Source: a virus. From it: a DNA stretch of 63,968 nt. A program made the position numbers and the translations under genes. The notes under the pieces were generated by a model. It searched no databases and had not been told where the DNA came from. It saw only the letters and a program-made list of their open reading frames with translations. The stretch lies in IMG/VR virus record IMGVR_UViG_3300043607_000016, positions 1 through 63,968 of that record. One strand, written 5' to 3'. Below are positions 1 through 63,968 of this stretch, piece by piece. Each line of letters opens with the position of its first letter. Positions within the stretch are counted from its first letter, which is position 1.

Positions 1-127
1 GGGCAACTGGCGACGAGCGGGGGGCCACCGCTGCTGACCATCCCGAAGCATGGGCCGCTTGCTCCTTCGTTTAGAAGGTGCTTCCACGCCGAGCCAGGGC
101 ATAAGCTCGTGACATTCGACTACAGGG
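1..127. repeat. Terminal overlap: nt 1-127 are identical to nt 63842-63968 (circular-contig closure)
   Basis: Base-by-base comparison of the first and last 127 nt. The repeat lies inside the polymerase ORF, which reads through it in frame. Confidence 0.95.
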
Positions 128-1851
128 GTTTCCATTCGCTGACTACTGGGTTTGAGGCAAATGACCCGGATTATATGAGACTCGCCCGCATCGACATCCA
201 TAGCTTCGTCACTGGACATTCGTTGAGACTACCGGGCCGAGAGAACTGGCTAAGCCTGCCTGATGAGGAATTGACACTGGTGCTTGCGGATATTAAGAAA
301 AAGCATAAGGCCATCCGTGACGGGCGGATCAAAAACTGCATTGCGGAGGGTCAGCTCGTACTCACCAACAAAGGTTTAATCCCGGTTGAAAGAATTAGTG
401 TGGAACACAGGCTTTGGGATGGTGTAGAATGGGTCACGCATGATGGCGTAGTCTATACCGGAGATCGGGAGGTCATAACCTATGGGGGGCTCACAGCTAC
501 TCAGAACCACGAAGTGTATACGCAATCAGGAAGGCAGATTCCTTTCGGGGAAGCGGCACGACTTTTGGAAAGGCTCGAAGTTACCGGAATTGGTAGGCAA
601 GAAGTACGGCAACGTGAAAGTTATATCTGCGGCGATCAAGCGTTCAGAGAGTGGGCATATCTACATCAAGGTTCAGTGTATCCATTGCAAAAAGAAGAAG
701 TGGATCTACAAAGACAGCCTCCTCAGTGGGCGCTCAACCGGGTGCTACACCTGCACAGTTTCTATTCCATTCTCAGGAGTGCTTGGAAACAGATACGATG
801 CGGCGATTCGGCGTTGCAACAATCCGCGAGATCGAAACTACAAACATTATGGGGGGCGTGGAATCAAAGTCCTGTTCCAATCCCGCAAACAGTATACAGA
901 ATGGGTTGTGAGGAACTTGCCGCATCCCAACTATCGTGGAGTGGAAATCGACAGGATAGACAACAATGGGCACTACGAGCCGGGGAATTTGAAACTGTCT
1001 ACCAGACGAGAGCAAATGTTGAACAAGCAGAATACCCTCAAGGTCTCGTGGATGGGGGAGACTATCATCGCTATGAACTTTCCGACTCCCTATACCTACA
1101 ACTGGACATCCAAGTTGGTAAAGAAGGGTCTGACTGGAGAACAAATTATCAAGGAGGCGATGGAATCGGTTCGTCTCAAACGCAAGAACTGGCGCGATCA
1201 CGAGGCACGCCTCAAAGAGTTAGGGTATATGACATCCTGAACGCTGGCCCTCGTCATCGCTTCACAGTTTCAGGAAAGCTCGTCGGCAATAGCACCCATG
1301 GGAGGCAGTTCGGACTCGGCCCGATGAAGTTTTTCGATATGAATCGGGAGAGCTTTAACAGCTTGAAAGAGGTGAAGGAGTTGTTTGCGTTGCTCGACGA
1401 TCTGTTCCCTCGGGTGTTCGTTGACTATCCAAAGCGAGTTAGAGATCAAGCGCATCGCTCGCACTATCTGCTTTCAAGGTATGGGTATATCCGCTGGTTC
1501 TGGGAAGTATATAAATACGACACGCGCAACGGGGGCTGGACGTTGGGCGAAGATGCGGAAGCGGCACTTAGCTTTTTTCCTTCGAACGATGCGTTTGGAA
1601 TGGCGAGAGACGCACTGCTTGACGTAAACCGAGCGGGGTCTGACCAGAAGTATGAGCTGGTCAATTATGTGCACGATGAGCTTGTGTTCCATTGCCCGGA
1701 GAGTTTGATTGAGGCTTGCGTGGCTGACATCAGACTAATCATGGAGAAGCCGAGCCAGAAGTTGAGGAGTCCGCTTGTACCGGATGGATTGATCTGCCAA
1801 GTTGATGCGGGGGTTGGGGGTGATCTAGCAAGTGTGGAGGGGATGGTATGA
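1..1851 (+). CDS. Family-A DNA polymerase, C-terminal part (continues 62018..63841 across the circular junction), interrupted by an intein at 337-1290
   Basis: Open in the phase of nt 1. Motifs: LATSGGPPLLTIPKH; VTFDYRGFHS (motif A); RDGRIKN / STHGRQFGLG (motif B, split by the intein); YVHDELVF (motif C). Stop TGA at 1849-1851. Confidence 0.85.
   Translation, partial: GQLATSGGPPLLTIPKHGPLAPSFRRCFHAEPGHKLVTFDYRGFHSLTTGFEANDPDYMRLARIDIHSFVTGHSLRLPGRENWLSLPDEELTLVLADIKKKHKAIRDGRIKNCIAEGQLVLTNKGLIPVERISVEHRLWDGVEWVTHDGVVYTGDREVITYGGLTATQNHEVYTQSGRQIPFGEAARLLERLEVTGIGRQEVRQRESYICGDQAFREWAYLHQGSVYPLQKEEVDLQRQPPQWALNRVLHLHSFYSILRSAWKQIRCGDSALQQSARSKLQTLWGAWNQSPVPIPQTVYRMGCEELAASQLSWSGNRQDRQQWALRAGEFETVYQTRANVEQAEYPQGLVDGGDYHRYELSDSLYLQLDIQVGKEGSDWRTNYQGGDGIGSSQTQELARSRGTPQRVRVYDILNAGPRHRFTVSGKLVGNSTHGRQFGLGPMKFFDMNRESFNSLKEVKELFALLDDLFPRVFVDYPKRVRDQAHRSHYLLSRYGYIRWFWEVYKYDTRNGGWTLGEDAEAALSFFPSNDAFGMARDALLDVNRAGSDQKYELVNYVHDELVFHCPESLIEACVADIRLIMEKPSQKLRSPLVPDGLICQVDAGVGGDLASVEGMV
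337..1290 (+). mobile_element. Intein (318 codons) inserted in PolA motif B
   Basis: Cys1 TGC at 337-339 follows ...IKN. CIAEGQLVLTNKGLIPVERI and LTATQNHEVYT look like N-terminal Hint blocks. VYDILNAGPRHRFTVSGKLVGN ends at 1290, with +1 Ser at 1291. Excision restores K-N-S-T-H-G-R-Q-F-G-L-G, which aligns with the T7 motif B K-T-F-I-Y-G-F-L-Y-G-A-G. Confidence 0.8.
482..1240 (+). CDS. HNH-family homing-endonuclease-like protein, encoded in the +1 phase inside the intein
   Basis: ATG 482 lies 9 nt after GGGAGG (467-472). Motifs: GKKYGNVKVI; CIHC...CYTC; RCNNPRDRNYKHYGGRGIKV; IDRIDNNGHYEPGNLKLSTRREQ, all typical of phage HNH-like endonucleases. Stop TGA at 1238-1240. Confidence 0.7.
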   Translation: MGGSQLLRTTKCIRNQEGRFLSGKRHDFWKGSKLPELVGKKYGNVKVISAAIKRSESGHIYIKVQCIHCKKKKWIYKDSLLSGRSTGCYTCTVSIPFSGVLGNRYDAAIRRCNNPRDRNYKHYGGRGIKVLFQSRKQYTEWVVRNLPHPNYRGVEIDRIDNNGHYEPGNLKLSTRREQMLNKQNTLKVSWMGETIIAMNFPTPYTYNWTSKLVKKGLTGEQIIKEAMESVRLKRKNWRDHEARLKELGYMTS

Positions 1852-2036
1852 TTGAAGATGATGATGGCAAACCTCTCAGTTTTTCTACTGAGGAATTGAT
1901 TTTAGCACAAGAGGCTGAGCAGCATGAGGGCGAGCAGAAGATTGACCCGAACGCCCTCTATGATCTGGAGGCAGTGAGACCTAGCTTTCGCGGCCAGCCT
2001 GGGTGGTTACCTCTGAAATTGAGGACAGATATATGA
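1848..2036 (+). CDS. Hypothetical protein (62 aa, acidic)
   Basis: ATGA overlap with the polymerase stop (1848-1851). Confidence 0.5.
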   Translation: MIEDDDGKPLSFSTEELILAQEAEQHEGEQKIDPNALYDLEAVRPSFRGQPGWLPLKLRTDI

Positions 2037-2260
2037 CTGTCTACCACCAGAATAGCCCACTAGGACAATTCCAATCCTACCTGGATTCTACAACCTGCCG
2101 CTGCCGAGATGACAAAAATCTAGGCAGACACCTCTGCTGGAAATGTTATCGAGCATTGCCTGAAGTATTGTCTAGAGAGTATGACTTCGCCCGTAGCGAC
2201 GAGGACCGAATGGAGGCATTCGATGATGCAAAAGACTGGCTTGAATCCAATGGACTTTGA
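2033..2260 (+). CDS. Hypothetical Cys-containing protein (75 aa)
   Basis: ATG 2033 follows GAGGA and forms an ATGA overlap with the upstream stop. CRC...CWKC motif. Confidence 0.5.
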   Translation: MTVYHQNSPLGQFQSYLDSTTCRCRDDKNLGRHLCWKCYRALPEVLSREYDFARSDEDRMEAFDDAKDWLESNGL

Positions 2261-2465
2261 TCCTGGCTCTAATGTCGATAGCAGTCATGAAAATCAAGGC
2301 AATCCTCGCCTTCGTAGCATGACAACCATGCAAGCTCGCACTCTCTGTCGGTCTGAATTATCTAATGACCCCGCCGCGATGGAGATGTATAAACGTTGGA
2401 CGGAGGATTTTGAAGATGGGTTGAGGTTAGCGCAGAGGGTTGGGTATGAGAAGAAGGAGAGGTAG
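2250..2465 (+). CDS. Hypothetical protein (71 aa)
   Basis: ATG 2250 overlaps the stop of the upstream ORF. Last gene of the plus-strand block. Confidence 0.4.
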   Translation: MDFDPGSNVDSSHENQGNPRLRSMTTMQARTLCRSELSNDPAAMEMYKRWTEDFEDGLRLAQRVGYEKKER

Positions 2466-2473
2466 CCTTTCTA

Positions 2474-5400
2474 CTATTGCTTGGCCTTCTTCGGCTGTGC
2501 CTGATATGTCTGCGTGCTGACTCCCACTATTTCAGGCGTCGCAAACAGCACACCCTTCCATTTGTCTTGTTGATAGGCATCCTCAAAATTCTTTAGCATC
2601 AGCTTGCCGGGGACTAGTAAACTCACTGGCCCGCTTGGAACTAAATTATGCTGATCCTGTGGACCTTTCGGAACCCCCACCCCGCCCGGATATGGCTTCC
2701 AGCCAAACGGTCGCCTGTGTGACTTGCCAGTCTTTGCATCCTGCTCGAAGTCCAGCGTATCCCCTGCGAGGTAATCCACCGCCTGACCCGGAACCGGGGC
2801 GAGCTTCCTACGCCCGAAGTCTGCGATGATCTCCAGCGGTGTCGCGCGTACCTTGCCGGTTTTATCTACCCAGAGCGGGCCACGTTTGAACATGAACCCC
2901 TTGTCCATATCCCTCTTCGCTTTTATTAATCTCGCAAAGAACCGAACCTCCTGCTGCATCCCCCCAGTCAGGTCGTAATGAGACTTTCCCACTCGCAGCT
3001 TTCCGAAATCTGGGTCGTCTGGGTCGTTGCTTGTCCCAATGTCCGTGATGCCATACTTTCCTGCGAGGTTGGCAACTTCCAGTGTGGCAATCACACTCCC
3101 AGTAAACACCATCATATCCTTCATCAGCATTGCGGCTGCGCGCGGTGAACGTATCGCAAGTTTCCCATACCAAAGCGGATTGAGAAGCTGTGCGCGGCTC
3201 TTGACCCACCTGGCCGAATTCAAAAACGGCCCCATCACTTTTGCGGTTGCGGGACTAATCGGCGACCGGCCGGTGAGCGTGTTGATAATTTCGCCTGCGC
3301 CCTGATACTCCCAGGGATGTGTTTCTGGTGTAGCTCCCATCTTCCTCAGTGCCCGGTCGTAAAACTTCGCAAGCGTCAGCCGTCCGTGGTTTCCAGCCAT
3401 CGAAAAAGCCTGATCCGACTGCCTCACGCCAGGGATGTACTTCTCTGCTAAATCTGACTGAAAGTAATCACTCGCGGACTCTATCCCGCTTGCCCCCTCT
3501 GCCCTTGCGATCGTGAAATCTACTCCCATCGCCTTCTTCGCGATGCCAAACATCGGGTCAGCTTGCAGGTCATCACTCATTGCTTGGTAGCCTTCTTTAG
3601 AACTGATGAAAGCCTTTGCAGCCTTGCCTAGAGTTTTTGTGGCTTTGATCGGATGGTTCCAAGCGTAGATCGCACCCTGCCGGCCGCTCCAGCTCAGATC
3701 AAACGCGAACCAAAGTGACTTCGGAAAGTTCCAGAGGTTATTTGTGATGCGGCCAGCCTTTCCAAGCTTATCTAAATTCTCAATTCGCTTCGCTTGTTTC
3801 TTCCGACGCTGCTTCAGATTCTCGCTAGCCTCGTCAATAATGTCCTGCCATTTCGGATCATCAGAGGACTCGGCCATCCGTTTCGCATCATTTAGCCTCT
3901 TCGCAGTAGACTGAATGCCCTTTGCCTCTCGAACCAGATCAACCTTTTCCTCGGTGGTGAGCTTGCGGCCTTTGCCCAGCGTGGACCCATCTAACACCTT
4001 TTGTGCGGCCTGCACTACCCTGCCCGGATGCATCTTCCCTAGTATCTGCACCGCCTGTACCGCCTGGCCATATCGCGTAAGTCGCACAGCCATGACATCC
4101 GCCACGTCCTGTGCCTTTGTCATCAGACGATCAGCTTCGATTCCGTTACCGTCGTCCAGCGCGGCGAGGGCCTGATCCTGTAGCTTATCTATAAGAAGCT
4201 GCCCGGTGGCAGTTTGCTCGGCGCCGATCACGTCAGACCCACGTAGCCATTCCACCGCGCCGTCCACGCCCTTCTCATCAAGCACCCCCTGTGCGATTTG
4301 CTCCGCCCGGTCAAGGGTTCTTAGATTAGATGACGGATTATAAAATCTCTCATCCCCGCCAAGCATTCCATGCTCTTCCAATGTTTGCGGCAGGTTGCGA
4401 GGCTTCTGACCCTCCGGGGCTTCCATCGCCTGCTTTAGGTAGCCTTGAGAGCGCGCCCAAATCTCAGACAGATGTGGCTTGATCTGATCCCCAAGGTCCT
4501 CGACCATGCGCGCTGACCACTCGGCGAATTTCATCCCTGCGCGGGTGATGTGCAGTGCGCCGATGGTTGCGTAATCGATGAGGTCTTCGCTAGAGAGGCC
4601 ACCAGAACCATACTCTTTTAGGGTGCCTTCTTTGACAGCCTTGGCTTTTGCGTCGAGGCGTGCGCGGGCATCGGCCGCAGCTTGCTCAAGCTTAGAGAGG
4701 ACTGTATTAGGGACTTCAGGCAGCTCGCCTAGCTTTGCTCGATCCATTGGCGCAGTCTTCCCCTTTAATGCCTCTTGTAGACTGGCATCCATCTCTGCCT
4801 GCGTGGCGATCTTCCCGGTTAGCGGTTCTGGCTCTCCAGTAACTCCCGCCCGCTCTCTTGCTCGGTTCATTGCGGTGCGTGAGGGATCGGTTGGGGCGGA
4901 TAGTGAGGTTGTGGGGTGGGGTTTAGAGTATTCAGGGACGGTAAGTCCGGCAGCTTTCATTGCGGCTGTTTCTCCGGGGCTCAGGATCACGCCTTGACGG
5001 ATTTTATCTTGGGCGTCGGCGATGGTTTGAGCGGGGTCGATTTCAGGCGTAGGCTTAGACCTTGGCGTAGGCGGTGCAGGCTTGACCGTCTTCGCTTCAA
5101 TGCTAGGTACGTCGCCGAACCCCTGCTCAATGGGCACGGCAGGCTTGACCTCCGTAGCAGGAGCGGCCTTCGCATCCTCTACAGCTTTTATTGCCGCATC
5201 CTTCAACGGCACCCCACCTTTCACCATCTTAAATATCTCAGGCGCGGCAAGCATGATCATCGACTGACTGAACCCCCTGATTTCCCCAGTTCCAAGTTGC
5301 TCGCCAGCCGTCGCCGCCATCGGCCCGAACATCGGGATCAGCGCGGCCATGAAATGCCCTGCAACCTCTGGGTCAGCCATAGCCCTTCTGCCGTCTGTAT

Positions 5401-6178
5401 AGCCCTTAGCCTGCGCAATCTCCATTGCCTTTTTGTATTGATCGGTCTGGGGCTCACCGTACAGCTTATAAAGCCCCTTCGCGCCCTCAGCTAGTCCCCT
5501 ACCCCCAACTAGCGGACCCATTCCAAGCACCTGCGCGGAGCCTTTCGCTGTGCCAATCGCCATATGGGCGAGAGGCTTTGCAATATCCATAACATAATCC
5601 GCAACCTGTGCGCGCGGGTCTTTTGGGGCAGCCTTTCCCTCGCCAACCACACTTGCTCTCAGTCCCCCTGTTTGATGGTTCCATAGCGGTGTATTCACTC
5701 CTACTGGCGGCTTCACATAATCCTTCCCCACCTCCCAGCCAGATGAGCGCAACGGGGCAACTAAGGTTTCAAACTGCTCGGGGGTTAGGGTGGAGAGTGC
5801 GCCAGATTTCTTCAGCACCTCGAACTGCGCCGCACGTTGGTCGGGATTGATGCCGCCCTGCATGGCTGGGGTAGGCTGGTTGGCCGGCCGCATTGCTACA
5901 GTCTTAGGTATGGAGATTTTCTGAGCAGGCGGCCTAGCAATACTATCTTCCTCACCCATCATTTTATCGAAATAGTTTTGTGTTTTAGGGATAGCCCTAG
6001 AGGTAGGCGCGTCTCCCAAAATCTTATCAAAGTAACTCTTAGATTTATTCTGTAACTGGCCTACAAGCTGATCGTGCTTTTGGATTGCTGAATCAAGGTG
6101 GGATTTTGCAGCCGCCGCTTCCTTCTCAGCCGTGCCCAATGGGTCGAGCAGATTATCAAAATACTTTTGTGGCTGCAT
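2474..6178 (-). CDS. Very large virion-associated protein (1234 aa), possibly an internal or ejection protein
   Basis: Long ORF that abuts the upstream gene stop at 6179, at the end of the structural block. No catalytic motif recognised. Confidence 0.6.
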   Translation of the reverse strand: MQPQKYFDNLLDPLGTAEKEAAAAKSHLDSAIQKHDQLVGQLQNKSKSYFDKILGDAPTSRAIPKTQNYFDKMMGEEDSIARPPAQKISIPKTVAMRPANQPTPAMQGGINPDQRAAQFEVLKKSGALSTLTPEQFETLVAPLRSSGWEVGKDYVKPPVGVNTPLWNHQTGGLRASVVGEGKAAPKDPRAQVADYVMDIAKPLAHMAIGTAKGSAQVLGMGPLVGGRGLAEGAKGLYKLYGEPQTDQYKKAMEIAQAKGYTDGRRAMADPEVAGHFMAALIPMFGPMAATAGEQLGTGEIRGFSQSMIMLAAPEIFKMVKGGVPLKDAAIKAVEDAKAAPATEVKPAVPIEQGFGDVPSIEAKTVKPAPPTPRSKPTPEIDPAQTIADAQDKIRQGVILSPGETAAMKAAGLTVPEYSKPHPTTSLSAPTDPSRTAMNRARERAGVTGEPEPLTGKIATQAEMDASLQEALKGKTAPMDRAKLGELPEVPNTVLSKLEQAAADARARLDAKAKAVKEGTLKEYGSGGLSSEDLIDYATIGALHITRAGMKFAEWSARMVEDLGDQIKPHLSEIWARSQGYLKQAMEAPEGQKPRNLPQTLEEHGMLGGDERFYNPSSNLRTLDRAEQIAQGVLDEKGVDGAVEWLRGSDVIGAEQTATGQLLIDKLQDQALAALDDGNGIEADRLMTKAQDVADVMAVRLTRYGQAVQAVQILGKMHPGRVVQAAQKVLDGSTLGKGRKLTTEEKVDLVREAKGIQSTAKRLNDAKRMAESSDDPKWQDIIDEASENLKQRRKKQAKRIENLDKLGKAGRITNNLWNFPKSLWFAFDLSWSGRQGAIYAWNHPIKATKTLGKAAKAFISSKEGYQAMSDDLQADPMFGIAKKAMGVDFTIARAEGASGIESASDYFQSDLAEKYIPGVRQSDQAFSMAGNHGRLTLAKFYDRALRKMGATPETHPWEYQGAGEIINTLTGRSPISPATAKVMGPFLNSARWVKSRAQLLNPLWYGKLAIRSPRAAAMLMKDMMVFTGSVIATLEVANLAGKYGITDIGTSNDPDDPDFGKLRVGKSHYDLTGGMQQEVRFFARLIKAKRDMDKGFMFKRGPLWVDKTGKVRATPLEIIADFGRRKLAPVPGQAVDYLAGDTLDFEQDAKTGKSHRRPFGWKPYPGGVGVPKGPQDQHNLVPSGPVSLLVPGKLMLKNFEDAYQQDKWKGVLFATPEIVGVSTQTYQAQPKKAKQ

Positions 6179-7456
6179 CTAGTCTTCAATTATTGTTAGC
6201 TTGCGCCGTTTGACCTCAGCATCAGCAGCGGCCTTTCCGAGGTCTTTGATCGCTTTGTTGTACTGACTGCGGGTGATGGTTGTTTTAGCGGCGGAAGTCT
6301 GTGACGTGGGCGCGGCTTTTACTCCTGGGATGTCCCCGAAGCCTCGTACGATCCCATCACCCTTCTGCCCACCCGGCACTTCTCCTTCCAGCCCCTTCAT
6401 CTCCATGTCAATCGCGTCGATCTCCTTCTTGCGATCCCACCAGAGATTATCTTGCGCCGCCCGCTCGCTAGGTTCTTTATTAACATCGGCACTGATTGCG
6501 GCGGCTTGGGTCATTGCCTGTGCTGCGGCTGCACGTCGTTGCCTTAGATTGGCGAATCGTTGGCTAAGCGCGGTAAGGCGAGTACGCTCCTCAGCATTAG
6601 TAATTGATCTAGCAGCTTGGACAGTACGTTGCTGTGCGTTGGCAAGCCATGCATCCGCGCGTTTATTATCCACTTCGATATCGGCAGTGCGAGCTTTCAT
6701 CAAATCGGTTCTAGCAATGTTCTGTTCGGTCTTGCCTGTATATCTATCAAGCACTTCCTGCCCTGACCTCGACGCGGCCTCGTCCTTTGGAATCCCTTTG
6801 CTGATCATCGCCTCTTCTAATCCCATCTGTTCCTTCATGGCTTGCGCACGAGCTTGGGCCGGGATTTTATATTGGATGTTATATTCGATGATCTTCTTAT
6901 GATTCTGATACCGTTGCTCAACCTCATCAGCCTTTGCTTTTGCCTTTGCTTCAGCCTCAGCCAATCGATACGGCCCTTGCGCTTCCCACATACCTTGTGC
7001 GCGTGCGTTGGCTTCCTGCCTGATGCGGTCCGTCTCAAATTCTAGCTGTTCGGGGGCCGTTCTGAATGCAGGTTTATGCGTGGGACCGTACATTGGCGCA
7101 GGCGTTCCGCCCTCCCCCATAACCTGCCTCGGCCGGGTCTGGTTTTCAAGTGGCGTATTCGGATCAATCGCCCTTTCACTTGCTGGGATCTCCGGGCCTT
7201 GTCCGAACATCTGCCCCACCATTGGCATCATCTCATCCAGCTTCTTACCCTTGGCTCCCATGATCTCGGCGAGATGGCGGAAGGCTTCGGTTTTGTCGCC
7301 CTGGAAGTCTGGGGACTTCATGCCCTCTATGATGAGATGGGTAAGGTTGTCGCGCTTCTGCTCTTCCTGCTGGTGCTTGCGCGCACGAGCGGCGTTAAAG
7401 GATTGAGCGAAACCGCTGAGTCCTTCACCGAGTCCAAATAGAGCTTCGTCACCCAT
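6179..7456 (-). CDS. Coiled-coil structural or internal protein (425 aa)
   Basis: Ala/Glu/Lys/Gln-rich heptad-like sequence (AEAEAKAKAKADE), contiguous with neighbouring virion genes. Confidence 0.6.
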   Translation of the reverse strand: MGDEALFGLGEGLSGFAQSFNAARARKHQQEEQKRDNLTHLIIEGMKSPDFQGDKTEAFRHLAEIMGAKGKKLDEMMPMVGQMFGQGPEIPASERAIDPNTPLENQTRPRQVMGEGGTPAPMYGPTHKPAFRTAPEQLEFETDRIRQEANARAQGMWEAQGPYRLAEAEAKAKAKADEVEQRYQNHKKIIEYNIQYKIPAQARAQAMKEQMGLEEAMISKGIPKDEAASRSGQEVLDRYTGKTEQNIARTDLMKARTADIEVDNKRADAWLANAQQRTVQAARSITNAEERTRLTALSQRFANLRQRRAAAAQAMTQAAAISADVNKEPSERAAQDNLWWDRKKEIDAIDMEMKGLEGEVPGGQKGDGIVRGFGDIPGVKAAPTSQTSAAKTTITRSQYNKAIKDLGKAAADAEVKRRKLTIIED

Positions 7457-7545
7457 GCTGTAACCTAGAATCTAACGCCTAGAACCTCGGCAACCCACTC
7501 CTATCAGGCGTTGCAGGTGGCAGTGAACTTCCACCCCCGCCCCAA

Positions 7546-8118
7546 TCAAAGCCCCCCAAGAAACCCGCCCGCAGCAGAGCCAATCCCACTAAAGAGACTG
7601 CCCCATGCAGCGGACCTCCTTGCCCTCTCCTGCGCGATCTGCTGTGCAAGATTAGAATATTGATTGCCCTGGGAGTTATACGCCCCAGTTGCCGCTCCGA
7701 AGTTCGAGGTTCCTGCGCCGGTCATGATGCTGCCGATGTTGGTTAACGCTCCAGCCGCCAGTGGCCTTGCTTTTAGATAGGCATCACCGATGGTGGATGC
7801 GCGTTGGGTTTCGAGGTTGGCGAGTTCCCCAGCCTGTCCGCCGCCGCGGGGACCGAATTCCGCCGTGTTGCGTTTAGCTGAGTCAAACTGCCGGCCGATG
7901 TTACCAAGCTCGGGGCCTAGAGCCTCGGTCATCGCGGTACGGTCACCGGAGACGAGCGGCTTCAGATAGTCGATGACCATCTTGAGGGATTTATATCCGC
8001 TTTTACTATCCTTCTTGCCGAATGCCCCGGCAGTATCAGCTACGCCGCCAAGATTGGAAGCCACGTTTTCCTGTTGGGGTTGATAGGCGGGCTTGGATGA
8101 TCCGAATACTCCAGACAT
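7546..8118 (-). CDS. Gly/Ala-rich structural protein (190 aa)
   Basis: ORF in the virion block with Gly-rich termini. Confidence 0.55.
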   Translation of the reverse strand: MSGVFGSSKPAYQPQQENVASNLGGVADTAGAFGKKDSKSGYKSLKMVIDYLKPLVSGDRTAMTEALGPELGNIGRQFDSAKRNTAEFGPRGGGQAGELANLETQRASTIGDAYLKARPLAAGALTNIGSIMTGAGTSNFGAATGAYNSQGNQYSNLAQQIAQERARRSAAWGSLFSGIGSAAGGFLGGL

Positions 8119-8121
8119 GTC

Positions 8122-8553
8122 TTAGTCCTCCATGTCCGCCACAGCAGCTAGTGCTCTCGGTCTGTTCATCTCGCTCACATCCTTGCCCCAAATCTCACCT
8201 TTGATCCGCATGAACCCCAGCCCCTTCGCAGCGGCCGCAGCCTGTTGATTTTCGGCAACGATTAACACCCCAGCAATTGGCGTATCAGGGTCGATCAACT
8301 CTTCAAGGATTGCTGCCGGGGTTCTGGGGTCGAACTTGCCGCGCACGTCCTCACGGTCCCATGCGGGCTCGGCGTGCAGGATCGGTTGCAGTACACGAAC
8401 AGAAACGACCTCATCGTTTAGCTCGCCGATTACCACGAAAGCTACCTCGGGTTGGGGCAGTCGCCAATTATTCTGGGCGAAGATCGAAGCGATCAAATCC
8501 CACTCAGATTCGGGCAGAAGACGAAAGGTGATTTCTGGATTAAGGTTTGACAT
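8122..8553 (-). CDS. Hypothetical protein, possibly a GNAT-fold acetyltransferase
   Basis: The C-terminal ...IVAENQQAAAAAKGLGFMRI resembles the GNAT C-terminal motif. This is a weak call. Confidence 0.3.
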   Translation of the reverse strand: MSNLNPEITFRLLPESEWDLIASIFAQNNWRLPQPEVAFVVIGELNDEVVSVRVLQPILHAEPAWDREDVRGKFDPRTPAAILEELIDPDTPIAGVLIVAENQQAAAAAKGLGFMRIKGEIWGKDVSEMNRPRALAAVADMED

Positions 8554-8564
8554 AAGGTTTTTGA

Positions 8565-8936
8565 CTAGGGATCAATGCTGAGGTTCACAGCGCAATCGTC
8601 GGTATCAACTGCGACCCACTTATTGCCAAGACTAACAGGTGATGGCATGTTGCCAGTACCTCCCCAAAAGCGGGCCTCCCCGCCTAACAGTTTCTTCTCA
8701 TAGGCTGGGGGGCTGGTGCTTGGTGCAAGCGTGCCGTCGCCAATAAATAGATTCCCGGGTCCGTCATCATTTGTAATCTCAAGCTTGCTCACATTCTTGC
8801 TTATTCCTGTTGAGGGCTTCCACCCCGAGGGGTAGGTAACACCCGACATGGTAAGAGAGGTAAGAATTGTGAAAACGTTATACTTCATTGGAACAGCCGC
8901 AACGGTGGCCTTTAGAGTAACGCGTGTGCCCGCCAT
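8565..8936 (-). CDS. Hypothetical structural protein (123 aa)
   Basis: ORF packed between tail-region genes. Confidence 0.5.
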   Translation of the reverse strand: MAGTRVTLKATVAAVPMKYNVFTILTSLTMSGVTYPSGWKPSTGISKNVSKLEITNDDGPGNLFIGDGTLAPSTSPPAYEKKLLGGEARFWGGTGNMPSPVSLGNKWVAVDTDDCAVNLSIDP

Positions 8937-8983
8937 GATCTTATCCTCCTATCCCCAATAACCCCTACTCTACACCCAGAACC

Positions 8984-10021
8984 CTAATTATGATAGGTCA
9001 CAAGCAACATCCTCTGAGTCAGACTATTAAACGGCGTCCCCGGCTGCGAGTCAAACCTCCCAGTCACCTTTAACACCGGATTCCCGTTCAATGCAATCAA
9101 TCCGCTGACGGCGGTTATCGTATCCAGATAAACCTGGGAGTCCATCCCGCCTACGGTTCCGAGGGTAACTGTTGCCTTTCCATGGGCCTCGACTGTTCCG
9201 TTCACGCCACCCGCTGTGACGACAAACCAGGCGTCGATCTCCCAATGGTTGTCTGTAGTGGCTGCCGTCGTTGCGTTGCACTGCCAGTTAAGAATCTGCA
9301 CCCCGTCCATAAATATTCGAAATCTGATTGTCGGCGTCTGTCCCGCCCGGGTGAGGTATGTCCCGGCAGCATGAACATGGACCGTCTTTCCCACGTCATT
9401 CAAGTCGGCGGTTCCGAATGTGAAAGTCATCAAATCCTGATCGGATGTGGAGTTCGCGCTTGCCGTGACTGGGGTGACATTCACGCCTACCATTTTCGTA
9501 AACGTATGAATATTTTCCGTGACCGTTATCGTCCCGGAGCTAGTTACGGGCGATCCACTGGTGACGAGCAGGCGGTTTGGGACGGTCAAGGCCACGCTAC
9601 TTACGCTGCCGCCTTTGGCCTCCCACCCAGGCGAAGTCGTGGTTCGTCCATCGAATTGGTAAAGAAGATTATCGAATATTACAAGACTACCATCCTGGGA
9701 CTGGGGATCGCTGGCTGGGGGTAGGTCAAGGACGATTGGCGCGTATGGGATCTGGGGCTGAGACGCGCGACCGAGGAGACCCTGGATGCTAAAGGAGTGC
9801 TCGCCGCCTGCTTTTAGAAGACTGATGAGTTGACCAACGGTCGTGACTGGTCCGCTGCCGGTTAGAGGTGCGGCCTTGTTGGAGGATGATTGGGCTTGGG
9901 TTTTAATTTGTGATTCGAGCGAGTGGATCAGGGCGTAGAGGTCGCGGATAGAGTTTGAGGTCAGGCGACCGTCGAGGGTGCCATCGGATTTGAGAACTGT
10001 GGGTGGATTCTTCAAAGGCAT
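8984..10021 (-). CDS. Tail-fibre-like protein (345 aa)
   Basis: Ser/Thr/Gly/Val-rich beta-type composition within the tail block. Confidence 0.45.
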   Translation of the reverse strand: MPLKNPPTVLKSDGTLDGRLTSNSIRDLYALIHSLESQIKTQAQSSSNKAAPLTGSGPVTTVGQLISLLKAGGEHSFSIQGLLGRASQPQIPYAPIVLDLPPASDPQSQDGSLVIFDNLLYQFDGRTTTSPGWEAKGGSVSSVALTVPNRLLVTSGSPVTSSGTITVTENIHTFTKMVGVNVTPVTASANSTSDQDLMTFTFGTADLNDVGKTVHVHAAGTYLTRAGQTPTIRFRIFMDGVQILNWQCNATTAATTDNHWEIDAWFVVTAGGVNGTVEAHGKATVTLGTVGGMDSQVYLDTITAVSGLIALNGNPVLKVTGRFDSQPGTPFNSLTQRMLLVTYHN

Positions 10022-10029
10022 AGATCAAA

Positions 10030-10575
10030 TCAACCCCATTGCTCTGCCATTCCTTCTGCGATCCCAATCAGGGTACGGCTTCGATTCTTCCAGCGATCAG
10101 GCGATGGCGGCTCTCGATGAACTCTTGCTCGTCTGCCTTCTACAACCTTAGTAGGTTGAAGCGGTGGCAGTCCTTTCAACCATAAGCACGTCGCTTTGGT
10201 TTCACCATATCCAAACTGCCATGGCTGGATGATTTGATCCGGTTTTCTAAATCTGGAACTCATAATGCTGATTGGATTCTCGATTGCGATTTTGGGGATG
10301 CGCGCATTCGCCAAAGCCAGAAAGAATTGTATCGCCTCGCCTTGCTCTTTCAGTTTGTCCTTGAACCACCGTGCCCCGCTAACAGCCAGATGCGTACAGG
10401 GTGGGTGTGCGATCATCATATCCCAGTCACCATCTAGGATGCTTAGCACATCACCCTGAATGTGGTTACCTCGCCGTTCGGTAGGCAAAAGGTCACAGGA
10501 GATTGCGTGATGCCCTCGACGTAGAAAGGCGTCTCGAACGATGCCGCTGAACTCACATGCGATTAGTATTTTCAT
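10030..10575 (-). CDS. Small C5-cytosine-methyltransferase-like protein (181 aa)
   Basis: MKILIACEFSG (motif I-like), HPPCTHLAVSG (PC motif IV-like) and IENP (ENV-like motif VI). No target-recognition domain. Confidence 0.5.
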   Translation of the reverse strand: MKILIACEFSGIVRDAFLRRGHHAISCDLLPTERRGNHIQGDVLSILDGDWDMMIAHPPCTHLAVSGARWFKDKLKEQGEAIQFFLALANARIPKIAIENPISIMSSRFRKPDQIIQPWQFGYGETKATCLWLKGLPPLQPTKVVEGRRARVHREPPSPDRWKNRSRTLIGIAEGMAEQWG

Positions 10576-10613
10576 ATTGAGATTGTAAGCCGGTCAGCAA
10601 TTCCCTAATTAGG

Positions 10614-13600
10614 TCAGATCGTCGGACCCACGTTCGCATTCTCCTCGCCAAACATATTAAATCTTTGATATACCTGACCAGCCCATGGTTTGCCCCGAAC
10701 CCATGAGCCTCTACGATACAGGCGGAATGGTTCGCTCGAATGAAACGACATTCTTCTATGCTTGAATTTAATCGGCTGAAATGGGAAGTAGAACTTGCGA
10801 TAAAGTCCTGCGCCGTGGGGCAGCGTGTAAGTGTAGTCTACGTTATCCAGTCTGCATGTCAGAGTGATATCCGCCGTTGCGATATAGGCTACCTCGCCGT
10901 CTCTGAAATGCCCAAAGTCCCAGAGGTCGCCGGTCTCGAAATCAGTAACGTAATCCAGAACCAACGGCGGACACGGATCGAAAAGCCATTCGATATTCCA
11001 AAGTTTCCATTGATTCGCGTCTGTCGGCAGCAACCGAACCAGATGCGCCATGAACGGGATCTCAAACCCGTAATCTACCCAGCTCTCGCCGTTCTGCTGG
11101 ATGATCAATGGACCTGTTGCCTGATTCGCCCACACACCGTTGATGCCATTGTCTGCCTGAATCTCCGCTGACCTTAGCAAATTCTGCGTGTCAGCCTTGA
11201 TCCGACAGCCATAAAAATACTTCGGCCCGGCGCGGCCCAGGTCAGTATAGAGCGTGCGTCGAAGGTTCGTGTCGATCGGGCGAATGTCGAAGCTGGGTGC
11301 CCATTCGTAAAGCTCAACGCCATGCGCGGTCCATGTGAAATTAAGCGCGACATTGCGGGCTTCTTGGCCTAAACCAGAAGCGATGTCAAGGAACTGCTGA
11401 CCGCGTGCAGCTTGGTTTACATTCTGACTTGCAAGCAGAGTTGAATAGCTGTCAAACCCAATGATCGTTGCTACGTTCGCCCCGGTAGTATTCGCATCTA
11501 CCATCACATCACCGAACAGCTTCTCCGCCCGTGAATCCCCCATGTCCATGCTGCCTGTTCGAACTATGCTGCTGATTGGCGTGCCCGCGTCGGTGCTACC
11601 TAAAAGCTGATAGAGTCTTCCATCTACCCCACCAAGCAGCATCGACCGCACACCTCGACCTTCTTCGCCGTAATGCCTCGCAACCCCCACGCCGTATACA
11701 TCCAATGACTCCCAGCCAACCGTCGTTCTAACTAAGGTTCGTCTTGCCGCACTCGTATCCAGATAGTCGAAGTAAAGCACTCCGTCATAGAACTCTAACG
11801 TCATCGCGTTAGGCTGCGTGTAGTCTGGGGGGTTGATGCCATTGACTACCACGCCCGGCTGACCATCATGTGGAAATAGCGGATAGAGGTCTGCGTTGGT
11901 CAGGGATTTAGGCTCACCACCGTTGCTGATATAAATCCCGTCCTCGCCGATAAAGACAATGCCCTCCGGTGCCACACATATGCCAAAGCGCGCGTAGAGT
12001 CCTTTGCTATTCGGCACATCCTGCGCCTGAATGCGAGTTCTGACTACGTTATCTGCCCCGGTGTCATGTCCCACGTTCACGCGGAACATCCGCTTATTCG
12101 AAAGCACCCACGCCGCGCCATCAAACAGACACCCGTTCATCAATGGTTCAGACGGAGAAGTAATTTCATTGCCAATTACATCAGCAGGCGCGGAGTCCGA
12201 GTCATTCCCAGTGGTTACAAACAGCGTCCCTTCCTGATTCGTCGCCCCACACGCAAGAAACCTCACCGCGCCGTCGAGGTCAATAAACGGCCCCCACATC
12301 GCGGGCAACGGCTGCCCCTGGATCAGTGCGTCTGGGATGAAGAAGCTGACTGCGCTAGTCAGGGCTCCCAGGTTATCCACCACCTCAAGTAATGATGCGG
12401 AGATAACTCTATACAGAATGGATGGAACCCCATTCACTATGACTAGACTTCCTGGAGCCCATGCTGGATTAAATGAATCTCCGCTTGTTCTGGTTATCAT
12501 TGTTCCCGAAACAGTACAGGTTCCGGTTCTAGGAATGTCTAGTACAGGAAAGGGCTGATATTTATCAAAGTCTAATCCTGAGTTTCCCGCGACCGTATCG
12601 TCTGGAAAATCATCATTAAAGGTGGTGGTTGCGTTTGGGCCAGTTCCTATATACCTCCATACGTTCAGGCTTCCACCAAACCGAAACCAGTCAATCTTGT
12701 CTACCTGTGCATCAGAAGATGCCGTTGCAGATAGTTGAACCCTCTGCCGATGGGGTATAACCCCACTTCGATTGGCGGGAGAAGGATTGGAGATTGCGCC
12801 CGACTCACTGGCGCGGTATCTAAAGCGATAAGTATAAGGTGTGCCTATATCTCCCGAGTCAGGTCCGAACGAGCCTCCTACCCACCATGATCCAAACAAG
12901 ACTCCTATCGTATCGTCTGGAATGCTCGATCCTGTATTGTTGGCAAAGGTAATCCTTATTCTTATAGCTACTACATTTGCTAAGGTCTTGTTTAGGTCGC
13001 TTCCTATCCGCTGTAGATCAGATATTTTGATTCTGACCGGAGTAAATACATTGATGCCCAAAACCGGAATGCCACCGGATGGATTCCCAGGATTTATTGG
13101 TGGATCACTGGTGGAGTCAAGGGTTGCTATTCTTCGTCTAAGATTCTCAGCACGGGTCAGGTTTCCATTTCTGATTGACTTAGCAAGTCTTCTTTGAAGT
13201 CGGAGTCTAAGTTGAGCGTCCGTCTCATCAGTAGATGTTGGAGCATCACTGATTTGCTGACTAGCGAGTTGAGAGGACTTTGCCGAGTTGGATTGGAGTG
13301 CCCCCGTAATAGTGGCATTTAGATCAGAGGGCCGTAGAGGTATGTAATAGTAGTTCCGGGTAAACGAACCATCGTCCACATCCAACTGAAAATGAACCTC
13401 CTGGATGGCCTGAGTAAAAAAGGGATCATAGGAGTATATCTCCAGATTCATTTCATCATCATCCTGTAGAGGACGACCATTAACATTAGCTAGATCAAGA
13501 GCGACGGTGCGAGTTGCCAGGGCTACAACGGAGGCTCCATCAGCCAACAGCAGGTTGGAGGCGTTTAGCAACCGCCATGTTATCGTCCCCGCAGACGCGT

Positions 13601-14633
13601 GATTGTTGACGAAGAATGCTCTGAAGGAAAGAATCCCGCTTACTGCCCCCCCTACTGTATGGTTCGATGTAGTAGAACAGCGTAGTGACGGCAAACCATC
13701 CGGCCCAAATGCTACTGATAAAACTCTGACATACTCCGAGTCGATTTTTATAAGAACATTTGGAACCAGCGCTCTCCGTTTGTGGGACGCAAGAACGATT
13801 GTGCATAGGCCGGTAGCGCCCGTGTCGTAGGTTATGGACGAGATAGTAGTAGTTTTGATTGATGTATAAACAGAGTCTATGATGACGACCTCAGCTCCAG
13901 ATCCGTCCATCGTAACCATCGCGCCATCTTGATAAAGCCGGGAGTCTCCAGGAGTGGTTATGCCAATAGATGCCCATCCAGTAGAGCCTGTATCATAAAG
14001 GGCCGCAGTGATTGTATCAGTAGGAAATCCGCCTGTGTTGACTACCGCAAATAGCCCTGTACCCGCAACCCATGAGGCCGCTGTATTGATTCCAGTTTCT
14101 ATTGTTGTGGATTGAAATGAGCTTAGAGTTGGTATGTCAGAACTGGGGCCACCTGAGGGTCCAATCGGCGGCGCGATCCCCATGTTACGAAACGTACGAT
14201 TATCCTTGACCTTACCCATTTTGTTCGCATCCCCGACGTACATGAACGGCTCTGGGGATTGCGTTGGGCGGTGGGGGATTAGCGAGAGAGGATTACCGCT
14301 GAAGCCGGTCGCTATCGCCGTGAGTTCTGTGCCAGTGAAACTTGTCCCCGCGTAAAGCCCTGTGCCAGCACCCACCACGCGGAGGAACTGATTGGCCGCT
14401 CCAGGAACATCATCATTTAACCTGCGGATTGAGTGGATCGTCGCGTTGCCGGTTGGAATGAGTGGGCTGGGGTTTATCGCGGTCATCCCCGGACGCTGAA
14501 TCAGAACCCCCGTGGAGTATGATCTAACGTTTTGCAGGACGGCATACTCATCAGGGGCAAGCAAGTCCCCCGCCTTCCCGAGCACCATCCCCCGGATGAT
14601 CATCTTAAAAGATTTGCGATCAAACTCAGGCAT
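10614..14633 (-). CDS. Very large tail or baseplate protein (1339 aa)
   Basis: Long ORF immediately downstream of the tailspike gene on the same strand. Confidence 0.6.
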   Translation of the reverse strand: MPEFDRKSFKMIIRGMVLGKAGDLLAPDEYAVLQNVRSYSTGVLIQRPGMTAINPSPLIPTGNATIHSIRRLNDDVPGAANQFLRVVGAGTGLYAGTSFTGTELTAIATGFSGNPLSLIPHRPTQSPEPFMYVGDANKMGKVKDNRTFRNMGIAPPIGPSGGPSSDIPTLSSFQSTTIETGINTAASWVAGTGLFAVVNTGGFPTDTITAALYDTGSTGWASIGITTPGDSRLYQDGAMVTMDGSGAEVVIIDSVYTSIKTTTISSITYDTGATGLCTIVLASHKRRALVPNVLIKIDSEYVRVLSVAFGPDGLPSLRCSTTSNHTVGGAVSGILSFRAFFVNNHASAGTITWRLLNASNLLLADGASVVALATRTVALDLANVNGRPLQDDDEMNLEIYSYDPFFTQAIQEVHFQLDVDDGSFTRNYYYIPLRPSDLNATITGALQSNSAKSSQLASQQISDAPTSTDETDAQLRLRLQRRLAKSIRNGNLTRAENLRRRIATLDSTSDPPINPGNPSGGIPVLGINVFTPVRIKISDLQRIGSDLNKTLANVVAIRIRITFANNTGSSIPDDTIGVLFGSWWVGGSFGPDSGDIGTPYTYRFRYRASESGAISNPSPANRSGVIPHRQRVQLSATASSDAQVDKIDWFRFGGSLNVWRYIGTGPNATTTFNDDFPDDTVAGNSGLDFDKYQPFPVLDIPRTGTCTVSGTMITRTSGDSFNPAWAPGSLVIVNGVPSILYRVISASLLEVVDNLGALTSAVSFFIPDALIQGQPLPAMWGPFIDLDGAVRFLACGATNQEGTLFVTTGNDSDSAPADVIGNEITSPSEPLMNGCLFDGAAWVLSNKRMFRVNVGHDTGADNVVRTRIQAQDVPNSKGLYARFGICVAPEGIVFIGEDGIYISNGGEPKSLTNADLYPLFPHDGQPGVVVNGINPPDYTQPNAMTLEFYDGVLYFDYLDTSAARRTLVRTTVGWESLDVYGVGVARHYGEEGRGVRSMLLGGVDGRLYQLLGSTDAGTPISSIVRTGSMDMGDSRAEKLFGDVMVDANTTGANVATIIGFDSYSTLLASQNVNQAARGQQFLDIASGLGQEARNVALNFTWTAHGVELYEWAPSFDIRPIDTNLRRTLYTDLGRAGPKYFYGCRIKADTQNLLRSAEIQADNGINGVWANQATGPLIIQQNGESWVDYGFEIPFMAHLVRLLPTDANQWKLWNIEWLFDPCPPLVLDYVTDFETGDLWDFGHFRDGEVAYIATADITLTCRLDNVDYTYTLPHGAGLYRKFYFPFQPIKFKHRRMSFHSSEPFRLYRRGSWVRGKPWAGQVYQRFNMFGEENANVGPTI

Positions 14634-14637
14634 GACC

Positions 14638-16869
14638 TTATCTCACTCGCCTCGCGCTGATATAGCCACCTGTGGTCATCGTGCTCACCCCAAAAGCTGC
14701 AAGTCCCACTAGGTAGATCGTGGTTGTGCCTGCTAGAGATATACGCCGTCGCGGGATCGAATGAGTGATGGCGTTGGAAGAGGTAGCATTTCCGCGGAAG
14801 TCATCAGTGAACGTACCCGCAGTTGTATCAAGCGTGTTGTTTACCTGGCTAACGGAGGACGCGATCTCACCAATGGTAGTAGTCCCAGCGGGGGTAAAGT
14901 AACACACCGAGGCCACGTCCCAGTCGCCTGCTGTCAGGCTAATCGACACGATGGTTTTGGCAACGCCGGTAACAAGCGAGATCGATCCCACCGCAGCCGA
15001 GCCTTCGATGAACTCTCCTACCTTTCCAGCGGCGGCGTTGTCATTCGTGGCAGTCCCACTGATGACAAATGCCCCGGTAGGTCCGATATAAAACCTCTGC
15101 ACGCCAGCCGCTATTGGATCACCACCAATCGCGTTTGATTGATAGATAGCGAAGTCTCCAAACGCGGTGTTGTCTAATCTGATCGACCAGTTCCTCGCCC
15201 CCGCAGCGGGTTGATCGGAATAGAAATCCAGCCTTGATGTCTGACCCTGGATGCGAAGTCCAGTCTCGCCGATTACTTTGAGATGCAATGCAGCGAGCGC
15301 CGTAAACGGAAAGAAGCCAAAGCCGGTGAAGTCTCTAAACTGCTGTTGCCCAAAATACTGTTTGGTGTCGGTCACTCCCCAGATTCGGGGGTCGGTGGGG
15401 ACTATAGCGCCATCAGCGGTCGCGAAGGGATTGAAGTAGATTCCATAACCTGCGGTGGGTGCCCATGTAGCGTCGGAGTTATCAATCACTACATCATTTG
15501 CTGCGATGACCAGCCCTCCAGATGCATGAGCAACAGCAGTAGTGCCGTACTGCCCCCGGACCACGCCAGTAAAGGTAGTGGGGGTGATGCCAGTATAGGT
15601 AACTGTTTCCAGCACTGAAAAATCAGTAAGACGCAAAACGCCTGTCGATGGAAACCCAACCGTGGTTAGAACGGTGATTGTTACATCTCCTGTTCCGATT
15701 GCGCCGTTTTGCAAAGTCTGTGCATGTTGGCCCCTCCAACTCCCCCCGAAGAAGAATGTATTAATCGGAAACCCCGCCGCCGTGGAGATTGGTTTTATCC
15801 GAACACCCTGTTCCGCCGAACCAAGACAATTGGCAAACATGCAATGGTCGGTGAAGCGGAGTTCGGTGGCCGCGCTGTTGGCTGTCCCATCCTGAGAGAT
15901 ATAGAGGCTGTCAAATAACCAGTTGGCGAGTGTGCCGGTTTTGCCTAATCGTAAGCCGATCGTGTTGTTATTGACAGAAACCATGGAGATATTACGAGCT
16001 ACTCCCGCATCGCCATAGTTATTGGTGATCTCAGTACCACCGTTGAAAGAGGCGACCCCATAAGAGTCAACATCAAAGCCAACTCCTGTATACCCCCAGA
16101 TGGAGATGTCTTGTATGTCCGCGTCAGGGGCATGCATGACCTGAAGCCCGATGCCGCAGGCGTTGTTACAGTCGAAATGGAGACCTCGCATGGCAAATCC
16201 GCCGATAGGCCCCGCGATTCGCGCCATTACAGCAGTGAGAGATGTCATGCCGTTCCAGAATATTCGCACCGCCGAGAGTGGAGTAACGTTGTTGAGACGA
16301 ACGCTGCCCGCGCCGATGATTGAGATACCTGCATAGGTAGAGATAGTAGTGGAGGTGCCGTCACCGATGATCCATGTAGAGTTGATTTTATAGTTGCCTG
16401 GAGGGATGTAGATTATTCCCTTTCTTGCCGCCACGGCAGCAGCTAGTGCTGCATTAAAACCTGGGATGGAATCGAGCACGCCGGTTGGGTCCGCGCCGTA
16501 AAGAGGGTCTGTGACGTTGTAGACCTGAAACCCGGTGGTGGTTGCTGGGGGTGCACTGCCTGATGTCGGAGCAATGAGGTCAAATAGCGTAAAGGTGGTA
16601 ATCCCTATGCCTGAGAATTGAACATCGAAGTGACTGCCCTCTGGCGCATAAAAGAACCAGAAACCGTCAGACGCGGATGTGAAGGGATTGGCCTTTGGGG
16701 TGCCGGAAGCGTTGCTATAGACCGTAGAAAGATTCGTAGTCCCGGCATCGAAGATAGAAACGGTACAGAGAGGGAAGGACTGCTCTACTTTTGTGGTTGA
16801 GGATAGCCCCTCAGTCAAAACGGAACTGCCGCCTTCCTCAGCCCAACCAAAAATCTTTGTGTTAGACAT
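14638..16869 (-). CDS. Tailspike or depolymerase with a pectate-lyase-like right-handed beta-helix
   Basis: YNVTDPLYGADPTGVLDSIPGFNAALAAAVAARKGIIYIPPGNYKI matches the N-terminal signature of pectate_lyase_3-type beta-helix proteins. The rest has a repetitive Gly/Asn/Thr-rich composition. Confidence 0.6.
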   Translation of the reverse strand: MSNTKIFGWAEEGGSSVLTEGLSSTTKVEQSFPLCTVSIFDAGTTNLSTVYSNASGTPKANPFTSASDGFWFFYAPEGSHFDVQFSGIGITTFTLFDLIAPTSGSAPPATTTGFQVYNVTDPLYGADPTGVLDSIPGFNAALAAAVAARKGIIYIPPGNYKINSTWIIGDGTSTTISTYAGISIIGAGSVRLNNVTPLSAVRIFWNGMTSLTAVMARIAGPIGGFAMRGLHFDCNNACGIGLQVMHAPDADIQDISIWGYTGVGFDVDSYGVASFNGGTEITNNYGDAGVARNISMVSVNNNTIGLRLGKTGTLANWLFDSLYISQDGTANSAATELRFTDHCMFANCLGSAEQGVRIKPISTAAGFPINTFFFGGSWRGQHAQTLQNGAIGTGDVTITVLTTVGFPSTGVLRLTDFSVLETVTYTGITPTTFTGVVRGQYGTTAVAHASGGLVIAANDVVIDNSDATWAPTAGYGIYFNPFATADGAIVPTDPRIWGVTDTKQYFGQQQFRDFTGFGFFPFTALAALHLKVIGETGLRIQGQTSRLDFYSDQPAAGARNWSIRLDNTAFGDFAIYQSNAIGGDPIAAGVQRFYIGPTGAFVISGTATNDNAAAGKVGEFIEGSAAVGSISLVTGVAKTIVSISLTAGDWDVASVCYFTPAGTTTIGEIASSVSQVNNTLDTTAGTFTDDFRGNATSSNAITHSIPRRRISLAGTTTIYLVGLAAFGVSTMTTGGYISARRVR

Positions 16870-16872
16870 GAT

Positions 16873-18231
16873 CTACGCTGCCTCCTCCTCGCGCCGCGGT
16901 CGCTGTATCCCCTCTGTCTTGCTTCCTGATTGCAGCGCCTTGAAATACTTCGCCGCGGCCAAAAGGCGTGGGTTGTTCTGGGTTGCGAGACGATACATAT
17001 TATCCAGTCCGGGAAGGGTTGCCAAGAACTCAGAGCCTTGCATTTTGAATGCGGCAAGGTGCGTAGCGTACATAAGAATGGCTTCATATTGTTCCCTACC
17101 GATCTGGAGAAAGTCAGAACCGGCAGTCGGGACTGGCATGTTCCGCAACACCTCAAGGGTTACAGAGGATGGGGTAGCGTCAGGCGTTGGGGTCACGGCG
17201 ATAAGGTTCCGACCAGCGACGGCAAGAGATGTTGGCGGTGTGAGCGGAGTTGCAAGTTGGTTCTGCCAATTCGCACGTAGGCTATCTAAATCATGTAGGC
17301 TGTTGGGGAACACGTTACGCCCGTTGATCTGCGCGAGCTGGACGGTGGCGGATAGACCAGCGAGCTTCAGTCCTTCCTCCCAGCGTTGCTCACAATATTT
17401 ACTTCGCAGGGGATCTGATGCCTGCCCGTCCTTGCCTAGTAAGTCCGCCAGCGCACCGAACCTCACCACCCATGCGAAGTCATCAGGAATGCCAAGCAAG
17501 GTCGCCGACACTGTTGGGTTGAATGCCGCCCCCGCGTTTACCGTTATTAGTTCAAGCGAGCCAACAGGCGCAGGCGGGGGGATGAGTTGCAGACTGACAT
17601 GCGGGGTTAGGATTGTTGAATACGCTTTAGGCGTGGCTGCGGTATTCTCCCAGTTGTGCGAGAGAGAATTCGCCTCCCATTCATCCGCCTTCCAGAGGGT
17701 TTTATATGTGCCTGTGGTAGCATCCCGCCATGCCGCACGCCGTATGTCGATGATTTGATCACTCAGGGCTACACGATCAGAGACAGGGACAACGGTGGAG
17801 CGGGATAGAACCAGCCCGGTTTCCAGAAGAAATTGATCCCGTCGTCGTTGGAGCGCGGAAGCTAGGTCATCAAGAGTAAATTGCTCCGTGCCTGCCCATC
17901 CTGCCGGCCAGTTCACCGTGTGAGACTCAAGCAGGTTATATTCGAGTTGATTGATAAGGTCACGGTCGGTAAGCGTGTAGCCAAGAAGCGCGGGAGGGTT
18001 GGTTGCGCCGGAGCCGCAGTCGGTAGTTGATGTCAGATCATAGAAGGTTTGGGAGGCTGTGGTAGAGAGTATGCAGCGATCTCGGGAAAACTGTGCAGCG
18101 GCATTCCAACACCTTAAAGACTCTACTACCCAATGCTGTAATTCATCCGCTACCCAGAAAATCTTAAGGGCATCCAGCCTCGCGGCAAGATCAGTGACTG
18201 ATTGTGTGAGCGTCTTCCATGACCATGCCAC
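16873..18231 (-). CDS. Hypothetical structural protein (452 aa)
   Basis: ORF in the virion block. The long antisense ORF 16793..17758 is judged a shadow of it. Confidence 0.6.
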   Translation of the reverse strand: MAWSWKTLTQSVTDLAARLDALKIFWVADELQHWVVESLRCWNAAAQFSRDRCILSTTASQTFYDLTSTTDCGSGATNPPALLGYTLTDRDLINQLEYNLLESHTVNWPAGWAGTEQFTLDDLASALQRRRDQFLLETGLVLSRSTVVPVSDRVALSDQIIDIRRAAWRDATTGTYKTLWKADEWEANSLSHNWENTAATPKAYSTILTPHVSLQLIPPPAPVGSLELITVNAGAAFNPTVSATLLGIPDDFAWVVRFGALADLLGKDGQASDPLRSKYCEQRWEEGLKLAGLSATVQLAQINGRNVFPNSLHDLDSLRANWQNQLATPLTPPTSLAVAGRNLIAVTPTPDATPSSVTLEVLRNMPVPTAGSDFLQIGREQYEAILMYATHLAAFKMQGSEFLATLPGLDNMYRLATQNNPRLLAAAKYFKALQSGSKTEGIQRPRREEEAA

Positions 18232-18244
18232 ATTGAGACCTCAT

Positions 18245-18559
18245 CTACTTCGGTTTGGCTTCGGGTTTTACTTCGGGGATTGGAATAGTACCCGCTGCTT
18301 GTTGGGTCGCCGGTTCGTATTGATGCGACCCAAAGTTGTATGAGAATCCATCTGGAATTTTATACTTCTTTTCCACGCTAAGAAGCGCAATTTGAAGTGA
18401 CTGATAGGCATTGGCGATGCGGAGAGCGTCTTCCTCAGTGATACGAATTGGTTCGAGCTTTGGCTGCTGTGGATGTGGTGCTGAGAGCTGCTGGCCCGCG
18501 CTAAGGCAGACACAGGCCAGCAGGACTACCAGAATACAAGTGATGGTTATCCGTCTCAT
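18245..18559 (-). CDS. Secreted protein or lipoprotein candidate (104 aa)
   Basis: N-terminus MRRITITCILVVLLACVCLSAGQQ is a signal peptide with an LLAC lipobox-like site. Confidence 0.5.
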   Translation of the reverse strand: MRRITITCILVVLLACVCLSAGQQLSAPHPQQPKLEPIRITEEDALRIANAYQSLQIALLSVEKKYKIPDGFSYNFGSHQYEPATQQAAGTIPIPEVKPEAKPK

Positions 18560-18820
18560 CTACTCATCCAAGATTCCGTTAATCACATCCCGCGTCGCTC
18601 GTAGGATCGCTAGCAGCTTAGTGTTCGCGAGGATTTTGGGTGCCGCCTGCTTCAGCAAGCTCGGCAACATCGGTAGCATTACAGAAGTTAAAAACGTCAC
18701 CCAATAGCTTGCCGATAGCGACCCCATCGCCACCTTAGCGTTCAAAGCTGCGACCGCCCTCTGCACTTTGGGCGAGGAAGCATGCTTCTCGATTGCCAGT
18801 TGATGTTCTGTTTTAGGCAT
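18560..18820 (-). CDS. Small membrane protein (86 aa)
   Basis: Central hydrophobic segment YWVTFLTSVMLPMLPSLL. The ORF abuts the downstream gene. Confidence 0.5.
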   Translation of the reverse strand: MPKTEHQLAIEKHASSPKVQRAVAALNAKVAMGSLSASYWVTFLTSVMLPMLPSLLKQAAPKILANTKLLAILRATRDVINGILDE

Positions 18821-18933
18821 ATGTTCGATCTCCTTAGCGGGGAGTTTACCTGCTTACCTCGGAGATGTAAACCAAGACCATGCTCTATGGCTTACGAACG
18901 TTTCCATGCGCTATGTTCACAAGCACTGACTCA

Positions 18934-19563
18934 TCAATAGATCATAACGATCCGTGTAGAGTCAAATACTTCAGGCTGCTTCTCCCCTCTACGAGTAGCC
19001 CATGCTTTAGGCCATCGTTCAGGATCAAAAGCAGCATGACACTTAGCGCAAAGCCGAGCATAGTCCATTACGTCATCGAACCTATCAGAGATGTTAGCCC
19101 ACTGAAATTTTCCGTCCGTTGTGCCACAATGCTCACATAATGATGGTGCTCCGCGATCCCGATAGACTCGCTTGTGTGCAGCCTTATAGCTCAGCGCACT
19201 GGCTCGTGAGCGAAAAACGGCGCTCAGTTTCAGTTTGGTTTCTTCGCTCGATGTCCGTCCTTTCATTGCATGACTAATCTTAGCTCTACGCTCTGGTCGT
19301 TTTGCCGCTTCTGCAATCCCCTTGATCCCCTCTGGCGTCATTTTATGTGGAGGTTGTGGACCTCTGAAATGATTCTCCTTTGATAGGCATCCACAAGACC
19401 GTGTGCGGCCCAAAATAAAAATTGCCTGATTCACAGTGGATGTCTTTCCGCAATCGCATTGGCAAACCCACGCTCGTAGCCGCCGGGGGCCAAGTGGCTC
19501 ACCTAAATACAATGCGACCAATCGTCCGCTGCGTAATCCAGTAATGTCACGTCGATAACTCAT
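18934..19563 (-). CDS. Free-standing HNH homing endonuclease with a NUMOD3-like motif
   Basis: GLRSGRLVAL...CQCDCG...SCGC at the N-terminus; KISHAMKGRTSSEETKLKLS (NUMOD3-like); CEHCG...CAKCH (HNH zinc motif). Confidence 0.7.
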   Translation of the reverse strand: MSYRRDITGLRSGRLVALYLGEPLGPRRLRAWVCQCDCGKTSTVNQAIFILGRTRSCGCLSKENHFRGPQPPHKMTPEGIKGIAEAAKRPERRAKISHAMKGRTSSEETKLKLSAVFRSRASALSYKAAHKRVYRDRGAPSLCEHCGTTDGKFQWANISDRFDDVMDYARLCAKCHAAFDPERWPKAWATRRGEKQPEVFDSTRIVMIY

Positions 19564-19967
19564 TCAGGCGAGCCTTGCCGCGCCGCTGAATTCTTGTGGG
19601 CAATGTTAATTAAAACAGATTCATCAGCACCGCATTCTATGAACTGAAATTTATAATCTGGCCTCTCGGTGCAGGGATAACGTCTGAGGCCAGTCACATT
19701 CTCCCCATCTTGAAATGGCGTCGGCCCCTCAGCCGAACTCGCGTTGATGATCTTGCCTGAGTAGGTGTCGCTTACGAAATCATAGTTTGATAGGAAGACC
19801 GTCTGCATCCTGGCAAGGCAAACTCTTACGCCTCGTCCGAGAAGGGAGTGCGCTACCTTCATCGCTTCAGTGTCAGGAGGTAGATCACCTACAGCCAGCG
19901 ATGAATCTATTGCTTGGTCCACGTCCCGCTGCGTGACCGGAACCGGACCATCTTTGTGCTTACCCAT
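19560..19967 (-). CDS. Hypothetical protein (135 aa)
   Basis: AAGGAG lies upstream of ATG 19967. 4-nt overlap with the HNH gene. Confidence 0.55.
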   Translation of the reverse strand: MGKHKDGPVPVTQRDVDQAIDSSLAVGDLPPDTEAMKVAHSLLGRGVRVCLARMQTVFLSNYDFVSDTYSGKIINASSAEGPTPFQDGENVTGLRRYPCTERPDYKFQFIECGADESVLINIAHKNSAARQGSPE

Positions 19968-20077
19968 TTGTGTCTATCTCCTTTTAGTCCATCAACCAAT
20001 ACCAAAGCGAGGTAAGATACCAACGCCAGAAGGTCACAGGACGTTTGTGTTCGAAGTCTTGCATATCAACTATAAGA

Positions 20078-20245
20078 TCATGTCAATCGTGCAAGCGCCA
20101 AAGCAGCGATCAATCCAAGCACCAACATAGGTGTCAGGCTCGGCTGGACGACCATCAGTACGATGCAAAGGATAAGCACGACCACTGCGATCAGACCCCC
20201 GATTGACCATGCTCCACCTGATGGACCAGTGAATGTGATGGGCAT
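20078..20245 (-). CDS. Small two-TM membrane protein (55 aa), holin-like
   Basis: Not in the ORF track because it is under 60 aa. GGAGG lies 5-6 nt upstream of ATG 20245. Sequence MPITFTGPSGGAWSIGGLIAVVVLILCIVLMVVQPSLTPMLVLGLIAALALARLT. Confidence 0.5.
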   Translation of the reverse strand: MPITFTGPSGGAWSIGGLIAVVVLILCIVLMVVQPSLTPMLVLGLIAALALARLT

Positions 20246-20381
20246 TGATACCTCCTCTCGGTTACCGGATTAGAGACCGGGGATACGCCACGATCTTTAA
20301 TAGTCCCCACGAAGGGGCGTACCCCGGCCGGTTTTTGCGGCGGAATCATCGCTCGCTGTCGCCGCAAAGCTCATTTAGGAT

Positions 20382-20798
20382 TTACGCCGGTGTGTCATCC
20401 GCCTTCAATTGATCTACCTGGGCCTGCAACGCCGCAGCCGCGTCACTGATTGCGCTGGTGTTGTTTGATACCCGAGTTGACGCCGCCGCTACAGCCGACT
20501 TGATCGCTGCGAGGTCACCGCTCGAAGCCACCATAGCCGCAAGCTGCTGAATCTCCTTACTGATCGCATCCGTCGCTGAGGTCAGGGTTGCATTGAAAGT
20601 CCCGATTGCCTCGCCCTGCGCGTCTAGTTTCGCATTTAGCTCATCAATTTCTGTGCTCATTTTTTGAATCTCCTTATGGACTGCCTTGATTGATTGTTTG
20701 ATACCGAGCAGGGCTTGCAGGATGAGATCGCCGACAAGCCTGATTACGGCTGTCAGGGAATCGTCATGGTCGCCATGCTGTGATTTAAGGTCGCTCAT
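20382..20798 (-). CDS. Coiled-coil protein (138 aa)
   Basis: Ala/Ser/Gln-rich heptad-like sequence. No motif recognised. Confidence 0.55.
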   Translation of the reverse strand: MSDLKSQHGDHDDSLTAVIRLVGDLILQALLGIKQSIKAVHKEIQKMSTEIDELNAKLDAQGEAIGTFNATLTSATDAISKEIQQLAAMVASSGDLAAIKSAVAAASTRVSNNTSAISDAAAALQAQVDQLKADDTPA

Positions 20799-20831
20799 GG
20801 GATGAGTATAGCACGATTTTACGGAACTACC

Positions 20832-21158
20832 TTACGAACCGTCTCCTCTCTTCTTCTCTACCGCCCGATCCTCAACTCGCTCCTCCTCAGCTACTCTGCC
20901 CGCACGCTCCGCGATACTTTTCTCGCGACCTTCAGCCACACCTGCCGCATGTTCCTCAGCACCAGTGGCTTTGATTAACTGTTCCATTTTACCATTGATT
21001 TGTCCGTGTACTTCATCCAGCTTACTTGCGGTCGCAAGAGCTATCTCCGTATTTTTGGTGCTCTGCTTGCGAGCCGAGACGGCTACAATCAGATTGCTTA
21101 TCGCCGTGATGATCAACGGTAGTCCCACAATAAGGGCTAAGATAACTGTGTCGCTCAT
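20832..21158 (-). CDS. N-terminally membrane-anchored coiled-coil protein (108 aa), i-spanin-like or holin-like
   Basis: A TM helix (VILALIVGLPLIITAISNLIVAV) followed by a charged helical tail. Confidence 0.5.
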   Translation of the reverse strand: MSDTVILALIVGLPLIITAISNLIVAVSARKQSTKNTEIALATASKLDEVHGQINGKMEQLIKATGAEEHAAGVAEGREKSIAERAGRVAEEERVEDRAVEKKRGDGS

Positions 21159-21222
21159 TCACTGTTTGCCTCCCCTACTTATACCGCTGCAACCCATTCT
21201 CCATCAAAACAGCTTCATTCTC

Positions 21223-21471
21223 TTAAAAAACGCAGGAATAGACAATACAGTCCCAGCCATACTGATAGCCCTGCTGGCTGCAATACGACTCGCTTCCACC
21301 ACCCGCGACACAACCGAGCGTGAAGATAACACTCTCGTCCCAGCACTTGCTGACACAGTGTTGATCTGTTTGCTGTGGATGTATTGGGGCCGCGCTTCGG
21401 GCCGTTGTTGACCCAGAACCCGCAAAGAAAAGAAAGGTGATAGCTATAACAGCTAGTATGGTTCGCCTCAT
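21223..21471 (-). CDS. Small secreted Cys-rich protein (82 aa)
   Basis: Signal-peptide-like MRRTILAVIAITFLFFAGSGS and eight Cys. GGGGGA lies upstream of the ATG. Two overlapping alternative-frame ORFs are judged less likely. Confidence 0.45.
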   Translation of the reverse strand: MRRTILAVIAITFLFFAGSGSTTARSAAPIHPQQTDQHCVSKCWDESVIFTLGCVAGGGSESYCSQQGYQYGWDCIVYSCVF

Positions 21472-21486
21472 TGTTGATTCCCCCTA

Positions 21487-21720
21487 TTACGTTCCGAATT
21501 TTCCTGATAACAGTTTGGTTTTGAACTGCTCGATCATCCAAAGCATCTCGGCGCCATCGGAAAAGGAACATGAGTAAAACGCCTTTCCGCTTTTATCCTT
21601 GCCAATGCAGAGAAGCTTTTCGCACTTCTCTTCCGCGTTGGCACGTACTATATCAACGGGGAGATCACCCGCTGTCCAAAAATCGCCGACGATGATATTT
21701 GACTTTGCTTCGTTATCCAT
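21487..21720 (-). CDS. Hypothetical protein (77 aa)
   Basis: ORF on the coding strand of this block. Confidence 0.5.
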   Translation of the reverse strand: MDNEAKSNIIVGDFWTAGDLPVDIVRANAEEKCEKLLCIGKDKSGKAFYSCSFSDGAEMLWMIEQFKTKLLSGKFGT

Positions 21721-21752
21721 CTCTTTACTATCTGAACGTAATCGTCATCGCG

Positions 21753-23234
21753 TCACTGCCCAAACAAAGTCGAGCGAGCTGCCCCGCCATTGTACAGATA
21801 GATACGCTCCGTACCGCTCAAGGGCGAGTAGCAGAAAATCACCCATTTCACGTCGCCGATCCACATACTCGAAGCGTTGTCCGAACCGAGTCGAAAAGTG
21901 GACATTGAATTGGTTTTGATCGTCGATACAACGGTAGTTACCGGCGTTTCGTTATTGACCGAGATTGAGATGTTCGTTCCATCGTACGCCGCAGTGATGA
22001 AGTACCAGTTGTTGTTTGATAGCGAAACCGTACTTGTAGCCGTATGGCTATTCGCTGTCGTCCCGTCGTCTGATGTTTTGAAAACAACATGTGTGTCGCC
22101 GGCGGGGACGTAGACGAGCCATTCATTCTGGTCGGTCTGGTTCCAGTCGGCTACGCTACCTATGCGCTGCTCGTTGCCCCTCTCAATCTGTATCGGTCGG
22201 AACCAACCCGAGAATGAGAATCCAGTCGAGCGCGCGTGTAGCGTATGGAATGCGTTTATCTGAGCCCCCGCGCCGCCGCCGCCGCCTGAACTTGGGAAGG
22301 TGACATAATCCGTGTTCTGAACGCTGTTGGCCGCCAGATTCGCGTGATTATTGCCCCAAAAATCCCAGGCAGTAAACGAGCCGCCGGGCGGCACTGTATT
22401 CCAAAGCGGAAAGACCGCCTTGAGTTTCGCGGCAAGCGATGTTGGCGCAGGGAATCCAAATGGGCTGGTAAGCAACGGGAACACGGCATCACAGACAAAC
22501 GGGCTGCCAAACTTTGCCATGTGGATGCCGCCACCAACGAAGTTTTCTGGGTGAGTAGATTGTGCGTCGTGGACCTGGACATTAGCCGCGACTATTGGAT
22601 CAGCGGCAAGATCAGCCAGCGCGTTCCAGTGCGTGTTTGCGTCGGCCCTCATCGCACCATCAACCGTGAATCGATCCGTCAACTCCCATGCTTGGAAATC
22701 CGCATCGGGTACAGTATCGAACGCGGAGGCGGACATGGTGATTGGCACCGTGTACCATCCCGCCGCCATGCCCATTCCACCATAGGTCTTCATCAGGTCT
22801 ATGGCGTGAGCAACGGTGTCTCGCGGAGTAGTCAACAGTCGGCTATTAACAACCTCCCACGTCACCAACACGTTGTGTTTACCTGCGTCGTGGTGGGGCG
22901 CGATGATTTGAAAGTCGGTGGGGTTACTGTCAACGATCATTTGCTCCAGCGTGCGCCCAGCTACCGCATCGTTGAACCAAAATACTCTGCCCGGCCCGTA
23001 AGCGGCGTCGAATCTTCGGCCCAGAACGGCGGCAATGTTACCGTACTCCGCCCCGTCCATTGAGAAACCTGAAGGGAGCGAATTACCGGTAATGTCTAAG
23101 ATGCCGCCAGGTAGCGGACTGTTGCTGACCCGCGTTTGTCCGCCGAGTTTCGCGCCGCCGCCGAGCCTCGTTTGCCCGAACGAAACAGCGACTGACAGAA
23201 TGACTAGAACCGAGATTATTGTGAACCGCTTCAT
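21753..23234 (-). CDS. Secreted SGNH-hydrolase-like protein with a C-terminal LamG (concanavalin-like) domain
   Basis: Signal peptide MKRFTIISVLVILSVAVSFGQ. ITGNSL (block I-like) and THPEN (block V-like). The C-terminal ...WYFITAAYDGTNISISVNN...FRLGSD... is typical of Laminin_G_3 domains. Confidence 0.5.
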   Translation of the reverse strand: MKRFTIISVLVILSVAVSFGQTRLGGGAKLGGQTRVSNSPLPGGILDITGNSLPSGFSMDGAEYGNIAAVLGRRFDAAYGPGRVFWFNDAVAGRTLEQMIVDSNPTDFQIIAPHHDAGKHNVLVTWEVVNSRLLTTPRDTVAHAIDLMKTYGGMGMAAGWYTVPITMSASAFDTVPDADFQAWELTDRFTVDGAMRADANTHWNALADLAADPIVAANVQVHDAQSTHPENFVGGGIHMAKFGSPFVCDAVFPLLTSPFGFPAPTSLAAKLKAVFPLWNTVPPGGSFTAWDFWGNNHANLAANSVQNTDYVTFPSSGGGGGAGAQINAFHTLHARSTGFSFSGWFRPIQIERGNEQRIGSVADWNQTDQNEWLVYVPAGDTHVVFKTSDDGTTANSHTATSTVSLSNNNWYFITAAYDGTNISISVNNETPVTTVVSTIKTNSMSTFRLGSDNASSMWIGDVKWVIFCYSPLSGTERIYLYNGGAARSTLFGQ

Positions 23235-23241
23235 TTACTTT

Positions 23242-24879
23242 TTAAGGAGCGCTCGTGCTCGTCGCCCAAATTGCAGTAGCCGATTGTGTGAGATCATACG
23301 TTGCATATCTCACTGTTCCACCGTCGTTGAATTGAAAGACGATCTTGTTGCCCTTGATGTAGAAGTTTACTTCCGCGCTTGATGCCGGATTGGCGGGGGT
23401 TGCGGCTTTTTGAGGGAGTTGAAGAGCCGAACCGTTGGTACTTGCGCCGCCAAGTTTTAGAACAGATGCCGCAGCTCGTGTAAGAACAATGTCGTCAGTG
23501 CCTGCGGGCTTAGCGGAAGAACTGATAGATAAGCTTCCCCCGTTCCCAAGAAAAACGCCGTCTCCCTGAACGTGGACTTGATTAGCGGATCGATCAGCAA
23601 TCAGCCGAGAGAAGCCGGGTCCCGCCAGATATTCAATCCAGAAAGAATTATCACCGGTGCTTGCGGTTCCGGCAAAGACAGCCTTGTTATTCCCCGACGA
23701 CATGTCGAAGAAGTAATTCGCTGTCCCCTTTGCCAGGAACCGTTGATGAATATTCGAGTCGCTGCCGGTTGCTGCAAGCGTCACGGTTGCGGGATTCGCT
23801 GTCGCAGCGCCCGTCACAGTAAACCCATCGACCATCGAGCCGGGGATCGAAACCGTGATAGGGCTATCAGTGAACGCCGTTGACGACGAGCGATAAGGGA
23901 TTACGAGATCGGTTGCGTTGATTGTCGTTCCACCGCCGCCCCCCGCAGGAACAGTGTAGTTTCCTGTCCCGTCTAAATACTTCGTAGCGTCATTGGGGAG
24001 AACTGGAGCAAACCCGTGCTTGGTAGTCGAGACGTTATTGGTAGTGTTGGCCGCAAGCGTGATGTCCGCCTCTACAATCGCGGAGATAGTCTCCGTAACG
24101 ATATTCGATGAGTTGGAAAAGTGAGGAATGCCCGTAGCCGCCACGCCTGCAAGTATGCGCTGATAGCTCGTCACTGAAGCGGGAGCAGCGATTTGAATTG
24201 ATGTTGTACCGAGTGATGGAGCAGCGCCTTGAGTGAGTTCCAGGTACCCTGCGCCTGAACCTGTCCCGATGAACGCGGCGGCGGTTACGTCTCCTGTGGC
24301 TACTACACTGGATGGAGTAATCGCCCCAAGTGTAAACGTCGCTGCCGGGGTGGTCGTTGGATTTGCGACCGATGCTGATACCCCATTGGACGTGACTACT
24401 GAAAAGCTGGTGACGGTACCTGATCCCCCGCCCCCGCTTCCATTAGCCGCAGCGGTTATCCTGCCCTTGGAATCCACCGTGATATTCGCGGAGGTGTACG
24501 ACCCTGGCGTCACTGCCGTGTTGGCTAGAGTGGTAGCCATCGACCCAGAAGTAGTCACGTCTCCGGTCAGATCACCCACGGTTATGTCCGCCCCACCATT
24601 GCCTTTTATAAGACGATTGAGGGTTAGGGTTCCGGTGTTTGTGACTGTTCCACTCGCTGACCCACTTGCGAGGATCGTCCATGTGTTGGCTGTATTGCAT
24701 TGATAGATGCCAACAGTCGCGGTGGTTTTGAACCATACATCGCCGACCGCGCAGGTAGCGGGGAGGGTTGTGGATTTCACTATCCGCCTCGCGGTGGATG
24801 TGGATGTCTGAGCCGAGGCAAAAGAGCTGGAGCACACCACCAGAATCAGCAGGAGAAGAAGTCTAGCTAAATGTTTCAT
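23242..24879 (-). CDS. Tail-fibre-repeat protein with an N-terminal signal-peptide-like segment (545 aa)
   Basis: Start moved to ATG 24879 (GGAG upstream), because the ORF-track extension overlaps gene 24902..25204. MKHLARLLLLLILVVCSSSFASAQ; motifs LTGDVTTSG...TPGSYTSANITVDSKGRITAA are typical of phage tail fibres. Confidence 0.6.
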   Translation of the reverse strand: MKHLARLLLLLILVVCSSSFASAQTSTSTARRIVKSTTLPATCAVGDVWFKTTATVGIYQCNTANTWTILASGSASGTVTNTGTLTLNRLIKGNGGADITVGDLTGDVTTSGSMATTLANTAVTPGSYTSANITVDSKGRITAAANGSGGGGSGTVTSFSVVTSNGVSASVANPTTTPAATFTLGAITPSSVVATGDVTAAAFIGTGSGAGYLELTQGAAPSLGTTSIQIAAPASVTSYQRILAGVAATGIPHFSNSSNIVTETISAIVEADITLAANTTNNVSTTKHGFAPVLPNDATKYLDGTGNYTVPAGGGGGTTINATDLVIPYRSSSTAFTDSPITVSIPGSMVDGFTVTGAATANPATVTLAATGSDSNIHQRFLAKGTANYFFDMSSGNNKAVFAGTASTGDNSFWIEYLAGPGFSRLIADRSANQVHVQGDGVFLGNGGSLSISSSAKPAGTDDIVLTRAAASVLKLGGASTNGSALQLPQKAATPANPASSAEVNFYIKGNKIVFQFNDGGTVRYATYDLTQSATAIWATSTSAP

Positions 24880-24901
24880 GATGATATGCTCCAGACTTGG
24901 G

Positions 24902-25204
24902 TTAGTCGTAGTCATCGCCCTTGGTTTTCGATGGGCCTTTGGTGATGCCGACTGAGGAGCCAGGGCCAGGTTTGGATGCAAGGTCGGTGGCTGAGACGCC
25001 ATGAATCACACTTGCCCCGCCCTTTTGATAATCACCCTTGTCACAGAAGACTTTGTATCCGCCGAGCTTTGGGTCTACAGCTTGAGGCTTGGAGAGCTTC
25101 GAGTTCGGGTGCGAGTAGGGCGGGTTGGACTTATTTTTGAGTTGGTCATGCGAGCCGAGGTCGGAAGGGCCGCTGAGGCCTGATTTGTTTTTGATGTCTG
25201 CCAT
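24902..25204 (-). CDS. Hypothetical Lys/Gly/Ser-rich protein (100 aa)
   Basis: AAGGAGAAA lies upstream of ATG 25204. Confidence 0.5.
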   Translation of the reverse strand: MADIKNKSGLSGPSDLGSHDQLKNKSNPPYSHPNSKLSKPQAVDPKLGGYKVFCDKGDYQKGGASVIHGVSATDLASKPGPGSSVGITKGPSKTKGDDYD

Positions 25205-25256
25205 GAGAATTTCTCCTTAGACTAAAGATGAGAATATAATAGCATGAACATGCTGC

Positions 25257-26246
25257 CTACCAGCCATCACCCCAACCAAAGCCGACATCATGGTTTGCGA
25301 TGAATGATGCGTTATAGGGAAAGCCTATGTGGGGCAGGTCACGGAGCAGCCAATACTGCTGACACGCTTCCTCATCATCGCGCTCCGCACGTTTAAGCAT
25401 GTCGATATAATTCCGCTGATGTTCAATTGCTGCATCTCCCCAACCGACGCCTTTTAGAGATGCATGCCTGCCCATGTTTATCTTCGCCCAGTTACAGGCC
25501 CGAACAAGGGCGCGTTCCAAAACCAGTTCGTCTGAGATCGCTGGCGGCAGGGACTCTCCTGCGAGTAAATCCACCCCGCGCTTCTGATAAACGGCGAGGT
25601 AGGCACGCTCGAAATTCGGATGCGGATGCATCTCCCAGCGCGGAACCTTGGTTGTGGTGTTAGATGGGATTGAGTACATGCCATAAGGCAGACCTGAAAA
25701 CGCACGGTTCGGATCGATGAGTTGAAGCTCCTGCGCGGTGCCTGCGAGCTTGACGAAGAAGTAGTTGGTAGATGGGTCACAGATTGCTACCCAACGGAGG
25801 AAGTCGGTTTCTTCACTGCCGTCGTCTTTTATCGGCGGTCCGTAGTAGGCGCGGTAGCAGGCATATGCAGAAAGCGTATTGGTAGACTCACGATAGGCAC
25901 GTTTGAGAACCATCGCTCCAGTGCCGCCGTTATAGGATGCAATTTCGTAGAGCGGCCCACCAGCGAATCGAATTTGCCGCAGGGTAATGACCGGGTTAGA
26001 AAGCGGGGTCAAGGCGGTGATCGCGGCGGCGGATGCTTGGACCGCGGTGCTGAACTGAGTAACAGAAAACGTGCCTGTGTTGATCTCGCCGGGAGTGAAC
26101 AGAATCCCATCCGCGAGCAGGAAAGACCAATGGCGCCGAGTACGGATTTCCGCCCACGCGCGCTGGATGAGTTTCTCACAAAGGAGAATCGGCAGCACGT
26201 CGATGTGGGATTTTAGTTCGGCGGTCAGGTCTTCTAGGGTAGACAA
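25257..26246 (-). CDS. Hypothetical head- or neck-associated protein (329 aa)
   Basis: ORF a few genes downstream of the capsid gene. Confidence 0.55.
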   Translation of the reverse strand: MSTLEDLTAELKSHIDVLPILLCEKLIQRAWAEIRTRRHWSFLLADGILFTPGEINTGTFSVTQFSTAVQASAAAITALTPLSNPVITLRQIRFAGGPLYEIASYNGGTGAMVLKRAYRESTNTLSAYACYRAYYGPPIKDDGSEETDFLRWVAICDPSTNYFFVKLAGTAQELQLIDPNRAFSGLPYGMYSIPSNTTTKVPRWEMHPHPNFERAYLAVYQKRGVDLLAGESLPPAISDELVLERALVRACNWAKINMGRHASLKGVGWGDAAIEHQRNYIDMLKRAERDDEEACQQYWLLRDLPHIGFPYNASFIANHDVGFGWGDGW

Positions 26247-26249
26247 GCG

Positions 26250-26441
26250 TTACCTCCCGCCGCCCTTGCTGAGAAACTTAGGACGTGACTTCCCTTTACG
26301 TTTTGGCGGCATGGACTTCGAGGTTTCCATCGCTTCGTCCCCGTCTGGTTCAGCGGCCGGTTTGGACAGGGCGGATGATGAACTTTTGCCGAAAGGCTTG
26401 CCACCTCCTTTTGCAAATGGGGTGAACTTTCCTTTTGCCAT
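26250..26441 (-). CDS. Small highly basic Gly/Lys-rich protein (63 aa)
   Basis: MAKGKFTPFAKGGGKPFGK...KRKGKSRPKFLSKGGGR. AGGAGG lies upstream. Confidence 0.5.
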   Translation of the reverse strand: MAKGKFTPFAKGGGKPFGKSSSSALSKPAAEPDGDEAMETSKSMPPKRKGKSRPKFLSKGGGR

Positions 26442-26461
26442 AACTACCTCCTATTTATGGG

Positions 26462-26986
26462 TTACTTATGATCGGTGGCTTTCGACTTCGGCACAGGCTT
26501 GGGTTCTGGCTCCGGTTCGACTAAGACAAATTCTCCCGGAACAGTGGCACGCCCTGCCACCAATCTCGCCTTCAAATACTCCCCGCCATCCGCCACCACA
26601 TCCCAGCTTTCGTTCCCGGCCTTATCGACATGCCTGAACGCCTCGCCTTTTGCGTAGATGTCATTGGAGATGCAAATCGACGCGGGGACGCCATGCTCGA
26701 TAGGAGCATTGACGGCCTCATCTATCAACTTAGCTGTGTCAGCGTCGATCCCAGTGATGCGATACTCAGGTGCGAAAGCAGAAAGTTCCTCGTAGGTCGT
26801 GATCTTCGCCGCGACTAGTGCGTCAAACCCCGGAAAGGTCGGCTTCAGTTTGCCGGTACGCGGGGAGTCTTTCGCTGGCGTCGGGGGCGGTGCGCCGGGA
26901 GTGGTGTTGTCGGTCAGGTCAGGGGCGGCTTTTGCTTCAGCCCTAGCTTCGGCTTTTGCGTCGTGGGTTTTGGTCGTATCGGTCAT
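26462..26986 (-). CDS. Hypothetical protein (174 aa)
   Basis: AAGGAGAAC lies upstream of ATG 26986. Confidence 0.55.
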   Translation of the reverse strand: MTDTTKTHDAKAEARAEAKAAPDLTDNTTPGAPPPTPAKDSPRTGKLKPTFPGFDALVAAKITTYEELSAFAPEYRITGIDADTAKLIDEAVNAPIEHGVPASICISNDIYAKGEAFRHVDKAGNESWDVVADGGEYLKARLVAGRATVPGEFVLVEPEPEPKPVPKSKATDHK

Positions 26987-27077
26987 TGAAGTTCTCCTTG
27001 CTGGTTCAGGTCATAGTCTTATCGTCATACTAGGGGTATGACGGTTATTACATGATTGCATGTTCCAAACAGCAGGG

Positions 27078-27401
27078 TTAGATTCCGCTGAAAACCATCC
27101 GCACTTTCGCAGCGGCGAGGTTCGCGCCTGACCCAGCTTGAGCGAGCTGATTGGTCACCTCCTGCTGCGCCATGAGCTTGCCTGCCGTGAAATCCCAAAC
27201 GGCATTTGTGATTAGTGATCCGCCCCCGTTTACGCCGATGCATTTCGCGCCGAAGATTTTCTTTAGTCCGACTTTTCCGGGAGAGATCACATAACCGCCT
27301 GTGACATAGCTCGAATCGAAGGTGATGTCTACGATAGTTTCGGTAAGACCGTTGCCGGTGAAACGATTTGCAAAGGGAACCTTGGTGAAGGTTAGCGCCA
27401 T
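27078..27401 (-). CDS. Small structural protein (107 aa), possibly a decoration protein
   Basis: AAGGAGACAG lies upstream. Followed by the hairpin CGTCATAC-N5-GTATGACG (27028-27048). Confidence 0.5.
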   Translation of the reverse strand: MALTFTKVPFANRFTGNGLTETIVDITFDSSYVTGGYVISPGKVGLKKIFGAKCIGVNGGGSLITNAVWDFTAGKLMAQQEVTNQLAQAGSGANLAAAKVRMVFSGI

Positions 27402-27531
27402 GGGCTGTCTCCTTTATAACGTCCCTACCACTATGCTTGAGGCCATCATTAGATGATGGGCGAGGTACAGGACTGGGTTTAGCCGAGCGGGCACCGTTAG
27501 AAAGATGCCCACCCTATTATTGGCTATGGGG

Positions 27532-28125
27532 TTAAACGTTCAGGGCCATGCATCTCAAGAACACGAGATTGACGCCACCATCAACCGGGAGTTCCGCAGC
27601 CTGACCTATTACGTTTTTGATTCCAAGCACACCACCAGAGACGTAGGTGCCTGTCGCGTCGGCGATGGCATCCGCGGTGTTGGTGGTAGTGAGTTGGATT
27701 ACGACATTACCATCGACCTTTGAGGTGACGGTAGCGCGATACAGCACACTCGCCAGCCCCCAGGTTTGGATGAAGGTGTAATTGCCTGCCGCCACGGTGT
27801 TGAGCGCGATGCCTGCAATCCTACCTTCTAAGGGAGCGGTGTTGGTTGAAGTTACTACGAAGTTCGCGAAGTCACTCCATGTCACGATCTGTCCGCGTGC
27901 GAGGGCGGTGACCGCTTTGACGTATTGATAGCAGCCACCACGGAGTGTTCCGGTTGTAGTGAGTGAGCGAGCAAGGGCTTCATCTTTTTCGACTGCGAAA
28001 GCCTTGCCGAGAATCCCTCTCCAGCGCGGTGATACAGGATCAGCGACGAGCGCACCCGGTTCGGGATCGTTCGACGCATTTAGATATCCTGTCGGCAGCC
28101 AGACTGCAAGATCGGTTCTAAACAT
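27532..28125 (-). CDS. Structural protein (197 aa) just downstream of the capsid gene
   Basis: AAGGAGAAACG lies upstream. Beta-rich composition. Confidence 0.55.
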   Translation of the reverse strand: MFRTDLAVWLPTGYLNASNDPEPGALVADPVSPRWRGILGKAFAVEKDEALARSLTTTGTLRGGCYQYVKAVTALARGQIVTWSDFANFVVTSTNTAPLEGRIAGIALNTVAAGNYTFIQTWGLASVLYRATVTSKVDGNVVIQLTTTNTADAIADATGTYVSGGVLGIKNVIGQAAELPVDGGVNLVFLRCMALNV

Positions 28126-28143
28126 TGTCGTTTCTCCTTTACC

Positions 28144-29274
28144 TTATGAGGTGAACCCGTAGATGACCTTGCCGCTCCACGGAGCACGGCAGATCAACTG
28201 AGCCATAACACGATATTGACCTGTCACAATCGACTGATTGATAACAGGGAGGTAACCGCGGAAACCAAACAGGAACGCATCGCTGTCAGGAAGGCGTAGC
28301 ATCCATTTTCGACTGTTGATGAAGACAAAGACTTCGCCAACGGTAACGGTGGTAGATGCTGGCAGGTTTGAACTGGCTGCCGGGGAGGCTGAGCTGGTGA
28401 AGGTACTGGTGAGATAGTTTCCGTTCGGAGTGTTCTCGCCGAAGACCAAGCTAGGCGCATAGTCATCGACAATAAAACGCTGGTGGTTCAGGCGGATCGA
28501 CTCAAACCCCCAAACCGGGTCCACCTCCTGACGATAGACTTGCTGAACCTGCACCTTCTCCATCATGTAAGCCATGCCAGCTTTGTTCACGATCCCAAGG
28601 TCTGGGGGCTCGTTTGCTCGCGTGGCACCGAAGGCTTGCTCGGTGAGAATGTTGTAGGTGATGGAGCCTGCCGCGCCACTTGCATCACCGCAGAAGTACG
28701 GGATGGAGTTGAGTGTGGTGCCGAGCTGTGCCGAGTTGCGGGTCTTGCCCCCATAGGTTGCGAAAACGTTCCCGTCCCAGCTACTTGTCACGCCGTCATT
28801 GAGAGCCTCGGAGATGCCGTCCATGTGGAGGATGCGATCATCAGCGATGCCTGTGCCGGAAGCTTGGCCATGTCGCCAGAGAGCGATTGCGAGTTGCTCA
28901 TTGAGGGAGCGAACTGCGTTTTCGGCATGGACATCCGCAAGCGAGGCCACCGCGTCCGGCCCCTTTGCCTCAACGTCGATTTCTTCCTCATACTCTGTAA
29001 CGGATGAGTAATAGTAGCGGGGCTGGAACTGAGTCGCTTCGAGGACTTGCGGTTTCGCCATCGAGAACGAGCCGCCCTTCGCATATGCCCCACCCGGCTG
29101 TCGTCCATAGAGAAAAGGTTGCTGCATAAGAGCACCGCCCTTGAAGGTCTCCACGAGATTGCGTCTCATGTAGGCCCAGAAGGGAGAGCCCTTGTAGAGA
29201 AGGTCTTCCACATATTTCGGGAAGATTTCCTTCTTTACGACTGTGTTGAGTTCGTCTAGTGCCGCCATTGGCAA
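28144..29274 (-). CDS. Major capsid protein (376 aa)
   Basis: Follows the scaffold gene in the portal-scaffold-capsid order, with typical size. AAGGAGATTG lies upstream. Confidence 0.7.
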   Translation of the reverse strand: MPMAALDELNTVVKKEIFPKYVEDLLYKGSPFWAYMRRNLVETFKGGALMQQPFLYGRQPGGAYAKGGSFSMAKPQVLEATQFQPRYYYSSVTEYEEEIDVEAKGPDAVASLADVHAENAVRSLNEQLAIALWRHGQASGTGIADDRILHMDGISEALNDGVTSSWDGNVFATYGGKTRNSAQLGTTLNSIPYFCGDASGAAGSITYNILTEQAFGATRANEPPDLGIVNKAGMAYMMEKVQVQQVYRQEVDPVWGFESIRLNHQRFIVDDYAPSLVFGENTPNGNYLTSTFTSSASPAASSNLPASTTVTVGEVFVFINSRKWMLRLPDSDAFLFGFRGYLPVINQSIVTGQYRVMAQLICRAPWSGKVIYGFTS

Positions 29275-29321
29275 TCTCCTTTTAGAGCGGCCTTTTCTTT
29301 ATGGACCTGAAACCTAGATGC

Positions 29322-30251
29322 CTATCCGCCTGCCGTGCTTCCTTCCATCGTAGCCCTGAGAGCGTCCGCTGCCCGAGCAACATGGGACTTGTCGGAAGTT
29401 ACAGACGCGGGTCCATCTGCCACCTGCCCCTCATTCCCTTTGATAAGAGCCTGAACGAGAGATGGTGCGTTTGCTCGCTGGGCTACGGGAAGAGCAGCCT
29501 CGGCGCGGCCACGTTGAATGCCCTCATCTCGGGCCTTGGCTATGTCGGCCTCGTACTGCTCTTTCTGCTTCTGCTGTTGAATCGCCGTCGCGTTGTAAAG
29601 CTGGTCGAAGATTTGATCTGGATTCCAGTTCTTCGTCTCCATCATCTTGTCCCAGACGGCCCCCGGTGTGTAGCCCTTGATGCCAAGCTCGGATGCGCGC
29701 TGATTCAATTCATAGGTTTTGTTCGTCCACGCGATAAGGTCGGTTGCGGCACCCTGGATTTTGGTGTTGACACCTTTTTCGAGGGCGCTGTTGAATTCCT
29801 CTTTTGAGAGAAAGGAGGACGGGTCGATACGGTTAGGGTCTGTGACGGGTTGATAGCCGTTGCCGTTTCCGCCGCCTTCACCAAGAATGGTCGCAGGATC
29901 AATGCCATAGGTATGACGCAAACCCTGTTCGAGTTGAAACTGTCGGGTCTGACTCGCCTTTAGTTCATTGACCATATCAAGGTACTTCTTCTCGTTCGTC
30001 CCCCTGTAATCGACAAGCTGCTGTTGCAGGGTCGCAACGTTCTGCTTTTCCGCTTCTATCTCTCGTTCTTTGGCTTTGAGCGCGTCCTGATTGCGGGAGT
30101 AATCCGACTGCCGCATCACGGACGCCTTGATGTAATCTGCGACGGCGGGCACGGCCAGAACCTCGTCTAAGACCTTCCGTTTTTCTTCATCGACGGAGCC
30201 AGTCTTGAGTAGTTCCTCGTACCAGTCCTTGATTTCATCTATTCCGGGCAT
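29322..30251 (-). CDS. Scaffolding protein (309 aa)
   Basis: Highly charged, helical, coiled-coil composition between the portal and capsid genes. Confidence 0.6.
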   Translation of the reverse strand: MPGIDEIKDWYEELLKTGSVDEEKRKVLDEVLAVPAVADYIKASVMRQSDYSRNQDALKAKEREIEAEKQNVATLQQQLVDYRGTNEKKYLDMVNELKASQTRQFQLEQGLRHTYGIDPATILGEGGGNGNGYQPVTDPNRIDPSSFLSKEEFNSALEKGVNTKIQGAATDLIAWTNKTYELNQRASELGIKGYTPGAVWDKMMETKNWNPDQIFDQLYNATAIQQQKQKEQYEADIAKARDEGIQRGRAEAALPVAQRANAPSLVQALIKGNEGQVADGPASVTSDKSHVARAADALRATMEGSTAGG

Positions 30252-30306
30252 TTGGGTTGGTCTCCTTCCGATTGATTAGAATCGGTTCCAGAGGGTTATT
30301 GGAATG

Positions 30307-30633
30307 CTATCCGGGCGGTCCCATCGCGCCGACTGGCGGCTGGGTTCCGGGTTGCTGTTCGGGGAGAGATGCGCCGACCTGTACCAAACCTTCTGTAAGC
30401 GCGTCATTCGCCTTTTGAACGAACGGTGCCATGCCCTGCTGGTTCTGTGCGAGGGCGAGGAGCTGGGTCTGGATGTCGCGTATTTTACCGGCGAGTGCTG
30501 CGACGGGATCGACGCCGGGAGCGCCACCAGTGGGAGCACCGCCGAAGAGTGAATCGAATCCTGCGCCCGGCGTTGGTGTGGATTGTGGCGTTGGGGGAGG
30601 TCCACCTGGAATAGGGCCGAAGGGTGTTGCCAT
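30307..30633 (-). CDS. Pro/Gly-rich hypothetical protein (108 aa)
   Basis: GGGAGG lies upstream of ATG 30633. Confidence 0.5.
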   Translation of the reverse strand: MATPFGPIPGGPPPTPQSTPTPGAGFDSLFGGAPTGGAPGVDPVAALAGKIRDIQTQLLALAQNQQGMAPFVQKANDALTEGLVQVGASLPEQQPGTQPPVGAMGPPG

Positions 30634-30638
30634 GATAG

Positions 30639-30794
30639 TTAGTACCTCCCACCGCCCTTTGGTGCGCGCGACTTGATGCGATGGGGTTTAGCTTTTGCAC
30701 CTGCCTTGCCAGATTTAATCGACCCCAAATTACTTGGACCTTTTAATGATCCATTCCCTGCCGATGCTCCAGTGCCAATACCTGATGTCTTCAT
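30639..30794 (-). CDS. Small basic Gly/Lys-rich protein (51 aa)
   Basis: Not in the ORF track. ATGA overlap with the stop of 30791..30991. MKTSGIGTGASAGNGSLKGPSNLGSIKSGKAGAKAKPHRIKSRAPKGGGRY. Confidence 0.4.
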   Translation of the reverse strand: MKTSGIGTGASAGNGSLKGPSNLGSIKSGKAGAKAKPHRIKSRAPKGGGRY

Positions 30795-30991
30795 CGCTGT
30801 TTTCCTCCACGTTTTGGTCTGGATTTAGCGTCACGGTTTTTCTTGACTACGCCTGCCGCTTGCGCGAAGGCGGATGACTCGTCCCCAGTTTTGGATAATG
30901 CAGAATTAAAAACGTGAGACCATTGCCGTTTCTTTGAAGGAGTGTCGGCTTCCTTTGTATGCTTCGTGGCCAATTCGGGTCCGTAGGGCAT
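30791..30991 (-). CDS. ChaB-like protein (66 aa)
   Basis: MPYGP...SKKRQWSHVFNSALSKTGDESSAFAQAAGVVKK resembles the ChaB family pattern (MPY...FNSA...A...AW.AVKK). Confidence 0.4.
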   Translation of the reverse strand: MPYGPELATKHTKEADTPSKKRQWSHVFNSALSKTGDESSAFAQAAGVVKKNRDAKSRPKRGGKQR

Positions 30992-31155
30992 TTAGTTTTC
31001 GCTTTAGTTCAGGTCTTGGGCGGCTACCTCGGGGGAAGTAACCGCCCCTTCGTCGGAGATCCAGATATGGCAATGCTTTCTGTCTCAGTTGGAGAAGTAG
31101 CACAATATGTTGGATAGAGTCAAGCGGGGGAGCGGATTGGGATGACCCAAATAGG

Positions 31156-31350
31156 TCAGTATCCGAATTGCATTCTACGTCGAATCTGCGCTTCAGATAC
31201 GGTAGCGAGAAGCCTTTGATGACAGGTAGAGCAGACATGAAGGCGATCGATGGTTGGATTTTTTAGGCATGACACGCAGAGATTTCGAGGGCGAGTTTGC
31301 CGACGTTGGGCAGCACGATTGAGTGGAACGTTTTTGCGTGAGTAGCCCAT
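31156..31350 (-). CDS. Small zinc-ribbon protein (64 aa)
   Basis: ATG 31350 forms an ATGA overlap with the portal stop. CVSC...CSTC. Confidence 0.45.
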   Translation of the reverse strand: MGYSRKNVPLNRAAQRRQTRPRNLCVSCLKNPTIDRLHVCSTCHQRLLATVSEAQIRRRMQFGY

Positions 31351-33401
31351 CAGGATGTGGTCACCGTCGTTCGATCCGGGCGTGACTCCATCTTCGGCGC
31401 TTCCTCCCATGACGATGGCCTTCCGCCTTTTCCGCCACCACCACCATTTAGGGCCTGCGCGATAGCTGCCATTGGATTATTCGGGTCGGGAGGCTGAGAC
31501 TGAGCGACCATCTGCTGCGCCTGAATCTGTAATTCGAGTTGCATCTTCTGCCAGTATTCCCAACGCTCAATCATGTTATTTGTGCCTTCTGGGAACGGGC
31601 CGAAGTTTGGAATGTCTAATACTTTCGCTATGTCCCAAGGGGAGATCGGGAAGCCAGCTTTGGAAAGTTGCAGGTAGAGAAGTTTAGTCGTCATCGCCTG
31701 CATTTGTGTGAGCGAGTTTGGAGTGATGCGGTAGGTGAAGCGTTGATAGTGACGGCGTTGACGTTGGAGTAGATCATACCCAGGTTCATCAGGAATCATC
31801 TTGCCAGGATCGGTGTCCAGGTCTTCGGGGGTTATGCCATCACGACCGAGGATTTTGAGACGACGGGGTAAGGTATAGAACTGAATGAAATTCGCTAATG
31901 CCATCTGCGCCACGGAGCGCATCGATCTCTCCATTGACCTCGCCATGTCTTGTGCGATGCTACCGCTCATCTCAGTCAGCTTGTCGATGGTAGAACTCTC
32001 AGGGATTTGATTTAGCTTTTGGATTTCTTGTAAGGCGGGGGTGCCCTGCATCCAGTCTTGAAGCCGATCCAAATAGTCGATCCACGCGGGGACAAAGTTA
32101 GGAATGTTAGAATAGCCTGCGGGGAGGATTGGTTTAACTACGTCACCCCCGGTTAATTGAAAATCCGCCATGATTGATTGGCCTGGTTGGCGAGGATCAA
32201 AGCGTTCAGCCTTTGTTTTATCTACGGAATTTTTGTCCCATACAAGAGGTGGTCTGAGGACTAGATTAACTTGATCATCAACTCCCCTCATCACCGAGTT
32301 GCGTGATCTCTGAATTGAGGCAACATCTTTGACGAGAGAAAATCCCAGAAATTCGAAGACCCATTGGTCACAACTGAACTGGCTGAGGGGTGCCATGCCA
32401 TGAATCCAGAAACTAGGACCATCGTACATGATGCAAGTGTTCGTACCAATCATCAGACGCCGTTGCGGGAACAACATCGCATCTTGGGCTGTAGCAATGC
32501 GCCCATCTAGCAGAGTAGAACCGATAGACGGCACGGTGTAGGTTGGACCTCTGGAACCCCCACCGACGATCATCGGAGAGCCGGTATCGTTGTGGCTGAC
32601 ATCGTTGATATAGGCGGAATAAATATCGACTACCGGCCATGGACTTGATCTTGTCGTCTGGCCCTTTAGTCTCGACATCGCCCCGGTGATAAGAGAATGA
32701 AATGGATATTTGCTTACACTGCCACGCTTGGTATCGAACCTGTCAGGCTTGATTAGATGTTGGAACTCAGGCCAACGGCTCCAAGCGAGGGTAATAGGAG
32801 TTTCCTCGCGGATAACGACTGAATATGCATGCTGGATGTTTTTCGATTCCGGTAGCTGGATGGGGAGTACGTCCTTTGGGGACTTCGCACGGATTTCGAT
32901 ATCGCCTTGACCGTTGGGATGGTAGTACGGGTTCCATTCAACAAGCGCGTAGCCAGTTCCGACACCGGCTGCGTATTGCAGAACTTCCTTGATACTTTGA
33001 TCTACGAAGCAATCGAAGAACCAGCTCTGCATTAGTTTATTGTAAGTTTCAGCTTGCCCATCGTAGGTACGGTCTCCGGTTTCATACCCCCAGAACGGTC
33101 GGAGGTTGGAGAGGATCGCAACCATTTCGCGGATGTTCCGTTTGGCGCGGTTGGAGGATATGTTCGATAGCTTACGGGGGAGCTTTTCCTCTACAGCACC
33201 ACAGAGGATGGAGATCGCACGGTCGATGTCGGAGTAGGCGAGATTATTACGGAGAAAGGATTCGCCTTCCTGGATCGCCTCAGTCAGCCAGCCGCGATTG
33301 GCATGAGAGTTCGGGGGGAGGGCAGGGTTGTAGCGGGGGGCCATGTAGCTGCCGGATAGCATTGGGGTGTTGGAGAGGGGTATCGAATTTGTCCACGTCA
33401 T
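31350..33401 (-). CDS. Portal protein (683 aa)
   Basis: Size and position, downstream of the large terminase and upstream of scaffold and capsid. Confidence 0.7.
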   Translation of the reverse strand: MTWTNSIPLSNTPMLSGSYMAPRYNPALPPNSHANRGWLTEAIQEGESFLRNNLAYSDIDRAISILCGAVEEKLPRKLSNISSNRAKRNIREMVAILSNLRPFWGYETGDRTYDGQAETYNKLMQSWFFDCFVDQSIKEVLQYAAGVGTGYALVEWNPYYHPNGQGDIEIRAKSPKDVLPIQLPESKNIQHAYSVVIREETPITLAWSRWPEFQHLIKPDRFDTKRGSVSKYPFHSLITGAMSRLKGQTTRSSPWPVVDIYSAYINDVSHNDTGSPMIVGGGSRGPTYTVPSIGSTLLDGRIATAQDAMLFPQRRLMIGTNTCIMYDGPSFWIHGMAPLSQFSCDQWVFEFLGFSLVKDVASIQRSRNSVMRGVDDQVNLVLRPPLVWDKNSVDKTKAERFDPRQPGQSIMADFQLTGGDVVKPILPAGYSNIPNFVPAWIDYLDRLQDWMQGTPALQEIQKLNQIPESSTIDKLTEMSGSIAQDMARSMERSMRSVAQMALANFIQFYTLPRRLKILGRDGITPEDLDTDPGKMIPDEPGYDLLQRQRRHYQRFTYRITPNSLTQMQAMTTKLLYLQLSKAGFPISPWDIAKVLDIPNFGPFPEGTNNMIERWEYWQKMQLELQIQAQQMVAQSQPPDPNNPMAAIAQALNGGGGGKGGRPSSWEEAPKMESRPDRTTVTTS

Positions 33402-33814
33402 AGTTTTACGACCATCTGAAAGCTCTCTACAGTTTTGATCCCCAAATATAGTTTACCAATAGGGTCATGGACAAAATTGATTATGTCTCCCCCACCATTA
33501 GGAGATTCTTCCCCATCCTTCCTTGCAACAACAGAGTGTCTTACGCCGCGTGGACCCAAACCGCTAACAATAAAATGGCATCCAATAGGAAGATAAAATG
33601 TAGCGGGCTGTTCTTCTGTTGCGGGGGAACTTGTGATTCCATAGCCCATTGGACGTAGCTGCTCATTTAGTCCTACAAGCCAGTTTTTTCCACTTGCCTC
33701 AATATTATTTAGGTCAGGGAGATCATCAAGATTACATTCAAGGATTGATGCGACACAGGCGTTGAAGCAGTTACCTTCGATTGGGCCATATTTGGTTTGG
33801 AAGACAGGCTTCAT
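33398..33814 (-). CDS. Putative papain-like (Cys-His) peptidase-fold protein (138 aa)
   Basis: GNCFNACVASILE near the N-terminus and a later GCHFIVSG, giving a Cys...His arrangement. This is an inference only. Confidence 0.3.
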   Translation of the reverse strand: MKPVFQTKYGPIEGNCFNACVASILECNLDDLPDLNNIEASGKNWLVGLNEQLRPMGYGITSSPATEEQPATFYLPIGCHFIVSGLGPRGVRHSVVARKDGEESPNGGGDIINFVHDPIGKLYLGIKTVESFQMVVKL

Positions 33815-34413
33815 CTATTCCCCCTATCAAACTCCCATCCAACCAAATACCCCCTGCTCTCATACCTCTCCGACTTTTGATTGTTTTGCTCGATGGCACG
33901 CCGCGCAAACTCCCGTCCTTCATTGCTCATAGTTGACATCTGATGGAACAGGTCAGAGCGTTCCTGCCGGCGCATTTCGCCGAAGACGATTTCTTCGGTT
34001 TCGGCGTTTTGCTCGTGTTCCATTTGATCACTTAAATTCGCCTCGCGGTAGAAGCGGTCGCGGTCGCGGAAGTTTTTTATTTCGATACGCTCGTAGCCAG
34101 GCGGGACTAGGCGGCTGTCACCTGCGCCGGGGATGAAGAGTTTGCCGTCAGGTCCGCGGTAGTAGGCGGTGACTTCGGAGGTGAGTTTTTGAGACATGCG
34201 ATCAACTCGTCCTGCCCCACCCCAACAACCCGGACATCTAATTGCGGTGACATCATCCCATGTCCACTGCTTAGTAGTTTTGTCACAATGGGCACAGAAG
34301 AATGACCTTTCACGAAACGAACTGCGCTTGAACTGCCGGTTGATCTTTATTCGTGCCATAGGATTGCTCGGAGAATACGTCATTACCTCGGGATTGTCGA
34401 GCAGGATCACCAT
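33811..34413 (-). CDS. Zinc-ribbon protein (200 aa)
   Basis: CAHC...CPGC. 4-nt overlap with the downstream gene. Confidence 0.5.
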   Translation of the reverse strand: MVILLDNPEVMTYSPSNPMARIKINRQFKRSSFRERSFFCAHCDKTTKQWTWDDVTAIRCPGCWGGAGRVDRMSQKLTSEVTAYYRGPDGKLFIPGAGDSRLVPPGYERIEIKNFRDRDRFYREANLSDQMEHEQNAETEEIVFGEMRRQERSDLFHQMSTMSNEGREFARRAIEQNNQKSERYESRGYLVGWEFDRGNR

Positions 34414-36635
34414 CCAGCGGCTTTGGATAGGTCGTCCTCATTCCCATAGTCGTCTAATGTATCCGCCAGCAAATCAATTATCGGCTTGTTCGTATCCGGT
34501 GGCGAAATAACTGGCGGTGCAAGGGCGCGGATGCTCGGCGTGTATTCGCCTTTCTGTTTGTCGAGTTCGTGGAGGGACATATAGGCGATGCCCATGCCGA
34601 TGTAGCGATCATCGGTTGCGTCGAGGTCGTTGTTGTCCGCGCGGGCCATCCAGATTTCGCTGTCGGTTTCGAGTTGGCCTAGTTCGGTGATGAGCCAAGG
34701 AGAGTTCAATATCACCCAACCAGCCTTGACCGCCTTGATTGTGAATTCCATCAGCAGTCGTCTCGACCAGCCATAGGTGTACCAGCCGATTTTGCGTGAG
34801 CGGGCCTTGTTGATGATCTTGGTATCAAGCCTGATCCACACATGGAAATTAGACCAGCCTGAGAGCCGCAAGTCGTTCTGAAGTGCATCTCCAGTTCCCG
34901 CACATTCGATTGCGATACGGCACTGCTGGCGTTTCGGCGCTGAGTACCAGGTTCCGATGGAGAGTGCGTGCGGCCACATATCAAGCGCACCAGCCCACGC
35001 GGATGCGTACTCGGCTACCTGCATGTCCGGTTCGCCAACGCGGGTACGAAGGACTTCGATAGTGGAGAGGTTACGGCCAATACCATCACCTGTGTCTATG
35101 CCAAGAGCGTAGTCGTAGCCCGAGCGCGGTTCCTCATAAACGATCAAACGGTTGTCGAATACGATGTCTGGGTAGTTGCGATATTTGATGGGTGTTAATT
35201 TGAAATTGTAGTCACGGTCACCCCACCCGGCTTTGATTGCGTAGCCATTTTTGGTCGCGTCGAATTCGGTGATGTCAGGAGTGAGGTCAGCGGATACTTT
35301 GTCTCCCTGTACGCCGTAGATACCAACCGGGGAGCGGGTTGCAAGTTGAATTGTTTCGATGAGTTCTGCGTTGAAGATTCCATGCTTCTTGCTGGCGAAG
35401 CAAGAAATATCATCTAGGGCCATCTCGCCGTAGAATACATTCAGTTCACCCTTACGTTCATGTTCTGCTCTGTCCTGTTCCCAGAAAAACATCTTCTCAA
35501 CAGGCATCTTCCAATCTGTTCCAAGATATTTGGAGAGGTAGTCTTTGGAGCGAACGTAGTCAGCCGCCTTTTCCGACATTGCTATTGTTCGAGGTTCCGG
35601 CATCCAATCAGAAGGGACTTCGGGTTTGGATTCCAGATTGTGTTGACGGAGCCATGAGACAGTCGGCCAGAATTCTTGATCCACATAGAATGGAAGAAAG
35701 ATTGGATTAAAGAATGATCTACGCTTGGGCCAATTCTCTTTAGCTGATGTCCAGAGTTTGTGTGACCAATTACCAATTCCAGATCCCGTATATTCCAGCA
35801 CCATAAAGTGCCGGGGTGTCGGGTGGAATGATTTTAGCAGGGCCGCATCGACGATCAGTTGGGGATTCTGAAATTCTGAAAGCTCGCTCAGATGCACGCA
35901 TGTTGTCGAATCTCCTCGGCCTATGCCCTTTTTCTGCCGACCATGTTGAAGCATGACGTAGCTGCCGAGGGTTGGGCATTCAAAGAGTGTTTCACCGGAT
36001 TCGAATGGGCCGTTGATTTTCGACGGGAGGAGATACCAGGGCAGATTTATCAACGTCAGAACCATCTTGCTGCCCATTTTGTCGCGGGTATTGTCTTCAT
36101 CGGAGCTGGCGATATAGGAGAATGTCTGACGGTAGAAAAGAGTGCGGTGGAGGATTGCCTGACCAACGAGAGTTGTCACGCCAAGTTGCCTTCCCTTTAA
36201 CTGAAGTACAAGGATGGCAAGAAGAAGCTCTTCCATTTCCGACCAGACTGCTACTGTTATTTTTTGAGCAAGGGATGGCTGAGGGTGAACGATCTGCCCA
36301 TCGTTGTTAATAATCGTAGAGTAATTACGAAAGAAGTGCGGAAAGGACGTGCGAGCTAGGATGCGTTCTGATGATATGAAGTCGCGTTCATCGGATGTAA
36401 GATCGCGGGTCAGACGGCCTAGTTCAGGATCGTAGATGCCTTTAAGGTAATCGACGTAGCGTTGGGTTTCGGCGTCGGAGTAGTCAGATATATAAGAGAT
36501 TGGATTATTAGAGTCATCCTTTTCAATTTTGAAGTGCGGGGTGAACTTCAGCTTGGGGATGATGTTTGAGAGGTTAGTGGCAATAATCTTGTCGCTATAC
36601 AATTTTCCCTCTCGGAATATCCCTCGCCAGTTCAA
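34407..36635 (-). CDS. terL: Terminase large subunit (742 aa)
   Basis: LKGRQLGVTT (Walker A-like), VHLSELSEF (Walker B-like) and IGIDTGDGIG (nuclease Asp). Lies upstream of the portal gene. Confidence 0.8.
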   Translation of the reverse strand: MNWRGIFREGKLYSDKIIATNLSNIIPKLKFTPHFKIEKDDSNNPISYISDYSDAETQRYVDYLKGIYDPELGRLTRDLTSDERDFISSERILARTSFPHFFRNYSTIINNDGQIVHPQPSLAQKITVAVWSEMEELLLAILVLQLKGRQLGVTTLVGQAILHRTLFYRQTFSYIASSDEDNTRDKMGSKMVLTLINLPWYLLPSKINGPFESGETLFECPTLGSYVMLQHGRQKKGIGRGDSTTCVHLSELSEFQNPQLIVDAALLKSFHPTPRHFMVLEYTGSGIGNWSHKLWTSAKENWPKRRSFFNPIFLPFYVDQEFWPTVSWLRQHNLESKPEVPSDWMPEPRTIAMSEKAADYVRSKDYLSKYLGTDWKMPVEKMFFWEQDRAEHERKGELNVFYGEMALDDISCFASKKHGIFNAELIETIQLATRSPVGIYGVQGDKVSADLTPDITEFDATKNGYAIKAGWGDRDYNFKLTPIKYRNYPDIVFDNRLIVYEEPRSGYDYALGIDTGDGIGRNLSTIEVLRTRVGEPDMQVAEYASAWAGALDMWPHALSIGTWYSAPKRQQCRIAIECAGTGDALQNDLRLSGWSNFHVWIRLDTKIINKARSRKIGWYTYGWSRRLLMEFTIKAVKAGWVILNSPWLITELGQLETDSEIWMARADNNDLDATDDRYIGMGIAYMSLHELDKQKGEYTPSIRALAPPVISPPDTNKPIIDLLADTLDDYGNEDDLSKAAGW

Positions 36636-36984
36636 TCCGCCCTGGAATCATCACAGGCTCGACGCCGAACTGAATCTCAGCCACCCCTATAACCACGATC
36701 GCATAAAGCTGATGGCAGAATGGACATTCAGTCATGCGCTCATGCGGGATCACAATGGCCGAGGCGACCGGGTTGTTCCAGAGGATCTGGGGAGGTTCGC
36801 CCACATTCAACTTCACTCCCGGCCCGCAGCGTTGACACTGAAACTGGAGTTGCGGTGGTTGCTGGGAGGGCGAGGACAGCGGTTGACTCTCTGACATGGC
36901 TTCGTTCATCATCTGCTCCATCTTCTCGCCTATCATCTTGTCGTTGTGGTTCTCGCTCATCTGAGTCGTCCTCCATGTCATCAT
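36595..36984 (-). CDS. Zinc-ribbon protein (129 aa or shorter)
   Basis: CQRC...CPFC. Overlaps the 3' 245 nt of ORF 36740..37723 in another frame. Confidence 0.4.
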   Translation of the reverse strand: MMTWRTTQMSENHNDKMIGEKMEQMMNEAMSESQPLSSPSQQPPQLQFQCQRCGPGVKLNVGEPPQILWNNPVASAIVIPHERMTECPFCHQLYAIVVIGVAEIQFGVEPVMIPGRIELARDIPRGKIV

Positions 36985-37723
36985 CTACCGCTTGAAATAC
37001 AACATCAGTTATCGGGCTTGCGTCGAGCGCATCAAGGCTATCCTCAAGGCTACTGAGACCAATCGCCTGCGGGTTGTTGTTGATGACGATCTGATTTGAT
37101 TTAGGCATGGGTAGCTGGCCACGGGATTGTAGCCAGCGGATGCGCTCGTTTTCGCCGAATTCTCCATGGACTAACGCTGTTTCGATTGATGTCTGAACGA
37201 GGGCACGGTTCGAGAGTGCGATTAAGGCACCTGTATACGTCTCTGAAACATCCTCAAGTGCGGCGACTGCAAGCAGGTTGAAATCCCTTCGAGAAATCTT
37301 CGCCTTTTCGATTGCGAGTTCGATGGTGCGCCCTTCGCCAAGGTCTATGAGGCTGTCCCACGCGCGGCGGAATGCGATTGCTTTTTTATCACCCGGTAAT
37401 GCGTATCTGATATACTCTGCAATCAGGCTAGCATGTGGGTCCGTGCCGGGTCCAAGGATGCGTGACCAAGTTTCGTCTAGCGTTGCCGGCCGGACACTAT
37501 CCGCCAGGCTTCGGAGCGAATCGAGTCTGTGTCTGCTAGGGGATTCGCTTGGATCTGGTTCTCCAGCTCCTCCTCGTACTCCTGCATTATCTCGTCGGTT
37601 ATCATCGGCAGGAAGTCGCTTGGGCTTGGACTTTCGCCCACGCTTATTTTTACCTTGGACGGGGGGAGACGCTCCTCCAGCAGTGTCAGGAGGCGATTCA
37701 ATGTCTGCGGCAGCTTGTACCAT
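36740..37723 (-). CDS. Candidate terminase small subunit or DNA-binding protein; boundaries uncertain
   Basis: Lies upstream of terL. The central part (about 37477-36984) is unique and protein-like. Both ends overlap other open frames. Confidence 0.4.
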   Translation of the reverse strand: MVQAAADIESPPDTAGGASPPVQGKNKRGRKSKPKRLPADDNRRDNAGVRGGAGEPDPSESPSRHRLDSLRSLADSVRPATLDETWSRILGPGTDPHASLIAEYIRYALPGDKKAIAFRRAWDSLIDLGEGRTIELAIEKAKISRRDFNLLAVAALEDVSETYTGALIALSNRALVQTSIETALVHGEFGENERIRWLQSRGQLPMPKSNQIVINNNPQAIGLSSLEDSLDALDASPITDVVFQAVDDDMEDDSDEREPQRQDDRREDGADDERSHVRESTAVLALPATTATPVSVSTLRAGSEVECGRTSPDPLEQPGRLGHCDPA

Positions 37724-37743
37724 GATTTGAGTGTAACGAACAT
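37477..37743 (-). CDS. Alternative-frame ORF (88 aa) overlapping the 5' end of 36740..37723
   Basis: MFVTLKSWYKLPQTLNRLLTLLEE...EIMQEYEEELENQ looks more protein-like than the overlapping Arg/Pro/Gly-rich frame. Confidence 0.3.
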   Translation of the reverse strand: MFVTLKSWYKLPQTLNRLLTLLEERLPPSKVKISVGESPSPSDFLPMITDEIMQEYEEELENQIQANPLADTDSIRSEAWRIVSGRQR

Positions 37744-37747
37744 AGAG

Positions 37748-37921
37748 CTACTTGGGCCAACGGCAGCGGCCGCACTTTTTGTACCCTGCTTCGATCGCAT
37801 CAGATACGGTCGTAAACTTAATTACGTTCCGTAGAAGCAATTGGCTCTGACGACAACGATCATTATTGGTGTTGGCATGAACCTTTTTGGTTTCCCTGTT
37901 CGCATAAAATTTTTTAAGCAT
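37748..37921 (-). CDS. Small Ada-type zinc-binding-like protein (57 aa)
   Basis: ...VHANTNNDRC...FTTVSDAIEAGYKKCGRC resembles the Ada metal-binding domain pattern. ATG 37921 overlaps the upstream stop. Confidence 0.35.
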   Translation of the reverse strand: MLKKFYANRETKKVHANTNNDRCRQSQLLLRNVIKFTTVSDAIEAGYKKCGRCRWPK

Positions 37922-38135
37922 TAAGTTGTGTTTTCCTTTTGTATGGCCCAACGGGGGTTGTAAAAGCCTCCTCAATAGTCCATCCACCCTTACCCAATCT
38001 ATAAGCTAAAAGGGTCCATCGAACGTTGAGTCTATCTGCCCATTGAGCCATCGTAAGATTCTCACCCAGGTATTCGATCCGGCGGTTATTCCTTTTATTA
38101 TTAAGTTGGACTTTCCACGGAACACGCAATCCCAT
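37914..38135 (-). CDS. HTH DNA-binding module (73 aa) of the kind found at the C-terminus of phage endonucleases
   Basis: IEYLGENLTMAQWADRLNVRWTLLAYRLGKGGWTIEEAFTTP. Confidence 0.45.
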   Translation of the reverse strand: MGLRVPWKVQLNNKRNNRRIEYLGENLTMAQWADRLNVRWTLLAYRLGKGGWTIEEAFTTPVGPYKRKTQLNA

Positions 38136-38149
38136 AACGCATCGTTCTG

Positions 38150-38245
38150 CTAGTTGAGCCCAAAGAATGACACGACAGTCAGACGATTGAACTTCTGCCC
38201 GGTGAGGTCGATGATGCGAGTACCCGGCAATTTCAATACAGGCAT
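38150..38245 (-). pseudogene. N-terminal remnant of an endonuclease-family gene (31 codons, then TAG)
   Basis: MPVLKLPGTRIIDLTGQKFNRLTVVSFFGLN* carries the family N-terminal signature. Downstream of the stop the same frame reads ...ALWDCVFRGKSN, a degenerate form of W.C.C.CG. Confidence 0.45.
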
Positions 38246-38250
38246 GCTAG

Positions 38251-38607
38251 CTATTCGCCCCCATCGAACTTGAAAAAAGTGCCTGGAACATGCCTCCCCG
38301 CTTCCGTGTCCCCCTGATCCGCCTCGCGCACACGGTACATTTCAGATACACGCGGGTCCGGGATGGCCTTGTCCTCCGCGAAGATTTGCTTTTCGCCGGT
38401 GACTGAATCTTGGATTTCGGTGTCGGTCCATTTGTGATTGCTTTGGCCGAATTTCCCCCTCAAATCCAGCCTTCCATCCACATGAGTATGAATCACTTCA
38501 GCGTCAACAATCTGATCCCGAGTGACGACGAACCTCACCCGACGTGGAGTAGAGCGAATGGGTGGGGTCTGCGCTTGGGGTGAGGGTTGTGATTGAGATT
38601 GTGCCAT
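38251..38607 (-). CDS. Hypothetical protein (118 aa)
   Basis: AAAGGAGAAG lies upstream of ATG 38607. Confidence 0.55.
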   Translation of the reverse strand: MAQSQSQPSPQAQTPPIRSTPRRVRFVVTRDQIVDAEVIHTHVDGRLDLRGKFGQSNHKWTDTEIQDSVTGEKQIFAEDKAIPDPRVSEMYRVREADQGDTEAGRHVPGTFFKFDGGE

Positions 38608-38803
38608 TGATTACTTCTCCTTTTGTTATTGCCCCCGCATAGCTTTTAGTCCGGTTTCAAAAGAGCAAACGTGCAGACCATAGCCTATTCTAATTTGCGA
38701 GTGCTTTTCAAATCTGTATGTTGTTCTATCTTGGCCTAGTCTGCACGAGAGGAGAGTACGCTTTTACCCCGGAAGATTGCAAGTACCTAGACGGGTTAGG
38801 GAA

Positions 38804-39040
38804 TCAACGCGGACCATCCTGATTTGAGTAAACCAGCTTGAATCTCGGACCCGAGTAACCATCACGCTCGATATGTTCTAGGAACATGGATAGCGATCTA
38901 GCCGTAAGACGGCGATCTCCATAAAGCGGCCGGTAGACGACGAGTTCTTCTCCGGTTTCTGAGTGAATAGCGATGCCGATTACGCCGTAGGTACCACCTT
39001 TGAAATGTTGGTAGATGCCTGGAATGAGCAGTATGCTCAT
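38804..39040 (-). CDS. DUF1653-like protein (78 aa)
   Basis: YQHFKGGTYGVIGIAIHSETGEELVVYRPLYG...MFLEHI. Start ATG 39040 overlaps the methylase stop. Confidence 0.55.
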   Translation of the reverse strand: MSILLIPGIYQHFKGGTYGVIGIAIHSETGEELVVYRPLYGDRRLTARSLSMFLEHIERDGYSGPRFKLVYSNQDGPR

Positions 39041-39594
39041 ACTTCCAACCCCCACGAGTCCCAACCCGCAAACTTCTCTCTCGCGAACATCTCTATTCTC
39101 CTTGCATATGGATACATCATCTCGATCCTCTCACGAACCTCATCAGGTTTTCGGCTATGCTCCCGGCGTGGACCCTTAACAACCTGACGGATCATAGGCT
39201 GCTGCGGCCGCATGGAACCTCGGCAGCCGAGTAGAACCAACTCCACATTGCTTGCCGTGTAGTAGCCAGGATTCTTCGTCGTATCTCTATTACCCTTGTT
39301 GACCTTTTCCCAGACGAATGCGACAGTGCAATAACGAAACCCCCAGCCTTTAATAAGAGTGATGGCTGAGTCCAATCTTGGACAGGTCGCCCACATGAAT
39401 AGAGCACAGTTCTTAGAAGACCATTCATCTATCTGAGGCTTGAGTTTGAGCAGATCCTCGTCCTTCATAAGCGCGTAATGCTTCTCGGCGCCACCCCCGA
39501 ATTTGGTTGCTCGGTAGTTGCGCTCGTTACCAGCTTTGCGAGAATTATAATGCCAAGGTGGATCTGCGAGGATGATGTCGTAGGATGTGCTCAT
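39037..39594 (-). CDS. MT-A70-family N6-adenine DNA methyltransferase (185 aa)
   Basis: IILADPPWHY (DPPW catalytic motif). Start moved to ATG 39594. Confidence 0.75.
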   Translation of the reverse strand: MSTSYDIILADPPWHYNSRKAGNERNYRATKFGGGAEKHYALMKDEDLLKLKPQIDEWSSKNCALFMWATCPRLDSAITLIKGWGFRYCTVAFVWEKVNKGNRDTTKNPGYYTASNVELVLLGCRGSMRPQQPMIRQVVKGPRREHSRKPDEVRERIEMMYPYARRIEMFAREKFAGWDSWGLEV

Positions 39595-39625
39595 GCCTAT
39601 AAGTACAAGGGTGCAAGGGGCCATT

Positions 39626-39685
39626 AAAAAAAAAGAGGCCCGGCCGGGATTCCGCTCTATCCTATTTATTCCTCCCGGCCGGGCC
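39626..39685 (-). terminator. Rho-independent terminator for leftward transcription
   Basis: 13-bp GC-rich stem (39637-39649 pairs with 39673-39685), followed in the minus sense by nine U (A9 at 39626-39634 on the plus strand). Confidence 0.7.
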
Positions 39686-39763
39686 CCGCTATCGACCATC
39701 AGGGATGGGCTGACGATCGAACAGGAGAGAAGATAGCATGGAACTAGATGGGAATGCTATTAC

Positions 39764-40003
39764 CTAGTTGGGGGCGGAAGTCCGAGTTTTGGAGAGATGC
39801 TTCTCAATTCGTGGCAGTGCCTTATCCAATATCTCTATCTGCTCAGGGCTGGGGGTTGCTTCGCCGATCACCCAAGCGCGGATGTCGAGGGTGGATGTGT
39901 AGAGCATTCCCTTGTAGCGATGAAGACGGGCGGCGATGCGATCAGCGGAATATTTGTTTACAAGTTTGATCAGTAGCCTATTCGTTTTAGTCATGGATTT
40001 CAT
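39764..40003 (-). CDS. Hypothetical protein (79 aa)
   Basis: ATGA overlap with the upstream small ORF. Last gene before the terminator. Confidence 0.5.
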   Translation of the reverse strand: MKSMTKTNRLLIKLVNKYSADRIAARLHRYKGMLYTSTLDIRAWVIGEATPSPEQIEILDKALPRIEKHLSKTRTSAPN

Positions 40004-40179
40004 TCCTTATCCTCTCCCCTCAGTGACTCTATTCCAAAAACGATTGCCAGCAAACCAAAACAGACTGCATTGCCAAGGGGAATTGATACAATTCCATGAC
40101 CAAGAAAGATGGCTACCAGTCCTGAGTTTATTCCACTCACAACGCCATAGATGACGGCTATTAAAGATTTAGATTTCAT
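40000..40179 (-). CDS. Small two-TM membrane protein (59 aa)
   Basis: Not in the ORF track. ATGA overlaps at both ends. MKSKSLIAVIYGVVSGINSGLVAIFLGHGIVSIPLGNAVCFGLLAIVFGIESLRGEDKE. Confidence 0.5.
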   Translation of the reverse strand: MKSKSLIAVIYGVVSGINSGLVAIFLGHGIVSIPLGNAVCFGLLAIVFGIESLRGEDKE

Positions 40180-40361
40180 TTCTCTTTGTCTCCTTGCATT
40201 TTCAAATACTGCTCGAATGGAATCATCACCACCAGCGGTTCCCAGCCACTATCATGTATTACTATCAGGCTTTTTATTCCTCGCAAGACATCCGCCGTCA
40301 TCTTTCGGAGGGCGGTGGTTTGAACGTGCTTGATGGTCGGGTCGATGTAGGGGATCGTCAC
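40176..40361 (-). CDS. Phd/YefM-antitoxin-like small protein (61 aa)
   Basis: ...ALRKMTADVLRGIKSLIVIHDSGWEPLVVMIPFEQYLKMQ fits the Phd/YefM N-terminal pattern. Judged by eye only. Confidence 0.35.
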   Translation of the reverse strand: MTIPYIDPTIKHVQTTALRKMTADVLRGIKSLIVIHDSGWEPLVVMIPFEQYLKMQGDKEK

Positions 40362-40633
40362 TTCGCCTCTGCCTTCTTAATAAAAGTCATCCCATTCGCC
40401 ATCCGCTCCCGCACCCGCCCGATATGCCAATGGTCCGCGTACCTGCATTTATAAACCTGCATGACCTGTCCGGTTTTGGTTTGCATTCGGAGGGCCTCAC
40501 GGATGGCGTAGTCATGGGTGAAGTTCCGCTTGTTCTTACACCCCCTCGCCTCGTATTTATCGCAAAACTTTACCATGCGGGAGGTGTTGCGTCGGCGTCG
40601 GAGGTCGTTGCGGGTGTGGCTCATTTGGATCAC
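40358..40633 (-). CDS. Hypothetical basic protein (91 aa)
   Basis: 4-nt overlap with the downstream gene. Confidence 0.5.
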   Translation of the reverse strand: MIQMSHTRNDLRRRRNTSRMVKFCDKYEARGCKNKRNFTHDYAIREALRMQTKTGQVMQVYKCRYADHWHIGRVRERMANGMTFIKKAEAK

Positions 40634-40660
40634 CTATATTATTCTACCTCGGCAGCAGGA

Positions 40661-41503
40661 TCAATTACCTACTTGGGTATCATCATCCTTATGTGGGCAG
40701 ATGCCATTATTCCGGTTCCGGCCAAAGTTGCAGTTGTAGCAGAGTATCCGCATATCAGTACGCTCGCCAGCGATAATCTTTCGGAAAAGTCCGGGTCGAT
40801 TGCCCTCTCTGGACCAGCCCTTCAAACCCTCTCGATGATCCAATGTGAGAAAGGATTCTCGCGCTTCGAGGCAGCACTCACACTTGTCTCCCAGCAGGGC
40901 GAACACCTGAGTTCTAAGCCGATGCTCCTGACTTTTCTTGGATGATGTGAGGCGGCTGGAACATGCTTTACACCGGATCATCTCAGGAGGTTTTTCCCCA
41001 CCGCAGGTCTTGCATAGACCTTGTAATTCCCGCAGCCGAAGTGTTGAGATGCGACCCTTATTGATACTAATGTAACAGGATTTACAGAAGGTTTTGGTAA
41101 TGAGCGGGCGGTTGCCGCAATGAGTACAGAGGCCGAGAGCCAGCTTCTCCATCCGCCAGTATTTGAACTTGATTTTGTTTTTCTTATCCTTGGTTAGCTT
41201 TCCCTGCCGGAGTAAGGACTGCTTTTCAATACACTCCGCACAGGTCGCGGTTGTTCCTTGCGGACATCTGCCGCTCCAGAGAAACAAAGCCTGGGGGCGC
41301 AGCCGATCGCACTTCTTGCAGATCATTGACTGCTTATTTGCGGCTACATACTCTCGACGCTTTTGAACCGGTGTCTTCTTATCAACCGGGATGTAAGTAC
41401 AAGACTTACAGGCTGAGGTAAATCCATCTTTGGTAGCTTTTGTTCTATAGAACTCAGATGTAGCTTTGGGTTCCTCGCACTTCGAGCAGGTCTTGGTTTG
41501 CAT
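40661..41503 (-). CDS. Zinc-finger-rich HNH endonuclease (about 280 aa)
   Basis: Repeated CxxC pairs (CSKCEE..CKSC; CKKC..CAEC; CTHC..CKSC; CKTC..CKAC) and a C-terminal LDHREG...CYNCNFGRNRN HNH motif. ATG 41503 is preferred over the AT-rich TTG extension. Confidence 0.65.
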   Translation of the reverse strand: MQTKTCSKCEEPKATSEFYRTKATKDGFTSACKSCTYIPVDKKTPVQKRREYVAANKQSMICKKCDRLRPQALFLWSGRCPQGTTATCAECIEKQSLLRQGKLTKDKKNKIKFKYWRMEKLALGLCTHCGNRPLITKTFCKSCYISINKGRISTLRLRELQGLCKTCGGEKPPEMIRCKACSSRLTSSKKSQEHRLRTQVFALLGDKCECCLEARESFLTLDHREGLKGWSREGNRPGLFRKIIAGERTDMRILCYNCNFGRNRNNGICPHKDDDTQVGN

Positions 41504-41771
41504 GACCGGGAGTATATCACAAAAAGTTGTGGAAAAGAAAAAAATATTCGACAACTGGAAAAAAAATATCAGGTGATTTCAAAATGTGCAGCCCTATCCC
41601 GCGAAATCCGTTCTAAGTACCTAATGCCCCTCGACAACCTATGACTGTCTCGATTGCCTTCATCTATATGCGCTGGGACTGGCGTGCTTGCGGCCGGCGA
41701 GCTGGGCGTGCTGTGCAGCATCCTGGGTGAAGCGTGCAAGGCGGGTGAGGTCCGCGAGGTGGGTAGAAAAG

Positions 41772-41785
41772 CACCTATATAGGTG
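41772..41785. promoter_or_regulatory. Perfect 14-bp palindrome CACCTATATAGGTG in the divergent control region
   Basis: Read directly. It lies between the leftward and rightward early genes, about 70 bp upstream of the rightward promoter. Confidence 0.4.
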
Positions 41786-41855
41786 TAATGCCGACAAGAC
41801 TAGATCGAATGCAGGAGATTAGAGCGAGGTTTAGGTGCGCGGGTGAATTTTTCTC

Positions 41856-41885
41856 TTGACAATTGATGCAAGTGAGGCGTAGGAT
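41856..41885 (+). promoter_or_regulatory. Sigma70-like promoter (TTGACA-N18-TAGGAT)
   Basis: TTGACA at 41856-41861 and TAGGAT at 41880-41885. Lies upstream of AGGAGG and ATG 41929. Confidence 0.55.
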
Positions 41886-41928
41886 GCAGGTGATTTTAAT
41901 GATTAGACTGATAGGAGGATAGAAAGGT

Positions 41929-42237
41929 ATGAACATAACTCACACACAATGGACAGAGATTGAATCGAAGGTCCGTGCCACAAAGGTAGCAATAGAATCA
42001 TTGCAGGATACTCTAATAACGCTGGCATTCGAGCATAACCAACAAGGGAACACTACAGAGGGCAAGTTCTTAATGGACCTGGCAAGCACGATCGAGGATA
42101 AGACCTCTGGCAAGGAATTGTGTTCCTACTTCTATCACCCACAGCCAGAATGGACAGGCGGTGATTCGAGCGACCCGGCTAACACCAAGTACCGGGAGCC
42201 GCATATCGTGGGCACGTTTCCAAAATACATAACCTAA
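41929..42237 (+). CDS. Hypothetical early protein (102 aa)
   Basis: AGGAGG lies 9 nt upstream of the ATG. First rightward gene. Confidence 0.6.
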   Translation: MNITHTQWTEIESKVRATKVAIESLQDTLITLAFEHNQQGNTTEGKFLMDLASTIEDKTSGKELCSYFYHPQPEWTGGDSSDPANTKYREPHIVGTFPKYIT

Positions 42238-42555
42238 ACTTATAACTATACCTTTGAGATATAAGGCTAGTTTATAGGTGCCAGGATATGAGGACACTAA
42301 ACCAATGCGCATCCTGACTTGGACTAAAAGGTCGAAACGGGCGCGCGCCTAGCGTCGCTGCTTAGTTTTTTGGACGCATGTGGCGAGTCTTACGGCTATG
42401 GTCTGAGGACTGGGCAGAGTGGCGAGAATGCGGACTTGTTCCCAGAGCAAGTGGCGGAGTGGGCATATCAGAACAGCGACGAACTAAGTATGCTCGCCTG
42501 CGAATTGGAAGAAAACAAAGGGCTGATTGAAGAGTAAAGGGAGGGTGACAGAGCG

Positions 42556-42780
42556 ATGATTTTCATGAACGAAATACTAGCACGCGCGCAAGGTTGGCAA
42601 TTGACCAGGCGCGAGACGGATACGCTGATTGAGGTGCTCCGCGGTGGCAGCAATAAAGTCATCGCAGGCCGGTTGGGGATTAGCGCTGAGACGGTTAATA
42701 AGCATTTAGATAACGTGTATTTGAAGGCGGAAGTTCATTCGAGAGGTGAGCTGGCCGGACGGTTTTTGATGCTGGGATGA
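42556..42780 (+). CDS. LuxR/GerE-type HTH transcriptional regulator (74 aa)
   Basis: LTRRETDTLIEVLRGGSNKVIAGRLGISAETVNKHLDNVYLKAEVHSRGELA. GGGAGGG lies upstream. Confidence 0.75.
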   Translation: MIFMNEILARAQGWQLTRRETDTLIEVLRGGSNKVIAGRLGISAETVNKHLDNVYLKAEVHSRGELAGRFLMLG

Positions 42781-42845
42781 AAGTGGAAATTTGCGGGTGA
42801 GTGGGGACGGGTTGGAGGTTTGAGTTTTAGAAAGGGGGTGAGGAG

Positions 42846-43295
42846 ATGACGGTTTTATATAAGGATTGGGCGCCGACTGCATTCGACTCGAAAGGGTCAA
42901 TGCTTGATGACAGGCAAGAATGGTTTGTCGTTCCCGTGATGCAGACAAGGGACAGTGACGCGATGTCAGAAAGCAATTTCGCCGTTGCTTTGAGGATCCT
43001 CGGAGGCGAGATCGAAGGCGAGGTGGAGGTGCATCGGTTTGGGCATTGGGGGCCGGGATGGTTTGAGATTATCATCGCGCATCCACGGCGAGGTGGCGAG
43101 GTGGATGAGATTGAAGCGAGTTTGGCCGATTATCCTGTGCTTGATGACAGTGATTTTTCGGAAAGGGAGTGGAGGCGGGCAAGTGATTGGTGGATGTCTT
43201 GCGGGATGGGAGAGCGGATAAGGATCTGTGGCAAGTACAACGAGAGTATTTTTGCAGCAAGGCGGGATGAGATACCAGAGGATGTAAGATATTAG
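42846..43295 (+). CDS. Hypothetical protein (149 aa)
   Basis: GGGGGTGAGGAG lies upstream of the ATG. Confidence 0.6.
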   Translation: MTVLYKDWAPTAFDSKGSMLDDRQEWFVVPVMQTRDSDAMSESNFAVALRILGGEIEGEVEVHRFGHWGPGWFEIIIAHPRRGGEVDEIEASLADYPVLDDSDFSEREWRRASDWWMSCGMGERIRICGKYNESIFAARRDEIPEDVRY

Positions 43296-43404
43296 CTATC
43301 TCACGGAGTAGATCGTGTGAGTAGATCGTGTGAGGGGGATGCTCCGGTTTAGGTCCAATGACTTAGGCCAGAGCAGGTTTTAGAGGGTGTTACTTTTTGT
43401 GGTA

Positions 43405-43432
43405 TTGACATTAGGTTATAAAGGCGTATGAT
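43405..43432 (+). promoter_or_regulatory. Sigma70-like promoter (TTGACA-N16-TATGAT)
   Basis: TTGACA at 43405-43410 and TATGAT at 43427-43432, about 60 nt upstream of ATG 43493. Confidence 0.5.
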
Positions 43433-43492
43433 GAGCGGGATGATTTTGATGATGGTATTTTTAGAATGTGAAACTAACTTGGGGGTGATGAA

Positions 43493-43861
43493 ATGAAGTT
43501 TCAAGTAGAGCGCAACTGGGTAGACGTAGTTGGTAAAATCTGGATGCCGAATGCGACTTGGGCACAGAGAATTGACCTCGACTCCTACGCGATTGAAAAC
43601 ATGCTTGAAGACTTGGATGAGTGCGAGTCTTGTGGCGCCTATCATCGGGCAGAATTTGGAGGAGATTGCCGCGATGACAGCGAGAGATTTACAGAGCCGA
43701 GAGTGGCAACAAGGGGCAGCGTTGAGCGGTGGCTTGCCACTAACGCGGGTGACTTTTCCAGCATCCAGGATTTTCATGCGGTCGTCGGTGAGGTAGAGAT
43801 TGAATGGGAGACTGAGGAAGGCGAGATGGCCTTTAATGATCGTATGTATGCAGAGGCGTAG
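43493..43861 (+). CDS. Hypothetical protein (122 aa)
   Basis: GGGGGTGA lies upstream of the ATG. Confidence 0.6.
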   Translation: MKFQVERNWVDVVGKIWMPNATWAQRIDLDSYAIENMLEDLDECESCGAYHRAEFGGDCRDDSERFTEPRVATRGSVERWLATNAGDFSSIQDFHAVVGEVEIEWETEEGEMAFNDRMYAEA

Positions 43862-43958
43862 AAGTGGCTCCGGGGGCCGGTTTCAGGACTGGCCCTTGAT
43901 TTACATATTGTAATTTGAAATTTGAATGAGGATATTTTTAGTGGAGGTGAAAGGCGAA

Positions 43959-44597
43959 ATGACAGAGGTAAAACTAAAGGTAAAACTAAAGCACATAAAA
44001 TCCGCTCTGCTTACGATCGACGGGCGAGAGCCCATCAAAGTCGAATGGCTTGGCAGAGGTAGATTCTCTGAGGCATGGGGGAATTGTGAGAATGCCTACG
44101 TCATTACAAGAGAGCGTGAGTGGGGTACAGACTCAGCTAAGGAGTTAATGGAAAGTTTGCTCGATTTGAACAACCCCCACATCCCAAAGGTTGAGCATGT
44201 GGGCTACCTCGGAGACTCTAAGGTTTTTAGAATGCCCTTGTATCAACCTCTGACCGCGAAGAATAAAGAGGCATGGGGTCAGTTCAAGGAATTGAGACGA
44301 AACAAAGAGGACGCATGGAATAACTTTTGGCCGTCTTACGGAAGGCATGATGCTGCGATGGAGACCATGCGGTATGTAGTGGACTCATCAAGCGTGCCTC
44401 TGGAATTACGGGAAGGACTACAGGCGATTGTTGACGCCAGCTATAGCTATATGGATTTACCTATGCTGGAGTTTAGCAAGAAGAACTTGACTGTGGATGC
44501 TGAGGGACGGTTGATCTTGCTTGATGTGATTTTTGACATCAAGGTCAATGATAGTTTTTATGATGCCCGACGGAAAAGATATGAGCGGAGGTACTAA
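43959..44597 (+). CDS. Hypothetical protein with protein-kinase-like motifs (212 aa)
   Basis: GRGRFSEAWG (Gly-loop-like) and EFSKKNLTVDAEGRLILLDVIFD (catalytic-loop plus DFG-like spacing). GGAGGTGA lies upstream of ATG 43959. Confidence 0.35.
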   Translation: MTEVKLKVKLKHIKSALLTIDGREPIKVEWLGRGRFSEAWGNCENAYVITREREWGTDSAKELMESLLDLNNPHIPKVEHVGYLGDSKVFRMPLYQPLTAKNKEAWGQFKELRRNKEDAWNNFWPSYGRHDAAMETMRYVVDSSSVPLELREGLQAIVDASYSYMDLPMLEFSKKNLTVDAEGRLILLDVIFDIKVNDSFYDARRKRYERRY

Positions 44598-44601
44598 GAG
44601 A

Positions 44602-44799
44602 ATGAAGGACTACAGCCAGGCAATCTATATTGCACAGCAACGCGGGGTGGATCTGCGCGGTGATTTCCATGCTCAAAACATTGGTGAGTTCATGGCCGAA
44701 CTTGCAAGGGAGCATGGCTATCGCAAACCGAAGAACGCGAATGGCTCGACTGGTAGGTATTTCTTTCAGTTGTTGCAACGGGAGTTGAGAAAGTCATGA
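44602..44799 (+). CDS. Hypothetical protein (65 aa)
   Basis: ATG 44602 follows GAGG, just downstream of the previous stop. Confidence 0.5.
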   Translation: MKDYSQAIYIAQQRGVDLRGDFHAQNIGEFMAELAREHGYRKPKNANGSTGRYFFQLLQRELRKS

Positions 44800-45137
44800 C
44801 AAATAAACACACGCCGGGACCTTGGGAGCAAACCCAGAATGCGGATGGTGATTGGGCAATCTTCCAACGTAGGAGAAATGGCAAATCAATCTGCTTGTTG
44901 CTAGACCCGGATGGAGAATGTGTGGGTAGTCAAGCGAATGGAACTCTAAGCGTTATCGAGCCATCTCATCCTATGCGACAAGCGCACAGGATAGTGGTCG
45001 AACAAGCGCGGCGCGCCGACGAGTATGCGGCCCAGCATCCCTATGTCGAAACTTCGGTTGAAGAAGATAGCTTCCGCTATCCGTCTGAGAGAAATATTGA
45101 TACGCGGAACGTTCACAGGTTGCGTCAAAGGACTTAA
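44796..45137 (+). CDS. Hypothetical protein with an NKHTPGPW N-terminus (113 aa)
   Basis: ATGA overlap with the upstream gene. The N-terminus is shared with the frameshifted gene at 48485. Confidence 0.55.
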   Translation: MTNKHTPGPWEQTQNADGDWAIFQRRRNGKSICLLLDPDGECVGSQANGTLSVIEPSHPMRQAHRIVVEQARRADEYAAQHPYVETSVEEDSFRYPSERNIDTRNVHRLRQRT

Positions 45138-45463
45138 GATGGCATGTATGTTACGTTCAACCCAGACGACCCTTTGAAGTTTGTCAAGTATACAATTCCC
45201 ATAGCTATGAACTGCGCAGGTGGAAGGCAGGTAATGTAACGAAATGATACAAAACGCCGCAAACGGGCTGTATTCGATTTTCGCTTCAGTTCTGAGAATC
45301 AGGCAAAATAGAAAATGTCGATTTTGCTGGGGTTTTTAGTTTTGGGCTAGGCTTGGTGACACTAGGATACGCTTCTGCGGCTGTTCGTGCAGGGGACGCA
45401 GAGATAGACGGCAAGGCGCTGTATCAGGATTGAAGACGTAAATCTAAGATTGGGGGTGGGGAG

Positions 45464-45619
45464 ATGGGATGCTTTTTGATCTGTAGAGGCTGTCATGCTG
45501 AGTTTCTCTTTTTGGCGAGTGCAACTCTGGGCGAAATACGGCGGGAGATCGAGAGTCATGGATGCTTGCCGGCCAGGGTGATGTGGGATGGGAGAGTTGA
45601 GAGGGTTTGGATTCAGTAA
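45464..45619 (+). CDS. Small Cys-rich protein (51 aa)
   Basis: Not in the ORF track. MGCFLICRGCHAEF...HGC. A G-rich SD-like tract lies directly upstream. Confidence 0.35.
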   Translation: MGCFLICRGCHAEFLFLASATLGEIRREIESHGCLPARVMWDGRVERVWIQ

Positions 45620-45644
45620 AACTAAAAAGGTGGAGGTGAGAGTC

Positions 45645-46010
45645 ATGGCGAGAGATGTCAGATACAACGTCGATGAGTTCGTTGAAGAACTGAGGCGGAT
45701 TGATGAGGAGCTGCTACCGGGCGGGGATGATAACGAACCTGCGCGGGAGGCAATTAGGGGCTTGCTAAAGAGCATTCTGATTGATTGTGCCGAGTGCGGG
45801 TGTCAAGCAGAAATCAACTTCAAGCAGAAGATCATAATAATCGATGTTTGTAGGGATAATCATGTCAGGTCTGAGGACACAACCGATAACCGGCTTATCG
45901 AGGATGCTATCGGAGATTTGAAAAGTGGAAAGCATTTGATCTCATGTGCGCCTGGCGATGGGCTGTGCAGGTGTTTTGTAGAAAGGGTTGAGCAGCTTTT
46001 GGAGGCTTAG
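45645..46010 (+). CDS. Hypothetical Cys-containing protein (121 aa)
   Basis: GGTGGAGGTGAG lies upstream of ATG 45645. Confidence 0.55.
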   Translation: MARDVRYNVDEFVEELRRIDEELLPGGDDNEPAREAIRGLLKSILIDCAECGCQAEINFKQKIIIIDVCRDNHVRSEDTTDNRLIEDAIGDLKSGKHLISCAPGDGLCRCFVERVEQLLEA

Positions 46011-46013
46011 GAA

Positions 46014-46628
46014 ATGTCGGATATACCTACGCTAATCAAGCCAATCAAACCCCGCCGACCGAGGACCATCAAGCATAAACCCCGCAAGCCTCGCAAGGTT
46101 CCGCTCGATCAGGTTAAGAATAAACTTGCACGTGATTTGAATGCTGACCCAATCCCAATCATGCCAGTCGATCAGATCGGTCTGCTCCTCCGGGCAATAA
46201 TGGATAATACAACGGCTGATTTGATAAGCATTGAGTATGCTACTAAAGAGATATTTCAGACGCGGGATGCGAACAAGGTTAAGCGCGCGGTGAAGGCTGG
46301 CAGGGTGAGGAGCTATAAGATCGCGGACAGGGTTTTTGTTAGTAGAAGCGATTGCGTAAGGGATAAGGATAATCCAAGTAAGGGCGGGAGGCCGTTTGCT
46401 AAACAGATTGTTGTTTGCGCGGTGTGCGGGAAGAGACTGACCCGGACCAGAAAGAAGAAAATGGTGTTGAGGAAAGGGGCGAATGGGAGCTGGGGCAGGA
46501 TTGCCGAGGCTTACCGCGGGAGTGAAGAGGTGCTGGAAAGTAAGTTGAAGCGGCGAGGGGTGGATATCGGGGAGGTGTTTGTTGCGAGGGTGCCGAGAGA
46601 ATCGGTTGAGGGTGAGAGGGATGAATAG
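46014..46628 (+). CDS. DNA-binding protein with an excisionase/MerR-type HTH (204 aa)
   Basis: ISIEYATKEIFQTRDANKVKRAVKAGRVRSYKIADRVFVSRSD. Basic N-terminus. Confidence 0.4.
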   Translation: MSDIPTLIKPIKPRRPRTIKHKPRKPRKVPLDQVKNKLARDLNADPIPIMPVDQIGLLLRAIMDNTTADLISIEYATKEIFQTRDANKVKRAVKAGRVRSYKIADRVFVSRSDCVRDKDNPSKGGRPFAKQIVVCAVCGKRLTRTRKKKMVLRKGANGSWGRIAEAYRGSEEVLESKLKRRGVDIGEVFVARVPRESVEGERDE

Positions 46629-46936
46629 AAGCGCAGTTCGAGCGTTGTATCTAACCGCTGGCATGGTGTTTGTGATGGCGGTGTGGCTGCTGGGCGTGGA
46701 GGTGTGGAGGGGGTTTTGGTTGCCCTGACTTCTTAGAGATAATTTCAAATCAAATTCAGCTTGAGTTTTTCTACGTGTGGTAGTATCTTCGACAAGACCT
46801 ACCTCGATTCTTGTATGTGTGTGACTGGTGGGGAGGGGGTCATGTACAGACATCCTCCCCAGTTCCACTCTCAGGGAACGACACCATCTAGATTCGAAGT
46901 AGCGCACACATTAAGGTCGAATCGAGGGTCCGCCTT

Positions 46937-47773
46937 ATGTCACGTTCACCTTTTGGGGACGGCAGCACGCGCAATGGATCATTTCAACCACTAACCAAAG
47001 AACAGGAAGCACGAGAATACAGGACCGCAATCGAGCAGGCATGGAGTGGGCATCGCCTGAGTAATATGATCTTCTCGCAGGTCACGGAGATTACCACGTC
47101 CTGCATTGTGAGGCTTGCAATCCCGGATAAGTATCGAGAAGCGGTGAGGATCTTATTTGGCATCTCCAGGGGGTTGCCGGATAAATTCGAATGCAATGAC
47201 TTGAGGACGGCGAGCAGGCTTTTCTCAGCGGAATGGGAAAAGGAGTTGATGAGTAAGGAAACGCTCCGGCGCCGGGCTAGTACGAGGATAAGCGGGTTGG
47301 AGAGATGGCAGATAGAGACTGAGAAGCATGTGATCGAGATAGACAGAGGGACGCAGACAGCAAGACGCGATGATGCCGGATATCCGATATTAGATAATCG
47401 CGGAAACCGAATCCTCGACAGCAGACCGACCGTTTACTCCATGGCTCCCTTCCTTGCAATCCTAACTGGCGTAAAAAATGATATCGAAAACCAAGCTAGA
47501 AACAAGTCACAGGTGTTCGATGTGGTTGATCGTCAGATTATGGTTCAGTTCGGAAAGCTGCCTGACACTCGGGAGAAGAAACGACCCCCAAACCCAGAGA
47601 TAAATTTCCAGACTCGGGACAAGGGAATGAGGACTGGGCTCAAACACCTCGCGGATGCATGTGAAAGAGAGCTAAATGGTAATGGAGACAAGTATTTAGC
47701 TGACTTTCAGACGTGGATTAGCGAGCTTAGGGCGGATCGGATATCCCGAGGCAAGCGGAAATGGCAGGACTAA
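46937..47773 (+). CDS. Hypothetical protein (278 aa)
   Basis: Long ORF followed by an AT-rich, repeat-bearing intergenic region. Confidence 0.6.
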   Translation: MSRSPFGDGSTRNGSFQPLTKEQEAREYRTAIEQAWSGHRLSNMIFSQVTEITTSCIVRLAIPDKYREAVRILFGISRGLPDKFECNDLRTASRLFSAEWEKELMSKETLRRRASTRISGLERWQIETEKHVIEIDRGTQTARRDDAGYPILDNRGNRILDSRPTVYSMAPFLAILTGVKNDIENQARNKSQVFDVVDRQIMVQFGKLPDTREKKRPPNPEINFQTRDKGMRTGLKHLADACERELNGNGDKYLADFQTWISELRADRISRGKRKWQD

Positions 47774-47839
47774 ACAGGGTTAAATCCTACAATCTATTAA
47801 GTTTTATCCCTATAAAGAATACTACATAGGGGGTACATA

Positions 47840-47876
47840 AAACGTCCTATATAATAGATATAATACTAGGACGTTT
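47840..47876. repeat. 10-bp perfect inverted repeat AAACGTCCTA / TAGGACGTTT with a 17-nt AT loop holding two TATAAT hexamers
   Basis: Arms at 47840-47849 and 47867-47876. Flanked by direct repeats CTACATAGGG (47822-47831 and 47898-47907). Confidence 0.6.
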
Positions 47877-47883
47877 CCTTCCT

Positions 47884-47914
47884 CCCTGTGTCGATATCTA
47901 CATAGGGCAGTTTT
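47884..47914 (+). terminator. Candidate intrinsic terminator
   Basis: CCCTGTGT-N8-ACATAGGG (one G-U pair), followed by CAGTTTTGG. Confidence 0.35.
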
Positions 47915-47979
47915 GGGGGTGGTCGGGGGGAGTTTTGGGCGCTGAGGGGAACGATTTGGAACAGTACCCACTCAGGGGA

Positions 47980-48008
47980 TTGACTCTTATTTCAGCCGGG
48001 TGTAGGAT
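47980..48008 (+). promoter_or_regulatory. Sigma70-like promoter (TTGACT-N17-TAGGAT)
   Basis: TTGACT at 47980-47985 and TAGGAT at 48003-48008. It shares GTAGGATGC with the 41880 promoter and lies upstream of AGGAGG and ATG 48056. Confidence 0.55.
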
Positions 48009-48055
48009 GCGGTTGGAATCACGCGAATCATTTTACTCAGGAGGAGCAGAACCAG

Positions 48056-48328
48056 ATGGCAAAATCAGACAAACCAGCATTAGTTAATCAAATCAGGGAG
48101 GCATTGAGTCTTCCGGTGAATGTATCCGCTGATCTGTATCGGCTGCCGATATATACTCTACAAATGATCGGGAAGGCCATCGTCAAAACCGTGGCAGACG
48201 CAGGGACCAATGCGGTTACGGACTATCAGAAGGAAGGGGCCGAGCTTGATGCCGCGCCGTCGTCGGTAGACTCGGAACGGCAACTGGCATCAGACCCGAA
48301 TCCAAATGGCTGCTCATGTGCACAGTAG
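48056..48328 (+). CDS. Hypothetical protein (90 aa)
   Basis: AGGAGG lies upstream of the ATG. Confidence 0.6.
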   Translation: MAKSDKPALVNQIREALSLPVNVSADLYRLPIYTLQMIGKAIVKTVADAGTNAVTDYQKEGAELDAAPSSVDSERQLASDPNPNGCSCAQ

Positions 48329-48357
48329 GCCGCGTCGAGAGTAGGAGGAGATGACTG

Positions 48358-48483
48358 ATGAGCACACCAACAGGACATGAGCACTTCTTTCAATTAGCCG
48401 GGATTGTATTTCTGCCTGATAGTAGCGCAGTCCTTGTGTTGTACTGTAACTGTGGCGAAGCAAAAAGCATAAAGCTGAGCTAA
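48358..48483 (+). CDS. Small hypothetical protein (41 aa)
   Basis: Not in the ORF track. AGGAGG lies 9 nt upstream. The stop TAA lies one nucleotide upstream of the next ATG. Confidence 0.35.
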   Translation: MSTPTGHEHFFQLAGIVFLPDSSAVLVLYCNCGEAKSIKLS

Positions 48484-48484
48484 G

Positions 48485-48795
48485 ATGAGCAAGAATAAGC
48501 ACACACCAGGACCGTGGATAGTCAATCACAACAGCATTGGTGATGCCCATATCGAGAGTGAGCATATGAGCATGGTTGGGCAAATGGGGGTTGGATAATC
48601 GCGGAGGCAAAGGGCAACGATCCTGAACGCCACGCCAATGCTCATCTGATAGCGACCGCTCCAGATTTTTATGAGTCTGTAATCTCAATTCGAGAAAAGC
48701 ATAAGGCGCGCGCCGTCGAGTGCAACTTCACAGACTGTGGTTGTGATTATTGCATTGTGCTTGCGCCAATAATTACCAAAGCAGAACAACAATGA
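48485..48795 (+). pseudogene. HTPGPW-family gene split by a -1 frameshift at a G5 run
   Basis: MSKNKHTPGPWIVNH...MGVG* ends at TAA 48596-48598. The -1 frame reads ...GGWIIAEAKGNDPERHANAHLIATAPDFYES... to TGA 48793-48795, which is ATGA-coupled to the next gene. A sixth G at 48586-48590 would restore one ORF. Confidence 0.65.
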
Positions 48796-49106
48796 GCAAA
48801 AGCAAGAAATCAAACGATCACAACGCAACCGACGCAGAAGCCGCGCGCCTGACCCGCATCACCCTCCGCGCCCTGCTTAAATCCGCGCCCAAGCCCGGCA
48901 CCTGGGTCAGCCTTGGAACATGGACGGACGCAGCGAACTTGGTAGCGACTAGGAACTTAGATGGAGTGCCAGCTACATCAGTCGAGGTGGCGAGGATTCT
49001 AAGAGAGCTGAGATTCGCGGAGAGGCGCACCGGGCAGGACTGGGCAGTATTCGCGGTGACGAAGGCGGGGTTGAAGAGCCTAGAAAGGGCGGGGGATTTG
49101 AAATGA
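48792..49106 (+). CDS. Hypothetical protein (104 aa)
   Basis: ATG 48792 is used. The upstream ORF-track extension overlaps the preceding gene. Confidence 0.55.
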   Translation: MSKSKKSNDHNATDAEAARLTRITLRALLKSAPKPGTWVSLGTWTDAANLVATRNLDGVPATSVEVARILRELRFAERRTGQDWAVFAVTKAGLKSLERAGDLK

Positions 49107-49366
49107 GAGAAGCAGACCTAATCCTGAAACAAATCATATTTAGAAGACCATGTACTGAGCCTATTCAGATGTTGCTACGAGAGGTAGCAGACTTTTTAGA
49201 TACTGCTCCTGATATCGAGGATGTTATAGATGAGGTATTCATCCAGCCTTATGTGTCAGAGCCAACGGCTGAATCCTATCCTGATTGTCTTCAAATGCGT
49301 GAAGCTCGACTGTTCGTTGGGATTTCCTCTGCATTCAATAACACAAAAATAGGGGAACTGGGGTGA
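49103..49366 (+). CDS. Hypothetical protein (87 aa)
   Basis: ATGA overlap with the upstream gene. Confidence 0.55.
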   Translation: MREADLILKQIIFRRPCTEPIQMLLREVADFLDTAPDIEDVIDEVFIQPYVSEPTAESYPDCLQMREARLFVGISSAFNNTKIGELG

Positions 49367-49385
49367 GGGCAGGGGAGGTGCAGAA

Positions 49386-49580
49386 ATGAAAGAGGTGATA
49401 ACATGGCAGCAGGAAATTGATCTACGCCGCGCACGTGAGCGATCTGCCGACGACGCCGTATTCCGAGAAGCATTACGCCTCACTCCGGTACCAAATCAAA
49501 TCGGCATGCTATTCATCTTCCCTGATAGAAGTAACCGATGGCCGCCGGAAGTAATCACGGCGATAGAAAGAGCAAAATGA
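49386..49580 (+). CDS. Hypothetical protein (64 aa)
   Basis: GGGGAGGTG lies upstream of the ATG. Confidence 0.55.
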   Translation: MKEVITWQQEIDLRRARERSADDAVFREALRLTPVPNQIGMLFIFPDRSNRWPPEVITAIERAK

Positions 49581-50101
49581 AAGTCGATATTCGTGGCGAT
49601 GACGGCGAGCCCATCTATCAGCATCAGGTGGATCGTGATCGGATGATGGAAGGCAGCAAGGCTGGATGGCGGGTTTGTAGTGACCCAAAGTGCGGGGTGA
49701 AAATTCAGCCGCATAGTCATCGAGTGCAGAAGGCGGGGGGAGGGGTAGCAATAGACAAAACAGAAACCGCTGATAATACCACCCAAGCCGGGTCTCAAGA
49801 CGCTAGGACTAAAGTTGATGGCTTGCATAGATATAAGGATTCGGTAAGCGGGGAGATTAAAGTCCTGCCACCTGAGTTTATGCCTGCGCATCGGGAGTTT
49901 GGTTGTGGGCCTTATTGCTTGGGTGGGGACCGACCTGAGACGGGCTCTCAGAGCCAATCCCAAGGCGTGGACAAACTTTTAAATATAGAACTGTTGGCAG
50001 TGGGGTATGGATTTAAGTGCGCCGAGATTGGTTGGGACTTGGAACGTACTCAAAGGGAATTCAGAGAAATTATTCGCAGGGGTCGGGAACATGAAAAATA
50101 A
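49577..50101 (+). CDS. Hypothetical protein (174 aa)
   Basis: ATG 49577 forms an ATGA overlap with the upstream stop. Confidence 0.55.
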   Translation: MKVDIRGDDGEPIYQHQVDRDRMMEGSKAGWRVCSDPKCGVKIQPHSHRVQKAGGGVAIDKTETADNTTQAGSQDARTKVDGLHRYKDSVSGEIKVLPPEFMPAHREFGCGPYCLGGDRPETGSQSQSQGVDKLLNIELLAVGYGFKCAEIGWDLERTQREFREIIRRGREHEK

Positions 50102-50411
50102 AAATAAAAGTAAATTGACCTATATTCTAGACGCGAATAAAGCTGCCATCCCCTGTACTGATTTATTCGATTGGGGGCGTTGGATGAAGGATACTGAGAA
50201 ACGACGTGTAGGCGACATCACCATTGATGATGCCCAAATCAGCACGGTCTTTATGGGATTGGATCATAACTTTAGTGGTGGCGAGCCTCTCCTGTTTGAA
50301 ACGATGATCTTCGGCGGGGAGCACGACCAGTATCAGGAACGTTGCTCAACATGGGAACAGGCGGTGGAGATGCATGACCGCGTTGTGAGGATGGTGAAAA
50401 ATGGAAAATAA
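50091..50411 (+). CDS. Hypothetical protein (106 aa)
   Basis: Start lies in the junction cassette ATGAAAAATAA. ...VFMGLDHNFSGGEPLLFETMIFGG... is a motif seen in many phage hypothetical proteins. Confidence 0.55.
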   Translation: MKNKNKSKLTYILDANKAAIPCTDLFDWGRWMKDTEKRRVGDITIDDAQISTVFMGLDHNFSGGEPLLFETMIFGGEHDQYQERCSTWEQAVEMHDRVVRMVKNGK

Positions 50412-51801
50412 GGAAATCGCTAGCCTTGCAGAAGCATTGGTTTTGTCGTTCGCATATGCGGAGAACGGCCTCGCTGAGTTGCTAGCCGAATTTGAAATCA
50501 TCGATGTGGAAAAGACGCGAGTAGTGCCCGGCTTTGGCGGTCTTCAGTGGATCAGCATCGAAGACGGCCTGCTCCGGTCACGCTCTGACGGGGAACATTA
50601 TATCCTCTCGTTCAAAACTACAAGCGAACGTTGGGGCAAACGCATGTCCGAGCGCGGGCTCTATGATAACCAGGGGATCAGTGAGAGCTGGGCGGTGAAG
50701 CAGCAGACAGGCATACGACCTTTGGGGATCAAGATGATCTATTTGCACAAAGGGTATAAGAAGTTCGATCAGGTTACTGGCGATTGGAACTTCGAGAACT
50801 TTCTAACAAGAGGATGGACGGTGCCTGGGATTACTGGCGAGGATCAGGTTTGGAAGTGGAATCAGTATTTCAGTTGTCCTGGGGTTCCGCATACGATGCC
50901 CTCTGGGCGGAAGTGCAAGGGCGATGGCAGTACGAAGAACCACAAGATACCTGATGTGTTTGAGCGGGTTCTGGTTGCGGACCATCGACCGCTGAGTGGA
51001 TGGATCGAGGAGCTTGCTGGGTTGAATGATGAGATGGGGCAGCAGGTTTTGGGAAGGGTGGTAATTAACCCGGAGGTGTACTTTAGATCAGATGAAGATA
51101 TGCAGGAATGGTTTGAGGAGGTAAGCGCGCAGGAGGCACATATTGATATTGCTACCGGGAAGTTTTACCGATTCGATGATGCCAATCAACATAACATCAT
51201 GGTCGGCGAGTTCCCCAAAAACCGCAACGCCTGCACCAACGATTACGGCCGGCTGTGTGGTTTCATTCCGCTGTGCTTCAAGGGGGCAGCCTCAGACCCA
51301 ATCGGCAGCGGGCTTTATCAACTTCGAACAGCGAGCAGCGACAACCCAGAGATCGACCAGTTGAAATGTACCAGCAGGAGCCGCGCGGAAGTCTACCAGC
51401 AGTGTCCGAGGAAGAGGTTCTGGGCGTATGAGTGGATGAAGGGGCAAAGCGTAACCTGTCCCGCTTGTTCTGGGTTTGCGAATGATCATGAGCCTTGCCC
51501 AAATTGCGGACGGGGTGGTTACGTCGCGCATATCGGCGGACTCCAATCCCCCAGCGTCAGCGTCGATGCGGTGATCGGGAGCGCGGTGCATTTGGGACTG
51601 GCGCATCTGTTACGAAATACCACCGACCCTGAAACAAGCTCTAGTGGCTTGTCTGACAGCTTGTTCGCGATCGTGGTCGGAGAGGCGGGCAAGGTTGCAT
51701 ATGACGACTGCCTGGAGAACCTGCCCGAGCAGATCAAGATGGCCACTGAGAACGAGTTGGCGGCGGGGGTTGAGGATATGGCGGGGCTGGGGATTTACTG
51801 A
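50401..51801 (+). CDS. PD-(D/E)XK (Cas4/RecB-like) nuclease-family protein with an unusual motif order (466 aa)
   Basis: DGEHYILSFKT, YDNQGISESW (QxxxY-like) and CTNDYGRLCGFIPLC, followed by a second N-terminal-type signature VYQQCPRKRFWAYEW, then CPAC...CPNC and IGSAVHLGL. Confidence 0.4.
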   Translation: MENKEIASLAEALVLSFAYAENGLAELLAEFEIIDVEKTRVVPGFGGLQWISIEDGLLRSRSDGEHYILSFKTTSERWGKRMSERGLYDNQGISESWAVKQQTGIRPLGIKMIYLHKGYKKFDQVTGDWNFENFLTRGWTVPGITGEDQVWKWNQYFSCPGVPHTMPSGRKCKGDGSTKNHKIPDVFERVLVADHRPLSGWIEELAGLNDEMGQQVLGRVVINPEVYFRSDEDMQEWFEEVSAQEAHIDIATGKFYRFDDANQHNIMVGEFPKNRNACTNDYGRLCGFIPLCFKGAASDPIGSGLYQLRTASSDNPEIDQLKCTSRSRAEVYQQCPRKRFWAYEWMKGQSVTCPACSGFANDHEPCPNCGRGGYVAHIGGLQSPSVSVDAVIGSAVHLGLAHLLRNTTDPETSSSGLSDSLFAIVVGEAGKVAYDDCLENLPEQIKMATENELAAGVEDMAGLGIY

Positions 51802-52022
51802 TGGATTGCAAATTTGAGCTAACCGAACAGCCTTGTATTGATTGCGGAAAACCAACAGGTGAACTAGGGACCTGCGCGGATCATATCTATTGTCCTCAAT
51901 GTAAGCAGGACTATCTTGGGGCGAATGGGGACAACGTGGACTCAAGGGAGTTATTCGTATGGATGGCAGAGAAGGCACCTTATCTTTACTCGGGATTCGA
52001 TGACGGGGATGAAAATGGCTGA
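51801..52022 (+). CDS. Zinc-ribbon protein (73 aa)
   Basis: CIDC...CPQC. TGATG overlap with the upstream gene. Confidence 0.5.
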   Translation: MDCKFELTEQPCIDCGKPTGELGTCADHIYCPQCKQDYLGANGDNVDSRELFVWMAEKAPYLYSGFDDGDENG

Positions 52023-52063
52023 GTAGGCAGTAGGGCTGGGGATTACATTAAGGGGGATATTTC

Positions 52064-52285
52064 ATGACTACAAAATCACAGACAATCGAACGCCTAGCCG
52101 AGTGCATATTCGACGCCCAAGTTGAGGCTGCAATCGACGCTCGAACGCCATCATCGTACTATCGCGAGATCGAGGTCAGAACGAATGGGACTGCGGGGGC
52201 ATTCGAGAGCGAATACTTTGACGCGATTCCAGAAGCGGTGAAGGAATCATTCAGGGAACGTGCTGCATTAGACATGACATGGTGA
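52064..52285 (+). CDS. Hypothetical protein (73 aa)
   Basis: GGGGGA lies upstream of the ATG. Confidence 0.5.
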   Translation: MTTKSQTIERLAECIFDAQVEAAIDARTPSSYYREIEVRTNGTAGAFESEYFDAIPEAVKESFRERAALDMTW

Positions 52286-52500
52286 GCATAATGGAGCTTC
52301 AAATTATTCAGGTCTTTCTCGATGTCGCCTTTATAGCTCTTTTCATCCTCAACGGGTTGATGCATCGAGAGATGCAGAAGATAGTTGAACTTTTCAGTCA
52401 GTGTATCCAGCAGGTTAATAAACGCTTGCTTGATTACGAGAGGGGGGAGGCATTAAAAGAATCGAATGACAAAGACCATCAAATACCACCCAAAGCGTGA
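52279..52500 (+). CDS. Small membrane-anchored protein (73 aa)
   Basis: N-terminal hydrophobic helix IIQVFLDVAFIALFILNGL. Confidence 0.45.
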   Translation: MVSIMELQIIQVFLDVAFIALFILNGLMHREMQKIVELFSQCIQQVNKRLLDYERGEALKESNDKDHQIPPKA

Positions 52501-52639
52501 TCCCAAATTCACGATAGTCTACAACCGGAATCGCACGCGCTTTATCCTTGGTGCGGAAGACACCTTTGAGAAGGCTTGTAAAAGGGTTGAGGTCTATAAA
52601 GAAAGCACGCCGCAAGGAATTACCGGGGTTTCATCTTGA
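52466..52639 (+). CDS. Small hypothetical protein (57 aa)
   Basis: Not in the ORF track. MTKTIKYHPKRDPKFTIVYNRNRTRFILGAEDTFEKACKRVEVYKE... Confidence 0.35.
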   Translation: MTKTIKYHPKRDPKFTIVYNRNRTRFILGAEDTFEKACKRVEVYKESTPQGITGVSS

Positions 52640-52674
52640 GGTTTGGAAGCGAGTAGCGATTAGAAGAGGAACCA

Positions 52675-52890
52675 ATGCAAAATAAAAATAAAGACGAAGA
52701 CATCGTTCGAGTCTTGCGTATAGTCGAGTACGTTGGTCCCCGCTCATGGGTTGAGGATCAGGTTAGCAGGTCGATTCAAGGCACGAAGGTTATTGTGGAC
52801 GGGCCGCGGAGAAAGATGATTCATGCTGTGACTATCGGCAGTTATCCAGGGATATTGCAGGGGGAAACAGGAGAGGCAGATGCAAAATAA
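52675..52890 (+). CDS. Hypothetical protein (71 aa)
   Basis: Starts with the ATGCAAAATAA cassette. GAGGAACCA lies upstream. Confidence 0.55.
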   Translation: MQNKNKDEDIVRVLRIVEYVGPRSWVEDQVSRSIQGTKVIVDGPRRKMIHAVTIGSYPGILQGETGEADAK

Positions 52891-54004
52891 AAACACACTC
52901 AGACCGACAGTCCCGCAGCAGGCTCAACAGGCGCAGGCCCAGCCCATAACGCCGCAAACCCATCTGCTCAGAAAGGGCACGCAGACGGCAATCTGGTATG
53001 GGGAGAGCGGAACCGGGAAAACAAGTTGCATCGGCGAAATGGCAAAGCACGTCTATGAAACCACCGGCAAGACAACCCGGATCATCTCCGCTGAACAATG
53101 GACAACGATTCAAAAATGGATCGACGCAGGAATTATCGAAGCAATGGACATTCGTACCTATCCTGACCCCCTGCCCCTTATGCGGCTGATCTACACAGGA
53201 AAGTGGCCTGACAGGGAAGCCGAAAAAAGGCTGCGAGACGGGTCCAAAACAGGGATTATGAAAACCGGCCTTGACGCAAAGGGGAATGAAACCACAGCAG
53301 GATGGGCGTCACATGTGATGCGCCAAGCCGACTGGAGGAACATTGGGCTAGTTGCGTTCGAGGGATTTGATACGTTCTGCGGTTTGGTGATGAATGATTA
53401 TGTGAGAAAGGCGAGGAAGTTCAGCCAGGATTTCGTGGGGAACTTCACGGAAGAGGGTGAGCAGTTCGGAACCCCGGGGCAGAGCCATTTTGGCAGCGTG
53501 CAGAATGTGATCATTGAGCTTATCAACCAGCTACCGAAAGTACGCGCCGACTGGGTGATCTTCACGACCCACGAAGCAAAAGGCGAGGATAAAATCGAGC
53601 GTCAGACGATTATAGGTCCGGGCAGTGCTGGCAAGGCAATCATCAATAAGATCAGTCCACTCGTTGGGGATTTACTTCATTTCGATCTTGATAAGGACGG
53701 AAATCGAGTTGTGTTCTATGACTTTCACGCAAGTGGTATTGGGAATTTGCGATGGCCAGCGAAGGTACGAGTGGACCCCGGAGATATAAACAAGCTGAAA
53801 GACAAATGGAAGGGTGGCTTTTTCCCATTGACCATTCAAGGCGATGAGTATGTCAGCAGCGTGAAAACTTTCTATGAATATATCGGGGAGTTATCGAAGG
53901 ACAGCGCGGGGGCGAAGGCATGGAGGGAGGCGGCGGATAAGAGAAGGGCAGAGGCGCAGGATCAGCTAGGGGAGCCAGTTTCGGGGCAGGCAGGCGGCAA
54001 GTAA
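52880..54004 (+). CDS. P-loop ATPase (RecA/AAA_24-like) (374 aa)
   Basis: IWYGESGTGKTS (Walker A) and LVAFEGFDTF (Walker B-like), within the replication module. Confidence 0.6.
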   Translation: MQNKNTLRPTVPQQAQQAQAQPITPQTHLLRKGTQTAIWYGESGTGKTSCIGEMAKHVYETTGKTTRIISAEQWTTIQKWIDAGIIEAMDIRTYPDPLPLMRLIYTGKWPDREAEKRLRDGSKTGIMKTGLDAKGNETTAGWASHVMRQADWRNIGLVAFEGFDTFCGLVMNDYVRKARKFSQDFVGNFTEEGEQFGTPGQSHFGSVQNVIIELINQLPKVRADWVIFTTHEAKGEDKIERQTIIGPGSAGKAIINKISPLVGDLLHFDLDKDGNRVVFYDFHASGIGNLRWPAKVRVDPGDINKLKDKWKGGFFPLTIQGDEYVSSVKTFYEYIGELSKDSAGAKAWREAADKRRAEAQDQLGEPVSGQAGGK

Positions 54005-54219
54005 TGGAAATACACTTCGGAGCATTGGCAGCACCCTTATCAAAACAACTTCAGGGCTGTGGGCTGTCGGTTACAATCCTAAAGCGATTCGAGAAGGATG
54101 CGCTGGCGATTACTCGATTGCATGTGATGGGACTTATCCCTGAGAGCGTAGCTTGCACTGCTCGTAAGAGGCTACTGAAAAGGATTGAGAAGGCTTGGAG
54201 AGGCAATGCAAAGCGATAA
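54004..54219 (+). CDS. Hypothetical protein (71 aa)
   Basis: TAATG overlap with the ATPase gene. Confidence 0.5.
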   Translation: MEIHFGALAAPLSKQLQGCGLSVTILKRFEKDALAITRLHVMGLIPESVACTARKRLLKRIEKAWRGNAKR

Positions 54220-54520
54220 TCCACTCGACTTTTCATACGAGGAATATTTTCTAAACAAAAGGAGACACGATATGGCAGCAACAGACACAACATCATTGGC
54301 AGCAGCAAAAGTCATGGAAGCTCTTAATGCACCCTACGACAGAAAGCCTGTGCATGATTTGCTTTCAAAAGTCAACGACCTCACTCAGCAACTAGGCAGT
54401 CTTTCAACACTGGCGATCGCGGTCGGGAACTACAGCCTGGCGAGCAAGGCGTTGAAGTACGCGAAGGGGTTGATCGAGAGTAGCGATGAGGTGGTGAGGG
54501 GGCTGGAGAGCGGAGAATAA
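54206..54520 (+). CDS. Hypothetical protein (104 aa)
   Basis: GGAGAGG lies upstream of ATG 54206. Confidence 0.5.
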   Translation: MQSDNPLDFSYEEYFLNKRRHDMAATDTTSLAAAKVMEALNAPYDRKPVHDLLSKVNDLTQQLGSLSTLAIAVGNYSLASKALKYAKGLIESSDEVVRGLESGE

Positions 54521-54522
54521 AC

Positions 54523-54750
54523 ATGGCAAAACAATGTTGCAAGGAAACATGGGATAAGATACCGGATGATGAGCCGGCATTCATCATTCGGGGTAGGGAT
54601 CAACTCGCGCCCGCTACTGTTCTTCATTGGCTAGAAGCTGCGAGGGATGCAGGCGTGAATCCCGAGAAATTCAATGAGGCTTATGAACATCTGACGGAGA
54701 TTGCCGAGTTTCAGGAGAAGCATCTAGAGAGGTGTAAGCTTCCAGATTAG
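54523..54750 (+). CDS. Hypothetical protein (75 aa)
   Basis: ORF starts directly after the previous stop. Confidence 0.55.
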   Translation: MAKQCCKETWDKIPDDEPAFIIRGRDQLAPATVLHWLEAARDAGVNPEKFNEAYEHLTEIAEFQEKHLERCKLPD

Positions 54751-54762
54751 TAAGCCAAGACC

Positions 54763-54828
54763 TCAAAACCACCCCCAACCCTTGAGTATGGCCGCAGGTC
54801 ATGAAGATCAATACGGGGGTGGTTTTGA
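54763..54828 (+). repeat. 14-bp inverted repeat TCAAAACCACCCCC / GGGGGTGGTTTTGA with a 38-nt loop (terminator-like or RNA structure)
   Basis: Arms at 54763-54776 and 54815-54828, in the 138-nt gap between operons. Confidence 0.45.
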
Positions 54829-54888
54829 AGAAGGCTTGAAGAATTGCTAGTCGCTGGCCTGAGTATTTTCCTAAAAAGGTAAAGAGAA

Positions 54889-55359
54889 ATGACAACAAAA
54901 ACAACATCGAAGCGCGCCTCGAAGAGACTAACCATAGAAGAACTTGCTAATCATAAGCATCGCAAGACTTTGAATAAGGACCTCCTGCTTCGTGAGGCGA
55001 AGTCTCTTCGCAGGCTGAGACATGAAGAGCATTATCGACAATCAACGTTTTTTACTAAGACGGTTTGTGGGACGGCCTGCTGCATAGCAGGAAGGATTTT
55101 GTTACATCAGGGAATGCGGCCAGCGGAGTTGCTCGTGCTTATTAAGGACGGCCAGAGTCTTTCTGATATGGTAGGAGGGTTAGTTGGATTGACAGGTGAT
55201 GAAGCAGACGTTTTATTTTCAGGCTCTCCTGGTACGGACTGGCCTGATCCATTCGGGTATAGGTGGAGGAATATTGGTGAGACGGGCGAACGGCCATCGA
55301 AAATAGCAGCAGACTTCCTAGAAGCCATCGCTCAAGGGAAGATTGGCAGAAATGCATAA
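54889..55359 (+). CDS. Hypothetical protein (156 aa)
   Basis: AAAGAGAA lies upstream of the ATG. VCGTACCIAG motif. Confidence 0.55.
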   Translation: MTTKTTSKRASKRLTIEELANHKHRKTLNKDLLLREAKSLRRLRHEEHYRQSTFFTKTVCGTACCIAGRILLHQGMRPAELLVLIKDGQSLSDMVGGLVGLTGDEADVLFSGSPGTDWPDPFGYRWRNIGETGERPSKIAADFLEAIAQGKIGRNA

Positions 55360-55387
55360 CTTCACTTTTCATGAAAAGGAGACCCAG

Positions 55388-56038
55388 ATGAGTGCAACAG
55401 AACCAGCAGCAAACAACCAGGGCGAGCAGGAATTCCTAAACCTCGCCGACCTGCCCAGTGTAGACATCGGGGAGGATCAAGTCACAGTCAACCCGGACGC
55501 GGATGCCTTCGCCGCGCCTGCTCCGGTTAAGGACGGGGATCATCAGGCGAAATTGATGTATGGCACCGATGACCCCGAGAAGCGATGGCAGCGCAGAAAG
55601 ACTAAAGACGGCAGTGGGGTTTATTACGCGACTAAAATCCAGGCGCGGATCATCGAACCTGGCAACGAGGATGATAACAAGGTCGTGTTCGATGGGTTTG
55701 TCAGCACGATGATGAGGAACGGGACGAGCAGGGTGATCGGGGTGCTGGCGGCGCTTGGTTTTCCAATCGAAAGCATCCATAGCCATCTTGATCAGGTTAG
55801 GGCGTTGGATAACCTGCTAATTGGCGAGCCTTCCTGTGGCATAGAGACTGAATGGGAGGCGCAGTACAACACCGGAGAGAAGAACGACGCGGGCAAGGAC
55901 AGCTATAAGCGGCTGAAGAAGGGGATGAAGAACTTTCCGCAGCTCCCCACCGGAGAGTTTAGTCATGTGTTGGAAAGCCCGGTGGATGGGAGCGACTGCT
56001 CAGCGCAGGCGAGGGTGGTGAGGTACTTTAGTCTGTAG
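55388..56038 (+). CDS. Hypothetical acidic protein (216 aa), a possible ssDNA-binding protein by position only
   Basis: AAGGAG lies 7 nt upstream of ATG 55388. The gene sits between the ATPase and helicase genes. Confidence 0.3.
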   Translation: MSATEPAANNQGEQEFLNLADLPSVDIGEDQVTVNPDADAFAAPAPVKDGDHQAKLMYGTDDPEKRWQRRKTKDGSGVYYATKIQARIIEPGNEDDNKVVFDGFVSTMMRNGTSRVIGVLAALGFPIESIHSHLDQVRALDNLLIGEPSCGIETEWEAQYNTGEKNDAGKDSYKRLKKGMKNFPQLPTGEFSHVLESPVDGSDCSAQARVVRYFSL

Positions 56039-56490
56039 TTTTTTGGGCATGGCGCAGGGCCGAGAGTTGACGTATCGACTGGCTAGTTGTGGTCAACACC
56101 GTTAGAGGAATCCAGTCGTGATCCTTGCGCCAGTAGTTCTTTCAAAGCATGACACCGAGTCGAGGGGAGTCTGCCGAATAGGAGCAAAATTAGGCAGGCG
56201 GTAAGCCTTCGGACTTGCGGGTACCAGCTACCTCGCTCAGTAATGATCGACTCGGTGTCAGTAGTTCTTTCAAAAGCATGGCGGGCAGGCAAGCGCGCAA
56301 ACCTACGCGGGTGGTTCGGTAGAAGTCCGATTGAACTAGGTGCATCGAGCAAGTGCCACCCTCCCCGCCAGTAGTTCTTTTGGGGGTTCTGAGACAACCG
56401 GGGATAGCGGTGACACAACCATGGATGGCTGCGAAAGCGTAAGACCGCAAGGTCGTCACCGTCCCCGGTCCTCAGACAGTTTTGGAGGCC
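56035..56490 (+). other. Array of four tandem long hairpins (81-109 nt) joined by a conserved linker, (C)AGTAGTTCTTTCAAAGCATG; candidate structured RNA array or origin
   Basis: Closing stems: 56051-59/56123-31, 56151-63/56247-59, 56280-85/56364-69, and nested stems 56389-93/56471-75, 56398-404/56462-68, 56409-14/56455-60. Linkers at 56035, 56132, 56260 and 56370. UUCG, GAAA and GCAA loops. No SD-preceded ORF on the plus strand. Confidence 0.6.
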
Positions 56491-56554
56491 AATGATCACA
56501 TGGTTACGGATGCTGCACGTTTGCACAAACAGGTGGTGGGGAAGGAGATCAGCG

Positions 56555-56767
56555 ATGAGTAATAAACTTAACATTGTTGTTGCCCGCGCAAGGTATCTGA
56601 TAGCTGAATATGAAGCGCATAGCGTCACCGATGGCGACGTGTTTGACCTTTTCAAAGCAATTATTGAGGCTGATTATGCAACGCCTGATGTAAAAGCAGC
56701 AATCGTAGCTTGGAACCGCCGCGCCACGTGGGAGCACGAACCAACTACATGCACGGATTGTGAGTAG
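56555..56767 (+). CDS. Hypothetical protein (70 aa)
   Basis: GGAAGGAG lies upstream of ATG 56555. Confidence 0.5.
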   Translation: MSNKLNIVVARARYLIAEYEAHSVTDGDVFDLFKAIIEADYATPDVKAAIVAWNRRATWEHEPTTCTDCE

Positions 56768-56782
56768 GGGAGGTACTTTCAA

Positions 56783-56914
56783 ATGCAGGCAAACTACATC
56801 TTCACCGACAGCGATTGGCCGCTCTGGAAGCAGATCCTCTATCGCCTGTTCGGACACCCGAGGCCGAGATTGAGCTTGAAGGCGCAGATCGAGAGGGCGG
56901 GGTGGTATGACTGA
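56783..56914 (+). CDS. Small hypothetical protein (43 aa)
   Basis: Not in the ORF track. GGGGAGG lies upstream. TGATG overlap with the next gene. Confidence 0.4.
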   Translation: MQANYIFTDSDWPLWKQILYRLFGHPRPRLSLKAQIERAGWYD

Positions 56915-57219
56915 TGCCAATCGCCCTTCTGACTATGCTCCTTCTCGCCTTCATTCAGAACGTATCTTTCTCTATCGTCAGCCGCAGTCGTAACAGATCA
57001 AGCTATAGGTATCACATGATCGCCTCAGTGTTCTCAAATGGCATTTGGTTTCTCACGTTCCGGCAGTTGGTACTAATGGAAATGAACTGGCTTTTATTCA
57101 TCCCATATACGATTGGGACTGTGGCTGGGAGTTTGACTGGGGTAAGGATTTCAATGTGGATTGAGGCGAAGATTGGAGCGGATTCGGACTCGCATCTGGC
57201 GTCAAAAGTAAAAGGATAG
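56914..57219 (+). CDS. Integral membrane protein (101 aa, about three TM segments)
   Basis: Hydrophobic segments IALLTMLLLAFI, ASVFSNGIWFLTF and LLFIPYTIGTVAGSL. Confidence 0.55.
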   Translation: MPIALLTMLLLAFIQNVSFSIVSRSRNRSSYRYHMIASVFSNGIWFLTFRQLVLMEMNWLLFIPYTIGTVAGSLTGVRISMWIEAKIGADSDSHLASKVKG

Positions 57220-57229
57220 GATAAAATTG

Positions 57230-59728
57230 ATGAATGAGATCAGCGCTGAAGAAATGGAAATGTACGGCGACGAGCAGGTTCCGGTAGTCGAGGAGCCTGA
57301 CCCCCTCGCCCCAATCGAGCAAGCCACCTTCGCCTTCGTTACCGGAAATTCTGGTAGTGGAAAGTCCACCGCCATCCGTCGCAAGGTAGACGCCGAGGTA
57401 ACCGAAGGCAAGCGTGATTGGGGGGTTTTATGCAGCACAACCGGCGTGTCAGCGGTGAGTCTGGGCGTTACCACGATCAACAATTTATTCGCCTACTTCG
57501 ATACGGATTCTCTACGCGCGATCTATGCGGCAGGCCACAACAACCTCAAAGACAGACTCAAGGCAATCGCACAGAAGTCCTCTCGTCTGGTGCTGGATGA
57601 GGTCTCTCTATTCAGCGCGGACCAGCTTGACATCTTCTACATGGCGATCTCGGAGTTGAATGAATTCGACTATATGAAAGGCAGACCATTCGGCATCGTG
57701 CTCGTTGGTGACTTCTGCTTGGGTTTTGGTACCCCAATAATGATGGCGGATGGGACTATCAAACCTGTTGAGCAAATCAGTGTAGGGGATTTGGTAATGG
57801 GGCCGGATTCCAAGTCTAGGAAGGTGCTGCGTACTACCTTCGGTGTTGATCAGATGTTCATGGTCCATCAAACAAATGGAGATGACTATACAGTCAACTC
57901 GAAGCACAGCCTCGCACTGAAACGTAGCATTGATGGAAGTAGAGAACAGAAGTGTATCTCATCCAGAAAAGGTAGAAAGGCGGGAGAGCCTGTCAAAGAC
58001 TCTTGGATACGCTATTCTGAGATGCCTGACAATTTCGCAATGGGGGTTCAGGAATTTGCAAACAAACCCCGGCATTTTAAGGAGTGCTTCGTTGGATACA
58101 AGGCTGGGTTAATAGAGTTCCAGCCGCGTAAGACCACTATTGATCCCTATTTCCTTGGTCTTTGGTTAGGTGATGGAGATTCGGATTGTGCGCGAATCAC
58201 AACTCCAGATCAGGAGATCATAGAATACTGCTATCAATATGCACAGCAACTCTCTTTGATGGTTACCATTGGTACATGGGCTCGGACACGAGCAGTTAGA
58301 TTAGGATTGTCAGGGGGTAAGCATACAGGTAATAAGGCGAATCCATTATGGAGCAGATTTAGGGAATACAATCTCCCAAAAAATAAGCACATACCTGACG
58401 ATTATCTGACCAATTCAGAAGAAAATCGCCTTAATCTATTGGCAGGTCTGCTTGACTCTGACGGAAGTTGGACCGGAAATAGATACACAATTACGTCCAT
58501 CAGAGAGCATCTTGCCTTGCAAATAAAACAACTGGCTGATCAGTTAGGGTTTAGAACGGGAATCAGAAGATTCACCAGTGTCTACTATAAGGATAAGCCA
58601 GAGAGCAAGTATGCATGGACTATCACCATTGGCGGGGATACATGGAGGATTCCGTGTAAAGTGGAAAGAAAGAAGTCTATCCCTAGAGACCTGGTAAGAA
58701 GCCGTCTTACGTCTGTCTTGTCTATAAGAGACGTGGGTATAGGTAACTACGTAGGATTTGAAACAGATGGAGATCACCTATTTCTTCTTGGGGATGGGAC
58801 AGTGGCTCATAACTGCCAGCTCCCTCCGATAAAAGATAAGTTCGCATTCGAAGCAAAGTGCTGGGGGGAGTTTGAGAAAAACACGCTGCGACTGACAAAG
58901 GTGTGGCGGCAGGATGATCTTGATTTCGTCCACGCGCTTAACCTCATCCGCTGCGGCGATGGACCGGCCGGCGCAAGAGCACTTGAGGACGCTGGGGTGC
59001 AGTTTGTCAGCAGCCTTGATATGAAGTTTGAAGGCACTACGATTGTAGGAAAAAACGATCAGGTCAATCGGATCAACGCGGTGAGATACCAGCAGGTGCA
59101 GGGCAAAGAGTTCGAACTATCCAACTACCGCTGGGGCAGTCAGCGTTCAGAGTGGCGCGCGGAAAAGGGCATCATCCCCTTTCAGTTGAAACTCAAACCC
59201 GGCGCGTTGGTGATGGTGCTCGCCAACCACCCGGAGTTCGAGTATGCGAACGGCGACCTTGGCGAAGTAATCGGGATGGACGGAAGCTCTGGCGTGCTGG
59301 TGAAATTAAAACGGAATGATTCCATCGTAAGCGTGACCAGAGTAACCAGGCATGTAAACACCGCCTCAAACGATGATCATGGCCTCGCGCACTACAACTG
59401 TCTATGTGAGGACCGCGAGGGATGGGAGAAGCTACCGAGGGCGAAATGGGGCGAGGAGAGTTTTAATTGCAGGGATCAAAGCGTGGTGACTGGGGCGGTG
59501 GATTACTGGCCGTTGCGCCTTGCATATGCATCGACTGTTCATAAAGTGCAAAGTTTGAGCTTGGATAGTATTCAGGTGGACGCGAGGGATGCTTTTGTTG
59601 GCAATGCGGGCATGTGCTACGTCTCGTTGAGTCGTGCGCGTACTGCTCAAGGTCTCCGTATCATCGGTTCCAAAAATCTGCTTGCAAAACGGACAAATGT
59701 AGATTTTCGTGTAAGGAGATTTATATGA
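57230..59728 (+). CDS. PIF1/RecD/Dda-like SF1B helicase interrupted by an intein
   Basis: GNSGSGKST (motif I); LVLDEVSLFS (motif II); VLVGDF / CQLPPI (motif III, split by the intein); ASTVHKVQSLSLD; YVSLSRAR. Confidence 0.8.
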   Translation: MNEISAEEMEMYGDEQVPVVEEPDPLAPIEQATFAFVTGNSGSGKSTAIRRKVDAEVTEGKRDWGVLCSTTGVSAVSLGVTTINNLFAYFDTDSLRAIYAAGHNNLKDRLKAIAQKSSRLVLDEVSLFSADQLDIFYMAISELNEFDYMKGRPFGIVLVGDFCLGFGTPIMMADGTIKPVEQISVGDLVMGPDSKSRKVLRTTFGVDQMFMVHQTNGDDYTVNSKHSLALKRSIDGSREQKCISSRKGRKAGEPVKDSWIRYSEMPDNFAMGVQEFANKPRHFKECFVGYKAGLIEFQPRKTTIDPYFLGLWLGDGDSDCARITTPDQEIIEYCYQYAQQLSLMVTIGTWARTRAVRLGLSGGKHTGNKANPLWSRFREYNLPKNKHIPDDYLTNSEENRLNLLAGLLDSDGSWTGNRYTITSIREHLALQIKQLADQLGFRTGIRRFTSVYYKDKPESKYAWTITIGGDTWRIPCKVERKKSIPRDLVRSRLTSVLSIRDVGIGNYVGFETDGDHLFLLGDGTVAHNCQLPPIKDKFAFEAKCWGEFEKNTLRLTKVWRQDDLDFVHALNLIRCGDGPAGARALEDAGVQFVSSLDMKFEGTTIVGKNDQVNRINAVRYQQVQGKEFELSNYRWGSQRSEWRAEKGIIPFQLKLKPGALVMVLANHPEFEYANGDLGEVIGMDGSSGVLVKLKRNDSIVSVTRVTRHVNTASNDDHGLAHYNCLCEDREGWEKLPRAKWGEESFNCRDQSVVTGAVDYWPLRLAYASTVHKVQSLSLDSIQVDARDAFVGNAGMCYVSLSRARTAQGLRIIGSKNLLAKRTNVDFRVRRFI
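57716..58813 (+). mobile_element. Intein (366 codons) with a LAGLIDADG homing-endonuclease domain, in helicase motif III
   Basis: Cys1 TGC at 57716-57718 (CLGFGTPIMMADGT). Two dodecapeptide motifs, FLGLWLGDGDS and LLAGLLDSDGS. Ends ...LLGDGTVAHN (58813), with +1 Cys at 58814. Confidence 0.85.
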
Positions 59729-60322
59729 ACGACTTTAGGATTAGGGATGATATTACTGAGATTTTGATCAAACACAAGGGCAAGCATTTGCCTCATTGAT
59801 TCCGACAACCTAGAAATGGTTAGAGGTTTGGGTGTTACCTTCCACGCTCGTTGGTCGGCATCGGCGAATACGTTCTATGCTACGTCTCATCAAGTTGTTG
59901 GTGGAGTTAGAAAGACTATCCATATGCATCGGGTTGTTGCGGGGCTTGGTAGTAATTGGAAAGAAATTGTCCCAGACCATAAGGATCATAATGGTCTCAA
60001 TAATACCAGGGCAAATCTTAGAGTACTTTCCAAAGCAATCAATCACCGCAACATGAAATCAGCAAAAGCAGAAAGTACGCATGGGTATTTAGGAGTTTGT
60101 TTTGATAGAAGTAGAAATGTATTTATGGTGGGGATCAGTGGCCGATTGAATGGCAGAAGGTCATTTCTCTCACTAGGACGTTTTGAAAAGGCTGAGGATG
60201 CTGGGCTGGTGGCAAAGTACGCAAGAGAATTCGTAATGCAACGAGCCATAGCTGATGGTGTTATTGAGTTGACTCCCGAGTTTCGAGAAGAAGTTAGGGA
60301 GCATGTGAAAGAGTTCATCTAG
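59725..60322 (+). pseudogene. HNH plus AP2-domain homing endonuclease, with its N-terminus displaced by a frameshift (an intact ORF starts at ATG 59816)
   Basis: ATG 59725 is ATGA-coupled to the helicase stop and reads MNDFRIRDDITEILIKHKGKHLPH* (TGA 59797-59799). The +1 frame is open from 59768 and reads ASICLIDSDNLEMVRGLG...HMHRVV...PDHKDHNGLNNTRANLRV...YLGVCFD (HNH_3 and AP2 signatures). Confidence 0.6.
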
Positions 60323-60442
60323 TTGGATTGAGGGTGGTGGGCGGGACTGGGTTGCTGGGGAAGAGGGTGCAGGTTGATCGCCGGGTTCTGAAATTCGTTT
60401 AGCAGGCAGGCCGTCTCGCAATCCTTACAAGGAGTGGAGAGA

Positions 60443-60682
60443 ATGATTGACGAAGTACGGAAAGCGAGCGCATTGGAACATCCACGCCAAACTATACTAG
60501 GCTCTCCTATCAGCAGAACAGCATGGGCGTGGCTAGACGTTGAAGGCGAAATGTCGGTGGCCGCGTTGGATAAGCTGATCGAGATTCTTGTGCCCGTTCG
60601 GAACAATTGGACAGGTAATGAGCACGAGAAAGCTGTAAGACAATCGATTGAAAAGGCATTAGCAGCGGGTATAGAGCTATGA
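60443..60682 (+). CDS. Hypothetical protein (79 aa)
   Basis: AGGAG lies 7 nt upstream of ATG 60443. Confidence 0.5.
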   Translation: MIDEVRKASALEHPRQTILGSPISRTAWAWLDVEGEMSVAALDKLIEILVPVRNNWTGNEHEKAVRQSIEKALAAGIEL

Positions 60683-60963
60683 GCAATCCAACAGAGCAAG
60701 ACGGCGCGATGCTTGAAGCTAGGAGGCTGTTAAAGGACGTGATATTTGTTGGTCCAGATTATCAGGAGCAGACGCACGTTGTCATCGCCCAAGCGATACG
60801 GGACGCAGAGCAGCGGGGCTTCGTGCGCGGGGTTGACGCGGCGGGACTGGTCACAGCGAAGCTGATTGATATGGCGGAAGGTAGTGGCAGTAAGGGAACG
60901 GCGAGCCTGATATATCACGACTTATTGTTGCCGATTCAAGCACTCAAGAAGGAACAATCATGA
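60679..60963 (+). CDS. Hypothetical protein (94 aa)
   Basis: ATGA overlap with the upstream gene. Confidence 0.55.
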   Translation: MSNPTEQDGAMLEARRLLKDVIFVGPDYQEQTHVVIAQAIRDAEQRGFVRGVDAAGLVTAKLIDMAEGSGSKGTASLIYHDLLLPIQALKKEQS

Positions 60964-61220
60964 GCGACAAAGCTGATCTCACCGTCAAACTATTCAAAGG
61001 TGATACTGAGCTTGAGATAAAGACACCGACAGAGCTAATGCTAGTCGCCGCATTGAAAGCTGCCCTGTTTGCCCACGGCAAGAAAGGGTACTTGAAATCC
61101 ACTATCTGTGAGTTTGAGATGGATCGGTTTGCGTTCAGAGATGCGGTGACTCATCAGCATGGCAATGTTCAGATTCTCACTGATGGTAATAACGGACGTG
61201 ACATTGTGGGGTTGAGGTGA
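60960..61220 (+). CDS. Hypothetical protein (86 aa)
   Basis: ATGA overlap with the upstream gene. Starts ATGAGCGACAAAGC. Confidence 0.55.
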   Translation: MSDKADLTVKLFKGDTELEIKTPTELMLVAALKAALFAHGKKGYLKSTICEFEMDRFAFRDAVTHQHGNVQILTDGNNGRDIVGLR

Positions 61221-61714
61221 GCGACAAAGCAATCGACTACCAGCGCGAGTATCAACGCGGCTATGAAGAAGGCGTGAGAGCGGCTACATTGGAGCAGAAG
61301 CAACCTGTTTTTGTTGTAGATCGTGGCAGAGGCCCGGTCGAGTTGCTTGTGGTTCAATGTCCCGTTTGCCAATGCCCGCGCTTTGCTGACTATGACTGCT
61401 CGACCTGTGAACGTACCGAGCTGGAGCGCCAGCTAGTCGAGCTACGGGCAGCGTGTGAGCCATTTGCTGACGCAGCAAGTCGGATACTTCCAAATTGGAA
61501 TGGTGAAAGTTATTGGGATTATCCCGATGAGTTGCATATCCCTGCGCCTGAGCTCGGATGGCCAGGAGTCCCGAAGATTGGGGCGTGGCGCAGGCTCGCA
61601 GCACTAGTTACATCCCAACCGCCCGCATCGATACCGCCCATCGGCTACGTTGATGGGCGAGGTAGTTCAACATGGGATGTGGAGCAACTGCCTACGGAGG
61701 AGAAAAGCAAGTGA
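61217..61714 (+). CDS. Hypothetical Cys-containing protein (165 aa)
   Basis: GTGA overlap with the upstream gene. Starts GTGAGCGACAAAGC. CPVCQC...CSTC. Confidence 0.5.
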   Translation: MSDKAIDYQREYQRGYEEGVRAATLEQKQPVFVVDRGRGPVELLVVQCPVCQCPRFADYDCSTCERTELERQLVELRAACEPFADAASRILPNWNGESYWDYPDELHIPAPELGWPGVPKIGAWRRLAALVTSQPPASIPPIGYVDGRGSSTWDVEQLPTEEKSK

Positions 61715-62037
61715 AAATCGAAAAGGTAGCTCGTAAGCTGATTCTAGAAACGATTGAAAGACACATTACGCAAGGCCCATATAAGCCACGGTCAGGCGAA
61801 GTTGTCAGCAATAAGCGATTTATAACAACAGGTTCAACTTATGGTCGAGTGCTCTTTACCGAGCATGCGCCGATGTTGCTTATCAAACGTAATGTGCAAG
61901 GCGTATCAATCCGCGATTGCGAATTCAATGGTGGCGGTCGTGGTACTGCTATCCATATTGAAAGTGCTGTTCTCATTCCTGCGCGTCCAAACTATTTTGG
62001 AGTAAAAGGAGAAGTCAATGACCCTGTCCAAGCCTAA
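61711..62037 (+). CDS. Hypothetical protein (108 aa)
   Basis: GTG 61711 forms a GTGA overlap with the upstream stop. The ORF overlaps the polymerase start by 20 nt. Confidence 0.45.
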   Translation: MKIEKVARKLILETIERHITQGPYKPRSGEVVSNKRFITTGSTYGRVLFTEHAPMLLIKRNVQGVSIRDCEFNGGGRGTAIHIESAVLIPARPNYFGVKGEVNDPVQA

Positions 62038-63968
62038 GTCTTGCGAGTTGTGTCCCTTGTTTACTTTGGGTCATGGCTTCTCGGAAGTCGAAGGTCGAGG
62101 TGCGTCAGGCGTGATGGTTGTTGGTGAAGCACTCGGCGATAAAGAAGTGCGTGATGGGCTGCCCTTTCGTCCTGACGCGCCGGCCGGGTCAGTCTTACAA
62201 ACAGCAATCAAACGGTCAGGACTGGACCGCGAAGAACTCAGCATCACAAACGTCGTTCGATGCGGACCCCCAGGCAATAAGCTGGAAAACATGCCGTGGG
62301 AGAATGGTGCCGTAGCTCATTGTCAGAGGCACATGGATCCAGTAGTGGAGCGTGCGCGGCCGAAGGTGATCTACGCGCTTGGGAACTCAGCGATCAAAGC
62401 TCTTACGGGTCTATCGGGCAAGGCAAGAGGCAGCACCAGCCTTCGAGGTTATGTGCTAAGGGGAACTCGCTATCCTGACATCCCCATTGTGGCGGGATTG
62501 CATCCGTCTTATATCGCCCGAGGCGCTAGAGAAAATATTGAGGTGCTGAGGCATGACTTGCTAAAGGCGGTGGGGATTGCGAAGGGTCGGAAGGACTATC
62601 TCTTCATTGAAACTTGGGAGGATGCAATCTTGGCTGGGTTGGACTATCGACGGCCTGGAAGTGGACCTAGGGGTGGCCTGACTACCAAGGAACTCGAAGA
62701 GTTCCATGCATATATAAGTAATCATGTACATGATCATGCTTACCCGGAACACCCAGAAGCGGAATTAGTATTAGCGGTTGATATCGAAACCGAGATGATT
62801 AAATCGCGGAACCGGAGCGAGATGGTTGCGAATTTGTCGGATAAAATCCGGTCGATTCAGTTCAGTATATTTCCAAACTCAGGATACTTTCTGCCGTGGG
62901 TAGAACCTTACATCGAATGGGCTAAGAAGCTACTTGCACTGCCGGTCAGGAAGGCGGGTTGGAATCTTAATGCGTTTGATATACCTATCTTGCTCGCTGC
63001 CGGTTGCGAGGTGAATGGTGAGATATTCGACGGCATGACAGGATTCCATCACATGCAGCCTGATCTTCTCAAGGACTTGCAATTCGCTGGCAGCTTTTTG
63101 GGTGCGAGGTATCCATGGGATCATTTGAAGGATAGCCAGCCGGAGCTTTACGGAATCGCCGACGCGGACAACACAGTACGAGCTGCGTTACGCCTGCCAG
63201 AGATGATGAAAAAGCTAGGCATATGGGATAGCTACGTTGTACAGGTGCAGGGGCTCAGGCCGACATTGGATTTGATTACGAAGCGTGGGTTACCTGTGGA
63301 TGAAGAAAGGCTTGAGGTGCTGGGGGTGGAGCTGGACGCGCGGATAGCGGAGGTGGACGGGAAGTGTCAGGAGAGGTGGCCGGAGCAGCTTAGGAAGTAT
63401 CATCCGAGCGAGGGGTATAAGGTCCTGCCGAAACCTCTAAAACTTGCTCTCACAGGGGTAGTCATAACAGATGAGATGAATGGTCTGACTGTGAATGGGG
63501 AACTATACCTGCAACGGCAATTCAATGGTGGTGATGTAAGATGGTGCAAACCCCTCCCCTTCCTTCCTAACTCCCCACAGCAGATTCAAAGCTACATGAA
63601 ATTCCGCGGTCACCCCATCCCCAAATCCATCGATGGCAAAGACACCACCGGAACCAAAGAACTCGACCGCCTCGCAAAGAGAACCAAAGACCCCCTCTAC
63701 TCACTCATCGGCCAATACCGCAAGGTGAAGAAAATGAAATCCACCTACGTCGGCGACAGTGAGCCAGGGAGCAAGAGCAGGGGGTTCAGGCCAGAACCGG
63801 ATGGTAGGGTACGCGCGTATTACACCTACAACCCCGCGACCGGGCAACTGGCGACGAGCGGGGGGCCACCGCTGCTGACCATCCCGAAGCATGGGCCGCT
63901 TGCTCCTTCGTTTAGAAGGTGCTTCCACGCCGAGCCAGGGCATAAGCTCGTGACATTCGACTACAGGG
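62018..63968 (+). CDS. Family-A DNA polymerase, N-terminal part: UDG-family-4-like domain, 3'-5' exonuclease and the start of the polymerase domain (the ORF continues at nt 1)
   Basis: ATG 62018 follows AAAGGAGAAG. VVGEALGDKE...NVVRCGPPGN...GLHPSYI (UDG family 4-like). LAVDIETE, GWNLNAFDIPIL and IADADNT (Exo I-III). No stop before the window end, and the phase matches nt 1. Confidence 0.85.
   Translation, partial: MTLSKPKSCELCPLFTLGHGFSEVEGRGASGVMVVGEALGDKEVRDGLPFRPDAPAGSVLQTAIKRSGLDREELSITNVVRCGPPGNKLENMPWENGAVAHCQRHMDPVVERARPKVIYALGNSAIKALTGLSGKARGSTSLRGYVLRGTRYPDIPIVAGLHPSYIARGARENIEVLRHDLLKAVGIAKGRKDYLFIETWEDAILAGLDYRRPGSGPRGGLTTKELEEFHAYISNHVHDHAYPEHPEAELVLAVDIETEMIKSRNRSEMVANLSDKIRSIQFSIFPNSGYFLPWVEPYIEWAKKLLALPVRKAGWNLNAFDIPILLAAGCEVNGEIFDGMTGFHHMQPDLLKDLQFAGSFLGARYPWDHLKDSQPELYGIADADNTVRAALRLPEMMKKLGIWDSYVVQVQGLRPTLDLITKRGLPVDEERLEVLGVELDARIAEVDGKCQERWPEQLRKYHPSEGYKVLPKPLKLALTGVVITDEMNGLTVNGELYLQRQFNGGDVRWCKPLPFLPNSPQQIQSYMKFRGHPIPKSIDGKDTTGTKELDRLAKRTKDPLYSLIGQYRKVKKMKSTYVGDSEPGSKSRGFRPEPDGRVRAYYTYNPATGQLATSGGPPLLTIPKHGPLAPSFRRCFHAEPGHKLVTFDYR
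63842..63968. repeat. Second copy of the 127-nt terminal overlap (identical to nt 1-127)
   Basis: Identical by direct comparison. Confidence 0.95.

What the first reader, a model, noticed from the sequence alone, without database searches (positions are those of the whole stretch)
56035..56490. Four tandem long hairpins joined by a conserved 20-nt linker, between the putative SSB gene and the helicase operon
This 450-nt stretch has no SD-preceded plus-strand ORF. Its only long ORF is an antisense, low-complexity one. It consists of four consecutive units, each with the form CATG, 5' arm, complex interior, 3' arm, then (C)AGTAGTTCTTT(C)AAAG. The linker occurs at 56132-56151 and 56260-56280 almost identically, with degenerate copies at 56035 (GTAGTTTTTTGGGCATG), 56370 (AGTAGTTCTTTTGGGGG) and 56476 (ACAGTTTTGG). 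The sequences between linkers are unrelated to each other, but each closes with a strong stem: GGCGCAGGG/CCTTGCGCC, GACACCGAGTCGA/TCGACTCGGTGTC, GGCGGG/CCCGCC, and the nested set CTGAG, CCGGGGA, GGTGAC. The interiors contain UUCG, GAAA and GCAA loops. Unit 1 also has a pseudoknot-type conflict, where GTTGAC 56066/GTCAAC 56092 encloses CGACTGG 56076, whose partner CCAGTCG lies at 56112. A conserved short repeat separating unique, highly structured inserts does not match a CRISPR array, a tRNA cluster or simple terminators. Three explanations are possible. It could be a processed array of structured small RNAs. It could be a replication origin or single-strand initiation signal, which is notable because I recognise no primase gene. 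Or it could be a multi-terminator insulator. A similar hairpin followed by AGTTTTGG occurs at 47884-47914.
Basis: seen in the sequence. Interest (0 to 1): 0.75.

Follow-up and report, generated by a model that had tools for sequence, protein, structure and literature searches.

The report
Stack of four hairpin punctuation cassettes
In a novel soil-type phage, the gap between a recombination gene pair and the helicase operon holds four unrelated, strongly self-paired ~100-nt elements joined by one repeated U-rich linker; this looks most like stacked RNA "punctuation" (leaky terminator/stabiliser) cassettes, not a known RNA gene family or a replication origin, but its function cannot be proven from this one sequence.

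Summary
CAGTAGTTCTTT occurs exactly three times (56131, 56259, 56369). No other 12-mer is tripled in this circular 63.8-kb genome, apart from one that owes a copy to the contig's end overlap. Every segment between linkers is closed by its own end-to-end stem: 10, 14 and 11 (one mismatch) bp, and a nested ~20-bp stem. Rfam, ARAGORN, BLAST and pattern scans of viral, metagenome and genome collections find no relative. The downstream 67-aa gene is an ORFan. Covariation therefore cannot be tested.

Context decides the reading. The slot varies between relatives, and three of them carry a single hairpin plus U-run after the same gene. The linker belongs to a genome-wide family of hairpin tails, (C)AGTT(Y)TTT(GGG), followed by an SD and ATG. 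One 80%-related contig has the same tail upstream of a conserved 43-aa gene.

Best reading (about 0.4): stacked cis-acting RNA cassettes acting as leaky terminators, stabilisers and processing sites, whose shared linker also serves as a recombination patch, as in T4-type PeSL cassettes.

Not excluded:
- a processed array of small RNAs;
- boxA-like Nus recruitment (GTTCTTTCAAA matches 10 of 11 consensus positions, but that is not above chance);
- a DNA-level origin or single-strand initiation role (weak).

Moderately interesting and unresolved.

The parts
55343..56038 (+). Upstream 231-aa gene. It is the conserved partner of the Sak4-like gene and possibly a DUF669/SSB-like protein. Its TAG stop lies inside linker copy T0.
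   Evidence: Its homologue directly follows the Sak4-like gene in L004-L006 and lies one small gene downstream of it in L002. The AF2 model has pLDDT 69. Fold matches in BFVD are borderline, and there is no PDB match.
56033..56049 (+). Linker copy T0, CTGTAGTTTTTTGGGCA. It contains the stop codon, a U6 run and GGG, and sits just before the ATG.
56050..56132 (+). Unit 1, 83 nt. A 10-bp closing stem (TGGCGCAGGG/CCTTGCGCCA, one G.U pair) encloses two interleaved helices of 6 and 7 bp, which could form a pseudoknot.
56133..56149 (+). Linker T1, GTAGTTCTTTCAAAGCA. It is U-rich and contains the boxA-like core GTTCTTTCAAA.
56150..56260 (+). Unit 2, 111 nt. A perfect 14-bp closing stem encloses about three inner hairpins, one of them capped by UUCG.
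   Evidence: z -3.95; DNA z -5.5
56261..56278 (+). Linker T2, GTAGTTCTTTCAAAAGCA.
56279..56370 (+). Unit 3, 92 nt. The closing stem is 11 bp with one C.C mismatch. It shares its terminal TGGCG...CGCCA with unit 1.
   Evidence: (z -0.6)
56371..56388 (+). Linker T3, GTAGTTCTTTTGGGGGTT.
56389..56475 (+). Unit 4, 87 nt. A roughly 20-bp interrupted stem (5+7+8 bp) is topped by a four-way junction with three mini-hairpins, whose loops are UGGA, GAAA and GCAA.
   Evidence: (z -4.69)
56476..56491 (+). Linker T4, ACAGTTTTGGAGGCCA. It consists of the tail followed by a GGAGG Shine-Dalgarno just before the ATG at 56492.
   Evidence: L028 has a homologous arrangement.
56564..56767 (+). Downstream ORFan gene (67-70 aa). 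It has no homologue among 5.8 billion proteins.
56783..56914 (+). 43-aa ORF conserved in the closest relative (79% identity). In that relative it directly follows a linker-like tail.
57227..59728 (+). Dda/PIF1-like helicase interrupted by a 366-aa LAGLIDADG intein (57716-58813). It is the first large gene that depends on read-through of the array.
47884..47947 (+). A hairpin followed by two CAGTTTTGGG-type tails. It lies just upstream of a sigma-70-like promoter at 47980. The tails belong to the same family as the linkers.
38655..38746 (-). A long-range hairpin (14-bp stem, 47-nt interior) followed 3 nt later by GCTCTTTTGAAA. It is the only other intergenic, sense-strand GYTCTTT in the genome.

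Best explanation
The region is a stack of four cis-acting RNA punctuation cassettes, transcribed as part of the plus-strand replication and recombination operon.

What each cassette contains: a large, self-closed hairpin followed by a shared single-stranded junction. The junction has a U-rich tail (GUAGUUYUUU), a degenerate ribosome-binding spacer and an AUG.

Inferred mechanism:
- As RNA polymerase leaves each GC-rich closing stem and enters the U-rich tail, a fraction of transcripts terminates. These would be weak terminators, probably dependent on host factors.
- Transcripts that read through can be cut in the exposed U-rich linker.
- The hairpins left at the new 3' and 5' ends protect the flanking messages.
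- The net effect is a stepwise drop and uncoupling of expression between the Sak4-like and SSB-like genes upstream and the helicase operon downstream.

Origin of the stack: the repeated linker is also the homology patch through which such cassettes and small ORFan genes are gained and lost in this hypervariable slot. That would explain why unrelated hairpins share one junction.

What is shown: the anatomy, its uniqueness, the variability of the slot, and the kinship of the tails.

What is inferred: termination, cleavage and recombination.
For: (1) Position. The array starts at the stop codon of a conserved gene, and all flanking genes are on the plus strand.

(2) Relatives. Three relatives at about 70% protein identity carry one hairpin plus a U-run at exactly this position. 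L003's hairpin is a branched 76-nt structure with a 10-bp closing stem.

(3) Tail family. The linker belongs to a family of tails, (C)AGTT(Y)TTT(T)GGG, that follow hairpins at other plus-strand gene junctions (42364, 45338, 47909, 47931, 56037, 56373, 56478). One of these lies immediately before a sigma-70-like promoter, that is, at the end of a transcription unit.

(4) Junction format. Tail, then SD, then ATG recurs at T4 (GGAGG, ATG at 56492). It also recurs in the contig whose helicase is 80% identical (L028: GCCAGCAGTTTTTCAGGAGCAAATTCTATG).

(5) Variable slot. L001 carries different small genes here, the window carries an ORFan, and L028 lacks it. This resembles the T4-type hyperplastic regions in which stem-loop-containing intergenic cassettes act as terminators/attenuators and as recombination linkers (PMC2839356).

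(6) Read-through. No promoter-like site lies in or after the array, so downstream genes need read-through. That fits leaky elements better than strong ones.

(7) No sign of an RNA gene. There is no Rfam family, no tRNA, and no complementarity of 12 nt or more to the rest of the genome.
Against: - The hairpins are 83-111 nt and branched, with inner tetraloop-capped helices. That is far more elaborate than termination or stabilisation needs. The terminator scan calls none of them.
- The U-tract is interrupted (GUAGUUCUUUC). By E. coli rules it would be a poor terminator (my inference from the sequence).
- The non-U part of the linker (CAAAGCATG) is also identical in T1 and T2, which a terminator tail does not require.
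- The genome also has a canonical terminator with U5+U4 at 45300-45350, so the host does use ordinary ones.
- There is no direct evidence of transcription, termination or cleavage.
- Folding is equally good for either strand and with DNA parameters.
Confidence: 0.4

Rival explanations
1. A processed array of four distinct structured small RNAs that act in trans. The long transcript is cut in the conserved single-stranded linker, for example by RNase E, or by RNase III in the ~20-bp stem of unit 4. This releases ~90-125-nt RNAs that act as decoys, sponges or regulators.
For: - Each unit is a compact multi-helix fold closed by its own ends, as stable RNAs are.
- Unit 4 has a four-way junction with GAAA and GCAA loops on the plus strand, and unit 2 has a C(UUCG)G loop.
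- Unrelated units joined by a conserved linker resemble the logic of processed arrays.
- The units are far more complex than terminators need to be.
Against: - No Rfam family matches even at E up to 10, and there is no tRNA or tmRNA.
- No homologue was found in any collection searched, so there is no covariation.
- No complementarity of 12 nt or more to the phage genome.
- Units 1 and 3 are not significantly more stable than shuffles.
- Relatives manage with one plain hairpin in this slot.
- The minus strand and DNA parameters fold just as well.
Confidence: 0.2
2. The linkers are boxA-like Nus-factor sites and each module resembles an rRNA operon in miniature. Each linker would recruit NusB/NusE to the elongating polymerase. 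That would protect the 0.5-kb untranslated stretch from Rho termination. It would also hold the 5' arm close until the 3' arm emerges, helping the long-range stem to close. Alternatively, the sites could titrate Nus factors.
For: - GTTCTTTCAAA matches 10 of 11 positions of the published gamma-proteobacterial consensus GYTCTTTAANA (PMC5725501).
- It also matches 10 of 11 positions of a functionally tested Legionella boxA, GTTCTTTAAAA (PMC7862264).
- The core GTTCTTT is present in three linkers.
- The order hairpin, boxA, then 5' arm of a long-range stem matches rRNA leaders and spacers (from my own knowledge of rrn operons).
- The only other sense-strand intergenic GYTCTTT (38666, minus strand) also follows a long-range hairpin by 3 nt.
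Against: - Matches to the consensus with one mismatch or fewer occur 8 times in the window against 6.0 expected. GYTCTTTMA occurs 3 times against 2.2 expected. The resemblance alone is therefore not significant.
- Position 8 (A in the consensus) is C here.
- T0 and T4 lack the critical C4.
- boxA is itself U-rich, so a terminator tail can mimic it.
- The host and its own boxA are unknown. The nearest known phages infect Acidobacteriota.
Confidence: 0.12
3. A DNA-level element: either a replication origin or single-strand initiation signal, or a set of protein-binding direct repeats brought together when the palindromes extrude as cruciforms.
For: - There are three to five direct repeats of a 17-21-bp motif.
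- The palindromes fold well as single-stranded DNA (z -5.5 and -4.4 for units 2 and 4) and equally well on both strands.
- GCGAAAGC in unit 4 is also a very stable DNA mini-hairpin (from my own knowledge).
- The location is inside the replication and recombination module.
- No primase was recognised in the proteins scanned (not exhaustive).
Against: - The array is 56% GC and has no AT-rich unwinding element.
- Repeat spacing is 110-128 bp, not in helical register.
- No initiator gene was identified next to it.
- Relatives lack the array although they share the flanking genes.
- A more origin-like AT-rich palindromic region lies at about 47780-47960.
- G.U pairs in closing stems (unit 1) suit RNA on the plus strand.
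Confidence: 0.08
4. Non-adaptive build-up: small palindromic (MITE-like, TG...CA-ended) insertions, or repeated illegitimate duplication at one junction, tolerated because the slot is non-essential.
For: - Every unit begins TG and ends CA. Unit 2 has perfect 14-bp terminal inverted repeats and is flanked by nearly identical 20-nt copies of the linker.
- The slot is hypervariable, and the region carries other selfish elements: an intein and an HNH endonuclease.
Against: - No second copy of any unit exists anywhere in the genome or in any collection searched.
- The flanking 'duplication' of about 20 nt is longer than the target-site duplications I know for transposase-driven elements (from my own knowledge).
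- No transposase or integrase was noticed nearby.
Confidence: 0.1

Closest known systems
PeSL (promoter-early stem-loop) regulatory cassettes of T4-type phages (Arbiol et al. 2010, PMC2839356)
   Same: - A conserved intergenic motif that runs from an upstream stop codon to the next SD/ATG and contains a stem-loop acting as a terminator or attenuator.
- It is concentrated in hyperplastic regions next to ORFans.
- The repeated motif serves as a homology patch for gain and loss of cassettes.
- Here too, the linker spans stop codon to ATG, sits next to an ORFan, and lies in a slot that differs between relatives.
   Different: - PeSLs contain a strong sigma-70 promoter. None is detectable here.
- PeSL stem-loops are short and conserved (GGGG...CCCC). 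Here the hairpins are 83-111 nt, branched and unrelated to one another.
- PeSLs flank ORFs. Here four are stacked with nothing between them.
Tandem intrinsic (Rho-independent) terminators or attenuators at operon junctions
   Same: GC-rich stems followed by a U-rich tract, located right after a gene end. Relatives have a single such element in the same place.
   Different: - The loops are 60-85 nt and structured, instead of 3-8 nt.
- The U-tract is interrupted.
- The pattern scan does not call any of them.
- The tail includes a conserved part that is not U-rich.
rRNA-operon and lambda nut boxA/boxB antitermination modules
   Same: A hairpin followed by a GYUCUUU-type element on a long untranslated transcript. 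The element sits just upstream of the 5' strand of a long-range stem. The match to published boxA sequences is 10 of 11 positions.
   Different: - Position 8 differs from the consensus.
- The match is not enriched over chance.
- The element is repeated three times in 240 nt.
- Nus binding is untested and the host is unknown.
REP/BIME extragenic palindromes
   Same: Tandem extragenic palindromes between co-transcribed genes, separated by short conserved linkers, with a GTAG tetranucleotide next to each hairpin. Known roles include mRNA stabilisation (from my own knowledge).
   Different: - REP units are about 35-40 nt, simple, alike in sequence, and dispersed in many copies.
- Here each unit is unique, and the motif occurs at one locus only.
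- GTAG lies 3' of the hairpin, not immediately 5'.
T7 early-region RNase III processing hairpins
   Same: Intercistronic hairpins in a phage polycistronic RNA that are cut to leave protective 3' hairpins (from my own knowledge). Unit 4 offers about 20 bp of stacked helix.
   Different: Units 1-3 have only 10-14-bp closing stems. There is no sequence resemblance, and cleavage is untested.
CRISPR arrays
   Same: A short direct repeat alternates with unique sequences.
   Different: - The repeat is 16-21 nt and is not itself palindromic.
- The 'spacers' are 83-111 nt and self-complementary.
- There are only three exact copies, and no cas genes were noticed.

Membership tests
Intrinsic terminator | Compact GC-rich stem-loop (loop about 3-8 nt) | tested here: not met
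   The closing stems are GC-rich but enclose 63-83 structured nucleotides. The consensus scan finds no terminator-like site in 56030-56500.
Intrinsic terminator | Uninterrupted U-tract directly after the stem | tested here: inconclusive
   The tails are GUAGUUCUUUC (6 U in 11, interrupted), GUAGUUCUUUUGG and ACAGUUUUGG. By E. coli rules these are weak. The host's rules are unknown.
Intrinsic terminator | Located at a gene or operon end, with the same function in relatives | tested here: met
   The array starts at the stop codon of the 231-aa gene. L001, L002 and L003 each have a hairpin plus U5-U7 at the same place.
Intrinsic terminator | Transcripts actually end there | not testable with these tools
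   No transcriptome data are available.
boxA / Nus-factor antitermination site | Match to the boxA consensus GYTCTTTAANA | tested here: inconclusive
   T1 and T2 match 10 of 11 positions (position 8 is C). T3 matches only the first 7. T0 and T4 lack C4.
boxA / Nus-factor antitermination site | Occurrence above chance | tested here: not met
   Matches with one mismatch or fewer: 8 observed against 6.0 +/- 2.3 expected in shuffles.
boxA / Nus-factor antitermination site | Binding of NusB/NusE and protection from Rho | not testable with these tools
   This needs biochemistry or genetics in the unknown host.
Any Rfam RNA family, tRNA or tmRNA | Covariance-model or ARAGORN match | tested here: not met
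   No gathering-score hit in the whole window. Only noise (E >= 0.5) in the region at relaxed thresholds. No tRNA or tmRNA.
Structured RNA gene (generic) | Stems kept by compensatory changes in relatives | not testable with these tools
   No homologous sequence exists in phages, plasmids, IMG/VR, JGI metagenomes or GTDB genomes. The closest relative, L028, is cut about 40 nt upstream of the informative part.
PeSL-type mobile regulatory cassette | Conserved stop-to-ATG intergenic motif with a stem-loop, in a hyperplastic ORFan-rich slot | tested here: met
PeSL-type mobile regulatory cassette | Embedded strong sigma-70 promoter | tested here: not met
   No promoter-like site lies in or next to the array, although the scan does find the phage's TTGACN-17/18-TAGGAT promoters elsewhere.
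CRISPR array | Repeats of about 23-55 nt, non-self-complementary spacers of about 20-70 nt, cas genes or a leader | tested here: not met
   The repeat is 16-21 nt and the inserts are 83-111 nt and palindromic. No cas domain appeared among the proteins scanned (not exhaustive).
REP/BIME or MITE-type repeat | Many similar copies dispersed in the genome | tested here: not met
   No segment of 12 nt or more from the array recurs elsewhere in the genome on either strand. Only the linker repeats, and only locally.
Replication origin (iteron type) or ssi signal | Iterons in helical register plus an AT-rich unwinding element next to an initiator gene | tested here: not met
   Spacing is 128 and 110 bp. 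The array is 56% GC. No initiator was identified nearby.
Replication origin (iteron type) or ssi signal | Initiation or priming activity | not testable with these tools
   This needs marker-frequency analysis, 2D gels or priming assays.

The most novel reading that the evidence does not exclude
The array is a phage-encoded miniature 'rRNA-operon-like' transcription unit. It would hold four different structured RNAs, each preceded by a boxA-like Nus-factor site. That site would both shield the long untranslated transcript from Rho and chaperone closure of each long-range stem. The released RNAs would then act in trans as decoys or sponges for host factors or defences. No arrangement of repeated boxA-hairpin modules encoding unrelated RNAs is known to me from any phage.
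Probability: 0.1. Interest if true: 0.8.

Novelty: new variant of a known kind. Interest (0 to 1): 0.42.

Why it matters
If the favoured reading holds, this is a clear natural example of stacked, sequence-diverse RNA "insulator" cassettes sharing one junction. Such an arrangement would set the expression ratio between two phage gene modules. It would also mark a recombination hot spot where ORFans are swapped. Both points are useful for understanding how little-known soil phage lineages evolve in modules, and the cassettes could serve as parts for synthetic operon design.

If the less likely readings hold (boxA-guided RNA modules or trans-acting RNAs), it would be a new type of phage non-coding locus.

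Either way, the locus is small, sharply bounded and easy to test with reporters.

Tried and rejected
- Known RNA families. Rfam at gathering score on the whole window, and at E up to 10 on 1 kb and on 446 nt, gave only noise. ARAGORN found no tRNA or tmRNA.
- DNA similarity. BLAST of the region against phages and plasmids gave no match.
- Exact linker in IMG/VR. The 21-mer and the linker-pair pattern both gave 0 hits.
- Linker-pair pattern in JGI metagenomes. The 14 hits were all unrelated ordinary tandem repeats. The window's own contig was not among them, so that collection apparently does not hold it.
- Linker in 185,579 reference genomes. The 5 hits were single, chance-level matches inside unrelated sequence.
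- Protein-anchored searches for relatives.
  - The 231-aa gene has 5 relatives, none with the array.
  - The Sak4-like gene, the 231-aa gene and the 43-aa ORF gave nothing in IMG/VR.
  - The 67-aa ORF is an ORFan.
  - The helicase extein has 770 relatives. The closest (80% identity) sits on a 2.1-kb contig that stops about 40 nt into the informative region. More distant 54-64-kb relatives have no array.
- Antisense targets. No identity or complementarity of 12 nt or more between the array and the rest of the genome.
- Strand or molecule choice by energy. Plus RNA, minus RNA and DNA parameters fold equally well, so this is uninformative.
- Promoter inside the linker. None found.
- Integron attC boxes, tRNA-like CCA ends, HDV-like, hammerhead and CsrA-sponge motifs. 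I considered these by eye and dropped them, because there were no matching signatures or model hits.
- Tunturiibacter phage Tunturi_1, the nearest named relative, which is similar in structural genes only. It has a 164-nt two-hairpin gap after its SSB gene but no linker array.
- Fold search of the 231-aa protein. No PDB match, and only borderline viral matches.
Full report
**What is there**

The window is a complete, circularly assembled phage genome: bases 1-127 repeat at 63842-63968. Structural genes lie on the minus strand. Early, replication and recombination genes lie on the plus strand from about 41.9 kb onward.

The finding lies in a 525-nt non-coding gap (56039-56563, 55% GC).
- Upstream is a 231-aa gene (55343-56038).
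- Downstream are small plus-strand genes, followed by a Dda/PIF1-like helicase that carries a 366-aa LAGLIDADG intein.
- The only long ORF in the gap is antisense and has no family match.

**Checking the observation**

The linker. The 12-mer CAGTAGTTCTTT occurs exactly three times (56131, 56259, 56369) and nowhere else. Apart from a 12-mer tripled by the contig's terminal overlap, it is the only 12-mer present three times in the genome. Linkers 1 and 2 are identical over CAGTAGTTCTTTCAAA and continue (A)GCATG. Weaker copies flank the array:
- T0 (56033-56049, CTGTAGTTTTTTGGGCA), whose TAG is the stop codon of the upstream gene;
- T3 (GTAGTTCTTTTGGGGGTT);
- T4 (ACAGTTTTGGAGGCCA, followed by ATG).

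The stems. Each segment between linkers is closed by pairing of its own two ends, always starting TG and ending CA: 10 bp (unit 1), 14 bp perfect (unit 2), 11 bp with one mismatch (unit 3), and a nested 5+7+8-bp stem (unit 4). Among 400,000 random segments of 80-115 nt from this genome, terminal stems of at least 10 bp occur at 1.1e-4 and of at least 14 bp at 2.5e-6. The arrangement is therefore not chance.

Caveats.
- By folding energy alone, only units 2 and 4 stand out (z -3.95 and -4.69). Unit 1 is borderline and unit 3 is not significant.
- In a genome-wide scan the array windows rank among the most stable, but they are not unique.
- The plus strand, the minus strand and DNA parameters all fold equally well. 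Energy therefore cannot say which molecule matters.
- Plus-strand GAAA and GCAA loops in unit 4 and a G.U pair in the stem of unit 1 lean towards plus-strand RNA. However, GCGAAAGC is also a very stable DNA hairpin (from my own knowledge), and the UUCG hairpin has a C.A mismatch that would be a G.U pair on the other strand.

**Is it a known thing?**

No. Every search came back empty.
- Rfam 15 gives nothing at gathering score and only noise at E up to 10.
- ARAGORN finds no tRNA or tmRNA.
- BLAST against 50,697 phage records and 72,556 plasmids finds nothing.
- Exact linker patterns give 0 hits in IMG/VR.
- In JGI metagenomes they give 14 hits, all ordinary tandem repeats.
- In 185,579 reference genomes they give 5 chance-level single hits.

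The phage itself is distant from anything named. The nearest are Tunturiibacter (Acidobacteriota, soil) phages, at about 28-30% identity in structural proteins only.

**What relatives show**

- The 231-aa protein has five relatives among 5.8 billion proteins. Its homologue directly follows the Sak4-like gene in L004-L006. In L002 one small (80-aa) gene lies between them. It gives borderline fold matches to DUF669 and SSB-annotated phage proteins and no PDB match. The label 'putative SSB' is therefore plausible but unproven.
- In the three relatives at about 70% identity, this gene is followed by one hairpin and a U-run, not by an array. L001 has a 9-bp stem plus U7. L002 has a roughly 19-bp hairpin plus U5. 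L003 has a branched 76-nt structure closed by a 10-bp stem plus UUUUUAGUUUAGG.
- Between that point and the helicase, the gene content differs in every genome. L001 has a tiny hydrophobic ORF, a 56-aa ORF and a 201-aa gene. The window has a 67-aa ORFan with no homologue at all and a 43-aa ORF.
- The closest relative found (helicase 80% identical, L028) keeps the 43-aa ORF at 79% identity but not the ORFan. In L028 the 43-aa gene is preceded by ...CATGCCAGCAGTTTTTCAGGAGCAAATTCTATG. That is a linker-like tail (GCCAGYAGTTYTTT) followed by an SD and ATG. The contig ends about 40 nt further upstream, so its hairpin cannot be seen.
- More distant 54-64-kb relatives have no array.

**The linker is one of a family of hairpin tails**

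Elsewhere on the plus strand, hairpins at gene junctions are followed by (C)AGTTTT(T)GGG:
- at 42364;
- at 45338, after a canonical A-tract/stem/U-tract terminator;
- at 47909 and 47931, immediately upstream of a sigma-70-like promoter TTGACT-17-TAGGAT at 47980, which resembles the early promoter at 41856;
- at T0, T3 and T4 of the array.

The common format is hairpin, U-rich tail, G-rich or SD element, ATG. T1 and T2 are this same junction with one U changed to C and the G-run replaced by CAAAG.

**Favoured explanation (confidence about 0.4)**

The array is a stack of four cis-acting RNA punctuation cassettes in a hypervariable slot.

Shown:
- the anatomy;
- the position at a gene end;
- single hairpin-plus-U-run elements at the same place in relatives;
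- kinship of the linker with other hairpin tails;
- absence of any promoter in or after the array, so the helicase operon must be read through it;
- variability of the slot.

Inferred:
- Each closing stem plus U-rich tail terminates a fraction of transcripts.
- The exposed AU-rich linker is a natural endonuclease site.
- The hairpins protect the ends that result.
- Together these lower and uncouple expression of the helicase operon relative to the recombination genes.
- The shared linker is the homology patch through which cassettes and ORFans are exchanged.

The closest described precedent is the PeSL cassettes of T4-type phages. These are conserved stop-to-ATG intergenic motifs with a terminator or attenuator stem-loop, concentrated next to ORFans, that mediate modular shuffling (PMC2839356).

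The differences are real. There is no promoter here, the hairpins are unusually large, branched and mutually unrelated, and four are stacked with nothing between them.

The main weakness of this reading is that such elaborate inner structure is unnecessary for termination or stabilisation. By E. coli rules, the interrupted U-tracts would also make poor terminators.

**Rival readings**

(a) A processed array of trans-acting small RNAs (about 0.2).
- The compact multi-helix folds and tetraloops fit.
- There is no family match, no homologue, no covariation and no target complementarity.

(b) boxA-like Nus sites (about 0.12).
- GTTCTTTCAAA matches 10 of 11 positions of the published consensus GYTCTTTAANA and of a functional Legionella boxA, GTTCTTTAAAA.
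- The order hairpin, boxA, then 5' arm of a long-range stem recalls rRNA operons.
- The only other sense-strand intergenic GYTCTTT (38666, minus strand) also follows a long-range hairpin by 3 nt.
- However, matches with one mismatch or fewer are no more frequent than in shuffles (8 against 6.0), boxA is itself U-rich, and the host is unknown.

(c) Origin or single-strand initiation signal (about 0.08).
- Direct repeats and good DNA folding fit.
- Against it: 56% GC, no AT-rich element, spacing of 110-128 bp, no adjacent initiator, absence from relatives, and a better candidate region at about 47.8 kb.

(d) Neutral accretion of palindromic insertions (about 0.1).
- TG...CA ends and the perfect inverted repeats of unit 2, flanked by near-identical linkers, fit.
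- Against it: no unit has a second copy anywhere.

**Verdict**

The feature is real, sharply defined and without a match in any library or collection searched.

Its context argues for an unusual variant of phage intergenic punctuation and recombination cassettes rather than a new class of RNA gene or an origin. Because only one sequence exists, the stems cannot be tested for covariation, and the function remains an inference.

Interest is moderate (0.42). The most novel reading not excluded, boxA-guided modules producing trans-acting RNAs, has a probability of about 0.1 and would be of high interest if true.

Noticed in passing
window 1-127 and 63842-63968: The two ends of the contig are identical over 127 nt. 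The window is therefore a complete circular or terminally redundant phage genome of about 63,841 bp. The family A DNA polymerase gene probably runs across the junction.
   Followed up: partly
window 57716-58813 (inside the helicase gene 57227-59728): A 366-aa intein with a LAGLIDADG homing-endonuclease domain is inserted in helicase motif III (GDF|C...HN|CQLPP). Relatives at 80% and 63% identity lack it.
   Followed up: partly
window 54763-54828: Another perfect 14-bp long-range hairpin (TCAAAACCACCCCC/GGGGGTGGTTTTGA, 38-nt interior containing a small GCA-loop hairpin). It lies in the gap between two plus-strand genes and has no U-rich tail.
   Followed up: no
window 38655-38746, minus strand: A long-range hairpin (14-bp stem, A-rich 47-nt interior) followed 3 nt later by the boxA-like GCTCTTTTGAAA. 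It sits in an intergenic gap of the minus-strand operon, upstream of the packaging genes.
   Followed up: partly
window 47780-47960: An AT-rich stretch with several inverted repeats, among the most structured windows on both strands. It is followed by two CAGTTTTGGG tails and a sigma-70-like promoter at 47980. It is a better candidate than the array for an origin or a major regulatory node.
   Followed up: no
window 41856-41885 and 47980-48008: Two similar sigma-70-type promoters (TTGACA-18-TAGGAT and TTGACT-17-TAGGAT, both followed by G). The first lies at the divergence point between the minus-strand and plus-strand gene blocks.
   Followed up: no
window 43308-43333: A tandem duplication of the 13-mer GTAGATCGTGTGA lies in a short intergenic gap. 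It may be a regulator-binding site.
   Followed up: no
L001 868-921: In a relative, the slot equivalent to the array holds an SD-preceded 17-codon ORF. It encodes a very hydrophobic peptide (MEIIIVILIAAGVLVSD) and is followed by structured RNA and a U7 terminator, which recalls a type I toxin or a small membrane peptide.
   Followed up: no
window 56783-56914: A 43-aa ORF (MQANYIFTDSDWPLWKQILYRLFGHPRPRLSLKAQIERAGWYD) is 79% identical in the closest relative, L028, so it is a real and conserved small gene. The neighbouring 67-aa gene is an ORFan.
   Followed up: partly
window 59816-60322: A free-standing HNH/AP2-domain endonuclease gene lies just downstream of the intein-containing helicase. It is a second selfish element in the same module.
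   Followed up: no
whole window compared with PP887698.1: The nearest named phages are Tunturiibacter (Acidobacteriota) phages Tunturi_1 and Tunturi_2, which have a similar genome size (63.2 kb). Similarity is limited to terminase, portal, capsid and tail proteins at about 28-30% identity. This suggests a soil phage of an undescribed lineage whose host is unknown.
   Followed up: partly
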